A DNA stretch of 40,314 nucleotides from IMG/VR virus record IMGVR_UViG_2541047163_000016; one strand, given 5' to 3'. A program made the translations under genes and the position numbers. Position 1 is the first letter of the stretch. Every line of letters begins with the position of its first letter. This document shows, one piece after another, positions 1 through 40,314 of this stretch. This DNA is from a virus (taxonomy: Duplodnaviria > Heunggongvirae > Uroviricota > Caudoviricetes). The notes below the pieces were generated by a model. It did not search any database. It saw only the letters and a list, made by a program, of their open reading frames with translations, and was not told the origin of the DNA.

Positions 1-520
1 CCGATATCAGCGGTAACGTGAATGCGAACTCCGGGACGCTCAACAACGTCACGATTAACGAGAACTGTCGGGTTCTGGGAAAACTGTCCGCGAACCAGAT
101 TGAAGGCGATCTCGTTAAAACAGTGGGCAAAGCTTTCCCCCGGGACTCCCGTGCACCGGAGCGGTGGCCATCAGGGACCATTACCGTCAGGGTTTATGAC
201 GATCAGCCGTTTGACCGGCAGATTGTTATTCCGGCGGTGGCATTCAGCGGCGCTAAACATGAGAGAGAGAGCATACTGATATTTACTCCTCATGCCGTCT
301 GATAGTGCGGAAAAACGGTGCTGAAATTTATAACCGTACCGCGCTGGATAATACGCTGATTTACAGTGGCGTTATTGATATGCCTGCCGGTCACGGTCAC
401 ATGACGCTGGAGTTTTCGGTGTCAGCATGGCTGGTGAATAACTGGTATCCCACAGCAAGTATCAGCGATTTGCTGGTTGTGGTGATGAAGAAAGCCACCG
501 CAGGCATCAGTATCAGCTGA
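1..520 (+). pseudogene. 3' end of a lambdoid tail-tip/host-specificity (J-like) gene, split across two reading frames
   Basis: ORF 18-302 (frame 0) and ORF 305-520 (frame 2) read as one protein C-terminus; frame-2 translation upstream of 305 ([15 protein letters not shown]...) continues it. The frames meet at (GA)5 at 261-270; removing one GA unit gives one continuous frame. 5' end is outside the window. J-like identity is from recollection of the lambda J C-terminus plus the lom-like gene on the other flank. Confidence 0.5.
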
Positions 521-550
521 ATTTTATAACCCATATACGGGCGCCAGAAA

Positions 551-640
551 TGTATAGCGCGGCGATTTTTTTGATACCGATTTGCATTTCATTTGATACC
601 GCTGAAAAACGCCGATACGCAACTTATTTGATACTAAATC
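551..640. repeat. Right-end (mom-proximal) cluster of putative transposase-binding repeats
   Basis: TTTGATACC at 570-578 and 592-600, TTTGATACT at 627-635, within ~85 bp of the terminus, like clustered R1-R3 sites of Mu attR. Confidence 0.55.
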
Positions 641-680
641 GGCGCTTTTCTTTTGAGTTTTAGAATGAGTTTTTAAGCGC

Positions 681-1418
681 TCATTCACTCTCTTTCAAAC
701 CAGTTTTAACTGTTTGTGGTTTTGGGTAAGGCTGGACTTTGAATAGCTTTGTGTTGAGGCGTTTTCTGGCCCTCTTGTTCAGAAACCGGATGTAACGAAA
801 CTGTCGGAACTTATGAACACTGGCTCTGTCAATATTAGCCCTCAGATGTTCACCTCGTTGTCCGCCTCGTTTAATGGCATTCCTGCAAATCTCGTGATAC
901 CACTCGCCATCAAGTTCATAGAATATTGATTCATGGCTGCCTACATAATCAAAATTGCTTGCCTGATACACGACACCAAGACAGCCACAACGCTCATCTG
1001 CAAACGACTGAACCCACTGTACCTGCGGATAAAGCTGCCTGATTAGCTTGAGCGCGTAACTGATTGCCCTTGATTCGGAGTTTCTCGGCATACAGTCATG
1101 CAGCCATAGCCGGTTAAGCTCCATATATTCTCGGTTCTGCGTACCCGTTACGACGCGTGCACCACTGTTTGGGTTAAGGGCGTAACCCCATTGCATTACG
1201 CCAACAAGTTCCCGTTCTGAAAATATGCCCAGATGAAGGTAGGAGTTATTTACGAAACGGTGGCTGTAATGTTTATTGACGATGACCAGTCTGGCCAGCC
1301 AGCAACTTATTGTCTCAACCCGCAACTCACGGGAGCCATAACCAACGATATTGTCGTTATAGCGAATAAGTTCAGGCGTGCTGATGATTCGGGATGTGAC
1401 TTGCTTTCTGTTCCCCAC
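681..1418 (-). CDS. mom: Mom-like DNA modification protein (GTG start)
   Basis: 245-aa ORF just inside the right end, overlapping the 3' end of the com-like gene by ~47 nt as in Mu; start codon is GTG (plus-strand CAC at 1416-1418) with AAGGA upstream. Call rests on synteny, not recognised motifs. Confidence 0.55.
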
Positions 1419-1572
1419 GACAGGATTTCCTTGTGTATGTGGGGTGCTCTGTGGCGCTCGGAGATGTGATTTGATTGAGGGTTTTACAGCGCGGACATTT
1501 TACTTCCAGATAACTGAAACTGGCCCGTGCCAGTAGCTTATTGCAGTGTCGGCACCGTATGTTTCGATACAT
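1372..1572 (-). CDS. com: Com-like zinc-finger translational activator of mom
   Basis: ATG at 1572 preceded by AGGAGG; product [14 protein letters not shown]...VKCPRCK has the CxxC...CxxC pattern and spacing recalled for Mu Com (IRCKNCNKLL...IRCPRCK); overlaps the mom start. Confidence 0.75.
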
Positions 1573-1615
1573 GACCGCATAACCTCCTGCTTTGTTGTTG
1601 ATGCCTTTCTCATGC

Positions 1616-1640
1616 AATCGATCGACAAAAACGATCGATT
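1616..1640. promoter_or_regulatory. Inverted repeat AATCGATCG-N7-CGATCGATT carrying two GATC (Dam) sites, upstream of com/mom
   Basis: GATC at 1620-1623 and 1633-1636 inside 9-bp inverted-repeat arms, 45-65 bp upstream of the com start; Mu mom promoter is known to be controlled through Dam sites. Confidence 0.5.
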
Positions 1641-1686
1641 CGATTTGTTTAATTGATACAACAAATAGATTGAAAAGTCATCAACA

Positions 1687-2151
1687 ATGATTCAGGGAGG
1701 TGATTATTTACTTAAAGAAAACGAAGAGTTAGGTGGTGAAAACGATCATAAAATGATCATTTTATTGACTTTTTATACAGTGAAGGTAGGATCACGCGTA
1801 TATGTAGTATGTTTCAAATCAACAGGATACTACATAAAAGTGAAACCCAGCATAGCTGGAACTATGCTGGGTCAATCTGTAAAAACTTGCATCAATGCTT
1901 TACTTCGAGCTCGTGGCGTATCCTATGATATTCCCCGGTCTCCTGTAAAGCAGAGATGCATAAAAAGGAGATCTTTATCATGGATGAAAGAGCCTGTTTG
2001 CCCTGCCTGTAAGACTCCCTTACAGCTCATCTATCGCCGTTCTCGATCTCAAAATGGCAAGACATACAAACCCAAAAATGCTTCCTGTTTCAGGATGCTG
2101 ATATGTCCTGCCTGTTCTCCCAGGAGGGAAAATACACAAAACGTGCATTAA
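1687..2151 (+). CDS. Hypothetical protein with C-terminal C4 zinc ribbon; start uncertain (1687, 1753 or 1984)
   Basis: Only sizeable plus-strand ORF in the cargo region; C-terminus CPACKTPL...(29 aa)...CPAC; AAGGAG at 1965-1970 precedes the in-frame ATG at 1984 (55-aa product); converges on the hairpin at 2161-2180. AT-richer than surrounding phage DNA. Confidence 0.35.
   Translation: MIQGGDYLLKENEELGGENDHKMIILLTFYTVKVGSRVYVVCFKSTGYYIKVKPSIAGTMLGQSVKTCINALLRARGVSYDIPRSPVKQRCIKRRSLSWMKEPVCPACKTPLQLIYRRSRSQNGKTYKPKNASCFRMLICPACSPRRENTQNVH
1846..1871 (-). terminator. Perfect 10-bp stem hairpin followed on the minus strand by a U-rich tract
   Basis: CCCAGCATAG-ctggaa-CTATGCTGGG; minus-strand downstream sequence is TTTCACTTTTAT. 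Lies inside the long version of ORF 1687-2151, which argues for the shorter 1984 start. Confidence 0.35.
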
Positions 2152-2160
2152 CAAACTCAC

Positions 2161-2180
2161 CCGGCAGGGAAACCTGCCGG
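2161..2180. terminator. Hairpin between convergent genes
   Basis: CCGGCAGG-gaaa-CCTGCCGG (8-bp stem, GAAA loop) between the stop of 1687-2151 (+) and the stop of 2190-2435 (-), with moderately U-rich flanks on both strands. Confidence 0.5.
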
Positions 2181-2189
2181 TCGGTATTG

Positions 2190-2435
2190 TTACATCATAG
2201 TACCGTCAGTTCCGGGCTGAACCGGCTCTGGTTGCTCTACGGGTTGAGGATCATTTTCCGTGCTGTTTTCAGCCGGAGAACGGCCAACCATTCGGGCCAG
2301 CACTTCATCAACATATGCGTCGATTTGTGCCTCAAAATCCTTGCGAACCTGCGCCTTCAGCACGCGGTTCACTTCTTCAGAATAAAGTGCCTGTTTGACA
2401 AGCTCTTCAGTAACCGTGCCTTTAATCTCTGGCAT
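2190..2435 (-). CDS. Hypothetical small acidic protein (cargo region)
   Basis: 81-aa ORF with AAAGGAGA ribosome-binding site 6 nt upstream of the ATG; no recognisable domain. Confidence 0.6.
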   Translation of the reverse strand: MPEIKGTVTEELVKQALYSEEVNRVLKAQVRKDFEAQIDAYVDEVLARMVGRSPAENSTENDPQPVEQPEPVQPGTDGTMM

Positions 2436-2470
2436 GAATATTCTCCTTTTGCAGGTATATTGCCCCGTTA

Positions 2471-2653
2471 TCAGAGCGGGGTCGGGTCGTTTGGGGATGA
2501 CGGTGCCTGTGCTGTTTTACTGAGTTTTTCAGCTGCCGCATCATCAATTTTACGGCGAATATAATTTCTGATGACCTTATAACCACCGCTCACCAGATAT
2601 AACGCACTGACCACAGCGCAGAAATAAAGCAGCATTGTATGAACGAATGTCAT
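2471..2653 (-). CDS. Hypothetical small membrane protein (cargo region)
   Basis: 60-aa ORF, AAGGTAAGG upstream of ATG; one hydrophobic N-terminal segment (MLLYFCAVVSALYLVSGG) then a charged tail. Confidence 0.55.
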   Translation of the reverse strand: MTFVHTMLLYFCAVVSALYLVSGGYKVIRNYIRRKIDDAAAEKLSKTAQAPSSPNDPTPL

Positions 2654-2766
2654 ATAACCTTACCTTTGATATTGACTACATAATTCGTTATCGGGTAAAA
2701 ACATCGAAGCGACTGATAACCACTCCTTCGGGAGTATTTTTATTTTCCTTTATGGGTTAGGTAGCT

Positions 2767-2801
2767 CCCGCCAGCCATATCATGACCGGCGGGATTTTTT
2801 T
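2767..2801 (+). terminator. Hairpin plus T7 run, plus-strand orientation, abutting the 3' end of the esterase-like gene
   Basis: CCCGCC...GGCGGG stem followed by TTTTTTT on the plus strand; the T-run overlaps the TAA of the minus-strand gene 2800-4839. Would block antisense transcription entering that gene. Confidence 0.4.
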
Positions 2802-4839
2802 ATTCTGTTACCGCTTTTTTCACTTCCACCACAATGCTGTCAATCAGCACCGGGTAAGTTGCATTTTTTGTGATATCCGTTACGCGGAGTTTGTCCACCG
2901 GGAAAGTTCCTACTGGTGACTGCGTCAGGGTAAACGCGGCACCATCCTGACCATCAATAACCGGAATAACCTGAAGGCTGTTATTTCCTGCAAAACGGAA
3001 GGCCAGCGTATGCCATTCATTATCAAATGCACCAAAGGTTCCCAGTTTCTGGTTATTTGTTGCCACTTTTGCATTGTGGTACATCACATTCAGGTCTTTT
3101 GCGTCTGTCTGGATGTAGAACGATGCCAGCAGATTATTCCCTGCATCCCCTGTCAGGGTGACACCCTGCGGCAGAGAGGAAACCGGCCAGTAAAGCCCCA
3201 TGACATACTGGTTTGCCACCAGGTCGCCAGGTACTTTAAAACGACAACTGATTAAACCACCATTTTTCAGCAGTTCAGCACCAGTACCGGCATCATGATC
3301 CAGATACCAAGATGATTTACCTGTTTCCTTGGTCAGTTTCATTGCCTTACCACCTGTGCCTCCTGCATCACTGATAATTTCAGCTTTACCGCCAGCCGGC
3401 TCCCAGCCCTGGGCTTTCAGATTTCCTTCTGACTCACTGACACGATAAGACAGCAGTGTTGTGGTTACTGCTTCAGTTTCTGAAGGTGACGGCACTGGTG
3501 CTTCAGTTTCAGAAGATGGAACATCGGCTTTTACTGTGGTTCGCCCCGCATGAGTCAGAACTGCCGTGGCCAGACGGTCGGAAATAATCCCACGACGTGC
3601 CCATGAACTGAAATGGCTGGCCCGGTCCGCAGATGTCCAGGTGGCGGCACTGTTACGCCACGTTGAGCCGTAATAACCAATGGATTCAATATCCGGGTCT
3701 TCTGCCGGATTGTTGGTGGGTACATTCGCGTCATTTTCATCTGTCATTAATGGAACGAAATGAATGTTTTTATCTGTTTTGTTTTTGTAGCCGCCATAGA
3801 TTGCCTGGTATGCCGGTTCATTTTTCTGTTTCCAGAAATACGTGGTATCGCCACAAATCCACGGAACGCCAGCAGCACTGCCACCGGTACACTGTTCCGC
3901 CTGTTCAGCCAGGTCTGCGCGGAATTTTTCCACCATCGCCAGAAACAGCGCGGAATGCTCCGTCGGCTTCGCATCAATATCAAACTCGCCCTGCATCCAC
4001 ACCACAGCAAGCAGGCGGTTTTTCGGGTTCTTCGCCAGTGCCGCTTTTGTCCGGCTGATTAAGTCCTTATACAGCGGCTTATCCACACCCCAGCGGGCTG
4101 AGTCCTCTGAAGCACCCGTGCTGTCACTGTACGTGCCGTCAGCACCCGCCGTGAATGCAGAACCACCACGGCAGCAGGGAACCAGCAGAATCCCCGCATC
4201 TGCCGGAATAAACGGCAGCAGTTTTTTGGCAATGTGAAGCCCCTGACCCACGGTGCCATATTGCCCTTTAGCCACATCCGCTTTCGGGTGATTTTTTCCA
4301 CTCATATCCTGCACATCATGCAGACAGTGGTCGGCCAGAATGATGTCGTTATACTGACAGGCTTTACCTCCCGGCGTGACTGTACTGCGACGGGCTAACT
4401 GCATAATACGCGGTTCGGGGCGGTCATATGTCTCCGGCAGTGGCAGACCTTCACCGTAAGCCATACCGTTTGACTGACCAGCAAGAACCACCACGTAATA
4501 CCAGGAAGGGGAGCTGGAAGCAGTTTCATTTCCTGACGGACGGGTATGTGTTTCAGCATTATCCCAGTCTGACGGTTCAGCAGTACCGGCAACATCAGCA
4601 CTTAACGGAATGACCGCACCAATACCCGCTCCGGTAATTTCCACACTCGGATCACCGGATACTGGCCTTACCCACAGGCAATCCCGTGTATTAAAACTGA
4701 TGAGACAGTCAGCAAATGTCATTCCTCCTTTTGTTTCGGCCGGAGGAAAGGGAGCCTCAAGAAATGCCGCTGTACCACCGGAAACTTTAACAGTAAAGTT
4801 TCCGGGCATTGATGATAGTTGAACCCATTTGGACGTCAT
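2800..4839 (-). CDS. Large cargo protein: SASA/SGNH-type carbohydrate O-acetylesterase-like domain with C-terminal beta-sandwich/lectin-like region
   Basis: 679-aa ORF with verified ATG; motif VVLAGQSNGMAYG resembles the GQSN(M) nucleophile motif of sialate O-acetylesterase (SASA) family enzymes; serine/threonine/proline-rich linker (...SETEAPVPSPSETEA...) before a C-terminal ~250-aa domain. Not part of the canonical Mu gene set. Confidence 0.55.
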   Translation of the reverse strand: MTSKWVQLSSMPGNFTVKVSGGTAAFLEAPFPPAETKGGMTFADCLISFNTRDCLWVRPVSGDPSVEITGAGIGAVIPLSADVAGTAEPSDWDNAETHTRPSGNETASSSPSWYYVVVLAGQSNGMAYGEGLPLPETYDRPEPRIMQLARRSTVTPGGKACQYNDIILADHCLHDVQDMSGKNHPKADVAKGQYGTVGQGLHIAKKLLPFIPADAGILLVPCCRGGSAFTAGADGTYSDSTGASEDSARWGVDKPLYKDLISRTKAALAKNPKNRLLAVVWMQGEFDIDAKPTEHSALFLAMVEKFRADLAEQAEQCTGGSAAGVPWICGDTTYFWKQKNEPAYQAIYGGYKNKTDKNIHFVPLMTDENDANVPTNNPAEDPDIESIGYYGSTWRNSAATWTSADRASHFSSWARRGIISDRLATAVLTHAGRTTVKADVPSSETEAPVPSPSETEAVTTTLLSYRVSESEGNLKAQGWEPAGGKAEIISDAGGTGGKAMKLTKETGKSSWYLDHDAGTGAELLKNGGLISCRFKVPGDLVANQYVMGLYWPVSSLPQGVTLTGDAGNNLLASFYIQTDAKDLNVMYHNAKVATNNQKLGTFGAFDNEWHTLAFRFAGNNSLQVIPVIDGQDGAAFTLTQSPVGTFPVDKLRVTDITKNATYPVLIDSIVVEVKKAVTE

Positions 4840-4938
4840 AATAATCAGCCTGTTCCTGAATAAACTGAATTATCATATCCACAGACCGATAAACGCCATT
4901 TTGCGTTAATTCAGTAAAGGCCCAACAAAGGGAGCGTC

Positions 4939-5499
4939 TTATTTTTCCGAAACGCTCGCAGGATAATAACGATAAAGGGTTGAAAGGCCGATATCAAAAA
5001 TAAGTGCCACCTGTCTTCGACTGACACCCCCGGCCAGTAAACGCCCGACCTGCTCGTATTGTTCCTGCGTGAGACGACGGGGTCTGCCGCCGGTTCGTCC
5101 CCTTTCACGGGCAGCTGCAAGACCAGCCCGTGTCCGTTCGACAATTAATTCACGCTCCATTTCTGCCAGCGCACCCATTATGTGAAAAAAGAAGCGCCCC
5201 ATGGGGGTTGACGTATCAATGTTGTCAGTAAGACTACGAAAATTTATCCCCTGTTGCTGTAATTCATCTGTCAGCGCAACAAGGTGGCGCATACTGCGCC
5301 CCAGCCTGTCCAGTTTCCAGACCATCAGTGTGTCACCGGGTTTTAGTTTCTTCAGTGCCCGCTTCAGTCCCGGCCGCTGTGTCGTTTTACCACTCATTTT
5401 ATCTTCAAAAATCTGCTCACATCCTGCACATTCCAGCGCATTTCTTTGTAAACCTGTGTTCTGGTCATTTGTTGATACGCGTATATAGCCAATCAGCAT
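4939..5499 (-). CDS. gin: Gin/Hin/Pin/Cin-family serine DNA invertase
   Basis: MLIGYIRVSTNDQNT...VWKLDRLGRS...FFHIMGALAEMERELI... closely matches the recalled Mu Gin sequence; lies next to a gix-like site and the tail-fibre module. Confidence 0.92.
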   Translation of the reverse strand: MLIGYIRVSTNDQNTGLQRNALECAGCEQIFEDKMSGKTTQRPGLKRALKKLKPGDTLMVWKLDRLGRSMRHLVALTDELQQQGINFRSLTDNIDTSTPMGRFFFHIMGALAEMERELIVERTRAGLAAARERGRTGGRPRRLTQEQYEQVGRLLAGGVSRRQVALIFDIGLSTLYRYYPASVSEK

Positions 5500-5553
5500 G
5501 TATTTACCTTCCTTAAAAAGAGGTGGAAAGGCCTTTTAAAGCAGATATACGGC

Positions 5554-5579
5554 ATCCCTGAAACCTCGGTTTACGGGAT
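5554..5579. other. gix-like recombination site (gin-proximal)
   Basis: ATCCCTGAAACC-TC-GGTTTACGGGAT: 12+2+12 bp pseudo-palindrome resembling the Mu gix site TTATCCAAAACC-TC-GGTTTACAGGAA; lies in frame at the 5' edge of the silent tail-fibre cassette. Confidence 0.6.
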
Positions 5580-5924
5580 ACTGTAAACAGGGCCGCGAAT
5601 GCCCTGCCATCGAACGGAGCGGCTGTTGCAGCGAATAAACTCGCCACTCCAAGAAATATTAATGGTGTCCCATTTGACGGAACGCAGGATATAAATATTA
5701 CATCGGGGATGACGCAGTCTGTGGCTGACTCACGTTATGTTCAAAGCATTCGAAGAGGTTCAAGGTCAACGATTGGAATGCAATATAATATTTTTGAGGT
5801 TCCTGACGGATGCGTACTTACAGGGCTTGATGTCGCTGGTGATGGTAATGCAACGGTAACCGCATATTATCGACCTGTTCAGTTTCTGATAGATGGTTCG
5901 TGGAAAACAGCTTCCAGCGCATAA
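5562..5924 (+). other. Promoterless alternative tail-fibre C-terminal cassette (S'v-like)
   Basis: In-frame from the stop at 5559-5561: GLRDTVNRAANALPS...ATPRNINGVPFDGTQDINITSGMTQSVADSRYVQ... parallels residues 178-240 of the expressed tail fibre and then diverges; ends ...YYRPVQFLIDGSWKTASSA. Confidence 0.6.
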
Positions 5925-6003
5925 AAGTGCAGTAGTTCAAAAAACAGATTATCTGAATAAATATATGATGATTTTGTCTTTTCAACAAAAACAAGGTGAA
6001 ATA

Positions 6004-6525
6004 ATGGAGCTTATTAACGTAAAACGATATTACCCGGAACACAAACCCTATGGTGAGGATGTTCAGTATTTCCAGAGTGAGGACGGAAGGGATTTTTATG
6101 AATCTATCCCGCTTTTCACAAAGAAATACAAACTCTGTATTTCGCCTGTAACGGGTATTATCTGCTCTGTTGCTGAAGATGTCTCTGCTTTATATCCGGC
6201 AGGTTTTACTGTTGTTGAAGTGGACGAACTGCCGGAAGGTGTGAATATTGACGGTAACTGGCAGTTTTCTGATGGCCTGATATCAAAGGTGCCGGTAAAC
6301 TGGAAGACGGTTGCTGAAAAGCGCCGCTCATCGCTGCTCCAGGAAGCCAACGAAACTGTGGATGACTGGAAAACGGAATTAAAACTGGACATGATTAGCG
6401 ATGAAAATAAATTACAGCTGACGCGCTGGATGGCGTATATCCGACAGCTTAAAGAAATGCACTTTAATGATATTGCCAGTGAGGGGCATTACCAGGCGAT
6501 TCCCTGGCCGGAAAAACCGGAATAA
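6004..6525 (+). CDS. Tail fibre assembly protein (U'-like), belonging to the silent cassette
   Basis: 173-aa product from the ATG at 6004 (AAGGTGA upstream); size, position after a fibre C-terminus and ...HYQAIPWPEKPE ending fit tail-fibre assembly (Tfa/U) proteins. Alternative start at 5965. Confidence 0.65.
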   Translation: MELINVKRYYPEHKPYGEDVQYFQSEDGRDFYESIPLFTKKYKLCISPVTGIICSVAEDVSALYPAGFTVVEVDELPEGVNIDGNWQFSDGLISKVPVNWKTVAEKRRSSLLQEANETVDDWKTELKLDMISDENKLQLTRWMAYIRQLKEMHFNDIASEGHYQAIPWPEKPE

Positions 6526-6530
6526 TTCAG

Positions 6531-6555
6531 AGGGTGCATTCAGCACCCTTTTCTG
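6531..6555. terminator. Bidirectional hairpin terminator between convergent tail fibre and U' genes
   Basis: AGGGTGC-attca-GCACCCT followed by TTTCTG on plus and preceded by an A-rich tract; sits between stop 6523-6525 (+) and stop 6560-6562 (-). Confidence 0.6.
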
Positions 6556-6559
6556 TGGT

Positions 6560-7471
6560 TTACACTGAACTTACCGTTCTCCAGGCATTATTAATATAAA
6601 TCTGAACCGGGCGATAATAGACCCCACCGATATTGTCCGCAGACCGGGAGCCGGTTTCCTGCACGTTAATTCCGGAAAGCATACAACCGGAAGGTGCGCT
6701 GTAATTCCATGACATTTCATTGCCTCCGGGTGAATGATAGCTCTGTGCTCCAAGCTGAACATTCTGTACATACCGGCCATCTGCGGTTGACTGCGTCATT
6801 CCTGACGTGATGTTGATATCCAGCGTTCCGTCAAAAGGAACACCATTAATATTTCTTGGGGTGGCGAGTCTGTTTGCTGCCACGGCGGTTCCACCCGATG
6901 GCAGGGCATCAGCAGCCTTATTTACCGTTTCCCGTAAACCAACGTTATCGATAAAAGCGCCTTTATCCGGAATGTCTGCGCCGTTCTGCTCCCTGCGCAG
7001 GTAACGGTTATCACCTTCGCTTTTGCTGTAAACATCCAGATTATTACGGGCGGTTCCCGCATTCTCCAGGTCGGCAAGGTTCTGATCCTTCGCCAGAGCA
7101 TTAACGTCACCGGGACCAAGACTGTTTTTTGTGGCAAGCGCCCCAAGACCAAGATAACCACGGGCAAGACGCTGGGCTTCCGCACCGGCATCAGCAATTT
7201 CTTTCAGGTTGTTTTTCCGGGAAAAGGCATTCGCAGCGATAATGGCTTTAATGGACAGCGTAAGCTGGTTTAACTGCGCCTTATCCGGCTGAATACTGGC
7301 TTCAGCCAGAATATTCAGCAGTTCGGCCTGGAGAATATTCAGCCAGTCCTGACCAATCCAGCTGATACCTTTTTGTCCGTCACCTTCGGTAAACCAGGTG
7401 GTGGTATTACTCTGCGCCGGTGCCAGCGCAGGCATATTCGCCACGCCGGAATTATTATCAACATGAAACAT
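6560..7471 (-). CDS. Tail fibre protein (S-like), currently expressed variant
   Basis: ATG at 7471 overlaps the upstream stop (TAATG) and is preceded by GAGGAG; C-terminal ~127 aa parallels the silent cassette; ends ...GGVYYRPVQIYINNAWRTVSSV. The ORF-track start at 7525 lies inside the upstream gene. Confidence 0.75.
   Translation of the reverse strand: MFHVDNNSGVANMPALAPAQSNTTTWFTEGDGQKGISWIGQDWLNILQAELLNILAEASIQPDKAQLNQLTLSIKAIIAANAFSRKNNLKEIADAGAEAQRLARGYLGLGALATKNSLGPGDVNALAKDQNLADLENAGTARNNLDVYSKSEGDNRYLRREQNGADIPDKGAFIDNVGLRETVNKAADALPSGGTAVAANRLATPRNINGVPFDGTLDINITSGMTQSTADGRYVQNVQLGAQSYHSPGGNEMSWNYSAPSGCMLSGINVQETGSRSADNIGGVYYRPVQIYINNAWRTVSSV
6929..6954. other. gix-like recombination site inside the tail fibre gene
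   Basis: Read on the minus strand: TTATCGATAACG-TT-GGTTTACGGGAA (10/12 and 11/12 matches to the Mu gix half-sites); encodes FIDNVGLRE at tail-fibre residues 173-181, exactly where homology with the silent cassette begins. Confidence 0.5.
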
Positions 7472-17393: not shown

Positions 17394-17954
17394 TTACAGT
17401 TCCTCCGGCGGTTCGACCGCCGTTGTCGTGTTCCCCGGCAAATCAATATGTGCCTCAAACGGCGGCGTACCGGGCGGCTCCACAAAGGTTTCGTAATGAC
17501 GCAGGAAGTCGTCCAGCGAGCTGGTATCGGTCAGCGGTGCGATCATTTCCTCGCAGGAGAAATAAAGCGCATACATCACCGCACCACTGTCCGCCTGGGT
17601 TTCGGTGTAACCGTTGACCGCCTTTTCAAAGTAAAGCGGTGAGGTTTTTTCTGTTCTGAAGCCGTTAAGCACGGCAATCAGCCGGGCCACAATCTGATAC
17701 AGTCCGGGACGGCTGGCCTCACGCCCGTTGAGCATGTCGCCGATGACGTAGAACACCCAGTGACTGACCAGGCGACCACGGGTACGGCCTTCACCGGCAC
17801 CCAGCCAGGCAACGTAGATCGCCGGGGCGTTAATCAGCATGGTGCGCAGTACGCTGTCGCTCCAGTCGCCGGGATGCGTGTCAACAGACACCAGTTCATT
17901 CCCGAAATACTCACGGATACGGGCGATGTATGCCTGTTCGGTTTCCGTAATCAT
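17394..17954 (-). CDS. Head-tail region protein (Mu gp37-like)
   Basis: 186-aa ORF in conserved position between head and tail genes. Confidence 0.55.
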   Translation of the reverse strand: MITETEQAYIARIREYFGNELVSVDTHPGDWSDSVLRTMLINAPAIYVAWLGAGEGRTRGRLVSHWVFYVIGDMLNGREASRPGLYQIVARLIAVLNGFRTEKTSPLYFEKAVNGYTETQADSGAVMYALYFSCEEMIAPLTDTSSLDDFLRHYETFVEPPGTPPFEAHIDLPGNTTTAVEPPEEL

Positions 17955-18370
17955 ATGAAGCCCTTCTGGTTGCGCCCGAATACCGCTGCATCAGACTGAA
18001 CCTGTGGTAAATCCCCGGATTCAGGGGCCGCACCGTTCGTATCCACACCGACCGGCACATTGCCGTTCATGACATCTTTCAGCCAGGCCAGCGCTTCACG
18101 GTAACGGTCACGCGCCTGATCGGAGGCTCGCTGATCGCACAGGTAATAAAAGGCAATCGCGCAACAGTGCTGAACAAGAACGGCCGGAATAACCTCCAGC
18201 GGCAACGTGTAACGGGCGGACAGATAGCTGTCGATAAGGGCTGACGCATCTGTCAGCGCCCGGTTCAGCTTGCGCGTGTCCGGCTCATCCGAACGGGGCA
18301 CAGCCAGTAACGGCCTGAGCAAATCCTCGCGGTAACGCGCCCGCATATCGGTTTCAGTGGCGTAATTCAT
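17951..18370 (-). CDS. Head-tail connector-region protein (Mu gp36-like)
   Basis: 139-aa ORF; start codon verified at 18370. Confidence 0.55.
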   Translation of the reverse strand: MNYATETDMRARYREDLLRPLLAVPRSDEPDTRKLNRALTDASALIDSYLSARYTLPLEVIPAVLVQHCCAIAFYYLCDQRASDQARDRYREALAWLKDVMNGNVPVGVDTNGAAPESGDLPQVQSDAAVFGRNQKGFI

Positions 18371-18783
18371 GCACGGGCCTGTTCCGCTTTGTTACCGGTC
18401 TTTTTCCGGGGAGCATCCTGTCCGGCTTCGGCTTCGGCTTCGGCTTCGGCTTCGGCTTCGGCTTCGGCTTCGGCTTCGGCTTCGGCTTCGGCTTCGGCTT
18501 CGGCTAAATCTGTACCGGCCACTGCATGAACCACACCCGCCACGCTCCCCGCATCATCAGCAGACGTCTGTAGTATTCGCACAGTGAGGCATGGCTCCTC
18601 CTCCAGTCGGGCAAGCTGCTCCGGGGTGACCTCAACCTGCTGACGTCCACGCGTGAACAGGAACCCCGCACGACGAAACGCCGAACGACTGCAACGCACT
18701 TCTGCCAGCACCGTGACAGAATTGTCACCACTGACCTGAAGACCTGAATCATCTGTTGCTGCCACAGTGTGATGTTCATTCAT
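18367..18783 (-). CDS. Head-region protein with internal (Ala-Glu)14 repeat
   Basis: 138-aa ORF just downstream of the major head gene; residues ~95-122 are AEAEAE... encoded by the hexanucleotide array. Confidence 0.6.
   Translation of the reverse strand: MNEHHTVAATDDSGLQVSGDNSVTVLAEVRCSRSAFRRAGFLFTRGRQQVEVTPEQLARLEEEPCLTVRILQTSADDAGSVAGVVHAVAGTDLAEAEAEAEAEAEAEAEAEAEAEAEAEAGQDAPRKKTGNKAEQARA
18423..18505. repeat. Hexanucleotide tandem repeat (CGGCTT)13-14
   Basis: 13 perfect CGGCTT units plus one imperfect unit; in-frame (GAA-GCC = Glu-Ala) within gene 18367-18783. Confidence 0.9.
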
Positions 18784-18826
18784 ATTTGCCCTCCGCAGGG
18801 GCCGGGCCGTAAGCCCGGCTCACCGT

Positions 18827-19774
18827 TTACAGATAATCCGCGACAACCAGCTCCAGCTTACCCTTCATCTCGTTAGAGACGGTTGCGTTTCCGTCTGCGA
18901 ACAGTTCACGCTCCAGCAGCTGCACCGCCTGTTTTTCCAGCGAGGTGGGGACAACAATATGGGTGGGTTTAATGCCGAGTTTGCGGCCACCGTCAGCGGT
19001 AAATTCGCGCATGGCTGACCAGCCGTGCCACAGTGCATCCAGCGTCAGCGGTGACTGCATCATGTAGGCCATCTGCCAGAAGCCGTAGCCCACATTGCGA
19101 CGGGCGGATGCACCAAACACAAATTCGTTATCGGTGAATGCGCGACCTTCATCGACTTTGGTCTGGGCAACCAGTTCAGCCTTACGGCGATCCTGATAAA
19201 TCAGCGGTTTTACCGCGCGGGAGCAGTCAAGCAGATACCAGGCCGGACCGCTGTAATCAGCCTGTGCGCCGACAGAGCCGGTTTTTGCCACAAACATATT
19301 GCTGACCATCTGCGCATCCCCGGAGCCATCCACTTTGGGGTAAACCGGATGTTCGGTATCAAAGAAGTTCTGACCGTCATAGCAGGCCGCACTGATCCCG
19401 TCACGCAGGGCAGCAAAGACCAGCTCATCCGGTTGTACCGCCGCAGCGCGCCCCATCTCCTGGAACAACGGGGAATAAATACCGAGGTTGTCGTCTTCGA
19501 AGTCATCGCGGCTAATGGCGACAGTGCCTTCAAAAGTTTTGTTCACGATGGCATAGCCATAGGCTTTCATCTTCTCGATGACGCGGGAGCCGATCCACTC
19601 ACGGAACTGCGGGAACTGCCCCAGCCAGCCGTAGGTGTTGGATTTCGATGTGGAGGGCACGGTCATCGCAATTTTTTTATACTGCGACGGGGCCATGGAC
19701 ATCCCGGCCTGAAAATCAGAACGGTAGCCCGTCATCAGGGCTGTGATCATCGCCGGTGTAATCGGGGTAGGCAT
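18827..19774 (-). CDS. Major head (capsid) protein, Mu T-like
   Basis: 315-aa ORF following the I-like gene with TAATG stop/start overlap. Confidence 0.8.
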   Translation of the reverse strand: MPTPITPAMITALMTGYRSDFQAGMSMAPSQYKKIAMTVPSTSKSNTYGWLGQFPQFREWIGSRVIEKMKAYGYAIVNKTFEGTVAISRDDFEDDNLGIYSPLFQEMGRAAAVQPDELVFAALRDGISAACYDGQNFFDTEHPVYPKVDGSGDAQMVSNMFVAKTGSVGAQADYSGPAWYLLDCSRAVKPLIYQDRRKAELVAQTKVDEGRAFTDNEFVFGASARRNVGYGFWQMAYMMQSPLTLDALWHGWSAMREFTADGGRKLGIKPTHIVVPTSLEKQAVQLLERELFADGNATVSNEMKGKLELVVADYL

Positions 19775-20898
19775 TATTGCATTTCCTCTTTCATTTTCAG
19801 GAACTCGGCTTCGGTTTTACCCAGCAGTTTGGCGGCCGCGATATCTTCAGCCGACAGCGCAGCGGTGGCAGTCTTTTTATCCGGCACGGTCACGGTGTCG
19901 GTCTGAAGAGAGGTCAGGGCCGCAACCGGCTGGCGGGCGTCAAGCTGTGCAGAAAGTGCCGCAACGCCAATCTGCCCGCCCAGTTGTTCCAGATAGCCGC
20001 GTTCGCTTTTGAAGATGCGCCCTTCGGATTCAGCCTTGTCCAGCACCTGCTCCAGCGTGGTGCTGCCGTGCTGCGCCGACAGCGCAACGTATTCGGTACG
20101 CAGGGCGTTATACGTTTCAACGGGCACGTATTTCGTCAGATCAATAATGCCGCCAGCCGGTGTGCCTTTTGCGGTTTCCAGCTCTGCCGACAGACTGGCG
20201 ACCTGTGTTTTCAGGTTGTCGTGTGCATCCGCACGGGTTTTGATCCCGGTGAGGGCAGACAGCGCCGCCGTGCCCAGCTCCGGCGTAAATTCGTCACCGT
20301 CAGCCACGGTCAGACCGAGCGCCGTCAGCAACTGGCGTAATTGCTCATTCATGGAGGTATCCTTTAAAGGAGGGTTTAAGGCGTTATAAAGGTCATCCGC
20401 CGACAGCGCGGCGACAGGATTCATGCCGGTCAGACCGGGGTCACCGGTAATAGCCAGCATCCGAAGTTCGACAGGTTCGCCGGTGTTCTCGTCATAGCCA
20501 ATCACCGGTGAAAACCAGGGGAATTCGTTATTACGCAGATGTTCAAGGGCCGGAGGGTTCCACTTCGGGCGCACCTCGAAGCCACGCTCTTCACTGAAGC
20601 GAAAATTCTCCGGTGAGGCCATCACAAAACCGGCAGCCGGTGCCTGATGCCCCTTAATCAGGGTCTGGTGGTTGTAGTCAATTTTCACCGGCTGATTGAG
20701 CGCCACAACCCGGGATACCATGCGCTCAACGGTCGCACGGTTAATCAGCCAGCCCTCGGCCGGTTTTTCCGGGCGACCGTCACGGGCCTTTACCCGACCG
20801 GCTGGCATGATCTGACACCAGTCACCGTCCCCGTCTGCGGACAGGCTGATGGCATTCAGAATGGCATAAGCAAGTTTGGGCGTGTTTTTCGTCTTCAT
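19774..20898 (-). CDS. Head protease/scaffold protein, Mu I-like
   Basis: 374-aa ORF; first gene after a 175-bp intergenic region, as for the Mu I operon. Confidence 0.75.
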   Translation of the reverse strand: MKTKNTPKLAYAILNAISLSADGDGDWCQIMPAGRVKARDGRPEKPAEGWLINRATVERMVSRVVALNQPVKIDYNHQTLIKGHQAPAAGFVMASPENFRFSEERGFEVRPKWNPPALEHLRNNEFPWFSPVIGYDENTGEPVELRMLAITGDPGLTGMNPVAALSADDLYNALNPPLKDTSMNEQLRQLLTALGLTVADGDEFTPELGTAALSALTGIKTRADAHDNLKTQVASLSAELETAKGTPAGGIIDLTKYVPVETYNALRTEYVALSAQHGSTTLEQVLDKAESEGRIFKSERGYLEQLGGQIGVAALSAQLDARQPVAALTSLQTDTVTVPDKKTATAALSAEDIAAAKLLGKTEAEFLKMKEEMQ

Positions 20899-21044
20899 TC
20901 CGGCAGCATAAGCCGGGAATTTTCAGGGCGGGTTTTGCGGGATTTCAGGAAGTGCTTCCAGGGGAAAAATACAAAGGCGCTTCACGCAGATTTTAAAGCC
21001 CGTTAAATACAGGTTAGAAAATCACGACACGCGCCTGAAGGGGG

Positions 21045-21069
21045 TAAGGTAATGCATTTGCATACCTTA
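21045..21069. promoter_or_regulatory. 25-bp near-palindrome in the intergenic region upstream of the I-like gene
   Basis: TAAGGTAATGCATTTGCATACCTTA: outer 6-7 bp arms plus inner ATGC/GCAT pairs; begins 6 nt after the G-like stop; no U-tract follows on either strand. Confidence 0.3.
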
Positions 21070-21074
21070 AACAA

Positions 21075-21548
21075 TTAAGGCGTTTCTGTGGCCTTTTTAA
21101 AGCGTTTTCTGATTTCGTCCATGATCTCCTGCTCTGCCACCTGATCAAAGCCCATATACGGGCGTGCGCCAATGGCCGCCGGTCCCGGTGGCATACCAGG
21201 CAGGCCACCCCACTGATGAATGGCCGCATAAGGCTCATTTGATCCAATCAGCGCCCAGGTATCGCCATAATCCGTGGTCAGGCGTCGGGCCAGATCGCCG
21301 TTCAGCGTCAGGATTTTGCCGGGCATGTATCCCTTACGGGTACGCCACTTGCGGTAAGGATCTGACCAGTCATGCCAGCGTTCGCCGTCCGGCTCTTTTT
21401 CCTGTTCAAACGCCATTTCTGACGATGACAGAAGACTCGCCGCCACACTGCGGGCCAGGTCTTTCCCTCCACCCACAAACTGAAGCCGGGCAAAGACCCG
21501 CTGGAGACGCGTAACGTCAACAACGACAGCGGCATCAATGGATGACAT
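21075..21548 (-). CDS. Virion morphogenesis protein, Mu G-like
   Basis: 157-aa ORF between the F-like and I-like genes. Confidence 0.65.
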   Translation of the reverse strand: MSSIDAAVVVDVTRLQRVFARLQFVGGGKDLARSVAASLLSSSEMAFEQEKEPDGERWHDWSDPYRKWRTRKGYMPGKILTLNGDLARRLTTDYGDTWALIGSNEPYAAIHQWGGLPGMPPGPAAIGARPYMGFDQVAEQEIMDEIRKRFKKATETP

Positions 21549-21669
21549 ATTGCCTCCGCATAAAGGATGAATATAAAATAAACAGGCGGTCAGTGTACGC
21601 TTAACTGGTAAAGTCGGTGCCTGCCTCCGGGTGGATCATGTATGCGGGTTCAACCCCCGCCACTGACCG

Positions 21670-23001
21670 TTAATCAATATCTCCTTCCAGTACCTCAAGC
21701 ATTCCACCCCGGATATCCGATTTCAGCTTATCCATATTGATAACCCGGTAAGCATTCACAATCACATCCAGTTTATCCGGCTGACGCTTCAGGCTGTACG
21801 GCGCATTAACGGCAATCTGCACACTGCTATCCTTACTTTCCACGATATACATCAGATTGTTGTGGCGTTTGTCCCACAGCACCGCTTTTGGCTTTGCCAG
21901 CATTGCCGGTAATCGACCGAAATCCTCCGGCGTCAGGGCGATACCGTCATTCTGATGTTTCATGCTGTCCGCATGGAGCACATTTTTACCGCTCATCGCC
22001 AGCAGGCGGGCCGGTGGCGTTCCCGTCCGGCTTTCCACCGCCTGCGCAATGCTTTCGGTCATAAAGCCCAGCGTGCGGATATCGTTACCGCCTCGCCGGG
22101 TTTTCATGATGTTTTTTGCCCAGATGCGGAACGCCAGCTGCCGCTCCGGGCTGTTGTTCATCTCCTGCACTACCATTTCCCGCAGCGCCGGGCTTTTCAC
22201 CTCGATCAGTTTACGGATCAACGCCTGGTCTGTGCCGAACGCCGCCGAGCCGGGGTTATATGACCAGCCCACATCCGGTGTCATGGTTCTGGTGCCATCT
22301 GAATATGTGGTCACCGGCATTTCTCTGACTTCTCCGGTCTGCTTATCCACGCCAGCCTCAACATTGCGGGTGGAAAGATGATCCTGACCGGATGAAACGG
22401 ATAACCCCATTGCATCCAGACGGGTCTGAGACAATGGCCGGACACGGCAGCGGCAGTTCCAGCCATTGGGTGGGTAGTGTGTATTCCAGAACGGATCGTC
22501 ATAGCGGAATACCTGCCCGTTAAGGGCGGAATGCGCCGGGCGGGTGCGGCTGTCCATCACCGCCACATACTGCCAGAACGGATGCGTGTCCGTGTTGTTC
22601 ATCATCTGCGTGTAACGCCCGGCATTGTAAGCCACGCGGGTGTTCACGTTGTAAATCAGCGCCAGACGGCGGGGACTGCCCAGTTGCACTTCTTCTGCGT
22701 TACCGGCGCTGTCCACCACAATCTGCTTTCCCCACCATCCCAGCTTTTGCAGGCGGGGTGTCAGTGTGCGGATAAATGCTTTCTGTGAAATCCCCTCATC
22801 AACAGCACGCTGCACTTCCGCCTGTAGTGTGGTCAGTACGTCCAGGCGTGCCACTTTTGCCGCCGTGAATGAACGGGCATGAACATCCGCGTCTGTTTCG
22901 AACCAGTTCCAGCTGATATGCGCCCCTTTGGCGCGGAAGTATGCCACCGCCTCTTTTGAGGGAAGCGTGGCGGCATAACCTAAATCAATCCCCTGTGCCA
23001 T
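21670..23001 (-). CDS. Head morphogenesis protein, Mu F-like (gp30)
   Basis: 443-aa ORF directly after the portal gene. Confidence 0.75.
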   Translation of the reverse strand: MAQGIDLGYAATLPSKEAVAYFRAKGAHISWNWFETDADVHARSFTAAKVARLDVLTTLQAEVQRAVDEGISQKAFIRTLTPRLQKLGWWGKQIVVDSAGNAEEVQLGSPRRLALIYNVNTRVAYNAGRYTQMMNNTDTHPFWQYVAVMDSRTRPAHSALNGQVFRYDDPFWNTHYPPNGWNCRCRVRPLSQTRLDAMGLSVSSGQDHLSTRNVEAGVDKQTGEVREMPVTTYSDGTRTMTPDVGWSYNPGSAAFGTDQALIRKLIEVKSPALREMVVQEMNNSPERQLAFRIWAKNIMKTRRGGNDIRTLGFMTESIAQAVESRTGTPPARLLAMSGKNVLHADSMKHQNDGIALTPEDFGRLPAMLAKPKAVLWDKRHNNLMYIVESKDSSVQIAVNAPYSLKRQPDKLDVIVNAYRVINMDKLKSDIRGGMLEVLEGDID

Positions 23002-24583
23002 CCAGCATCCCCTTCATTTCCGCAGCAAACATGGCATCACTGAGCAGCGTCATCAGGCGGGAATCATCCATTTCACGGTAAAGGGCAGGCAGGTCTGCCA
23101 GTGCCTCCGCCAGCCCCCGCGTTCTGATGGCTTCAATGACCGGCTCCAGTACCGGGTCGATGGCCTCCTGTAACCGGCGGGCAGGCACCGCATCCCCCAT
23201 GTCGTCCAGTTCATCTCGGGGGCTGCTCTTCGCTTCCGGCAGTCTGGCAGCCAGCGCTGTCTGCTCTGTCTTCTCCTGTTTTTCCGGTGGCATCTCTTTG
23301 TCTGTCTGAGCAGGTTCATTGCCACTCTGACGGACACGGAAGATGGCTTCACCGGGGGCAGGCTGTGGAATACCGGTCTGCTCCCGCACCCAGGGATCAG
23401 GAATATCCATCCCCGTACTGAGCTGCATCACCGCACTGGTGATTTTGGTGATATCCCCCGGCTCTTTTGTCTGGAAACAGATACGCGGCAGGCGACGGAT
23501 ATCAATGGCGTGGGCGGTGTTCAGGGCATACAGCGGATACACCAGATCGCGGTTCAGCGTGGCGGCCAGCTGACGTAAATCAGAATCCCTGATTTCCCGG
23601 CGCACCTCGTTATGCACTTCACCCAGCGAACGTGCGCCCTTGTCTCCGGCTTCCGTGGTCAGCGTGCCGCCGAGGATAGCTTTGGAGATGGAACGCTCCC
23701 CCCACGAAATCATGGTTTCAAACGGATCGGCCTGACCGTTCGCTGCCGCCTGAAACTCCAGCGACATCCCGGCCGGGATGATCCCGCCTGTACGTCGCCC
23801 GATATCCATCACCGCCCGCATCAGGGCGCTTTTCTGCTCCGGTGTTGCCCCGGACGGGTATTTACCGACCTTCATCGGCAGGCCGTACACCTCCAGAAAT
23901 TCAGCCAGATCGCGCACGGAATAGTTTTTGAAAATGAACGGCCAGATAAGCGTTCTGACAAGCCCCGTCGCACCACCGTAGCCAGTGCGTGAACGCGACT
24001 GATGCACTATCCAGCCAAAGGGCTGAAACGCCACCCCGGCATGGCTGCCGTCACGCAGCCGCAGTTCGCTCAAATCATCCGGGTTAAGGCAGAAATGCCC
24101 GCTGTCACGCCAGCGGATGGCGCGGATGATGTGCATTTTACCGAGCATCCCGTGCTCAATCTCCATGCAGGAATAGCCTTTCAGGATGGCATCGGTGGCA
24201 TCAAACAGCATGGCATCAAACCAGTCGGCGGAATGCAGGTATTCGTCGAGCATTTCCGCGTCCTTTTTCTCATTCGCGCTGGCGTTCGGGGGCGGCTCAA
24301 TACTCCAGGGCACCCCCTGAATGGCAAGACGTCGCTTGCCCAGCTCTGCAAAAAGATGGGTATCCTTTTCTTCAATGTCAGCGGCCAGATCGGACTGGGC
24401 AATCAGATCGCCACGTTCAGCCCCGCGAAGGCACTGTGCCGCCCGGTTCGGGGTGATACCCGAGGCCGGATGTTCAATATAACGGCTGGCAATCTGCGGA
24501 ATATCCAGCACGGCACTCTGCATCTCCGGGTCAAAGGAGAAAGGTTTTCCGTCAAGATCAATTATGCGTCCCACTACCAGCAC
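22985..24583 (-). CDS. Portal protein (Mu gp29-like)
   Basis: 532-aa ORF directly after the terminase large subunit gene; GTG start. Confidence 0.8.
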   Translation of the reverse strand: MLVVGRIIDLDGKPFSFDPEMQSAVLDIPQIASRYIEHPASGITPNRAAQCLRGAERGDLIAQSDLAADIEEKDTHLFAELGKRRLAIQGVPWSIEPPPNASANEKKDAEMLDEYLHSADWFDAMLFDATDAILKGYSCMEIEHGMLGKMHIIRAIRWRDSGHFCLNPDDLSELRLRDGSHAGVAFQPFGWIVHQSRSRTGYGGATGLVRTLIWPFIFKNYSVRDLAEFLEVYGLPMKVGKYPSGATPEQKSALMRAVMDIGRRTGGIIPAGMSLEFQAAANGQADPFETMISWGERSISKAILGGTLTTEAGDKGARSLGEVHNEVRREIRDSDLRQLAATLNRDLVYPLYALNTAHAIDIRRLPRICFQTKEPGDITKITSAVMQLSTGMDIPDPWVREQTGIPQPAPGEAIFRVRQSGNEPAQTDKEMPPEKQEKTEQTALAARLPEAKSSPRDELDDMGDAVPARRLQEAIDPVLEPVIEAIRTRGLAEALADLPALYREMDDSRLMTLLSDAMFAAEMKGMLDGTGD

Positions 24584-26238
24584 CCCCGATCAAATTCATG
24601 ATATGCCTCATCGTCATCACGATAACCGCCCTCCATGGCCCGCGACCGCTCCGGCAGCGCCTGGCAGGCTGATTCATCCAGGATAAAGCCCTCCATGTAT
24701 GACGCCCGGTTTGCCATACAGAGCGCCACGGCAAAATCACCATGGCGGCGGGCGTTCACAGCTGTTGCGTTCTGGTCCTTCGTACGCCCCTTGTCGATTT
24801 GCGGGATACCGTTCACCACCTTCACATGGCGCAAATCATCAAGCGTGGTCTGATGGCGGGCGACGAGGATATTCTGATCCTCAAACTCGGCCTTCAGTTT
24901 TGGCATCCACTCGCCGTACCACTTCGGCGATAACATCACGCAGTCGATGATGTCCGGGCCAAAGGCCAGCAGCGCGGCTTCGGCCAGATAGCCGCCGTTA
25001 CCGGTGGCGTCGAACGCCGCACCGACCAGCGCCGGAACGCGGGTCAGGATGTACATCATCACCTGCTCCTGCTGGGCATACGGCAGGTTGCGCAGCTCCA
25101 CGCGAAACACCTCGCGTTTTGCCAGGGATTCAGTGATTTCCAGCAGCACAAAGCAGGAGAGGTCACCGGTGCGGGCAAAGTCTTCCCCGAAGCTGAAGCG
25201 GGAACGGGGATTTAACGCCTCTAAAAGCGGTTTTAAATGTTCTTCACACCAGGTTAAAACCTCCGATTCACGCAGCCATGCGGCACGGCTGATGAAGTCG
25301 TCCGGGGCTTCAAACGTCAGAATCGGGATGTCGCGGATCATCGCCATTTCAATAAGCGCGTGAGGAATATAGGCACCGCCGGATTTTTTCGGGATACAGC
25401 CGTATTCCTCGTCGGCATCCTCACGGGTCGGGGCGTTTTTGTAGAGATCATCACGCCACTTCTGCTCGCTTTCCGGTGACCATTCGCGGCCGGTGACATA
25501 ACAGATACGACGGTACAGCCCGTCCGCAATGGCATCATCCAGGGTTATGCGGTGGACACTGTAATCCTTGCGTCCCTCGCGGGCTTCCTGAATGTACTGA
25601 TTAAACAGATTATCGACGCCGTTATGCGTGGAGATAATACGCACGCGCGCGCCCCACATGGTGAGCGCCATTGCCGCCTTGAGAAGCTCATCCAGTGACT
25701 CGTGGAACGCGGCTTCATCAATCACCACATCCCCCTGAAGGCCGCGCAGGTTTGACGGACGGGAAGACAGTGCCTGAATTTTGAATCCACTGTTCGGAAA
25801 GCGGATCATGTAGGTCAGAATTTCTTCTTTTTTATCCCGATCCCAGAAGGTCTGCTCATACACATCAGCATCGGCCAGCTGGTTAAAGGCACGGGAGAAC
25901 AGTGCGCAGGCAGAAATATATTCCAGCGCCATCTCCTGCTTTGACCCCACATAAAACACATTACGGCCACCACGACGCTTAGGCTTTGCGGCGGTAATGA
26001 CGTTACGCCCGGCTTCCGCCCAGGTAAGCCCGGTGCGGCGGGATTTTTCCGCGATGCAGACCTCACTTTCATCCTCAAACCAGCGGGCCTGATAATCCAG
26101 AAACACCGGCATATCACCGGGCAAATCAAGGCTGTCCGGCACATCCACGCCCAGCAGGGCTTTTTCACCGGCCAGATCAATTTTGCGGGTGGAGACGGTA
26201 TTCGTCAGTAAGGGGGAGAGTTCTTCGGCGTTATTCAT
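24574..26238 (-). CDS. Terminase large subunit (Mu gp28-like)
   Basis: 554-aa ORF; ATG overlaps the stop of the upstream small gene (ATGA); position between the small-terminase-like gene and portal. Confidence 0.8.
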   Translation of the reverse strand: MNNAEELSPLLTNTVSTRKIDLAGEKALLGVDVPDSLDLPGDMPVFLDYQARWFEDESEVCIAEKSRRTGLTWAEAGRNVITAAKPKRRGGRNVFYVGSKQEMALEYISACALFSRAFNQLADADVYEQTFWDRDKKEEILTYMIRFPNSGFKIQALSSRPSNLRGLQGDVVIDEAAFHESLDELLKAAMALTMWGARVRIISTHNGVDNLFNQYIQEAREGRKDYSVHRITLDDAIADGLYRRICYVTGREWSPESEQKWRDDLYKNAPTREDADEEYGCIPKKSGGAYIPHALIEMAMIRDIPILTFEAPDDFISRAAWLRESEVLTWCEEHLKPLLEALNPRSRFSFGEDFARTGDLSCFVLLEITESLAKREVFRVELRNLPYAQQEQVMMYILTRVPALVGAAFDATGNGGYLAEAALLAFGPDIIDCVMLSPKWYGEWMPKLKAEFEDQNILVARHQTTLDDLRHVKVVNGIPQIDKGRTKDQNATAVNARRHGDFAVALCMANRASYMEGFILDESACQALPERSRAMEGGYRDDDEAYHEFDRGCW

Positions 26239-26819
26239 CAGGCTTTACCCAACAGAATTCCCTTAATACGGGACTCAAGCTGTTCACTCATCCCGTCCAC
26301 GCCGCGCAGCTCGTCGGTAACCGCGTTTGCCATCTCTTCAGCAAATGCAGCCCGGATTTCTTTTTCACGTTTAATGCTGCGCTCGGCGGCACTTTCCGCA
26401 CGCTGTGCTGACAGGAGGATGTCCTTAATAAGACGCATATCCACGTCGCTGTCACTGTTCAGGGATTCGGTCGCGGCACGCAGACGGCGGTACATCAGGG
26501 CGCGGGACATCTCCAGAATCAGTGCCGTGGTTTCACCGGTCGGCTTGTCCCCCAGTTCGGCCATCATGGCTTTTGTCTGCTCGCGTAAATCACGCAGGTT
26601 ACGGGCAATCAGCTCATTACGGGAGGCTTCCCGGCTGATGGCCGCCGGTGAAAGCTGCTGCTCTTCCGGCAGGCCTGCCTCGCGGATCAGACGGTTGATT
26701 TCCTCGCGGATCTGGACCTGCGTCAGACGTTTTTCACGCAGCATTTCCAGCAGTGGCTTACGGATGCTGTCGGGGAGCAAATCCACCTTGCGCACGCGGC
26801 CACGCGTCGGCTTGTCCAT
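26238..26819 (-). CDS. Putative small terminase / DNA-binding protein (Mu gp27-like)
   Basis: 193-aa charged, helix-rich ORF immediately upstream of the large terminase gene. Confidence 0.55.
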   Translation of the reverse strand: MDKPTRGRVRKVDLLPDSIRKPLLEMLREKRLTQVQIREEINRLIREAGLPEEQQLSPAAISREASRNELIARNLRDLREQTKAMMAELGDKPTGETTALILEMSRALMYRRLRAATESLNSDSDVDMRLIKDILLSAQRAESAAERSIKREKEIRAAFAEEMANAVTDELRGVDGMSEQLESRIKGILLGKA

Positions 26820-26821
26820 CG

Positions 26822-27112
26822 CTACCCCCTTGCGCGTGGTTTCTTCACACCCGGAACGGTGGCGCGGCCTTCCGCCACATCCTGACCCCGGCCGGTCAGT
26901 TCAGCGATGAAATAACCATTAACGAGCGTGCGCTTACGCACCAGCCCCTGCTCGGCAAGCCAGGCAATATGAGTATGAACGGTGTCGCGGGACACGCGGT
27001 GACCGTAATCATCCAGACAGTCCTGGAGCACGGATTCACCCAGTTCGCCGTTGTAATCCGCCAGCGACCGCAGAATGACAAGACGCTGATCTTCAGTAAT
27101 GAAATCACTCAT
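26822..27112 (-). CDS. Hypothetical protein, possible winged-helix DNA-binding
   Basis: 96-aa ORF with verified ATG, between the lysis genes and the terminase genes. Confidence 0.45.
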   Translation of the reverse strand: MSDFITEDQRLVILRSLADYNGELGESVLQDCLDDYGHRVSRDTVHTHIAWLAEQGLVRKRTLVNGYFIAELTGRGQDVAEGRATVPGVKKPRARG

Positions 27113-27417
27113 TGTGTTTTTTTCCTTACCGCCTGCTCCAGCAGCAGTTCGTTCTGATAGGAGACAGAGCGGAGCGTGGCGTTCGTGGTTTTCAGTTCAC
27201 CCCGCAGGGTCACGATTTCCACATTCAGACGGTTGACCTCGGCTTCTGTCGGCAGTGACGACAGGCGGGTTTCCACCTTCTCAACGCGGTCGGAGAGTTT
27301 TTCAAAGGCCTCGCGGGGGACAAACGTTTTGCGCATCAGCGCCATGAATATCCCGCCAGCGGTTGCCGTCGCCGAAAGGATCGGCACAACATAATCTTTA
27401 ACGATGCTGACCCACAT
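27109..27417 (-). CDS. Membrane protein with N-terminal transmembrane segment and coiled-coil tail (possible lysis accessory protein)
   Basis: 102-aa ORF; hydrophobic stretch VVPILSATATAGGIFMALM followed by charged helical sequence; downstream of the spanins. Confidence 0.45.
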   Translation of the reverse strand: MWVSIVKDYVVPILSATATAGGIFMALMRKTFVPREAFEKLSDRVEKVETRLSSLPTEAEVNRLNVEIVTLRGELKTTNATLRSVSYQNELLLEQAVRKKTQ

Positions 27418-27625
27418 GACGGGCCTCCATGATGTTCTGGCAGTTCACACAACGGATGGCATCCGGCACAGCAACAAGACGTGCGGCGGGGATCTCTCCG
27501 CCACAGTCCGCGCAGACACGTCTGCCCGGAGCATCCATTGCCCGGCGCTTACGTGTCAGCCGGTTACAAAGGGCGCGTTCTGATCCCCGCTCCATCACAG
27601 CCTGAGCACGATCTGAATCATCCAT
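27398..27625 (-). CDS. TraR/DksA-family C4 zinc-finger protein
   Basis: ATG at 27625 preceded by AAGGA; C-terminus CADCGGEIP...CVNCQ is the C4 finger typical of phage TraR/DksA-like proteins. Confidence 0.6.
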   Translation of the reverse strand: MDDSDRAQAVMERGSERALCNRLTRKRRAMDAPGRRVCADCGGEIPAARLVAVPDAIRCVNCQNIMEARHVGQHR

Positions 27626-27635
27626 ACCTTTTTCC

Positions 27636-28007
27636 TTACTTCGTCTTTCCTGCCGGAACAGCAGGCGTTCCGGCCATATCAGTAAATTCATGTTGTCGCC
27701 GCGCCTCCAGACGACGAATACTGGCCTTGTCCACGTTGCAGTTCTTGATCACCGCCAGCAGTTGCAGGTTGTAAGTGACCGATGCCCCAAACGTGAACGG
27801 CTCCGGCGCAGGAGGGACCAGGCAGTCAGCCAGCCATTCAGCGGGGATCGGCACCGGCTTCACAGGCACGTATTTCACAGACGGCCCGGCGCACCCGATC
27901 AGCCACATCATCAGGAACAGGGGCAGAGGCCGCAGGCACTGCCTCCAGCGACCGGCGGACAACGCTCTGCTGCCCCTCGCTGTGCTGAATGTTCTGTTGT
28001 TTTTCAT
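27636..28007 (-). CDS. Outer-membrane spanin (o-spanin) lipoprotein, overlapping the i-spanin gene in another frame
   Basis: ATG at 28007 with GAGG upstream; lipobox-like LIGC followed by a proline-rich mature region (CAGPSVKYVPVKPVPIPAEW...). Confidence 0.5.
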   Translation of the reverse strand: MKNNRTFSTARGSRALSAGRWRQCLRPLPLFLMMWLIGCAGPSVKYVPVKPVPIPAEWLADCLVPPAPEPFTFGASVTYNLQLLAVIKNCNVDKASIRRLEARRQHEFTDMAGTPAVPAGKTK

Positions 28008-28236
28008 TCGTGGCCGCCTCACTGATTTGTGAAATGAGTTGCAGGGTGTGCTGCTGATTTGCCAGCACCTGACGCGCCTCATCCCGCTCACGCACAAGCA
28101 CCTGATTATTGTCTTCAAGGCGCTGCGTCTTCTGGTGCATTCCCCATATAGCGGCAACCAGTACAGCGATAATCCCCAGCGCCGCCATGCACGCCCCGGC
28201 AATCAGGGCCGGTAAGGCATTATTCACCGCAGCCAC
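27838..28236 (-). CDS. Inner-membrane spanin (i-spanin); start uncertain (GTG 28236 or 28227, or ATG 28188)
   Basis: N-terminal hydrophobic segment ALPALIAGACMAALGIIAVLVAAIW followed by a Gln/Glu/Arg-rich coiled-coil region; immediately downstream of the endolysin. Confidence 0.5.
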   Translation of the reverse strand: MAAVNNALPALIAGACMAALGIIAVLVAAIWGMHQKTQRLEDNNQVLVRERDEARQVLANQQHTLQLISQISEAATNEKQQNIQHSEGQQSVVRRSLEAVPAASAPVPDDVADRVRRAVCEIRACEAGADPR

Positions 28237-28300
28237 AGGACACCCCGTAACAGCAGTACCGCACACAGCAGCGCTATCATGAGCGGTCGCCAGAAGCGGT

Positions 28301-28801
28301 TCAGACTTTCGGCAAGTCGTAGCGACATAACCATTCATCCGCCGAACGGCGGGCCTCAAGGCCGGGGAGTTTCACCCCCTTTGAATAAATCCAGCGGATA
28401 TACTGCTTACAGGACGCGGGCATCTGCCCGGCATTGATCAGGCGCAGAAGCGTGGAGTTGCGAAAGTTCGTTTCACCGGCCCAGAAGATCCACGAAGCCA
28501 GCGCCACCGTCTGACCACGGGTAAGCGGCACCTGAACACGCCGATCAATGGCCGCAAAGGCCCATTTCATGTCCTTTTCCAGTAGTTCCAGGCATTCTTC
28601 ATCTGTCAGGGTCATACCCGGTTTCACATCCGGGCCGGTATGGCCGTAACAGATGGTGGGTGTACCGGTGGGATCGATATACGTGGAGTTTTCTTTCCCT
28701 TCCCAGTAACCGGTGTAATGCGTGGCAATCGTGAACGTCCCGGCACCGGCCAGAACAAGGGCAATCAGCTTTTTACGCAGTGGTGCGGGGAGTTTTGGCA
28801 T
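28301..28801 (-). CDS. Endolysin, lysozyme (GH24-like) with N-terminal signal-anchor-release-like segment
   Basis: YIDPTGTPTICYGHTG...GMTLTDEECLELLEKDM...VPLTRGQTVAL resembles P22/T4-type lysozymes (recalled); residues 12-27 LIALVLAGAGTFTIAT form a weakly hydrophobic Ala/Gly-rich segment. Confidence 0.85.
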   Translation of the reverse strand: MPKLPAPLRKKLIALVLAGAGTFTIATHYTGYWEGKENSTYIDPTGTPTICYGHTGPDVKPGMTLTDEECLELLEKDMKWAFAAIDRRVQVPLTRGQTVALASWIFWAGETNFRNSTLLRLINAGQMPASCKQYIRWIYSKGVKLPGLEARRSADEWLCRYDLPKV

Positions 28802-28802
28802 T

Positions 28803-28840
28803 GTTACGCTGTCTCATGATGTTCTCTGAGTCAGCGTAAC
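28803..28840. promoter_or_regulatory. Perfect 9-bp inverted repeat GTTACGCTG-N20-CAGCGTAAC at the 5' end of the lysozyme gene
   Basis: Arms at 28803-28811 and 28832-28840, within the 71-bp gap between the mor stop and the lysozyme start, ending 1 nt from the lysozyme ATG. Confidence 0.4.
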
Positions 28841-28872
28841 GGTGAAGGAGAGGCGGCAGGCTTTGCGGAATA

Positions 28873-29298
28873 TCAGAAAAGTGGCGGTTGCGTTCTTACC
28901 AGATGCAGACGGCGCTGTTCGCGTATGACGGTATAAATCTGGGTTTCTGACATCCGGTAATGGCGGCGAAGGGATTCAATTTTCTCGCCCCGGTCCCAGC
29001 GCGAAAATATCTCATTGTTTCGCAGCTCGGCAAAGAGAGATTCCCCGACCGGCAGGTAATAACCCCGTCCGCCCATATAGGCGGCCTGAGCCGCAGCCAC
29101 CTTGCGTGCCAGTTTACCGGCCAGTACCGGCTCAATCCCCTGACGCTGAAGTTCTGCGCCGGTGACTTCAACCAGTTCTGACAGGGTCCGCGGCCAGTTC
29201 TTTTTGAGAACATCATCAGGGATGTCATCAAGGCGGTCGATAAGGGCGTGCAGTTGCTCACTGTCACCACCAAACATGCTCATCTGAGTTTCTGCCAT
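28873..29298 (-). CDS. mor: Mor/C-family transcriptional activator
   Basis: ATG preceded by GGAGG; C-terminal region ...LPVGESLFAELRNNEIFSRWDRGEKIESLRRHYRMSETQIYTVIREQRR parallels the recalled Mu Mor C-terminal helix-turn-helix region. Confidence 0.75.
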   Translation of the reverse strand: MAETQMSMFGGDSEQLHALIDRLDDIPDDVLKKNWPRTLSELVEVTGAELQRQGIEPVLAGKLARKVAAAQAAYMGGRGYYLPVGESLFAELRNNEIFSRWDRGEKIESLRRHYRMSETQIYTVIREQRRLHLVRTQPPLF

Positions 29299-29367
29299 AT
29301 CAGCCTCCGGTTCTCGCGTTCCCGGTAAGTTTAAAATAAAAATCCCGCGTTGTGGCGGGATTTGGAG

Positions 29368-29877
29368 TTAACGGGGAAGTGATTTTTCATACTGCCTGCA
29401 AACGGCGTCATACCCCATCAGCGTGCGTTCGGGCATTCCCATCGCGGCCAGCATTTTGCGGCGGTGCCATCGCTTGAGACGCTCCAGCACATCTGAGGCC
29501 AGGGCGGGGTGTTGCTCCAGCCACTGCCAGTTTGCCACACCTTCGCCGCCGTTCTGCGCGGCCGTCTGCGATTTCACCCAGCGGTTAAGGGCGGTTTCCG
29601 CACCATCGGTGATAAAGCCCTGCCGGTGCATCACCTTCCAGATGGCGCGAATTTTGGCGGTCACCGTACCCGGTTTTAAGGCCCGGTTAACCGGGTTCTG
29701 ACGCACTTTAAAACCGCGTTTTTTGAAAACATCCAGCACGCGGGATAACTCATCCGGTGACATATCCCGGCAGCTGGTTTTGCCGGTAGCTGCCAGCAGC
29801 GCGGATGTATAAGTCTCATCATCCAGGGCAAGCTCGCGCTTTGCCACATGAATGGCGGATATCAGTTTTCCTCTCAT
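29368..29877 (-). CDS. gemA: GemA-like protein (Mu gp16 family)
   Basis: 169-aa ORF immediately upstream of mor, as gemA is in Mu; AAGGT before the ATG. Assignment mainly by synteny and size. Confidence 0.55.
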   Translation of the reverse strand: MRGKLISAIHVAKRELALDDETYTSALLAATGKTSCRDMSPDELSRVLDVFKKRGFKVRQNPVNRALKPGTVTAKIRAIWKVMHRQGFITDGAETALNRWVKSQTAAQNGGEGVANWQWLEQHPALASDVLERLKRWHRRKMLAAMGMPERTLMGYDAVCRQYEKSLPR

Positions 29878-30170
29878 ACCGTATTTACCTTTTTACGGAC
29901 ATGGAAAGCCTTTTCTGCCTCATCCCACCGGGCATGGTGTGTTGGCGGAATAATCATTATGTGCCAGCCATCTCTGCTTGTTATTCGGCAGAAAAATTCA
30001 CCGTTATATAACACAATGGCCTGCTGAATGAGCGCATCAGCCGCCCGTTCAACCGGATGTCTTTTATCAAAAAAGCAGATGATTTTTCGACATAACCACC
30101 GGGTAATAACAAATGCGCCGAAAAAGGATGTGATATATAAGCACCAGAACAACAGAGAACTATTGTCCAT
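29874..30170 (-). CDS. Hypothetical early protein with N-terminal hydrophobic segment
   Basis: 98-aa ORF with verified ATG; LLFWCLYITSFFGAFVITRWL suggests a membrane anchor. Confidence 0.45.
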   Translation of the reverse strand: MDNSSLLFWCLYITSFFGAFVITRWLCRKIICFFDKRHPVERAADALIQQAIVLYNGEFFCRITSRDGWHIMIIPPTHHARWDEAEKAFHVRKKVNTV

Positions 30171-30357
30171 TATCTTTCTCCTTATTCACTCTTCTGCGGC
30201 ATTCGGCACAGTCATCAGGGCTTTCAAATGTATCCGGCTCGCGATTATGAGCCAGATATAACCACCGTCCACATATACTGATATTTTCGCCTGTTTTAAA
30301 AAAATGATGCTTCCTGGCCATTAGTGGCCGCGCCCATCCAGCGGGTAGACTATTCAT
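30160..30357 (-). CDS. Hypothetical small early protein, Cys-containing
   Basis: 65-aa ORF with verified ATG; cysteines at ...SICGRW... and ...DDCAECRRR.... Confidence 0.4.
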   Translation of the reverse strand: MNSLPAGWARPLMARKHHFFKTGENISICGRWLYLAHNREPDTFESPDDCAECRRRVNKEKDNGQ

Positions 30358-30685
30358 TTGCTTTATCCTCCATGCTGGACAGAATCATATGTATTAATGT
30401 CGGGCGTGGAGATATACGCATTTCATTAAGCGTCTGAAGGGCAGCAACAGCTGCCTGTTTATCGGTGCCTTTGGCAATTTCAGCAAGAGAATGCACAATC
30501 CATAACGGGCTTAACGCTACGGCTGAATGCAGAATCATGTCATCCATAATAATTTCTGGCATATCCCGTTTGTCACATTCTTTATCCATAAAAGAAACGA
30601 TTTTTTCTGCATCTTCCGGTTTCATGCCTCCGGCGATGAGAATTTTACGATATTCATAAGACGATCTTAATTCAATACTCATCAT
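30350..30685 (-). CDS. Hypothetical early protein
   Basis: 111-aa ORF, AGGTGA before the ATG. Confidence 0.5.
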   Translation of the reverse strand: MMSIELRSSYEYRKILIAGGMKPEDAEKIVSFMDKECDKRDMPEIIMDDMILHSAVALSPLWIVHSLAEIAKGTDKQAAVAALQTLNEMRISPRPTLIHMILSSMEDKANE

Positions 30686-30697
30686 TCACCTGCCTGT

Positions 30698-31066
30698 TTA
30701 ATCAGTTTCCAGTGCTTTGCTACGGGCAACAGCCTCACACTCAAAAAATACCGACTCCGGCACACGCTCCTTTAATTCACGAACAAGAAAATCATTAACG
30801 AGTTCATGACGTCTTATATTTCTTTCCTTTTCCTCCTGGCGCAATACAGCAAGGCGGTATTCAACAGTCCGGCGTTGTTTCTGAAAGACAGCCAGTGCTT
30901 TTCTGGCAGAGTTACGCAATGTATCATCGCCACAGGGTTCGTATTCAAGCTGAAATTTAATCTCTTCAATGGTTTCTTTTATTTTTGCCAGCAAGCTAAG
31001 ACAGTCGCTGATTGTCTTCAGTTTTTCATTATCAATATAACTTCTCACGCATTCACCTCCCGTCAT
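30698..31066 (-). CDS. Hypothetical early protein
   Basis: ATG at 31066 overlaps the upstream stop (ATGA); the track start at 31090 is GTG inside the upstream gene. Confidence 0.45.
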   Translation of the reverse strand: MTGGECVRSYIDNEKLKTISDCLSLLAKIKETIEEIKFQLEYEPCGDDTLRNSARKALAVFQKQRRTVEYRLAVLRQEEKERNIRRHELVNDFLVRELKERVPESVFFECEAVARSKALETD

Positions 31067-31374
31067 TCCGGTAAAGCTGAAATATGGCACCAGTGCGTCA
31101 CCTGTCCGTCCTCATCTTCAAGGCAGGCTCCGGTTTCTTCATCAATAAAAAAGCCTTCATACCCCATATGGCCGATGCGCAGTTCCTGTTGGTCACCATA
31201 CTGAACAATCAGCACGACAGCCTCCATATCAGGCGGGAAAGCATCATTCAGTGAATGCCAGGGATAACCGCGCAAATCCCCGAAATAAACACCGGTCAGC
31301 GTTCCGCCACAGACCGGCATTCCGACGGCACACACAAGGGGTTCATCTGATTCAACAAATAATGTCGTTATCAT
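31063..31374 (-). CDS. Hypothetical early protein
   Basis: 103-aa acidic ORF with verified ATG. Confidence 0.5.
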   Translation of the reverse strand: MITTLFVESDEPLVCAVGMPVCGGTLTGVYFGDLRGYPWHSLNDAFPPDMEAVVLIVQYGDQQELRIGHMGYEGFFIDEETGACLEDEDGQVTHWCHISALPE

Positions 31375-31922
31375 GGCATTAATTCCCGTAATACAACATC
31401 TTCGGCAGTCCGACGACGGTGATAAATAAAACTCACCGTGCCCTCGGATAATTCAAATTTCTCGCCGATTTCCCTAAAGGTAAGACGCCGTGGTGATTCA
31501 GCATCCCGTAATTCACGAATAAGACGAACATCATCGTCAGGTATGCGGGTGAAGGGCAGCAACTCTCCGTATTTTTTCATGCTTACGCCAATATATCGCG
31601 CCCGATTGTGGACAGAATCCCGGTCTCGCCCCAGATATTCTCCTATTTGCTTACCGGTCATTGTTCTGGCATTTTTTCGGATAAATTTATCTTCATCAGG
31701 TTTAAATCTGAGGCGTTTGCATTTGAGCAACTCCGGGTAAGTACCGCGTAATAAAACAATCCGGTTATGTACACCCCAGAAACTTCTTTTTATCCTGACA
31801 GCAATATCCTTAACCGGGGTGGATGGATAAAGCGCAATCAGCAGCGCATCTTCTTCAGGTGTCCATGCGCGAACATGAGCGGGTGCACGGCCTTTTCTCC
31901 CCATGGGTTGTAATATCATCAT
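31371..31922 (-). CDS. Putative DNA-binding protein with two Myb/SANT-like repeats and a C-terminal helix-turn-helix
   Basis: Repeat 1 WTPEEDALLIALY...FWGVHNR; repeat 2 FKPDEDKFIRKNAR...DSVHNRARY; C-terminus LTFREIGEKFELSEGTVSFIYHRR resembles sigma-70 region 4/LuxR-type HTH. Confidence 0.45.
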   Translation of the reverse strand: MMILQPMGRKGRAPAHVRAWTPEEDALLIALYPSTPVKDIAVRIKRSFWGVHNRIVLLRGTYPELLKCKRLRFKPDEDKFIRKNARTMTGKQIGEYLGRDRDSVHNRARYIGVSMKKYGELLPFTRIPDDDVRLIRELRDAESPRRLTFREIGEKFELSEGTVSFIYHRRRTAEDVVLRELMP

Positions 31923-31925
31923 GCA

Positions 31926-32441
31926 TCACCCCCTGACTCGCTTTTCAGCAGCATAAAACTCATCAGACAGAATTTCGGTCATTTTCTGATTTGCGGGTTT
32001 TACGCCGCACTCAAGGTAAATCACATCGTCAACGCAGAACCACTTCACAGGGCCAAACATGATTGCCGAGAAATCAATACCCAGCCAGAACAACAGTGCA
32101 TCGGTTCTGGCATACGTGACGGGCGAATATTCACGCCACAGACTGTTAAGTTCGTCAGAGGCAACGCGCAGGGCTTTGGGAATACGTGATGTGCGCGGTG
32201 TGCAGCTCCAGCCATTCGACGCAGTCGGTTTTCGCCATAAGTCGCGATGAAAAGGATATTTGTCATCCATAAAGCGCAGCCCTTTAAAACAAAAGCCACT
32301 GATACCGGATACAAATACCGACCGGCACGCAACATTCAGCACGGCCTCAAGGCGTTTTGCCTCATCCTTAACTTTCTGGCAGTCCTGCTGATATTTTTGC
32401 CACGCGGCCAGCGCGGAAGGGTTTGATGTTTTAAAGAACAT
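31926..32441 (-). CDS. Hypothetical early protein
   Basis: 171-aa ORF; stop/start overlaps with neighbours. Confidence 0.5.
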   Translation of the reverse strand: MFFKTSNPSALAAWQKYQQDCQKVKDEAKRLEAVLNVACRSVFVSGISGFCFKGLRFMDDKYPFHRDLWRKPTASNGWSCTPRTSRIPKALRVASDELNSLWREYSPVTYARTDALLFWLGIDFSAIMFGPVKWFCVDDVIYLECGVKPANQKMTEILSDEFYAAEKRVRG

Positions 32442-32974
32442 TACGCCACCTCCGCAGATATCCCGGCAGGCGCGGCCGTCCGGTCAACAATCAGGTAACG
32501 CAGAACGCGCGAGGTGATATTCCAGCCGCTTAAACCGCAGATAATGACACCCAGGCGTATGTCGATATACGCCATCACAAACTGGGGCACGCCTTCTTTC
32601 ATGGCCTGCTCATCAACTTCAGCCACCACATAAACGGTTTCACAGGTCAGAACGCCCTGAGCAAATTCCCACGCCATTGACGGAATATCATGCCCCTCAA
32701 TCCACGGCAGGGATTTTCTGAAGCTGCACCACTGAACATCATCAGCCGCACCTTCCTGGCTGCATTTGCGACGAACCGGCTGCACCGGGCGGGGACGCGG
32801 AATATCATAAAAACCGTTACATTCCGTCAGCACCCCGGCATCGACCGCATCACGCAGAAAATAAACCATCGAGGATGGCGGCATATTCATTTTTTCAGCC
32901 AGAATGCCGCAGGTCAGACGCCCGTAAATACTCAGCCAGTTTTTAACCCCTTCAAGCACTTTTGCACCAATCAT
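32441..32974 (-). CDS. Hypothetical early protein
   Basis: 177-aa ORF with verified ATG. Confidence 0.5.
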   Translation of the reverse strand: MIGAKVLEGVKNWLSIYGRLTCGILAEKMNMPPSSMVYFLRDAVDAGVLTECNGFYDIPRPRPVQPVRRKCSQEGAADDVQWCSFRKSLPWIEGHDIPSMAWEFAQGVLTCETVYVVAEVDEQAMKEGVPQFVMAYIDIRLGVIICGLSGWNITSRVLRYLIVDRTAAPAGISAEVA

Positions 32975-32977
32975 GAA

Positions 32978-33520
32978 TTATTCCTCCGTCAGCGCCACAT
33001 ATTCAGAATGTTTAATCTCCTGGCATTCTTCAGGAATACCCCCTTTTATTTCCCTGCCATAAGCGCCTACTTTAAACACCACGCACAGGGCATCACGGGA
33101 GAGCGACGGGGTCCACCAGGAGTCCATGTTAAACATGGAGGGGATTCTCATTACCCCCAGCTTTTCACAGAGCCAGACAAGGAAATCAGGACGCTTTCTT
33201 AACTCGCGTTCAGCGGCTTCAATCATTGCGGCAATCGCCGGTCCTTCAGGGCATGACTCATCAGGTCTGGCAATAAAGCACGGTCCGTCCCCGATAAAAG
33301 CCACATCATCGCGCTTACGCCAGCCCGCAGGCAGAGCACCAGAAAAATAAAACTCACTGATTACGTCCATGGCAAACGGCTTTAAGCGCAATCCGGCAGC
33401 GCCTGTATTTTTCAGTAATGCCCGAAGAATACTGTTGCGTAGCGGTAAAACAGTCTGTTGATATTTGGTGAAATATTTATTTGTCTGCACACGGTCTAAT
33501 TTGAAATAAAAATATGCCAT
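32978..33520 (-). CDS. Hypothetical early protein
   Basis: 180-aa ORF, AAGGAACAGG before the ATG. Confidence 0.5.
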   Translation of the reverse strand: MAYFYFKLDRVQTNKYFTKYQQTVLPLRNSILRALLKNTGAAGLRLKPFAMDVISEFYFSGALPAGWRKRDDVAFIGDGPCFIARPDESCPEGPAIAAMIEAAERELRKRPDFLVWLCEKLGVMRIPSMFNMDSWWTPSLSRDALCVVFKVGAYGREIKGGIPEECQEIKHSEYVALTEE

Positions 33521-33617
33521 ATATCCTGTTCCTTATTTTCAGTTTACAGGCGCAGGCAGTCCCCTGACGCGAGCGCCATACTTAAAACGATGTGATATTT
33601 AAAGATTTAATGCGGTG

Positions 33618-34148
33618 TTATTTATTCAGTCCGGCGTCCTGTTCAAAAGGCTCGACATAAAAACTTTCAGCGCCTTTATTCACCTTAATACCGGCAATGC
33701 CTTTCACTGCATCCGGCTCCGCTAGGACCGCTTCCTTGTTCACTTCCTCTTTCGTGCGGATGAATCGCTCAAGCCCCATACGGCGCAGCATTTCAATCAC
33801 ACCTTCCACATCACGGCTGACGCTGCATGATGGATTTCCCAGCCGCCATGACACTGTTCCGGTGGTCAGATTGGCTGTTTTGGTTTTGCCGCCGTTCGTC
33901 AGCTCATCGCGGTTGGTTTTGCACCAGTCCTGAATCCCCTTAAAAAGCACTTTGATTTCTTTTTTAAGGTTTTCAATCTGCGGCGTATAACGGGCGGTGA
34001 TTTCTGCCACTTCATCATTCATCGCCGTTTCCAGCCGTAGCGCCTCTCGCTGAATATCGCCCAGGGTACGGATATCGCGGCTGACTTCTTCGCGGGTCTG
34101 CGGTGCAGCCTCGGCTGCGGCCTTTAATTTTGTAACACGTTTAGCCAT
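33618..34148 (-). CDS. gam: Gam-like host-nuclease inhibitor (DNA end-binding, Ku-like)
   Basis: ...LGDIQREALRLETAMNDEVAEIT...CKTNRDELTNGGKTKTANLTTGTVSWR...LERFIRTKEEVNKEAVLAEP... closely parallels the recalled Mu Gam sequence; AAGGA before the ATG. Confidence 0.9.
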   Translation of the reverse strand: MAKRVTKLKAAAEAAPQTREEVSRDIRTLGDIQREALRLETAMNDEVAEITARYTPQIENLKKEIKVLFKGIQDWCKTNRDELTNGGKTKTANLTTGTVSWRLGNPSCSVSRDVEGVIEMLRRMGLERFIRTKEEVNKEAVLAEPDAVKGIAGIKVNKGAESFYVEPFEQDAGLNK

Positions 34149-34159
34149 TTTGTTTTTCC

Positions 34160-34453
34160 TTATTGCAGTGTGCCTGATGCTTTATGCACGCGGTGGCGTT
34201 TAATGATGGCATCCGCCCCAAAAGCCTGTACAGATGCCTGAAATTCCGCTGAGAGAAACTGAATAATTTCAGGACTGTGATACTGGAGAATACTTGCATA
34301 AACGCCACAGAGTGACGTCGGCCTGTTATTCGTATCACGTTCTGTTTTTACATCCACACCAATCTTTTCATGCACTTCAACACAGTCATTGCCTGCCGGT
34401 TTTTCGTCATGCGAAACATGCTTAAATTCAAAAATAACGCGTACTTTGCTCAT
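34160..34453 (-). CDS. Small early protein, paralogue 2 of a tandem pair
   Basis: ATG at 34453; N-terminus MSKVRVIFEFKHVSHDE parallels the upstream gene's MSKVVRIIFEYKEHVIHKN. Confidence 0.5.
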   Translation of the reverse strand: MSKVRVIFEFKHVSHDEKPAGNDCVEVHEKIGVDVKTERDTNNRPTSLCGVYASILQYHSPEIIQFLSAEFQASVQAFGADAIIKRHRVHKASGTLQ

Positions 34454-34457
34454 GGAA

Positions 34458-34730
34458 TTACCCCTGCTGATTAAATTCATTACCTTTAATAACCCCGGAA
34501 CGCATGCTCATATCTTTCATGAGCGCACTGGCTTTCATTGCCACAAGTTCAGCAAAGTCTCTGCTTTCCGCGAGCATAACCACCCCAAAAATCATGGCGG
34601 GTCCATCACCTTTCTGCTTTATCCCGGTTGAACGTATGTCCAGACTTACCCCCATGCGCACTGTTCCATCAGCGTTTTTATGGATAACGTGCTCCTTGTA
34701 TTCGAAAATAATGCGTACGACTTTACTCAT
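34458..34730 (-). CDS. Small early protein, paralogue 1 of a tandem pair
   Basis: 90-aa ORF with verified ATG; shares N-terminal motif with gene 34160-34453. Confidence 0.5.
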   Translation of the reverse strand: MSKVVRIIFEYKEHVIHKNADGTVRMGVSLDIRSTGIKQKGDGPAMIFGVVMLAESRDFAELVAMKASALMKDMSMRSGVIKGNEFNQQG

Positions 34731-35008
34731 CCTCTGGTCCTCGTTCTGTTTGGATAACTGACCCGGCGTCTGACCTCACGGCAGAACCGAATCATGGCAT
34801 TAAAGGCTTCTTCCTCCGTCACCGCTTCCGGTATCCCCGGAACCAGTAACTGCTCCTGTTCATCACGTCCATGACGCGCCATAACCTCAATCACATGCCG
34901 TACCGTGGCAGGCTTTCCGGCAACTATCGGCAATGCACCTTCCGGCAGGACGTAACCAAACTCAATAAGACCACTCGACCACGCCCATGCAATGAGATTT
35001 TTTTTCAC
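34727..35008 (-). CDS. Hypothetical early protein
   Basis: 93-aa ORF, GTG start preceded by GGAGGTG. Confidence 0.45.
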   Translation of the reverse strand: MKKNLIAWAWSSGLIEFGYVLPEGALPIVAGKPATVRHVIEVMARHGRDEQEQLLVPGIPEAVTEEEAFNAMIRFCREVRRRVSYPNRTRTRG

Positions 35009-35009
35009 C

Positions 35010-35264
35010 TCACACCTCCCAGTAAACCGTGCAGCCGCTGATGCGGGTGGCCTTCACACGGCGGCGCAGGCCGTTGGTCTGTATGGTGATTTCAATTTCA
35101 CCGGTTCCCTGCACGTTGCCTACCGGCGGCGTGGTTTTCAGTGCAAAACGTTGCGGATAGCGCTTACTGCGTTCCAGTACCGCACCGGCAAGTTCGGTCA
35201 GACGGCGCGCGCTGTTCAGGGAGTCGAATAAATTCATTTTGTTACCGCAGGATTGCATATTCAT
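35010..35264 (-). CDS. Hypothetical early protein
   Basis: ATG at 35264 preceded by GAGGTG; the track start at 35276 has no ribosome-binding site. Confidence 0.45.
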   Translation of the reverse strand: MNMQSCGNKMNLFDSLNSARRLTELAGAVLERSKRYPQRFALKTTPPVGNVQGTGEIEITIQTNGLRRRVKATRISGCTVYWEV

Positions 35265-35276
35265 ATAACACCTCAT

Positions 35277-35504
35277 TTAGCTGACTTGTTTCGCACCAAC
35301 AGAACGGCATATTCCGCTGTAAACGTCTGTCGCACCTTCGCGATCAAGTCCGGCAGATATCACCATTCGTGTGCGGTCATTAAATTCAAAAAGTAAATCG
35401 CCACATTCTTTATTTTCGGCCAGTGAAATCACCTTCACGTTATCGAAATTAACCAGGTAAAAGCGTCCGTAAATATCAGGAATATTAAATACCGCCATAA
35501 TCAC
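35277..35504 (-). CDS. Small early protein immediately downstream of B (position of Mu kil)
   Basis: 75-aa ORF; size and position match Mu kil, but no sequence-based support. Confidence 0.45.
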   Translation of the reverse strand: MIMAVFNIPDIYGRFYLVNFDNVKVISLAENKECGDLLFEFNDRTRMVISAGLDREGATDVYSGICRSVGAKQVS

Positions 35505-36433
35505 ACCTGTGAGAGTAATTCAGGGTTGGTATAAACCTCTTTAAAGGCCGCATTAATATGTTTTTCTGTCAGCGCCGCGCCTTCACCGCTGGCGGTGAGC
35601 CACGCCTGGTTAAGCGTATGTGTCAGAACGCGTAACGCTCCCGGCTTTTCAGCGATAGCCTGCATGACGGCCAGCTCGGCCTCACCACTGATCCCCCACG
35701 CCCTGGCAATGGCCAGCACATCCGCCTTTTTGGCCTTGCGAAGTTGTTTTGTACGGGCAAGACGGCTGAACAGGCGCGATAAATCATCAAAGGCGCGGCG
35801 TCCACCTTTAAACAATCCGCGCGGGTTACCAATAAGCACCATCCCGATCCCCGTGGCGTCCTGAATTGCCCGGAGTTGCTCCAGACCGTCAATACCCAGA
35901 TGATCCGCCTCATCCACAATCACCAGTCCACGCGTTCCCATCAGGCGACGGCGGATGGCGCGGGATAATGCCCCTTTGTTCGCGCGGGTGTAATCAATCC
36001 CCAGCGCATCGGCCAGCTCCAGCAGACACTCCGTGACGCTGGAGTGCGCGGGTGACAGGGTGATCATCCAGGTGTTTGGTTGCTCCTGGCAGTAATTACG
36101 GGCAGTGGCCGTTTTACCCACACCCGGTACGCCCACAATAACGTTAATACAGCCCATCAGACGAACCGCCTGAAACAGTGCGCGCAGCTCCTGGACTGTC
36201 TGCGTTTCCACAAACTGCGGCGGTTCCGGCAGTGCGCTTTGTTTATTCCAGTTTTCATACCAGGAACGCAGGGAAGCAGCCACAGCGGCGTTATCGCCTT
36301 TATATTTCCCCTTGCGGAAAGCCGATAATGTGCCGTCGGAAATTCCCGCCTCTCTGGCGATGGCATACTGCGTCAGTACGCCGCCATCAATAAGTTCATC
36401 AATGGTCTTGATTACATCGTTAATATCAGTCAT
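35501..36433 (-). CDS. B: Transposition ATPase / target DNA activator B (MuB-like)
   Basis: ...EPPQFVETQTV...VGVPGVGKTATARNY...TWMITLSPAHSSVTECLLELA...LVIVDEADHLG...AEKPGALRVLTHTL closely parallels the recalled MuB sequence including the Walker A motif; ATG preceded by GAGAGG. Confidence 0.9.
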   Translation of the reverse strand: MTDINDVIKTIDELIDGGVLTQYAIAREAGISDGTLSAFRKGKYKGDNAAVAASLRSWYENWNKQSALPEPPQFVETQTVQELRALFQAVRLMGCINVIVGVPGVGKTATARNYCQEQPNTWMITLSPAHSSVTECLLELADALGIDYTRANKGALSRAIRRRLMGTRGLVIVDEADHLGIDGLEQLRAIQDATGIGMVLIGNPRGLFKGGRRAFDDLSRLFSRLARTKQLRKAKKADVLAIARAWGISGEAELAVMQAIAEKPGALRVLTHTLNQAWLTASGEGAALTEKHINAAFKEVYTNPELLSQV

Positions 36434-36504
36434 ATTATTAACCTCTCATTTGATACCTTGTTTAATCAAATAACCTGAGTCGCCGCTCGGGTTATTTTTT
36501 TATT

Positions 36505-38595
36505 TCAGGCCAGCGGGTCATTTTCTTTTAATTTCGCTTCCAGCAACTGCAATCCCCGCTGGAAATTACGCTCGTATTCTTCATCAGGTTCATCGTCAGC
36601 GACCGGTTGCTGAACGGTCACCGTATTACCCACAGGGCGGTATATGTTTTCCAGCCAGGGCTCCTGCGGCTTGTGCTCCAGCACGTTGACAACCTCATCC
36701 TCGGCATCACGGATTTTTTCCTCTGCGCGTTTACGCATGCCTTTAAGGCGTTGCTGCTGTTTGTAGTATTCCGCGCTGACCGGGAAGGCTTCGCGTTTAT
36801 TGCCGTCCCATACCGCCTCGCAAATCACGCTGCCATCCAGGCGACGTACGGTAATTCGTTCGGCATCATGAATGTCATAGCTGATAAGCACCTTACGGCC
36901 ATGCTCGTCACGCAGCTCGGGCGCGTAGTAAATATTATTCAGCCAGCGTATTTCACAGCGTCTTACAGGGCGTTCCACCATCGGCCGGAACATATCCCGC
37001 AGCTCAACATCGGACAGCCATTCAATTTCCGTGTCCTCTTCCGCCAGGCGTTTTTTTCTGAACTCCGCCGGGCTGTAATGCTTGCCGTTCGGCTTCACCG
37101 GTAATTCATCGTGCGGCCGGTTGTTGTACCACTCAACACCGTCACGAATGGCATCAATCAGTTCAGACCAGGACGGTAAATCACGCATCGCTGACTGCTG
37201 CCGGGCGTTCAGCCGTTTGCCCTGTTGCAGGGCAGTAAATGCCGAGCGTAAATCGCGGTTGGTTTTGCGTAACGTCTCGCGATCTGCACCTTTCCCGAAA
37301 TAGGTGCGGTATTTACGGGCTATGCGCATCGGTAATGTGCGGTTAAGCCGTTCGATAATGCCTCGTCCCTGCGGATTACCGGCAATCCCGGTCGGGTGAT
37401 TAATCCCCAGTCGCGGCAGTATCCCCACAACCTCCTTATCCAGGATGTCGGCGGTTTCCCCGGAGCCGTTATCCGAGTAATACAGAAACGGTTTGCCGTG
37501 ATGGCGAATGCCGTGCTGTATGGCACCGGCTACGGCGAAAACATTTTCAGCCAGGTCAAGGCTCCAGCCCACCACAAAGCGCGTGCCACCGTCGATAACA
37601 AAGGTCACTTCCGGTGCAAATGGCCGACCGTGAACCGGGTGTGCGCATTTCAGCTTCATGCCGTGACCGTCACCAATCCAGACATAATTCACCGGCATTC
37701 TGGACCAGTCGCGGCGCGTGAATCCCTCAAGCTGGCGGTATTCACTGCCGGTCACCCGGCCTTTTTGTTTCACCACTTCCGGCAGTTTCTTCATTGCGCG
37801 GCGAATGGTGTCATAAGACGGCATGATATCGAGCATATAAGGCTCATCAGCGTGCCGGTGCTGCCATTCAGCGACAAAATCCTCGTAAGCCTCGGTCATT
37901 GGTCGGCCGTTTGACTGGCGATACTGCGCCAGAAATTCGGGCAGCCAGTTAATATCTTCGGCTTTTATTTCCTGGCGCTTACCCGGTGCCAGTAAAAGCA
38001 GGCGTTCAGCGGCGTTCTGCGCCTTGTTAAAGGCCGCAATCCAGCGTTTCAGCGTGATTTCACTTAACGCGCGGCTGTTTCCCTTTTTGGCGTTCGCCGT
38101 CTCAACCATTGCCACAATGCGCTCGTCCAGCTGCGAACGTGCCAGGTTGTCAACGATAAACCGGATAGCCTTCGCACAGCTGAAACCAGGTTGTTGCGCG
38201 ACTTTCAGAACTTCGCTGACGATCGCGATTCGTGCATCAGCCACCTGGCGCTGGTTTTCAGTCAGGGCATTAAGGCGTTCGACCATCAGTTGTGGTGATC
38301 CGCGATATGCCTCCACCGCATCAACCACGGCAGGCGAGCGTCTGGCCTTTGTCACCACTGGAGCCGGTGATTCATCGACTTTTTGAGTCATCAGTTGCAG
38401 GGCGTAGCGTTCACGTAATGCCTGCTGCGTCACTTCAGGTAAACAGTCGATGCTGTATTCAGTTGCTTTAGAGCCTGAGCGACGACGGGAACAACAGCTT
38501 TTCCCTTGTACGTAACGTTGTAATGCCTGGCGAATACCTTTTGTTGTAGCAGGCATTCCGGGCGCGCCAATCAGTTCTTTTGCAATGACATACAT
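36505..38595 (-). CDS. A: DDE transposase A (MuA-like)
   Basis: 696-aa ORF directly after ner with GAGAAAGG before the ATG; central region with WIGDGHG... and DNG motifs resembles the MuA catalytic core. Confidence 0.9.
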   Translation of the reverse strand: MYVIAKELIGAPGMPATTKGIRQALQRYVQGKSCCSRRRSGSKATEYSIDCLPEVTQQALRERYALQLMTQKVDESPAPVVTKARRSPAVVDAVEAYRGSPQLMVERLNALTENQRQVADARIAIVSEVLKVAQQPGFSCAKAIRFIVDNLARSQLDERIVAMVETANAKKGNSRALSEITLKRWIAAFNKAQNAAERLLLLAPGKRQEIKAEDINWLPEFLAQYRQSNGRPMTEAYEDFVAEWQHRHADEPYMLDIMPSYDTIRRAMKKLPEVVKQKGRVTGSEYRQLEGFTRRDWSRMPVNYVWIGDGHGMKLKCAHPVHGRPFAPEVTFVIDGGTRFVVGWSLDLAENVFAVAGAIQHGIRHHGKPFLYYSDNGSGETADILDKEVVGILPRLGINHPTGIAGNPQGRGIIERLNRTLPMRIARKYRTYFGKGADRETLRKTNRDLRSAFTALQQGKRLNARQQSAMRDLPSWSELIDAIRDGVEWYNNRPHDELPVKPNGKHYSPAEFRKKRLAEEDTEIEWLSDVELRDMFRPMVERPVRRCEIRWLNNIYYAPELRDEHGRKVLISYDIHDAERITVRRLDGSVICEAVWDGNKREAFPVSAEYYKQQQRLKGMRKRAEEKIRDAEDEVVNVLEHKPQEPWLENIYRPVGNTVTVQQPVADDEPDEEYERNFQRGLQLLEAKLKENDPLA

Positions 38596-38596
38596 A

Positions 38597-38845
38597 TCAT
38601 GACGCCTTTCTCATATAGCTCTTAACCTGGTATCGACTGGGCCAGATTTCTTCAGGCGATACCCCAAGAGCATCAGCAATTATTTGCTGATACGGTCGGC
38701 AAGGAGTACGTAATACGCTTTTCAGCGAATCCCTGCTGTAACCAGCCTTTAAAGATAAAGAGCGCAGTGATAAGCCAGCCATGTGTAAGCGCGCCTTGAT
38801 GATTTCAGGCGGCCAATCGTGATCTGAAACTTCTCTTCTACTCAT
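38597..38845 (-). CDS. ner: Ner-like DNA-binding protein
   Basis: ...LSLRSLSLKAGYSRDSLKSVL...QQIIADALGVSPEEIWPSRYQ parallels the recalled Mu Ner/Nlp family sequence; first gene of the early operon, divergent from the repressor. Confidence 0.85.
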   Translation of the reverse strand: MSRREVSDHDWPPEIIKARLHMAGLSLRSLSLKAGYSRDSLKSVLRTPCRPYQQIIADALGVSPEEIWPSRYQVKSYMRKAS

Positions 38846-39012
38846 ACTTCCTCTATTCTAAAAAGTTACCCGCGCGGATATTCGTGCGGATATCTGTACG
38901 GGTAAATAATAGAACAAACAAAAGAACCAAATCAAGGTATTTTGTTCTTTTTATTCTTTGCGGTGTTTTTGTTATTAATATCAATAAGATAAATACAAAG
39001 GAACCTGAGAGC
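38846..39012. promoter_or_regulatory. Divergent early control region (operators and promoters for repressor and ner-A-B)
   Basis: 167-bp gap between divergent starts; direct repeats GCGGATAT at 38874-38881 and 38886-38893; 7-bp inverted repeat TTACCCG (38866-38872) / CGGGTAA (38899-38905); AT-rich tract 38940-38990. Confidence 0.5.
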
Positions 39013-39597
39013 ATGAACATGAAAAACAGTTCTTTTCTCGACGAAGGAAAAGAACCAGTGATCGAACGGATTTTTCGTCTTGCAGAGCGTTACAAATCGA
39101 GAAGTGAGGCGGCTAGAGCATGGGGAATAAACGTTCAGACATTGCAGAACTACTACAAAAGGAGAAACAATCAGCCGCCACCACAACCAAGAAAGCACCA
39201 TCTCCAGAACATTGCAGAAAGAGAACATGTATCTATGGAGTGGCTAGTCAATGGTTATGGTGATGAGCCAAGCATGAAAAAAGAACCAATTGAACAAACA
39301 AAAAGAACAAAAAAACAAAGAATTGATGATAGTGATTCCATCATCATGAGGGCGTGGGACTCGCTAACTTCATCTGAACAAGAGATTTTGTCCAACTTAT
39401 TGATCAGAAAAGGGGCCGAACTACTAACCGTTTTGCTTGATACAGATATTCAAAAACTGCACTCATTGAGCGGAGTCAAAAGAGCACTAGCATTGAGTCT
39501 ACAAGAGTTACCCGATGATACTGTAAGAGAGATTTATGAAGAATGTGAAGCTAAGGTTAATCATTTAAATGTAACCCAGAAAAAGGCTGGTGCGTAA
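39013..39597 (+). CDS. Repressor (Mu c functional analogue) with N-terminal helix-turn-helix
   Basis: ATG at 39013 with AAAGGA 9 nt upstream (track start 38884 is GTG inside the operator region); N-terminal ...RSEAARAWGINVQTLQNYYKRR looks like an HTH; divergent from ner, at the left end as Mu c is. Confidence 0.7.
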   Translation: MNMKNSSFLDEGKEPVIERIFRLAERYKSRSEAARAWGINVQTLQNYYKRRNNQPPPQPRKHHLQNIAEREHVSMEWLVNGYGDEPSMKKEPIEQTKRTKKQRIDDSDSIIMRAWDSLTSSEQEILSNLLIRKGAELLTVLLDTDIQKLHSLSGVKRALALSLQELPDDTVREIYEECEAKVNHLNVTQKKAGA

Positions 39598-39694
39598 GGG
39601 AGTGGTGCAATTTTTGTGCTGTAGTACACTCCTTTAAAGACAATCTGGAGAAAAACGTTTTAAGCCTTTTTAAAGCCATTTTAAGCGTCAATCC

Positions 39695-39869
39695 GTAGTA
39701 TCAAAAGTTTTGCCGATTTTAGAATAAACGATTAATTATTGCACAATCGGTATCAAATAGACTTTAAGCGCTCATCCAGACATCACCTGTTTTATTTCAG
39801 TATCTTACAGGTGATTTCACCTCCTTTCACTAAAACCCTCGTTGGTATCAAATGATTCACCTGGTTACA
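39695..39869. repeat. Left-end (repressor-proximal) cluster of putative transposase-binding repeats
   Basis: GGTATCAAA at 39844-39852 and 39749-39757, GTATCAAAA at 39698-39706 (reverse complement of the right-end TTTGATACC), spread over ~170 bp like L1-L3 of Mu attL. Confidence 0.5.
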
Positions 39870-39908
39870 AATGGCGCCTTTTTTATTGCAGAAAAGCGAG
39901 AGGTAATT

Positions 39909-40314
39909 ATGCGTAAACTTTATGCCGCCATTTTGTCCGCAGCCATCTGTCTGGCCGTATCCGGCGCGCCTGCATGGGCGTCTGAGCAGCAGGCCACGCT
40001 GAGCGCGGGGTATCTTCATGCCCGGACGAGCGCTCCCGGTAGCGATAATCTTAACGGGATTAACGTGAAATACCGTTATGAATTTACGGACACGCTGGGG
40101 CTGGTGACGTCATTCAGCTATGCAGGAGACAAGAATCGCCAGCTTACCCGTTACAGCGATACCCGCTGGCATGAAGATTCCGTCGTAACCGCTGGTTCAG
40201 CGTAATGGCGGGGCCGTCTGTGCGCGTGAATGAATGGTTCAGCGCGTATGCGATGGCGGGTGTGGCTTACAGCCGTGTGTCGACTTTCTCCGGGGATTAT
40301 CTCCGCGTAACTGA
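39909..40314 (+). pseudogene. lom: lom-like outer membrane protein gene (Ail/Lom/PagC family), frame change near 40175-40182, 3' end outside window
   Basis: Signal peptide MRKLYAAILSAAICLAVSGAPAWA and ...GINVKYRYEFTD... in frame 0 to the stop at 40203; the protein continues in frame 2 (RFRRNRWFSVMAGPSVRVNEWFSAYAMAGVAYSR...), paralleling the recalled lambda Lom sequence. Confidence 0.6.

Follow-up and report, generated by a model that had tools for sequence, protein, structure and literature searches.

The analysed DNA (the window, meaning the whole stretch of 40,314 nucleotides) is a Mu-like prophage of the Sp18 type from E. coli O157, in which the phage genes lie on the minus strand. A matching Mu-like prophage was found in 231 of 5,426 complete E. 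coli genomes, with O157, O111 and O103 predominating, and two Stx-phage records also contained the phage of the window, where it is described as an "inserted Mu-like phage". The RefSeq copy of this prophage is inserted within gsiA, its gene order is the usual one of Mu and both Com and Mom are encoded.

The locus of interest comprises a gene for a transcription activator of the Mor/C family (28873..29298, minus strand; 141 aa; Pfam Mor PF08765, E = 1e-31) followed by an endolysin gene (28301..28801, minus strand; 166 aa; phage lysozyme family, Pfam PF00959, E = 6e-37) whose product carries an N-terminal SAR-like segment. The first-pass annotation had labelled the activator gene mor, a name that is apt for the family and misleading for the individual gene, as identity to Mu C was 39% over 97% of the length versus 27% to Mu Mor; by sequence comparison this gene is closer to C, the late activator, than to Mor. 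No second Mor gene or Pm region adjoining the C-like activator gene was seen and the phage seems to have a single Mor/C-family gene, while a 183-aa early-region protein (31371-31922, minus strand) with weak matches to sigma-70 region 4 and to other helix-turn-helix domains is a candidate regulator. The endolysin was 39% identical to Mu gp22, which is annotated and published as a SAR endolysin (PMC9239132), and because this alignment begins at residue 1 the start codon at 28801 can be regarded as sound. Upstream of the activator gene, an intrinsic terminator hairpin was called by the terminator scan between the gemA-like and C-like genes (29340..29363, minus strand; AAATCCCGC-CACAAC-GCGGGATTT followed by a T-run). 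It is kept in relatives at 84% identity, and in L067 (about 2440-2475) the outer pairs are altered on both sides. This call at 29363-29340 was the only one in the region, and none was made in the gap that separates the activator stop codon from the endolysin gene.

That gap contains an inverted repeat (28803..28840, minus strand). A 9-bp inverted repeat with a 20-nt interval had been reported here and was confirmed, with GTTACGCTG (28803-28811) and CAGCGTAAC (28832-28840) both present 20 nt apart, and our analysis indicated that the repeat is longer, having 14-nt arms that are complementary at 13 of 14 positions (93%), a single A:A mismatch and a loop of 10 nt. As an RNA hairpin it consists of a 5' arm at 28840-28827 (GUUACGCUGACUCA), a loop at 28826-28817 and a 3' arm at 28816-28803 (UGAGACAGCGUAAC). 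The repeat does end 1 nt from the endolysin ATG, as had been stated, because its last position is 28803 and the single base 28802 precedes the ATG at 28801-28799 (minus strand), but it does not fill the intergenic gap and covers 38 of the 71 nt, or about half. Relative to the endolysin AUG the stem spans positions -2 to -39, including the weak Shine-Dalgarno region. The loop also holds an AUG (28817) that opens a 14-codon upstream reading frame (28773-28817, minus strand) ending at a UAA at 28773 and overlapping the endolysin start out of frame; this AUG is retained in close relatives and missing in L067.

Folding of the 44-nt hairpin RNA gave -20.1 kcal/mol versus a shuffle mean of -5.4 (z = -7.2), with none of 200 shuffles as stable, and in a 111-nt context the folding z was -3.8. 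Structure at gene starts was compared over the 35 prophage genes with mappable starts, among which the endolysin segment from -62 to +9 was the most structured (z = -3.7; median -0.56). The second most structured was the start of a ner-like helix-turn-helix gene in the early operator region (about 38845-38907, minus strand; z = -3.3). In a comparison with Rfam 15, nothing in the window reached the gathering score, and 28700-28950 gave no match at E <= 1. Elsewhere in the window the 9-mer arm occurred at chance level (11 matches with at most one mismatch versus 7.1 expected), and the suggestion that other late operons carry the same motif as a shared operator was accordingly rejected. A perfect 12-bp inverted repeat with a 4-nt loop (CCGGAAACTTTA/TAAAGTTTCCGG) was also recorded at 4778-4805.

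Sequence features on the 5' side of the repeat resemble those of an activator-dependent late promoter. A predicted C-like activator box (28859..28881, minus strand) was recognized by its conservation, by a second copy in the window and by its likeness to Mu, and consists of an imperfect dyad CTTTTCTGATATTCCGCAAAG (28881-28861; 7 of 10 pairs, centred at about -45 from the predicted start) with a right-hand 10-mer CCGCAAAGCC (28868-28859). The box and the activator stop codon overlap. The box is followed by a pyrimidine-rich spacer of 20 nt (28839..28858, minus strand), which varies in sequence and is fixed in length, and then, exactly 20 nt past the box 10-mer, by the -10-like hexamer TACGCT (28833..28838, minus strand) of a predicted C-dependent late lysis promoter equivalent to Plys. 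As TACGCT (28838-28833) falls within the 5' arm of the hairpin, the predicted late lysis promoter appears to sit inside the inverted repeat. TACGCT matches TATAAT at 3 of 6 positions, a weakness that is expected because the promoter would be activator-dependent, and no match to a -35 hexamer was found, GCCTGC occupying the expected place. A sigma-70 consensus scan of 28500-29500 also returned no promoter, as expected of an activator-dependent promoter; such a scan is uninformative for promoters without a -35. From the hexamer position and comparison with Mu Plys we infer a late transcript start at about 28826 (28824..28828, minus strand), since the box and the 20-nt spacing set the -10 hexamer at TACGCT and the seventh nucleotide after it is 28826, the first base of the loop. 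This start sits in TCAGAGAA, an 8-mer that also occurs just downstream of the Mu Plys -10. A transcript that begins at the first loop base would be without the 5' arm, and its predicted folding shows no structure.

A search with the invariant block of the box identified a second late promoter of the same type, equivalent to PI (20905..20950, minus strand; TCCTGAAATCCCGCAAAACC, 20 nt, TATGCT). Its box copy (20931-20950) has the same strand orientation and precedes the protease/scaffold gene I, whose N-terminus agrees with Mu gpI. The late mRNA of gene I is predicted to be leaderless or nearly so, because TATGCT ends 6 nt before the gene I ATG (20898). The pattern CTGAWATYCCGCAAA-N23-TAYGCT occurred at two sites in the window against 0 expected by chance, namely CTGATATTCCGCAAA-N23-TACGCT before the endolysin and CTGAAATCCCGCAAA-N23-TATGCT before gene I, with identical spacing, and a looser pattern (box, 20-nt spacer, TANNCT) recovered the same two sites alone. 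A box with a 20-nt spacer and TAnnCT was not found for the P and com/mom operons (upstream of the baseplate gene P and in 1560-1800), whereas Mu has C-dependent promoters at both (AF083977 features). The upstream region of com in the window holds many GATC sites. At 20898-20950 (minus strand) a small repeat, ATTCC(C)GGC/GCCGGAAT, brackets TATGCT and overlaps the gene I ATG, with z about 0, which is not significant. The box, the 20-nt interval and TAYGCT together provide a late-promoter map for this prophage group.

At the Mu late promoters a -10 hexamer is present without a -35, and C binds at -43.5 (PMC2582627; PMC4461284). To place the Mu -10 hexamers, the 67-nt promoter features of AF083977 were compared by alignment. 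In all four late-promoter features of this record (citing PMID 2522923), CCATAAYCCC lies exactly 20 nt upstream of TAGACT, CAAACT, TATCCT or TAAGAT. An alignment that paired the window and Mu boxes by their common AATCCCGCA was rejected owing to an 8-nt conflict in spacing, while aligning CCGCAAAGCC with Mu CCATAATCCC restored the exact 20-nt spacing at all sites. A further box-like sequence, TCCAAATCCC in the 5' arm of the terminator at 29340-29363, was considered as a promoter box for the activator gene and set aside because its spacing to good hexamers is wrong.

Hairpins were also present at those Mu late promoters that sit immediately ahead of a start codon (PI, z = -4.3; Pmom/com, z = -2.3; Plys, z about -1.5) and absent from the intragenic PP (z = +0.2). 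As PI, com and lys have hairpins and the intragenic promoter has none, the hairpin would be tied to start codons and not to promoter DNA as such. The repeat at Mu PI (AF083977, our L121, about 2019-2060) is a 7-bp perfect repeat, CTGCTCA/TGAGCAG, that begins 2 nt past the -10, and the repeat at Pmom (about 19735-19790 of the same record) is a 10-bp perfect repeat, GCGAATTGAT/ATCAATTCGC, that encloses the com Shine-Dalgarno sequence and AUG. The literature examined on Mu late promoters, lysis and late transcription makes no mention of such a hairpin, nor of the PI and Pmom repeats.

The comparison was extended to diverged Mu-like lineages by scanning viral contigs with an alignment of C-family proteins, which yielded 80 loci; the set was then enlarged with loci from Mu, a Pasteurella phage and four Pasteurellaceae genomes. 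In nearly all of these an endolysin or amidase gene follows the activator gene after 71-126 nt. Hexamers were picked by eye in 20 representative loci without reference to the box, and a box-like 10-mer was then present exactly 20 nt upstream of the hexamer in 20 of 20, Mu Plys with TAGACT included (examples from relatives are CCGTAATCCC, CCGGAATCCC, TGCAAATCCC, TAATAACCCC and TCGCAAACT). Every one of these loci has a hairpin with the hexamer inside or at its 5' arm; the 3' arm stops 1-6 nt short of the start codon and holds Shine-Dalgarno-like bases in every lineage. Overall, about 12 diverged Mu-like lineages retain a hairpin at this place with unrelated arm sequences, loops of about 4-20 nt and z values from -0.7 to -7. 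In one relative (L077, about 3026-3592) the endolysin has a run of PKS repeats (PKSPKSPKS...) inserted just past its N-terminus.

Among closer relatives, in which the activator is 84-99% identical, the gap consists of an invariant block CTTTTCTGATATTCCGCAAA that spans the activator stop codon, a variable spacer and the invariant repeat. In 11 sequence variants taken from E. coli and Shigella the 26 paired bases were all unchanged, and the only two variable positions of the repeat were the mismatch base and one loop base, whereas the 20-nt spacer varied at at least 8 positions among the same relatives and the box was fully conserved. Part of the conservation of the arms could stem from the promoter, in the case of the 5' arm, and from a general conservation of the endolysin gene at its 5' end. 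Arms were identical in all alignable relatives of the window type, with no compensatory substitution among them, and for this reason the support across lineages takes the form of a recurring structure and not of column-wise covariation. A word-indexed protein search for intermediate relatives returned matches that were all at least 64% identical. Scanning genome contigs with the single activator protein gave no match, the same scan with the alignment of C-family proteins gave four Pasteurellaceae loci only, and a metagenome scan recovered only the same clusters at 84-99% identity.

We propose that the hairpin separates two classes of endolysin transcript and that translation would proceed from late-promoter RNA only, a reading to which we assign a probability of roughly 0.6 from sequence and folding predictions. 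Polymerase transcribing the C-like gene would run on into the endolysin gene, because the 71-nt gap is without a terminator, and the long RNA so produced would carry both arms, with the -20 kcal/mol stem hiding the ribosome-binding region and blocking ribosome start. Ribosomes terminating on the activator gene should not open this stem, because the stop codon lies 32 nt upstream of the 5' arm. The intrinsic terminator at 29340-29363, which precedes the activator gene, may affect how much of this long RNA is made. As the activator accumulates it would bind the box at 28881-28859 and switch on the -35-less promoter whose TACGCT lies in the 5' arm, and the late RNAs starting at about 28826 would then lack this arm and possess an unstructured, translatable 25-nt leader. 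The SAR endolysin, which is Sec-exported and needs no holin to cross the membrane, would thus be made from late-promoter RNA only. The hairpin probably forms only on RNA reading in from the activator gene, and its role would be to prevent endolysin from being made too early.

Predicted folding agreed with this proposal. The predicted late leader (28826-28799, 28 nt) folds at 0 kcal/mol, a start 7 nt after the hexamer removes 13 of the 15 base pairs predicted over -20 to +3 in the window, and the mean unpaired probability of -18 to +3 is predicted to rise from 0.25 in the long RNA to 0.55 in the late RNA, a result that stands wherever the start is set between 5 and 9 nt past the hexamer. In lineages L073, L080 and L087 accessibility was predicted to improve only a little. 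What the sequence shows is the repeat with its predicted stability, the recurring arrangement of box, 20-nt spacer and hexamer, the lack of a terminator and the equivalent hairpins of diverged relatives, whereas we infer where exactly the late RNA starts, that read-through RNA exists and in what amount, and that translation is blocked. The first-pass annotation had offered an RNA reading of the repeat as a stem-loop over the ribosome-binding region, and in silico the stem is strong (-20.1 kcal/mol) and does cover that region; the part of that reading that would not hold is its application to the late mRNA, which would not carry the stem, since the predicted -10 lies in the 5' arm. Control would then be exerted through which of the two RNAs is translatable and not by tuning the late mRNA.

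An alternative that we consider unlikely is that the late lysis mRNA itself bears the whole hairpin, transcribed from a promoter further upstream, with the stem throttling or timing translation and perhaps being opened by a factor as Com does at Mu mom. A strong stem abutting the AUG would suit such control, and since Com and Mom are present in the prophage, opening a stem with the help of a factor is not without precedent in this phage family. A promoter further upstream could be sought in GATATT (28874-28869), which is readable as a -10, but this hexamer is part of the conserved box, and the second promoter has GAAATC in its place, which is not -10-like, while the fixed 20-nt interval between box and hexamer at the 20 loci and at the mapped Mu promoters puts the -10 at TACGCT. 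Additionally, barring an opener, expression of this essential lysis gene would be all but abolished by a stem of -20 kcal/mol over a weak ribosome-binding site.

The hairpin might instead serve the upstream activator mRNA as a 3'-end stabiliser, pause site or weak terminator, in which case it would overlap the promoter and the ribosome-binding site simply because the gap is compact. In Mu, a terminator is annotated directly after C, and in the Pasteurellaceae relatives the equivalent hairpins are followed by 5-7 U and look like intrinsic terminators, so that the ancestral role could be the stopping of read-through and not a translational block. An intrinsic terminator is defined by a G+C-rich stem and a U-run, whereas the stem in the window is followed by AACAAUGCC with no U-run and was not called by the terminator scan. 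Nor would a 3'-end element require a 3' arm that everywhere lies 1-6 nt from the ATG and contains Shine-Dalgarno-like bases. We rate this explanation as improbable when taken by itself; a 3'-end or terminator role and translational occlusion may coexist.

The repeat had also been read at the DNA level, as a site for a dimeric activator or repressor. A DNA element here would be an operator for a dimeric repressor over the -10 and start, or a cruciform-prone sequence affecting promoter opening, and the repeat does reach from about -14 to +25 at the predicted promoter, where operators classically lie, at a type of promoter (Mu Plys) where C acts on open-complex formation (PMC4461284). Against it, the motif has no second copy in the window, a separate conserved box is present at 28881-28859, the arms of relatives are unrelated in sequence, and the analysis yielded no candidate for a late-gene repressor. 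For a dimeric helix-turn-helix protein, a site of 38 bp with a 10-bp centre would be atypical, and the intragenic Mu PP lacks such a repeat. Because arm sequences and loop lengths differ freely among relatives, an RNA structure fits better than a protein site, and we regard a DNA-level element as quite improbable. Finally, a functionless chance palindrome is very improbable, for while about 20 inverted repeats of at least 12 nt occur in the 40-kb window, this one has z = -7.2, lies at the most structured of the 35 gene starts tested, recurs in about 12 diverged lineages and has paired bases that stay invariant while the adjoining spacer varies.

If the proposed separation of transcript classes is correct, it would explain how the phage avoids making endolysin from activator mRNA despite the lack of a terminator between the two genes. 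Whether the design is family-wide is a more tentative matter: each activator-dependent late promoter of Mu-like phages that directly precedes a start codon (lys, I, com) may be embedded in a hairpin that silences, or in the Pasteurellaceae terminates, upstream RNA, which we hold to be possible with the odds somewhat against it. In that event lysis and morphogenesis genes would be insulated from early and middle phage transcription, and from host read-through in a randomly inserted prophage. The phage of the window would rely most on its hairpin under this family-wide design, because it has no terminator after the activator gene and has the strongest hairpin. It is important to note that the finding is a prediction and not a new principle, as the device is already known in kind from T4 and IS10; if correct, it would extend this control device to transposable phages, including the Sp18-type prophage of many E. 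coli O157 and other Shiga-toxin-producing strains.

In comparison to Mu Plys, the locus has the same succession of activator and endolysin genes, a partial-dyad box about 44 nt upstream of the start, no -35, a box 10-mer exactly 20 nt upstream of TAnnCT, the shared TCAGAGAA at the start region and, as in Mu, a further promoter of the same type before gene I. It differs in that the activator is only 39% identical to C, the box reads CCGCAAAGCC instead of CCATAATCCC and overlaps the activator stop codon, no terminator lies between the genes where Mu has one, and the hairpin is far stronger (-20 kcal/mol and z about -6 to -7, versus z about -1.5 at Mu Plys). The Com/mom system of Mu belongs to the same phage family and likewise has a start region hidden by a stem-loop; there, the Com protein binds beside the stem and opens a single class of transcript, whereas here the position of the promoter is predicted to suffice and no factor would be needed.

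The closest parallel in arrangement is gene e of T4, where early read-through RNA folds over and blocks the translation initiation region and the late promoters are situated in DNA that specifies the 5' strand of this structure (PMC3014915, citing McPheeters et al. 1986), and the same design has been described for T4 soc, 49 and I-TevI (PMC3014915). In T4, and as predicted in the present phage, the gene for a lysis enzyme is read by upstream-initiated RNA with a hairpin, and the late promoter lies in DNA of the 5' strand. The phages are unrelated, one being lytic and T4-type and the other temperate, transposable and Mu-like. The T4 late promoter TATAAATA is read by gp55/gp33 with the sliding clamp, whereas the promoter here is predicted to be of the sigma-70 type without a -35 and activated by a Mor/C protein, and T4 lysozyme is cytoplasmic and holin-dependent whereas the endolysin of the window is of the SAR type. 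At the present locus this T4-type gating is predicted from nucleotide sequence and computed folding.

A comparable arrangement also occurs in the insertion sequences IS10 and IS50, where translation of transposase in read-through transcripts is reportedly subject to 'fold-back inhibition'. In these elements the incoming RNA has an extra upstream segment that pairs with the gene start, while transcription from the element's own promoter begins within the paired segment, and these transcripts therefore escape. The device there shields transposase from host promoters, whereas in the phage of the window the incoming RNA would be the phage's own activator mRNA and the protected gene would be the endolysin.

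Follow-up and report, generated by a model that had tools for sequence, protein, structure and literature searches.

The interval between B and gemA of Mu-like transposable phages

What is the run of small genes between B and gemA of a Mu-like prophage, and is it a place where genes directed against host defences are found? The question arises from a 40,314-nt stretch of DNA (IMGVR_UViG_2541047163_000016; hereafter the window), for which an initial annotation described about 15 small, tightly packed genes at this position and called the equivalent region of transposable phages a known site of host-takeover and anti-defence genes. Across its whole length, the window matches an E. coli O157:H7 chromosome at 100% identity. 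The source element is an intact-looking Mu-like transposable prophage of Shiga-toxin-producing E. coli, belonging to the type called Sp18 in E. coli O157. Of 5426 complete E. coli genomes, 233 carry a prophage of this type. Pfam and BLASTP searches showed that the Mu order c, ner, A, B, Gam, GemA, Mor and lysozyme is kept on the minus strand, and that the block lies on the strand of ner, A and B.

Fifteen genes lie between B and gemA

ORF listing and junction analysis revealed an unbroken minus-strand chain of 15 ORFs running from 35504 to 29874, numbered o1 to o15 from B to gemA (Table 1). The number is exactly 15, and PGAP, PHROG and dN/dS agree on it: the same 15 genes are called by RefSeq/PGAP in the identical O157:H7 chromosome, each ORF matches a PHROG family (E 1e-32 to 1e-104), and comparison with diverged alleles gave dN/dS below 1 for every one (medians 0.07-0.45). 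Because both the PHROG matches and the dN/dS values hold for 15 of 15, these sequence comparisons identify the ORFs as genes rather than chance ORFs, all of them under purifying selection. The dN/dS values are ordinary, with no sign of positive selection among the block genes. The tight packing and the overlapping ATGA/TAATG junctions of the initial annotation were also seen. With PGAP starts, gene spacings range from -11 to +15 nt, except for one 97-nt spacer after gam. ATGA stop/start junctions occur at o3/o4, o10/o11 and o15/gemA and a TAATG junction at o8/o9, while o13/o14 and o14/o15 overlap by 8 and 11 nt, respectively. GC content is 0.43-0.47 over o10-o15 (positions 30001-32000) compared to 0.55-0.59 in the late region.

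Table 1. Features of the block and its boundaries, in the order B to gemA.
Feature	Coordinates	Strand	Description	Evidence
B	35501..36433	-	MuB-type AAA+ target-DNA activator; proximal block boundary	Pfam Phage-MuB_C + AAA_22; 48% identity to MuB
o1	35277..35498	-	73 aa, inserted between B and kil	phrog_3375 E 9e-47; PGAP WP_000257930
o2	35010..35264	-	Kil-family protein	phrog_2679 'Kil' E 8e-46
o3	34727..35008	-	93 aa	phrog_1518 E 4e-43
o4	34458..34730	-	90 aa, first of tandem paralogue pair	phrog_4107
o5	34160..34453	-	97 aa, second paralogue, Mu gp7 homologue	phrog_2230
o6	33618..34148	-	Gam, Ku-like DNA-end-binding protein	Pfam Phage_Mu_Gam E 1.5e-41
Post-gam hairpin	33547..33577	-	Conserved GC-rich hairpin / inverted repeat in the 97-nt spacer	Pattern search
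o7	32978..33520	-	180 aa, divergent DUF5420 superfamily member	Same-slot alleles + profile search
o8	32441..32974	-	Mu gp11 homologue	Pfam Gp11_C E 8e-40
o9	31926..32441	-	Mu gp12 homologue (PF26885)	Clear PF26885 member
o10	31371..31922	-	183 aa, basic, pI 10.2, three HTH/Myb-like repeats	phrog_323 E 6e-58
o11	31063..31374	-	103 aa, very acidic	phrog_6925
o12	30698..31048	-	116 aa, variable cassette	phrog_6158
o13	30350..30682	-	110 aa	phrog_1988
o14	30160..30357	-	65 aa	phrog_2358
o15	29874..30170	-	98 aa, N-terminal membrane anchor	phrog_17269; hydropathy
gemA	29368..29877	-	Distal block boundary	Pfam GemA E 3e-30; 44% identity to Mu GemA
Terminator-like hairpin	29340..29363	-	Intrinsic-terminator-like hairpin + T-run	Consensus scan: 9-bp stem then TTATTTT

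Seven genes have counterparts in Mu

Only gam had been thought recognisable between B and gemA, a view that the searches did not bear out. Mu counterparts were detected for seven of the 15 genes, namely Kil, two gp7-family paralogues, Gam, gp11 (Gp11_C), gp12 (PF26885) and a gp9-related three-repeat HTH protein, and an eighth gene without a Mu counterpart, o7, is a divergent relative of DUF5420. The Kil-family protein o2 is 33% identical to Mu Kil over 39 aa (BLASTP E 2e-4), and a protein identical to it is named 'Kil protein family' by PGAP. Mu Kil is a host-killing and septation-inhibition protein. The paralogue pair proposed earlier corresponds to o4 and o5, which match each other (BLAST E 0.02, hhalign E 1.3e-4) and have a common MSKV-R-IFE-K start. 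Against the Mu gp7 group, o5 gave an hhalign probability of 93.7% (E 1.9e-7) and o4 a weak link (E 2e-3). o5 is fast-evolving, with dN/dS of 0.45 and alleles at 60-100% identity.

Over the full length, the Gam protein o6 and Mu Gam are 57% identical, and o6 passes the gathering score of PF07352 (142 bits vs 28.3), covering profile positions 1-149 of 149. Gam shields linear DNA from host exonuclease. Likewise, o8 and Mu gp11 show full-length identity of 67%, and o8 passes the gathering score of Gp11_C (PF25754; 135.5 bits vs 27). Its C-terminal part is the Gp11_C domain and its N-terminal third is winged-helix-like in appearance; in the PDB it found a weak MarR-like match only (E 0.83). The family of o9, PF26885, was seen here in enterobacteria only.

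Residues 66-166 of o10 are related to Mu gp9 (BLASTP E 4e-8), and the protein has two allele classes, of ~73% and 87-100% identity. Its description as Myb-like holds in part. Inspection by eye and weak self-BLAST matches show three HTH-like repeats, and a 72%-identical relative is named 'SANT/Myb-like' by PGAP, but its Myb/SANT matches in Pfam, at 16.9 bits, fall under the gathering scores of 24.4 and 22.9. The best HTH match, to Sigma70_r4, is also sub-threshold (23.3 bits vs 24.1). o10 is probably a DNA-binding protein.

The other genes occupy variable slots

Gene content was compared among prophages whose B proteins are 95-100% identical, using a presence/absence matrix and the contents of each slot. 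The distal part occurred in at least five arrangements and the o7 slot in three states, and the differences fell at defined slots, namely o3, o7 and o11-o15. The proposed accessory early region is therefore borne out, in that these are not core transposition genes and their content varies as accessory cassettes do. Among the complete E. coli genomes, B is found in 233, o7 in 214, full-length o11-o12 in 123 and full-length o13-o15 in 157. Because natural relatives occur without o3, o7, o11-o12 or o14-o15, the comparison suggests that these genes are dispensable for lytic growth. Some relatives carry truncations or IS insertions (e.g. IS600 in hit H16), and some of the 'variable' genes may merely have been lost in decaying prophages rather than actively exchanged.

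Eight block genes are without a Mu counterpart. o1 (dN/dS 0.17) has several alleles among close relatives, at 73-99% identity. o3 is replaced in about one third of close relatives and found no match in Pfam or PDB. Its family adjoins gam in Pseudomonas and Burkholderia transposable phages, and tblastn gave 47-50% identity to JBD69 gp14, BcepMigl and KL4. No support was found for the database label 'host nuclease inhibitor' attached to o3.

The o7 slot holds the present allele, a DUF5420 allele 23-29% identical to it, or nothing. Pfam gave no DUF5420 (PF17457) match for o7 even at E 10, and the tie runs through intermediates: alleles from the same slot match at 49-50 bits, and PF17457 proteins were recovered in a profile search. 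The alignment of o7 with DUF5420 proteins runs end to end, and the invariant C-terminal IKHSEF-A-TEE motif is common to both. By these alignments, o7 is a divergent DUF5420 relative and not a member by Pfam's rule. The AlphaFold (AF2) models of o7 and o9 are confident and have their secondary-structure elements in the same order, and a search with both models for a solved structural relative found none. The o7-o9 profile alignment is collinear over ~150 columns, and at the sequence level their relationship does not reach statistical significance (hhalign E 0.015-0.17). DUF5420 (o7) and Mu gp12 (o9) may thus form one previously unlinked fold family without a solved relative.

Distally, o11 contains 18 D+E vs 2 K+R. 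It is a variable cassette that, among sequenced phages, tblastn found in the present prophage type only (two Mu-like inserts); Pfam does not reproduce its UniRef label 'DUF551'. In most O157-type relatives, o11 and o12 are swapped for a 61-aa hydrophobic protein (cassette c17). Distant homologues of o13 (34%) were found by tblastn in the early region of SfMu and Yersinia Mu-like phages. o14 had been called a Cys-rich 65-aa protein; the length is correct and H18, C29, C50 and C53 are invariant in distant homologues, but it has only three Cys. The His/Cys3 signature is probably a zinc knuckle. The o14 family is present in 197 phage records, including the unrelated lytic phages Pbunavirus, Cedarrivervirus and Wifcevirus. 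The membrane-anchored protein of the initial annotation is o15, with an N-terminal hydrophobic 19-mer (mean Kyte-Doolittle 1.82) followed by R/K. Its two alleles have the anchor in common, with an overall identity of only 49%, and the soluble domain is diverging.

Non-coding elements and transcription

The hairpin pattern after gam is present in all gam-bearing loci, and is kept in Mu and in relatives in which a DUF3164 gene replaces gam. In its alignment, 93% of cells are paired vs 31-60% in slid controls, with one compensatory pair (C-G to U-A). The hairpin is without a U-tract, has no Rfam match, and the folding energy of the spacer is not exceptional. It may act as a signal for regulation or processing, or as a recombination linker organising cassette exchange. 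The terminator-like hairpin begins 4 nt past the gemA stop and is probably the early operon end or an attenuation point. A scan for internal promoter-like sites gave 7 vs 9.4 expected, and promoter- or terminator-like sites were not above chance. From sequence and by analogy to Mu, the 15 genes would most likely be co-transcribed on one long early transcript from the early promoter once the repressor is lost.

The block resembles the semi-essential early region of Mu

Collectively, these results make it likely that the block is the semi-essential early (SE) region of a transposable prophage of the Mu type. The block lies between B and gemA/mor on the same strand, and contains kil and gam according to Pfam, BLASTP and PHROG. 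The Mu SE region has 14 ORFs, which share a long early transcript with A and B, and host-lethal functions are reported from it (PMC3325207). From kil to gp15 it has the same position, strand, tight packing and flanks (B upstream, gemA and mor downstream), with homologous Kil, gp7, gp9-related, Gam, gp11 and gp12 and the same hairpin after gam. In contrast to the 11 Mu genes from kil to gp15, the block has 15: o1 is an extra gene between B and kil, gp7 is duplicated, and the gp9 relative lies within a longer three-repeat protein placed after gp12. A terminator-like site between gemA and mor also differs from Mu. No relatives of Mu gp6, gp8, gp13, gp14 or gp15 were found in the window; gp8-, gp13- and gp14-like cassettes are present in sister prophages.

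The block would accordingly be built in two layers. The first would be a backbone of the seven genes common to Mu, in which Kil would act in host killing or division block and Gam would bind DNA ends against host exonuclease. The second would consist of slots for cassette exchange in near-identical prophages, holding the o1 alleles, o3, o7 (DUF5420), o11-o12 and o13-o15, whose genes would serve host takeover, counter-defence or phage exclusion rather than transposition itself. Beyond Kil and Gam, no library or structure assigned a function to any ORF.

A similar organisation is known from Pseudomonas Mu-like phages, which have a conserved core and nine plasticity regions, A-I (PMC4378225). The P. 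aeruginosa phages D3112, DMS3 and JBD likewise combine a core with short ORFs that vary at fixed slots and are often GC-poor. They have the o3 family in common with the block, and there too it lies close to gam in the interval from B to gemA, whereas the remaining genes are mostly unrelated. Across Pseudomonas, Burkholderia and enterobacterial transposable phages, the o3 family has kept its place beside gam.

Do the variable genes act against host defences?

Searches of Pfam, NCBIfam, PHROGs, PADLOC and PDB returned no counter-defence match for any ORF besides Gam, whose DNA-end protection is the sole defence-inhibitor-related match in the block. The claim that the region is a known site of anti-defence genes is thus only weakly true. 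The uncharacterised genes could nevertheless be mainly counter-defence genes, each variable cassette inhibiting one E. coli immune system, such as restriction, RecBCD-linked guards, retrons or abortive infection, and the slots turning over because host defence repertoires differ. We regard this as possible rather than probable. It is favoured by the turnover of cassettes between near-identical prophages, the low GC of the distal ones, their place as early-expressed neighbours of Gam, the acidity of o11 (pI 4.1), which equals that of known DNA-mimic proteins, the movement of the o14 family between unrelated lytic phages, and the o3 family beside gam in other genera. However, none of the genes has a sequence or fold match to a characterised anti-defence protein, and the inhibitor name of o3 appears to have spread through annotation alone. 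The anti-CRISPR locus of Pseudomonas Mu-like phages belongs to the late, head-gene module. The proven counter-defence genes of the studied Pseudomonas Mu-like phages, the anti-CRISPRs, lie in a different plasticity region, RGP G, and not in the early block (PMC4378225).

Alternatively, the genes may serve mainly to tune host physiology and the replication-transposition of the phage itself, as in the long-known Mu phenotypes arm, cim, lig and sot (a block to division, an altered nucleoid or supercoiling, hijacking of DNA repair), a reading to which we give somewhat less than an even chance. Half of the block is conserved with Mu, two or three proteins are likely to bind DNA (among them o8 and o10, with its three HTH repeats), the SE region of Mu has host-lethal effects (PMC3325207), and Mu GemA and Kil have host-directed phenotypes according to notes in the Mu record. 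Tuning leaves unexplained why o3, o7 and o11-o15 come and go despite near-identical A/B machinery, and why o14 has relatives in non-transposing lytic phages. It is very improbable that many of the small ORFs are mere remnants, decaying or without function, in a domesticated prophage. The truncations and IS insertions in relatives are consistent with decay, as is the finding that the prophage is chromosomal and not mitomycin-inducible (PMC2669165), but each of the 15 ORFs is intact, conservation across hundreds of genomes is 92-100%, and the dN/dS values largely refute decay. Moreover, Sp18 was judged intact and Mu-like (PMC2669165), and a mutant strain in a recent study had apparently lost the prophage (PMC13502914).

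An anti-defence role of the block is therefore a reasonable hypothesis and not a finding. We tentatively suggest, at less than even confidence, that the variable cassettes include at least one new factor, acting either in exclusion or as an inhibitor of an E. coli anti-phage system, the strongest candidates being the acidic o11, the gam-adjacent o3 family, the His/Cys3 protein o14 and the membrane-anchored o15. As a repressed early operon would be silent in the resting prophage, roles in exclusion or lysogenic conversion would be limited. Together, these results place a new gene set within a known kind of region, the SE region as we read it, and make the block a sensible, though unproven, target in the search for host-takeover and anti-defence genes.

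A compact early block in a Mu-like prophage

According to ORF listing, Pfam and BLASTP, a Mu-like transposable prophage lies in the window, on the minus strand. Between B and gemA lies a chain of small ORFs, numbered o1 (B side) to o15 (gemA side). With RefSeq start codons their spacings lay between -11 and +15 nt, with the exception of a single 97-nt spacer 3' of gam, and several junctions were ATGA or TAATG overlaps of the translational-coupling type that the initial annotation had described. Each of the 15 ORFs matched a PHROG family (E 1e-32 to 1e-104) and had a dN/dS below 1 against diverged alleles (medians 0.07-0.45, highest for o5 at 0.45 and o7 at 0.44). This confirms the tightly packed early block of about 15 genes that had been proposed, and the ORFs are real genes that make up a single, translationally compact unit 3' of A and B. 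A consensus scan of the block gave no excess of internal promoter- or terminator-like sites over shuffled sequence, and no Rfam family matched anywhere in the window.

Features of the prophage and its surroundings (window coordinates)
Feature	Position	Strand
ORF beyond the repressor	39852-40205	plus
repressor c	38884-39597	plus
ner	38597-38845	minus
transposase A	36505-38595	minus
B	35501-36433	minus
chain of 15 ORFs	from B down to 29874	minus
motifs in post-gam spacer	33547-33577	minus
o15	29874-30170	minus
gemA	29368-29877	minus
hairpin with T-run	29340-29363	minus
mor	28873-29298	minus
lysozyme	28301-28801	minus

The chromosome of E. coli O157:H7 strain F1273 contains the 5.6-kb block at 100% identity, and RefSeq lists the same 15 genes there, 13 as 'hypothetical', one as Gam and one as 'DNA-binding protein'. 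The prophage type was found in 233 of 5426 complete E. coli genomes, and two Stx-phage records contain it under the label 'inserted Mu-like phage'. The block is already public, annotated mainly as hypothetical proteins in hundreds of genomes; its gene set is a new one for a type of region already known, the Mu semi-essential early region. In O157 Sakai the sole Mu-like prophage described is Sp18, judged intact and Mu-like (PMC2669165), and we infer that the element in the window is Sp18-type.

The GC content fell to 0.43-0.47 over positions 30001-32000 (o10-o15) compared to 0.55-0.59 in the late genes (8001-29000), and the leftmost 7 kb of the window was likewise lower (0.44-0.51). The ORF just past the repressor end of the prophage has a signal-peptide-like start (MRKLYAAILSAAICLAVSGAPAWA...) and is probably a flanking host or cargo gene; judged by eye, we take it to be a candidate Ail/Lom/PagC-type outer-membrane protein.

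Genes with counterparts in phage Mu

Only gam had initially been considered recognisable in this block. This was not upheld, as seven ORFs have Mu counterparts.

ORFs of the block with Mu counterparts
ORF	Mu counterpart	Evidence
o2	Kil	phrog_2679, E 8e-46; direct BLAST to Mu Kil weak; newer RefSeq name 'Kil protein family'
o4	gp7 family, weaker than o5	tandem paralogue of o5, hhalign E 1.3e-4
o5	gp7	profile-profile probability 93.7%, E 2e-7
o6	Gam	Pfam match; 57% identity to Mu Gam
o8	gp11	Pfam Gp11_C; 67% identity to Mu gp11
o9	gp12	54% identity to Mu gp12
o10	gp9 (gp9-like middle and C-terminal part)	BLAST E 4e-8

The paralogue pair mentioned in the initial annotation is almost certainly o4 and o5, given their hhalign match and their common N-terminus, MSKV-R-IFE-K. 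A cluster look-up placed o4 and o5 in one group and o7 and o8 in another; this was set aside as a tool quirk and was not used. The o9 homologues all carry PF26885 and all come from E. coli and Salmonella. The predicted Myb-like protein corresponds to o10, a basic protein with three HTH/Myb-like repeats, although its Pfam Myb and HTH matches fell under the curated cut-offs. Beyond Gam, Gp11_C and these sub-threshold HTH matches, Pfam, NCBIfam, PADLOC and PDB-sequence searches, with profile searches for o3, o7, o8, o9 and o10 among the PDB and family searches, returned no functional leads. Literature searches turned up no work on the function of gp11, gp12, DUF5420 or the o3 family.

A possible link between DUF5420 and gp12

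Although o7 itself had no Pfam match, alternative alleles in its slot scored 49-50 bits on PF17457 (DUF5420), and a profile made from the o7-slot alleles picked up over 100 PF17457 proteins. At the C-terminus, o7 and the DUF5420 proteins have a nearly invariant motif, IKHSEF-A-TEE. By sequence, o7 is classed as a divergent relative of DUF5420. The AlphaFold models of o7 and o9 share one predicted order of secondary-structure elements: a short strand, a long helix, a strand hairpin with an insert, two or three helices, then three strands and a C-terminal helix. The insert is ordered in the o7 model and poorly predicted in the o9 model. The o7 and o9 profiles were collinear over ~150 columns at E 0.015-0.17, which is not statistically significant, and HMM cross-scores were at noise level. 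Because the profile alignment lacks significance, paralogy of o7 and o9, and with it a shared origin for DUF5420 and Mu gp12, is put forward purely as a hypothesis, supported by the matching order of predicted elements.

Genes without a Mu counterpart

Besides o7, seven ORFs (o1, o3 and o11-o15) have no Mu counterpart. PHROG family membership is all that characterises o1 and o12. The o3 family also adjoins gam in Pseudomonas Casadabanvirus (JBD69 gp14) and in Burkholderia phages; no evidence was found behind its 'host nuclease inhibitor' label, and a relationship between o1 and o3 was rejected because the hhalign match spans just 23 columns. The very acidic o11 (pI 4.1) is confined among sequenced phages to this prophage type, and Pfam did not bear out its 'DUF551' label, either for o11 or for related proteins. 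For o13, 34%-identical relatives occur in SfMu and Yersinia Mu-like phages. The 65-aa o14, earlier called Cys-rich, is not really so. Its H18, C29, C50 and C53 are, however, invariant in homologues from unrelated lytic phages (Pbunavirus, Cedarrivervirus and Wifcevirus), which points to a putative small zinc-binding module moving between phage types. The membrane-anchored protein noted previously is o15, which has a predicted N-terminal anchor. Compared with an allele in a related locus (L038, 10210-10506), this anchor is nearly identical, with 49% identity overall, a pattern suggestive of replacement at the level of a domain, or of rapid evolution in the exposed soluble part.

Conserved genes and exchangeable slots

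We fetched 81 related loci with B as the anchor and tabulated each ORF by tblastn. Presence and absence were taken from the tblastn matrix and PGAP tables because a greedy ORF map drops some overlapping genes, such as o11 in the E. coli AF39 locus (L003). The comparison of slots was limited to prophages whose B protein was 95-100% identical. In these, Kil, Gam, gp11 and gp12 were always present at 89-100% identity; o3 was either 94-100% identical or replaced; o1, o4, o5, o10 and o15 occurred as discrete alleles (49-100% identity); and the o7 slot held o7, a 23-24% identical DUF5420 allele, or neither. At least five configurations were seen at the distal end: the window's own o11-o12-o13-o14-o15; a 61-aa hydrophobic protein substituting for o11-o12; o11-o12 with a shorter o13 and then a DUF2513 gene on the reverse strand; o11 and, after it, relatives of Mu gp13 and gp14; and o11 with o15 directly next to it. 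The positions that vary among these prophages, by allele or by gene content, are o1, o3, o4, o5, o7, o10 and the distal end. Half of the block genes are common to Mu and the remainder occupy exchangeable slots, which fits the 'core plus regions of genomic plasticity' picture of Pseudomonas Mu-like phages (PMC4378225). Across complete E. coli genomes, B was found in 233, o7 in 214, full-length o13-o15 in 157 and full-length o11-o12 in 123.

The 61-aa strongly hydrophobic protein (MIKRLVFFAIFVPVLGVGFIF...; ~5757-5942 in L016/L018), probably with two membrane spans, belongs to the commonest architecture and occurs in most O157-type relatives. The DUF2513 gene stands in place of o14-o15 just upstream of gemA in E. 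coli AF39 (6157-6504), L029 and L054-L059; as no other gene of the block lies on the opposite strand, it is a candidate for a moron that the resting prophage expresses. In more distant Citrobacter- and Salmonella-type relatives (L004, L054-L059, L065 and others), the Gam slot holds a ~210-aa DUF3164 protein (Pfam E 1e-78) whose gene has the same neighbours on both sides as gam. The comparison suggests that this protein may functionally replace the DNA-end-protection gene.

A conserved element after gam

The spacer after gam contains TTTTAAGTAT then GGCGCTCGCGTCAGGGGACTGCCTGCGCC, and the element there is a GC-rich hairpin or inverted repeat with a conserved loop (GCGTCAGGGGACTGC). The element follows gam in Mu (6368-6399) and in every gam-bearing locus, and also lies 3' of the DUF3164 gene where gam is replaced, regardless of the next gene. 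The inverted repeat was kept in 93% of cells compared to 31-60% in slid controls, and one compensatory pair, C-G to U-A, was seen. It has no U-tract and no Rfam match, the spacer folds no better than shuffled sequence, with unexceptional folding energy, and its identity between the window and Mu (71-73%) matches that of the flanking coding DNA. The element is possibly a hairpin for RNA stability or processing, an operator for one of the neighbouring DNA-binding proteins, or a conserved linker for cassette recombination.

Expression and potential roles of the block

The consensus scan found a terminator-like 9-bp hairpin with a T-run 4 bases past the gemA stop, between gemA and mor. In the Mu record, by contrast, the gemA and mor coding sequences overlap with no predicted terminator between them, and a terminator is placed after mor. 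The mor gene of this prophage may therefore be transcribed separately. The Mu semi-essential region is described as comprising 14 ORFs on one long early transcript with A and B, and as having host-lethal functions (PMC3325207). From the anatomy here and this description of Mu, we infer a single-operon model for the block. On loss of repression, the early promoter would drive ner-A-B together with the block; Kil would arrest the host and Gam would guard the Mu DNA ends from exonuclease. The putative DNA-binding proteins o8 and o10, together with GemA, might adjust host or phage gene expression, and the exchangeable cassettes could adapt the phage to particular hosts through takeover, counter-defence or exclusion.

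The original interpretation is partly supported: the block is an accessory early region with exchangeable slots, but not one in which gam alone is recognisable. An anti-defence reading is plausible, with the chance that at least one cassette would be a genuine inhibitor well short of even. The finding alone brings no new mechanism; its use lies in the ranked list of variable cassettes, a possible link between DUF5420 and gp12, the post-gam element and the o14 His/Cys3 signature. Mu-like prophages occur in ~4% of complete E. coli genomes, many of which belong to Shiga-toxin producers, and of all parts of a classic model phage the early accessory genes are understood least. By telling Mu-conserved genes apart from exchangeable ones, the slot-by-slot map provides a short ranked list for work on takeover and counter-defence.

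Follow-up and report, generated by a model that had tools for sequence, protein, structure and literature searches.

The best described relative of the protein treated here is D5 of phage T5 (T5.118, 255 aa), which gives its name to the PHROG family phrog_323, 'transcriptional regulator, D5-like'. RefSeq describes D5 as a DNA-binding protein that is required for DNA replication and late transcription and is involved in early shut-off. The same needs for replication, late transcription and early shut-off go back to McCorquodale 1979, as cited in PMC12630848. A 2026 preprint reports that D5 triggers retron-Kva2, its helix-turn-helix (HTH) fold binding the msDNA stem-loop, and that D5 is toxic when expressed alone (bioRxiv 10.64898/2026.07.11.737809). 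A smaller relative is gp9 of phage Mu (Mup09, formerly E8; 99 aa), encoded in the semi-essential early region of that transposable phage. Among proteins of similar fold, the R2R3 region of c-Myb (PF00249) is built of tandem three-helix units, and Myb R2R3-type pairs are typically sequence-specific. The N-terminal domain of GcrA (5yiu; PF07750) is a Myb-like HTH of bacterial or phage type.

The locus described here encodes a 183-aa protein of the D5-like family. It is already annotated as DNA-binding, as SANT/Myb or, wrongly, as AsnC-family, and it belongs to a named PHROG. Literature searches on Mu-like prophages, Mu gp9, the semi-essential early region and D5-like proteins returned nothing on it.

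The window, which is the whole stretch of 40,314 nt that was analysed, represents a Mu-like prophage from E. coli (O157). Over the 6.5 kb surrounding the gene, it shares 97% identity with a 'Bacteriophage Mu-like phage' that records of Stx-converting phages contain as an insertion. A 1.5-kb stretch around the gene has matches in 232 of 5,426 complete E. coli genomes, many of which are O157 or other Shiga-toxin producers. The minus-strand ORF at 31371..31922 is confirmed as a real CDS by the ORF list, and its product of 183 aa (21.5 kDa, pI 10.2) has the RefSeq record WP_000973023.1, 'DNA-binding protein'. The gene and its two borders are as follows.

31371..31922, minus strand: CDS, D5-like, with three Myb-like HTH units (ORF list, RefSeq WP_000973023.1, phrog_323 at E 6.3e-58)
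31929..31934, minus strand: SD-like AGGGGG, 6-11 nt 5' of the ATG (sequence reading)
31371..31374, minus strand: ATGA overlap between the stop of the 183-aa gene and the start of the next early ORF, 31063..31374 (ORF coordinates, sequence)

The sequence-only reading had called the product an early-region protein, and the gene indeed stands in the co-directional early array of the prophage. In transcription order the array comprises transposase A, B, kil, gam, a gp11 homologue, a gp12 homologue and the 183-aa gene, which is followed by five small ORFs, gemA, mor and lysozyme. Between gam and mor the gene is tightly packed with the other early genes and runs in the same direction. The SD-like AGGGGG directly adjoins the TGA stop codon (31926-31928) of the Mu gp12 homologue that precedes the gene, and the ATGA overlap with the next early ORF indicates translational coupling. 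Promoter-like and terminator-like sites show no enrichment in the region around the gene. Taken together, these features place the gene most simply on the early transcript.

A strong terminator-like hairpin is found further along, at 29340-29363 on the minus strand, with a 9-bp stem, 5 G-C pairs and a following TTATTTT. It separates gemA (29368-29877) from the mor-family gene (28873-29298), and could mark the end of an early transcript just ahead of mor. In the 17.5 kb around the 183-aa gene (L001), the gene at 28873-29298 is the only one annotated as a Mor/C-family activator, and the lysozyme gene comes directly downstream of it. In Mu, by contrast, there are both mor and C, with three small genes between them. 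The slot between gam and the gp11 homologue is another swap point of the early region: it contains a 180-aa ORF (phrog_2260; 32978-33520, minus strand) in this prophage, and an unrelated 192-aa DUF5420 gene in other Mu-like prophages (L014-L016, about 4367-4946).

By direct reading, the protein contains the motifs W20-T-P-E-E-D with H52-N-R54 and F73-K-P-D-E-D with H105-N-R107, and the spacing of both motif pairs is exactly 53 residues. The two internal repeats that had been noticed in this ORF are more than chance. In the single sequence, repeat 1 against repeat 2 gives z = 4.0, a score reached in 9 of 2000 shuffles and thus modestly significant. Profile-profile comparison by hhalign, on sub-alignments cut from 62 orthologues (alignment A2), gives 98.7% (P 2.4e-16) for unit 1 against unit 2, 93.4% (P 2.5e-7) for unit 2 against unit 3, and 62.5% (P 7e-5) for unit 1 against unit 3. 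From these matches the C-terminal HTH, which starts with I127-P-D-D-D, is a diverged third copy of a repeating unit of 53-54 residues. The earlier picture of two repeats followed by a separate HTH is therefore correct as to the HTH, which is also present in the AlphaFold2 model, and incorrect as to its separate nature. The protein is composed of the following parts.

31866..31922, minus strand: N-terminal arm, residues 1-19, consensus MILxPMGxPGKCPAHxRxW (mean entropy 0.92 bits, pLDDT 51-69)
31737..31865, minus strand: unit 1, residues 20-62, basic, WTPEED start, helices at 22-31, 37-44 and 48-61 (AlphaFold2, hhalign, c-Myb alignment, charge)
31578..31706, minus strand: unit 2, residues 73-115, FKPDED start, helices at 75-84, 90-97 and 101-110 (AlphaFold2, hhalign, c-Myb alignment)
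31410..31544, minus strand: unit 3, residues 127-171, IPDDD start, helices at 129-140, 149-156 and 160-169 (hhalign, AlphaFold2)
31380..31406, minus strand: extra C-terminal helix, residues 173-181, consensus TAxDAIAREYLP, conserved (AlphaFold2, entropy 0.85 bits)

The N-terminal arm is highly conserved, yet it is a low-confidence part of the AlphaFold2 model. Unit 3 differs from the other units by a loop insertion of 5 residues between its first and second helices, and it has sub-threshold Pfam HTH matches over residues 131-169. The HNR motif is present in both repeats as described before, but it is not a motif of the family, in which only the Arg is conserved. The columns of H52, N53, H105 and N106 belong to the most variable ones (2.8-3.8 bits), while R54 is invariant and R107 is moderately conserved. 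A metal site made of Cys and His residues of the arms was also considered, and was dropped because those residues are not conserved together.

AlphaFold2 on alignment A2 (mean pLDDT 87.7, pTM 0.59) predicts three three-helix HTH units and one extra helix. The HTH and Myb-like folds expected from the sequence are thus predicted, and the relative placement of the units is undefined in the model, as the pTM indicates. Whole-model comparison with the PDB by Foldseek gave no match below E 0.07, only loose resemblances to multi-HTH proteins (DUX4, sigma factors, Mos1, Tc3), and a single-sequence PDB search gave no significant match. The structural matches also listed are SANT domains (Bdp1, CoREST), the HTH of Tc3 transposase, R2R3 Myb proteins (WER, c-Myb), and Cdc5/Cef1. 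A cut-off of E 0.001 leaves 27 structural matches in BFVD, which with few exceptions are uncharacterised phage proteins or endonucleases.

The A2 profile matches the R2R3 region of c-Myb (1h88_C) at E 1.4e-7, with units 1 and 2 in register with R2 and R3. PF00249 run on the 183-aa protein alone scores 16.9 bits against a cut-off of 24.4 and matches only residues 19-31; precomputed PF00249 matches exist for several orthologues. The proposal of tandem Myb/SANT-like repeats therefore holds for units 1 and 2, at the level of fold and remote homology. Like c-Myb R2R3, the protein has tandem three-helix units, a 52-53-residue period, a W-T-x-E-E-D start of helix 1, and a basic third helix. Unlike c-Myb, only the first of the three spaced Trp positions is aromatic (W20, F73; I127 in unit 3). 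The third position is aliphatic in the c-Myb alignment, and so is the second when read against R2. The third, acidic unit and the phage origin also set the protein apart from c-Myb.

The average net charge in the 62 orthologues is +3.7 for unit 1, +7.4 for unit 2, and -1.5 for unit 3, and this pattern is conserved. Unit 2, the most basic one, aligns to unit 1 of Mu gp9. Unit 3 is near-neutral to acidic, which counts against DNA binding by all three units. The basic units 1 and 2 would act like a Myb R2R3 pair, their third helices lying in adjacent stretches of the major groove, where the invariant Arg residues would help to hold them. Unit 3, the C-terminal helix and the N-terminal arm may either extend the DNA contact or hold a partner protein.

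The same three parts would form the interface if the protein acted by protein contact, as a mimic of sigma region 4, an appropriator of RNA polymerase or an anti-repressor, which was the idea of the sequence-only reading. Conservation in the family is strongest in the N-terminal arm, the C-terminal helix and the first two helices of unit 3 (0.7-0.9 bits), the acidic unit 3 resembles SANT domains in its charge, and residues 142-169 have weak matches to Sigma70_r4 and ECF-sigma models. These sigma matches are, however, under their cut-offs (23.3 bits against 24.1 for Sigma70_r4, PF04545; 18.9 against 42.9 for TIGR02937) and no better than those to AsnC, MarR and XRE-type HTH domains; in Pfam, the Sigma70_r4 match sits among equally weak AsnC, MarR and HTH_11 matches. 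The profile of unit 3 (A3) finds nothing significant in the PDB, with SigA at E 3.4 and XRE and Lrp HTH proteins ranking ahead of it. The sigma-region-4 label was therefore dropped for this HTH, which is homologous to unit 2. That unit 3 diverged from a copy of unit 2 argues against a role through protein contacts, and so do the DNA-binder-like charge and fold of units 1 and 2 and the lack of similarity to known anti-repressors, AsiA/MotA-type appropriators and anti-sigma factors in Pfam, PHROGs, NCBIfam and PADLOC. The sole match in the NCBIfam scan is the sub-threshold ECF sigma, and the PADLOC scan gave two weak matches only (E about 0.01-0.02). Action by protein contact is thus distinctly unlikely.

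Proteins of the AsnC/Lrp family consist of an N-terminal HTH_AsnC-type domain and a C-terminal RAM ligand-binding domain. 'AsnC family protein' is the NCBI name of most orthologues (P0001, P0003, P0009 and others). In the 183-aa protein, the HTH_AsnC-type match reaches 21.5 bits against a cut-off of 27, and a match to AsnC_trans_reg/RAM is absent even at E up to 10. Membership was rejected on these grounds, and from the sequence the name appears to be a propagated misnomer. GcrA membership was rejected as well, as the protein has no PF07750 match and shares only a single-unit fold similarity with 5yiu. GcrA has one unit against three, and its separate C-terminal sigma-70-binding domain is without counterpart in the 183-aa protein.

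The protein matches phrog_323 at E 6.3e-58, with residues 2-182 on profile positions 80-256 of 319. In an exhaustive representative search, 788 proteins qualified as relatives at E up to 0.001. They comprise full-length orthologues of about 180 aa, two-unit forms of about 100-170 aa, and long arrays of 300-800 aa with three to ten matches, the last being metagenomic singletons. In ten long-array relatives scanned with Pfam, the repeats match Myb_DNA-binding, Sigma70_r4_2, HTH_23 and, in some, GcrA (PF07750), and two of the ten are fused to ResIII/SNF2-type helicase domains.

T5 D5 matches phrog_323 at E 1.2e-71, and it was also found by hmmsearch at E 3.4e-10 in the scan of the compared phage loci. 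Against the A2 profile, hhalign gives 97.1% (P 7.5e-11) over 147 columns that cover all three units. The repeat starts of D5, PWTPEQE and SFTPDEE, are made in the same manner as those of the 183-aa protein. The early-expressed D5 shares the HTH DNA-binding fold with its prophage relative. In contrast, D5 has about 70 extra N-terminal residues and a near-neutral charge, whereas the 183-aa protein is strongly basic. D5 also belongs to a lytic phage, in which it is essential for replication and late transcription, whereas the 183-aa gene lies in a mosaic accessory region. With about 27% identity over the aligned columns, D5 is a remote relative. A role of the 183-aa protein as a regulator is plausible by homology to D5; given the remote relationship and the different charge, the function of D5 may not transfer.

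Mu gp9 has two units, which are homologous to units 2 and 3 of the 183-aa protein (hhalign 98.3%, P 1.3e-14). It shows 32% identity over 101 aa by BLASTP and is itself a member of phrog_323 (E 5.2e-29). Like the 183-aa gene, the gp9 gene is found in the semi-essential early region of a transposable phage. It lacks the N-terminal arm and unit 1, and its slot is immediately upstream of gam, whereas the 183-aa gene is downstream of the gp12 homologue. The sequence-only reading regarded the domain combination as foreign to the classical Mu early gene set. This is only half right, since the family is present in Mu as gp9, while the three-unit form and the slot after gp12 do differ from Mu. A six-frame scan of the window found no gp9 homologue at the gp9 position and no second copy or paralogue elsewhere.

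The third helices are the most variable elements of the protein (2.3-2.4 bits), compared to 0.7-1.4 bits for the first helices, among the 62 orthologues. In the same set the entropy is 2.36 bits for helix 3 against 1.29 bits for helices 1 and 2 together (Mann-Whitney p 5e-6). Inside the third helices the buried positions and the Arg residues are conserved, and the exposed ones vary freely. In units 1 and 2, these variable exposed faces would set the bound sequence, although variable third helices are also expected of a non-specific DNA binder or of a helix face under little constraint.

The window was also compared to a second E. coli prophage (locus L008). All 19 neighbour proteins are 95-100% identical between the two, whereas the 183-aa protein is 72% identical. 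Over 12.5 kb, 121 of 292 nucleotide differences lie inside the 183-aa gene. The two alleles have a dS of 0.69 and a dN/dS of 0.24, with an intact ORF under purifying selection, and pN peaks in the third helices (0.23-0.38). Such a low identity amid near-identical neighbours, together with this dN/dS, points to a swapped divergent allele. The sequences indicate an old allele that entered by recombination; on the values of dS and dN/dS, recent positive selection was rejected as an explanation of the divergence. The pS is only 0.05 for codons 20-45 and high afterwards, which places the 5' recombination junction near codon 45. This position immediately precedes the first recognition helix. Mosaicism is likewise seen in other early accessory genes of other prophages, so the swap pattern is notable, but not unique to the 183-aa gene. 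The second-densest cluster of differences between the window and L008 is at 26900-26999 (14 per 100 nt), in small genes beside a gp27-family gene. In the 12.5 kb compared between these two prophages, a stretch that does not include the operator region, no non-coding block co-varies with the allele, and the difference map of these two allele-bearing prophages contains no candidate binding site.

These variation data bear on a reading in which the protein coats or shapes double-stranded DNA without sequence specificity, as classically described for T5 D5, and has a global effect with no defined operator. The homology to D5, by its annotation a general DNA binder that replication and late transcription require, is in line with this, and so are the toxicity of D5 expressed alone and the highly basic nature of the 183-aa protein. 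The third helices keep only Arg and buried positions, as if backbone contacts alone mattered. However, discrete divergent alleles (dS 0.69) in near-identical prophages are easier to explain by differing specificity, which is also what is typical of R2R3-type pairs. The charge of D5 is different, the gene occupies a dispensable accessory slot, and Mu has the two-unit form only. An architectural protein of this kind is the main alternative, but an unlikely one. In the preferred reading, prophages that are almost identical elsewhere would trade divergent alleles that differ in their recognition helices.

Among the Mu-like prophages of E. coli and Salmonella, the position of the gene is constant, after the gp11 and gp12 homologues. 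In the P2-like Citrobacter phage Shae_phiSM, the orthologue is part of the early operon, between an ead/Ea22-like gene and a replication gene. P2-like Salmonella prophages have it after a Dam-type methylase gene and a DUF4406 gene, and the P1-like phage D6 has the two-unit form. Its occurrence in Mu-like, P2-like and P1-like phages marks it as an accessory gene that moves among the early regions of temperate phages and does not serve a Mu-specific function. In the P2-like Salmonella prophages (L004, 5699-6537), the DUF4406 gene overlaps the start of the orthologue, and a Salmonella protein cluster (P0221, 280 aa) consists of DUF4406 fused to the D5-like family.

In mycobacteriophages, the repeat unit is also found in or beside genes for HNH endonucleases and methylases. 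This raises the question whether the 183-aa protein is an orphan among the DNA-targeting modules that occur fused to homing HNH endonucleases, methylases and helicases, and would now be a selfish remnant or a decoy for host defence sensors of D5-like HTH proteins. Fusion to or overlap with the mycobacteriophage genes fits such an origin, as do the SNF2/ResIII helicase fusions in metagenomic proteins, the phage endonucleases among the BFVD matches, a weak PADLOC match named 'homing endonuclease', and the sensing of T5 D5 by retron-Kva2. On the other hand, no nuclease gene is adjacent, purifying selection acts on what is still an intact ORF (dN/dS 0.24), and the gene has a fixed syntenic slot in Mu-like prophages and another fixed slot in P2-like prophages. 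Each compared phage locus has exactly one family member. A remnant or decoy is thus highly improbable.

The present analysis shows the repeat architecture, fold, family membership, operon position and variability pattern of the 183-aa protein. In fold, in family and in the DNA-binding part, its description as a D5-like multi-HTH DNA-binding protein is highly probable. The preferred reading goes further and describes a monomeric, three-unit, Myb-like DNA-binding early accessory regulator, including sequence-specific regulation. In this full form it has a somewhat better than even chance of being correct. That this particular protein binds DNA, has a target there, is a monomer and acts as a regulator is our inference. 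The protein would be a dispensable D5-like accessory regulator that binds phage or host DNA early after induction, and this binding would modulate transcription, replication or both.

A more far-reaching proposal, which is doubtful and has a low probability, extends to the three-unit D5-like proteins of temperate enterobacterial phages as a group. They would be exchangeable 'specificity cassettes', whose alleles have nearly all their differences on the exposed faces of the recognition helices and are maintained by diversifying or balancing selection. The reason may be an allele-specific DNA target, for example own against competing phage DNA, or escape from host sensors of D5-like HTH surfaces, for instance type IX retrons.

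Beyond the existing annotation, this work resolves the protein into three units, links it explicitly to both Mu gp9 and T5 D5, and brings out the asymmetry of charge among the units as well as an allele-cassette pattern centred on the recognition helices. At present the protein stands as an ordinary accessory HTH protein, a predicted DNA binder of modest interest, and not as a new kind of protein. An early gene from 232 of 5,426 complete E. coli genomes gains a concrete and testable assignment, and it is now tied to the long-unexplained gp9/E8 of Mu and to the classical D5 of T5. If allele-specific recognition helices set the DNA specificity, the family would represent a compact natural set of modular DNA binders, and such allele-specific recognition could partly explain the mosaic early regions of temperate phages.

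Follow-up and report, generated by a model that had tools for sequence, protein, structure and literature searches.

Two adjacent early genes of an Sp18-type Mu-like prophage as putative, anciently diverged members of one protein family

Upstream of gam in the early operon of a Mu-like transposable prophage of the Sp18 type, found in E. coli, lie two small genes, here denoted A and B, that start almost identically and then lose all obvious resemblance. This arrangement raises the question of whether the two genes are tandem duplicates, as the first-pass annotation of this DNA had proposed, or share only their first codons, and of what such a pair of genes might do for the phage. The window, that is, the whole stretch of DNA analyzed, comprises 40,314 nucleotides, with the early operon on the minus strand (Table 1). 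The explanation that we favor, giving it somewhat better than even chances, is that A and B belong to a single family of early proteins and diverged long ago, that A is an extra copy, and that both play an accessory role in binding host or defense proteins. Under this explanation, the family would consist of soluble proteins of about 90 to 100 amino acids that are confined to the semi-essential early region of Mu-like prophages of enterobacteria. B would be the widespread, normally single-copy member of the family, located upstream of gam or of its positional substitute, DUF3164, and A would be an additional member, placed between w93 and B in the Sp18-type lineage of E. coli only.

Table 1. 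Features of the early operon around genes A and B (positions in the window)
Feature	Positions	Strand	Description
Transposase A	36505-38595	minus	early operon
MuB-like ATPase	35501-36433	minus	early operon
75-aa gene	35277-35504	minus	phrog_3375
Kil-like gene	35010-35276	minus	early operon
w93	34727-35008	minus	93 aa; phrog_1518; upstream neighbor of A
Gene A	34458-34730	minus	90 aa; pI 9.5; begins MSKVVRIIFEYKEHV; ORF and translation; phrog_4107
Gene B	34160-34453	minus	97 aa; pI 7.0; begins MSKVRVIFEFKHVSH; ORF and translation; phrog_2230
gam	33618-34148	minus	176 aa; PF07352, E 1.5e-41; downstream neighbor of B
Mu gp11/gp12-like genes	downstream of gam		early operon
A codons 1-12 (MSKVVRIIFEYK)	34695-34730	minus	shared 5' segment, copy in A; codes for the N-terminal β-strand
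B codons 1-11 (MSKVRVIFEFK)	34421-34453	minus	shared 5' segment, second copy

Gene models and selective constraint

Both ORFs and their near-identical N-termini read exactly as first described, and the setting beside gam, which was part of the same description, is confirmed by the Pfam match of the gene downstream of B. The mechanically defined ORF of B reaches an upstream ATG at 34480; the MSKV start is used for B by the RefSeq annotation of identical DNA and by all homologs. Two ORFs on the plus strand, 34389-34631 and 34504-34761, were dismissed as genes because the conservation sits in the minus-strand frames. The genes are tightly packed: the stop codon of w93 overlaps the start codon of A (ATGA), 4 nt separate the stop of A from the start of B, and 11 nt separate the stop of B from the start of gam. 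No promoter-like or terminator-like sites were detected on the coding strand between 33400 and 35600. A and B would be read from one long early transcript and, given this tight packing, produced along with Kil and Gam in the early lytic phase. In adjacency, strand and length (neighbors, both on the minus strand, 90 vs 97 aa), the two genes fit tandem paralogs.

A and B are real genes that evolve under purifying selection. Alleles from E. coli, taken from IMG/VR and from genome loci, give a dN/dS of 0.32 for A (16 in-frame nucleotide alleles) and of 0.38 for B, compared with 0.09 for gam and 0.10 for kil. The tightest windows coincide in A and B and comprise the N-terminal strand (pN/pS of 0.13 for codons 1-15 of A) and codons ~46-65 (pN/pS of 0.07-0.10 in A and 0.18 in B). 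The hairpin turn and the C-terminal tail, where pN/pS reaches 0.9-1.0 in A, are the least constrained parts; no 15-codon window with pN/pS > 1, which would point to positive selection, was found in either gene. The relaxed tail and turn of A, its limitation to one lineage and the occasional truncated or fused forms (P0030, P0036, P0038) could be taken to indicate that A is a decaying, functionless duplicate, or that its N-terminal resemblance to B is coincidental. We give this possibility a very small chance: A is intact in essentially all loci (40 of 41 in IMG/VR), it is retained in nearly all genomes that carry the prophage (see below), its overall dN/dS of 0.32 falls to 0.07-0.13 in individual windows, and chance resemblance is excluded by the shuffle tests of the protein pair, the DNA and the truncated profiles described in the next section.

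Similarity of A and B at the N-terminus and beyond

When compared by BLASTP, A and B are 33% identical over 55 aa, with a pairwise E-value of 8e-4, and their local alignment score of 45 was equaled in 6 of 5000 shuffles. The resemblance is also apparent in the DNA: in the first 36 nt, 28 of the 33 aligned bases match, with a gap of one codon, and the alignment score of 18 (9.8±1.3 in shuffled sequences) was attained in 3 of 2000 shuffles. The shared N-terminal motif has no further copy in the window, in any frame. The divergence that had been claimed for the remainder of the two proteins holds as well: once the first ~15 residues are removed, the two proteins score no better than the shuffled background in pairwise alignment (22 vs 21.5±3.8). 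The break is sharp, with 85% nucleotide identity over 36 nt giving way to no pairwise signal.

Such a sharp break would also be produced by a chimera, that is, by partial gene conversion that left only the first ~12 codons common to A and B, either copied from one gene to the other or maintained as a recombination 'linker' where a mosaic junction lies, with the bodies of the two proteins being unrelated. The N-terminus of A is closer to that of the co-resident E. coli B (10 of 13 residues) than to those of distant B relatives (7 of 13), whereas the body of A is equally far from all of them, as would be expected of a chimera. The B alleles point in the same direction: they fall into two deep types (L002, L003 and L093 compared with the window) that are 59% identical at the protein level and have the same first 33 nt, and codons 1-15 of B show unusually low synonymous diversity (pS of 0.065 vs ~0.2 elsewhere). 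In one sequence, P0046, the two B allele types are recombined within the gene. We nevertheless consider a chimera, the chief alternative to homology of the two proteins, rather unlikely, and part of the reason lies in the N-terminal segment itself. Purifying selection alone explains the conservation of the N-terminal strand, which is the most constrained element of the B family, with V6, F8 and F10 invariant throughout, and would be retained on this account. Furthermore, the 6 of 8 synonymous codons that are identical in A and B are not clearly above expectation by a rough manual calculation based on the codon usage typical of E. coli (P ~0.1). Because amino acid constraint and codon bias can explain the nucleotide identity of the 5' ends, this identity is no proof of gene conversion, which was considered and, with too few synonymous sites available, could not be demonstrated.

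Beyond the N-terminus, A and B were compared at the level of sequence profiles. Close homologs of both proteins come from E. coli only, with at least 67-73% identity, so that the profiles built from them are shallow; alignment of these two shallow profiles with hhalign yielded an E-value of 1e-5 over 44 columns. An exhaustive search with the B-family profile did not retrieve A but identified five distant full-length relatives of B (P0098 and P0100-P0103), which are 25-30% identical to it and all belong to phrog_2230. With these five relatives included in the B profile, the comparison to the A family extended over 74 collinear columns, with an E-value of 1.2e-5 and a probability of 81%, short of 95%. 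When the first 12, 15 or 20 residues were cut from both profiles, the same collinear alignment of 52 columns was obtained, with a score of ~19 (P 0.0045) that exceeded those of all 200 column shuffles (mean 9.9, sd 1.9, maximum 18.6), compared with 7.4 for the reversed control; the hhalign probability for the truncated profiles is only 7.8%. In addition, P0098, one of the distant B relatives, is matched by the HMM of the A family at positions 1-63, with 14 bits. Both the collinear signal that persists without the N-terminus and the match to P0098 argue against unrelated bodies, and so does the coincidence of A and B in length, in constrained windows and, according to low-confidence AF2 models, in the order of secondary structure elements.

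A and B are therefore probably homologous over about 75 residues, which is most of their length. In the merged A+B alignment, the motifs G[IV]S[VL]x[VI]RSxG[IL] and GP are common to the two families, being absent from the B protein of the window itself. When the first 13 columns are left aside, the identity of A to each of the B lineages is 8-15%, and A is an outgroup with respect to them all. The proposal of a tandem duplication followed by diversification thus survives with respect to paralogy, on the strength of the hhalign match and of the residual signal after truncation, but not with respect to a recent duplicate: the low identity and the outgroup position of A indicate a relationship that appears to be very old or very fast-evolving. 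Likewise, the pairwise signal does stop after the first ~15 residues, whereas the similarity of the profiles continues past this point, albeit as a modest signal.

In the PHROGs database, the two families are kept separate, and both are labeled 'unknown function'. B matches phrog_2230 with an E-value of 6.2e-40 (residues 3-97, profile positions 1-88 of 89), and A matches phrog_4107 with an E-value of 1.1e-61 (positions 1-90 of 90). A has no match to phrog_2230 at E <= 0.1 and, by that criterion, is not a member of this family. The linking of phrog_2230 and phrog_4107 into one putative superfamily, seen through profile-profile comparison only, is a modest finding; what is new is that two catalogued families would be joined in a superfamily that occupies a defined genomic niche.

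Confidence in the AF2 models is low, with a pLDDT of 64.6 for A and 53.7 for B. With this caveat, both proteins are predicted to contain a long N-terminal β-hairpin (3-18/24-39 in A and 4-19/25-39 in B) and, at corresponding positions, a helix (residues 57-73 of A and 61-78 of B), whereas the models disagree on the central hydrophobic segment, which is modeled as a strand in A and as a helix in B. In the explanation that we favor, the N-terminal strand (MSK-V-R-[VI]-I-F-E-[FY]) and this central segment would have been kept as the most constrained elements of the core. A Foldseek search of the BFVD with the models of A and B gave no match, and a PDB sequence search with the profiles of both families returned spurious matches only. 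The βββα half of the RNase H-like fold, as in YqgF/RuvX, ASKHA kinases and HicB-like small proteins, is listed among the systems nearest to A and B.

Distribution, synteny and the origin of gene A

The DNA between 34100 and 34800 is 100% identical to prophages of STEC strains, including O157:H7. Prophages of this type are present in 232 of the 5426 complete E. coli genomes (~4%), and A and B are both encoded in 226 of these 232. Homologs of A were found in E. coli only, with at least 73% identity. A is followed by B in all 40 IMG/VR loci with room for both genes as well as in all A-bearing genome loci with sequence past A. When A and B were searched by tblastn against a collection of phage genomes, the only hits were two Stx-phage records with an inserted Mu-like phage. 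When genome contigs were scanned with a degenerate DNA pattern of this N-terminal motif, there was one true match, in Citrobacter braakii, and 11 chance matches.

Genes of the B family are represented by a single copy in six distant lineages of Mu-like prophages, in three of which the gene directly downstream is gam (L037, L038 and L042), whereas in the other three its place is taken by DUF3164 (L004, L040 and L045 of Citrobacter braakii). The DUF3164 protein consists of 212 aa (PF11363, phrog_846; positions 5303-5941 in L004, 3803-4441 in L040 and 6403-7041 in L045). In the lineages that lack A, a w93-like gene usually overlaps the start codon of the B-family gene. A occupies exactly the junction at which w93 and B adjoin in other lineages, which makes duplication in place plausible. 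The simplest origin of A would be a tandem duplication of an ancestral gene at the w93/B junction, followed by extensive divergence. Acquisition of a distant family member, which would give the same arrangement of A and B, is a plausible alternative to duplication in place.

Two E. coli variants lack A, which speaks for A being dispensable. One of these, CI5 (L002), also lacks most of w93. In the other, L043, w93 overlaps a B gene that begins with the A-type first 18 nt (17 of 18 nt identical, including the extra codon) and continues with the B body. This arrangement matches the outcome that would be expected of unequal crossover between the two 5' repeats; alternatively, it could represent the state before the duplication. 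For the chimera discussed above, this B gene counts as support, as an indication that the 5' ends act as recombination substrates, and so do the mosaic junctions located just upstream of A.

In several E. coli prophage variants (L013, L016, L017, L018, L024, L032, L035 and L036), w93 is represented upstream of A by no more than its last 22 codons, with a different sequence in the remainder of the upstream gene. These remnants imply a mosaic recombination junction just before the start of A, about 65 nt upstream of the gene. The early region around A and B is strongly mosaic. In other respects, the locus seems to exemplify the ordinary duplication and turnover of accessory genes, and the ordinary mosaicism, of temperate phages.

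With regard to the neighbors of B, the window Gam matches positions 6-159 of phrog_18351 (298 positions, 'host nuclease inhibitor'), and a Citrobacter homolog of w93 (L045, 7340-7612) matches positions 187-265 of the same family, with an E-value of 3.9e-5. These two matches suggest that a fusion of Gam with a w93-like protein exists in some phages and, by implication, that w93 may work with Gam.

The order w93 - B - gam/DUF3164 is strictly conserved, with spacers of 8-14 nt, among lineages that are 25-30% identical in B. This conservation, together with the functional tie between the flanking genes that the apparent fusion implies, could mean that B and A are accessory parts of a module for DNA-end protection and transposition repair that also includes w93 and Gam/DUF3164, in which they might, for instance, regulate Gam or serve as its adaptors, rather than factors of anti-defense or host takeover. 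We regard such a role, although it is the main functional alternative, as improbable, given that Mu has Gam, with neither A nor B detectable by BLASTP or tblastn, that B remains where DUF3164 replaces gam, and that B occurs without w93 in L037, L040, L042 and CI5. Nor was any DNA-binding or nuclease-related family detectable for A and B in searches that covered Pfam and the members of the B alignment.

Relatives in Mu and possible functions

Gam of the window is 57% identical to Mu Gam, and a BLASTP comparison of the early proteins of the window with those of Mu gave nothing significant for A or B. Given this level of identity and the lack of a Mu counterpart of A and B in BLASTP and tblastn searches, the prophage is not a close relative of Mu. 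There is, however, one Mu protein, gp7 (E6, 87 aa, phrog_10252; L001 4784-5047), that resembles A and B in its size and its start (MAKVIIEIKN). The gp7 gene lies in the same segment of the operon, between kil and gam, but, unlike B, is not adjacent to gam. Its match to phrog_2230 is weak (E 0.009). In a comparison with the merged A+B profile, gp7 produced a collinear hhalign score of 17.0, above the shuffle maximum of 16.1; the corresponding E-values are 0.15 (A), 0.034 (B), 0.1 (A4) and 0.018 (merged), with probabilities of <3%, which is below the usual significance. Thus, gp7/E6 may be the Mu representative of the A+B superfamily. The semi-essential early region of Mu has been described as largely uncharacterized (PMC3820752).

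Searches of Pfam, NCBIfam and PADLOC gave no match for A or B, nor for any member of the B alignment at E <= 10; PADLOC models defense systems rather than their inhibitors. In the literature searched on the Mu early region, Sp18, DUF3164 and the respective accessions, nothing was found on the A and B proteins. With neither a family nor a solved structure nor a paper pointing to any function, the anti-defense or host-takeover role that the first-pass annotation considered typical of such genes would be conjectural. For comparison, Tip (D3112 gp5) and Aqs1 (DMS3) of Pseudomonas Mu-like phages are characterized accessory early genes of transposable phages. The characterized accessory early proteins, namely, Mu Kil and Gam, Tip and Aqs1, are small and dispensable, and bind a host protein or DNA ends. 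A and B resemble these proteins in their small size, their apparent dispensability and the location of their genes past the transposition genes in the early operon, but no similarity in sequence or fold to any of the four was detected.

Our best guess, from their size, solubility, dispensability, early co-expression with Kil and Gam and moderately relaxed constraint, is that A and B act non-enzymatically, by binding a protein of the host or of a defense system. As members of one early-protein family, they might modulate such a protein, possibly in the form of homo- or hetero-oligomers built on the long β-hairpin, and A might have taken on a different or additional target. These would be dispensable accessory functions, outside the transposition machinery. 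A more specific scenario, which we put forward as speculative and improbable, is that the phrog_2230/phrog_4107 superfamily, possibly including Mu E6, consists of early inhibitors of a host nuclease or defense system acting beside Gam/DUF3164, with A kept as a second, neofunctionalized copy in the Sp18-type lineage of E. coli that widens the range of blocked targets.

Because two PHROG families can be joined, B is a fixture beside gam/DUF3164, and A is retained under selection in one lineage, A and B make somewhat more promising subjects for functional screens than a hypothetical ORF chosen at random. The prophage type that encodes them occurs in many O157:H7 and other STEC strains.

Some individual alleles of the two genes deserve mention. 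Damaged forms are occasional and include L035 (about 4001-4050), P0053, P0061 and P0062, several frameshifted B genes, and P0036, an E. coli protein of 67 aa in which the N-terminal half of A is fused in-frame to the C-terminal tail of B via a deletion at the shared TTTTGGGG. The B protein of the window itself has a glycine at position 51 (SLCGVYAS; codon at 34301-34303), an otherwise conserved position that is occupied by aspartate in every other E. coli B allele and in the closest database clusters.

Follow-up and report, generated by a model that had tools for sequence, protein, structure and literature searches.

Conserved palindromes upstream of ner as a probable Ner operator in Sp18-like Mu-type prophages of Escherichia coli

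Introduction

In bacteriophage Mu, the repressor gene c and the early operon ner-A-B are divergent, and the switch contains the operators O1–O3, an IHF site, the promoters Pe and Pc, and a Ner site. The repressor sites lie over Pe, and the Ner dyad lies between Pe and the ner-proximal promoter. The Mu sequence has an inverted pair, TTAACTAAGT-N6-ACTTAGCTAG, upstream of ner, and the Mu record assigns the promoters flanking this dyad to the Ner binding region. In the D108 sequence, a perfect 11-8-11 dyad, CCGTGAGCTAC-N8-GTAGCTCACGG, was located 25–54 bp upstream of the ner ATG. We take the Mu and D108 dyads to be the footprinted Ner sites; the D108 operator, with 11-bp inverted repeats and an 8-bp gap, was reportedly footprinted by Tolias, Kukolj and DuBow. 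In both phages, repressor and transposase have an N-terminal domain in common (E = 4e-16 for Mu A against Mu c), and therefore the operators double as an enhancer. This double role is named in the titles of two papers cited in PMC3820752 (refs 51 and 52), and the role of Ner in Mu is described in the Fig. S3 legend of PMC3820752 and in PMC10434027, which cites a 61-bp Ner operator of D108 (ref. 21).

Outside the phages, EnrR, an Edwardsiella protein of the Ner fold family with ~45% identity to Mu Ner, has been co-crystallized with DNA, and two of its monomers were packed on a short palindrome (PMC9023278). By analogy, this structure supports dimer-on-dyad binding by Ner-like proteins. However, EnrR is a chromosomal counter-silencer of AT-rich DNA that recognizes CTATAG and is not a phage switch protein, and it bears on a GC-rich site by analogy only. 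Another described relative is Sp18, a Mu-like prophage of E. coli O157:H7 Sakai (PMC2669165).

Here, the control region between the divergent repressor and ner genes of a Mu-like prophage was analyzed. The initial annotation of this DNA, made from the sequence alone, had noted short direct and inverted repeats in this region and an AT-rich tract beside them, and had proposed them as candidate operator half-sites and bending sites of the lysogeny switch.

Materials and Methods

The window, i.e., the whole stretch of DNA that was analyzed, was the 40,314-nt viral record IMGVR_UViG_2541047163_000016, and all coordinates refer to it. Related loci were collected in three sets: E. coli prophages and two phages found by DNA similarity, 31 viral contigs found by repressor alignment, and 80 genome loci found by Ner profile or alignment. 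Among the 5426 complete genomes searched, the immunity type of the window was found in ~90 and the sibling (Sp18) type in ~120. The chance occurrence of repeats was assessed with 2000 dinucleotide-preserving shuffles of the 167-bp control region. Symmetry, conservation, co-variation and promoter-like positions were read from the sequences; it is from these that we infer where proteins bind, where transcription starts and how the switch is regulated. The searchable literature yielded no binding experiment on this phage group.

Results

Prophage and Locus Organization

A Mu-like prophage lay in the window in reverse orientation, and its left end formed the right-hand part. The prophage extended from a TG at 551 to a CA at 39869, the latter being its left end. 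TTTGATACC-type repeats were found near both ends, and the right boundary agreed with the annotated end of a related record. Three TTTGATACY repeats lay by each end (570–579, 592–600, and 627–634; 39696–39705, 39748–39757, and 39844–39852), and these are likely transposase end sites. The 5-bp flanks of the prophage were unequal (AGAAA vs. AATGG) and showed no visible target duplication, which may reflect a rearrangement between two Mu-like copies. The flanking ORF at 39909–40314 resembled an outer-membrane protein of the Ail/Lom/PagC type and was apparently interrupted, as its frame stopped at 40205 and similar sequence continued.

The control region (38846–39012) comprised 167 bp between the ner start codon (38845–38843, - strand) and the repressor ATG (39013, + strand). 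The ner product matched HTH_35 with an E-value of 2.5e-19 (69.5 bits against a curated cut-off of 25) and PHROG 769 with 3e-26, and it shared 43% identity with Mu Ner and 39% with D108 Ner. Genes for a MuA-like transposase and a MuB-like ATPase followed downstream (Table 1). Close to the left end of the prophage, ORFs and Pfam domains therefore placed a repressor gene divergent from a ner-A-B early operon, in the Mu manner; the initial annotation had recognized the divergent repressor/ner control region. The 1.4 kb around the control region was 100% identical in ~89 complete E. coli genomes, mostly of Shiga-toxin producers.

Table 1. Genes and proposed regulatory features around the repressor/ner control region.
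Feature	Position	Strand	Description
MuB-like ATPase gene	36433–35501	-	Pfam Phage-MuB_C
MuA-like transposase gene	38595–36505	-	Pfam Mu-transpos_C and HTH_Tnp_Mu_1
ner	38597–38845	-	82 aa; first gene of the early operon; Pfam HTH_35 (PF13693)
Candidate Pc (repressor promoter)	38831–38859	+	-35 TTCTCT (38831–38836), 17-bp spacer, -10 TATTCT (38854–38859); weak prediction
Dyad element, proposed Ner operator	38866–38905		40 bp; proposed from symmetry, rarity and conservation
Site A	38866–38881		TTACCCG-CG-CGGATAT
Central overlapping dyad	38878–38893		ATATTCG-TG-CGGATAT; weaker copy of the 7-2-7 pattern
Site B	38890–38905		ATATCTG-TA-CGGGTAA
Early promoter Pe (predicted)	38906–38935	-	-35 TTGATT (38935–38930), 18-bp spacer, -10 TATTAT (38911–38906); promoter scan
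Proposed main repressor operator	38909–38961		GAAC-type half-sites; inverted array around the Pe -35 and spacer
Repressor gene	39013–39597	+	194 aa; N-terminal helix-turn-helix (~19–52), C-terminal Mu c-like domain (~105–184)
Inverted repeat I11, candidate extra operator	39029–39055		perfect 9-nt GTTCTTTTC-N9-GAAAAGAAC; repressor codons 6–15
Linker GAAC cluster, candidate distal operator	39276–39323		AAAAAAGAACCAATTGAACAAACAAAAAGAACAAAAAAACAAAGAAT; three or four copies in repressor linker codons

Repressor and Transposase Proteins

The repressor matched PHROG 3037 (transcriptional repressor) over its full length (residues 1–192, E = 2.3e-59), and in Pfam only a weak HTH_23 match was obtained. 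By hhalign, its residues 105–184 aligned with residues 99–180 of Mu c at a probability of 82% and an E-value of 1.1e-5, with a modest score, and D108 c was also matched at the C-terminus only. The Sp18-type repressor matched D108 c with an E-value of 4e-7. At the N-terminus of the window's repressor, PF02316 (HTH_Tnp_Mu_1) was absent in the Pfam scan and no alignment to Mu c was obtained; the best hits of a PDB sequence search with the repressor were insignificant Hin/XRE-like helix-turn-helix proteins (E 0.2–0.4). These alignments make the repressor a relative of Mu c in which a domain has been swapped: its C-terminus is Mu c-like and its N-terminal helix-turn-helix is unrelated. The earlier impression that it was unlike Mu c holds for the DNA-binding domain but not for the C-terminal ~80 residues.

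In the window, PF02316 was found only in the transposase, whose N-terminus matched Mu c (E = 5e-5) and showed no similarity to the repressor of its own prophage. The homologous N-terminal DNA-binding domains that join repressor and transposase in Mu are thus missing from this pair. In the transposase of the E. coli M3 locus (L007), the first ~50 residues differed and the remainder was nearly identical to the window's protein. This mosaic junction at about residue 50 indicates that the N-terminal DNA-binding part of the transposase was exchanged together with ner and the repressor gene. Mu and D108 differ from each other in the same way.

Structure of the Dyad Element

The GC-rich repeats were located in the control region, 21–60 bp upstream of ner, at the spacing that the initial annotation had given. 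GCGGATAT occurred at 38874–38881 and 38886–38893 with a 12-bp period, and TTACCCG (38866–38872) and CGGGTAA (38899–38905) were separated by 26 bp and followed by the AT-rich stretch. A repeat search returned a 12-nt direct pair (D1) and one imperfect palindrome (I3) that took in all of these repeats, with 19-nt arms at 38866–38884 and 38887–38905 that were 79% complementary (15/19). The element was resolved into palindromes of a 7-2-7 pattern with the half-site TTAYCCG, and two 16-bp copies, TTAYCCG-NN-CGGATAW, had their centres 24 bp apart. In the lineage of the window, the inner half-sites start with the self-complementary ATAT and thus form a third, overlapping palindrome, and it is because of this central palindrome that GCGGATAT resembles a 12-bp direct repeat. 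At 0–1 mismatch, TTAYCYGNNCGGRTAW was found in the control region only at sites A and B; elsewhere in the 40 kb there was one other match (4622–4637, one mismatch), which was unrelated.

The repeats by themselves were only mildly unusual. An 8-nt direct repeat within 24 bp arose in 156 of the 2000 shuffles and is unremarkable alone, and, judging from the length of the 167-bp gap, a 7-nt inverted repeat would be expected to be unremarkable too. Both points would fit an origin of the repeats by chance in so short an intergenic region. However, the 15/19 palindrome was reached in nine shuffles and the palindrome together with the direct repeat in two, and the half-sites are conserved across genera, which leaves chance with hardly any credibility. 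It is the conservation of the sequence across dozens of related loci that marks the repeats as real.

Conservation of the Element and Its Association with ner

In relatives, the block reads TTATCCG-NN-CGGATAA, a spacer, and TTATCCN-NN-CGGATAA, forming two 16-bp palindromes that are often perfect. The half-sites were conserved across genera, and the centres and spacers varied. Across 11 lineages, symmetry was kept in 90% of cells for the 40-bp dyad and in 80% for the two 16-bp dyads, and when the partner columns were slid, it dropped to 23–51%, or for the 40-bp dyad alone to 28–50%. The element was conserved in Yersinia and Pseudomonas phages and in many enterobacterial genomes, and it was near-identical in other E. 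coli prophages. The initial suggestion that the operator code was probably specific to this phage was therefore not borne out.

Four types of E. coli prophage were the most informative set. Their Ner proteins were 100% identical, their repressors were 100, 90, or 43% identical, and the AT-rich halves of their control regions differed. Among these types the 40-bp element had only four variable positions, all in the central dinucleotides of the three palindromes, and the half-sites were untouched. Sp18 shares with the window an identical Ner protein, essentially the same element and Pe, and ~95% identical ner/A DNA; it differs in its repressor (WP_000077537, 43% identical) and in an AAATACC-type motif. 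The phage of the window is a heteroimmune sibling of Sp18.

The initial annotation had taken the repeats to be half-sites of the immunity repressor that set the immunity specificity of the phage. In favor of this, the repeats are symmetric, rarer than chance, and located between the two divergent genes. However, they were nearly identical where the repressor was 43% identical and had a different recognition helix, and both immunity types were found to co-reside in one genome. Moreover, they were kept upstream of ner at loci without a repressor homologue, and another family of repeats co-varied with the repressor helix. We consider repressor half-sites at this position distinctly improbable. 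The comparison with the immunity regions of related prophages, which had been proposed as a check, found the repeats conserved and tracking Ner; they can still be read as operators of the switch, but not as those of the repressor. With a probability of about three in four, the GC-rich repeats form the operator of Ner, a Cro-like early regulator.

In the wider survey of 80 genome loci, palindromes of the TTAYCNG type were kept 20–70 bp upstream of ner. They persisted where no repressor homologue was present and the transposase was of the Mu type (L093/094, L097, and L118), and the Mu-type transposases of palindrome-bearing loci were 55–67% identical to MuA. They also persisted where no transposase was present (L058, L075–083, L098, and L101). 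The block thus follows ner and neither the repressor nor the transposase. The loci L075–L083 (Pseudescherichia and relatives), L098, and L101 had ner-like genes with upstream palindromes, in some cases a divergent repressor-like gene, and no downstream transposase; they may be domesticated remnants of a switch. The M3/L017 and L038 types had similar repressor helices (YST[LI]NNYF) and a common AT-rich motif, AAAAGAAAGC; their Ner helices were NNLY and DSLK and their GC-block half-sites TTATCAA and TTATCCG, respectively, a change of half-site alongside the Ner helix that represents essentially one evolutionary event (M3 type). In the loci compared, the block was altered only together with the Ner recognition helix.

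Another explanation is that the element is, or doubles as, a transposition enhancer bound by the Mu I-alpha-like N-terminal domain of the transposase. This domain (PF02316) is retained in the transposase and is unrelated to that of the repressor, and hence an enhancer cannot simply be the repressor operators. The M3 junction shows that the domain travels with the control region, and the element is ~960–1000 bp from the left prophage end. The Mu enhancer is at a similar distance from the left end of Mu. Since ner and the N-terminus of the transposase gene are adjacent and co-inherited, co-variation with the element is confounded within true phages, and the separation of Ner from the transposase came from the loci in which the transposase was missing or swapped. 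There, the palindromes persisted without any downstream transposase, or with a Mu-type transposase 55–67% identical to MuA as given above, and the dyad architecture and the overlap with the Pe start suit a transcriptional operator. An enhancer role for the element is accordingly given only a small chance, and a Ner operator is still preferred.

Promoters around the Element

The -10 of the predicted Pe abutted the element, and its predicted start (~38899) fell inside site B. A position-weight scan of 16 loci found a - strand promoter in all of them, whose -10 ended at ner ATG+61 to +64, and ranked it first in 14. At the sequence level, the locus has a sigma-70-like promoter upstream of ner that is overlapped by repressor-type repeats and, downstream of the Pe start and upstream of ner, a dyad-symmetric putative Ner site, as in Mu.

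On the other side, the weak candidate Pc had a predicted start (~38866) at the edge of the element. It coincided with the block CTATYCTAAAAAGTTA, which was invariant in alignment A1, and the position-weight scan detected a weak Pc-like promoter in nine of 16 loci, in each case with a -10 that ended at ner ATG+14. If Pc is real, the Ner element would be flanked by two promoters pointing towards each other, Pc and Pe, which is also the layout of Mu. Several candidates for a repressor promoter near the repressor start codon (ner ATG+125 to +136) were rejected, being weak and non-conserved. A box, (A/T)TCAAT-N3-(G/T)(A/T)TA, at 38981–38993, ~25 bp upstream of the repressor start, was conserved in all repressor types; it could represent the -10-like part of a second promoter for the repressor. 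Terminator-like matches on the - strand inside the repressor gene were no commoner than in shuffles.

The position of Pe also bears on the idea that the palindrome acts as an RNA hairpin of the leader transcript, in stability, attenuation, or translation control. The - strand RNA folded at -17 kcal/mol (z = -2.3, a modest value), and 90% of the 40-bp dyad was paired; at one position both sides had changed. However, the predicted Pe start is within the 5' arm, and the early transcript would therefore lack that arm. Sites A and B are themselves palindromic, with 2-nt centres that rule out folding into hairpins but suit protein dimers, and the single consensus in all four half-sites is equally explained by symmetric protein binding. 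An Rfam scan of 38500–39900 gave sub-threshold noise (a trpB motif with 26.7 bits against 59, and CrcZ). A leader hairpin is thus very improbable, and DNA bound by Ner remains the explanation that we favor.

Proposed Repressor Sites in the AT-Rich Half

The AT-rich tract had initially been regarded as bending DNA; it turned out to hold the conserved Pe and repeats that co-vary with the repressor helix. The commonest AT-rich 7-mer was AAAGAAC where the repressor helix was TLQNYY or TLKNYY, AAATACC or AAACACC where it was TLNSYF, and AAGAAAG(C) where it was YST[IL]NNYF. Because the 7-mers follow the recognition helix, the GAAC repeats were assigned to the repressor, which would recognize AAAAGAAC-type half-sites around the Pe -35 and spacer. 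Members of the inverted array there were AGAACAAACAAAAGAAC (38909–38927) and GTTCTTTTTATTC (38944–38956), which belong to the inverted repeats I1, I2, and I8.

AAAAGAAC had eight copies in the 40-kb window against 1.5 expected, seven of them within 38574–39308, and four copies in 161 bp against 0.05 expected, for a motif that was chosen post hoc. Several copies sit in K-E-P/L codons, and coding accounts for part of the excess. A further copy at 38574–38581, in transposase codons 5–8 (AKEL) and 20 bp past the gene start, may be a coincidence or an additional repressor site.

Two groups of operator-like motifs extended into the repressor gene. Equivalents of I11 were present in most relatives, and in the L038 type the repeat was GCTTTCTTTT/AAAAGAAAGC, matching the intergenic motif of that type. 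As RNA, I11 was no stabler than shuffles (z = +0.38). It encodes SSF...GKEP, and the codon of the middle Ser was TCT in every relative having that Ser (SSF, GSF, CSF, RSL, and LSF), which hints at constraint at the DNA level. The linker cluster held two of the eight AAAAGAAC copies of the window. At ner ATG+427 to +457, most repressor types carried a type-specific motif, in each case that of their own operator, and the likeness between operator and linker was greater within a phage than across phages to a degree reached by none of 20000 permutations. The GAAC cores of the linker were kept in the 90%-identical repressor gene. These patterns suggest that the linker motifs serve as a distal intragenic operator.

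No convincing match to an IHF site was found by eye in the control region. The nearest to WATCAANNNNTTR was AAATCAAGGTATT at 38929–38941, which missed the last position, coincided with the Pe -35, and was not present in all relatives.

Discussion

The locus resembles Mu in its divergent repressor and ner-A-B genes, in repressor-type sites over Pe, in a putative Ner dyad between Pe and a candidate ner-proximal promoter, and in a homologous C-terminal domain of the repressor. It differs from Mu in that the DNA-binding domain of its repressor is an unrelated helix-turn-helix and in that operator-like motifs are also present within the repressor gene; a clear IHF consensus was not found by eye. 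With D108 it shares a homologous Ner and a dyad tens of bp upstream of ner and downstream of Pe. However, its half-site TTAYCCG is unrelated to the CCGTGAGCTAC of D108, and two or three 7-2-7 palindromes over 40 bp, known from sequence, take the place of one 11-8-11 dyad. Functionally, the locus keeps the arrangement of Mu and D108 with new sequences; it is an ordinary variant that had not been mapped before, and the Mu paradigm stands.

By analogy with Mu and D108, Pe would fire when the repressor is lost. Ner would then build up and occupy the dyads, which would lie directly downstream of the Pe -10 and of the weak candidate Pc beside the ner start codon. Bound there, Ner would switch off the leftward-to-rightward transcription of the repressor gene and throttle its own operon. 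The repressor, for its part, might use the extra candidate sites within its own gene, both those at the 5' end and those in the linker codons.

Both immunity types were present in at least three genomes (97-3250, 2013C-3252, and F1273). The second prophage of 97-3250 encoded an identical Ner, and its block differed by one central base. The co-residence of both types fits the view that immunity is set by the repressor halves. Single E. coli chromosomes such as NZ_CP027599.1 (L121) carry two Mu-like prophages with identical Ner, near-identical elements, and different repressors. A more far-reaching proposal is that the switch has become uncoupled relative to Mu: the DNA-binding domain of the repressor would have been swapped and no longer share sites with the transposase, the intragenic operators would allow a loop of ~370 bp, and, with Ner and its operator unchanged in co-resident heteroimmune prophages of EHEC, the Ner of one induced prophage would shut off repressor synthesis in its heteroimmune neighbour and so lead to cross-induction between Mu-like prophages. 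We regard this as possible but rather unlikely.

Sp18-like Mu-type prophages occur commonly in Shiga-toxin-producing E. coli, and these results assign the cis elements of their lysis/lysogeny switch and propose half-site sequences for both regulators. They also correct a natural misreading, in that symmetric repeats beside a repressor gene need not be repressor sites. As the exchange of immunity modules does not involve the Ner module, heteroimmune prophages that co-reside have a single anti-repressor-like regulator in common.
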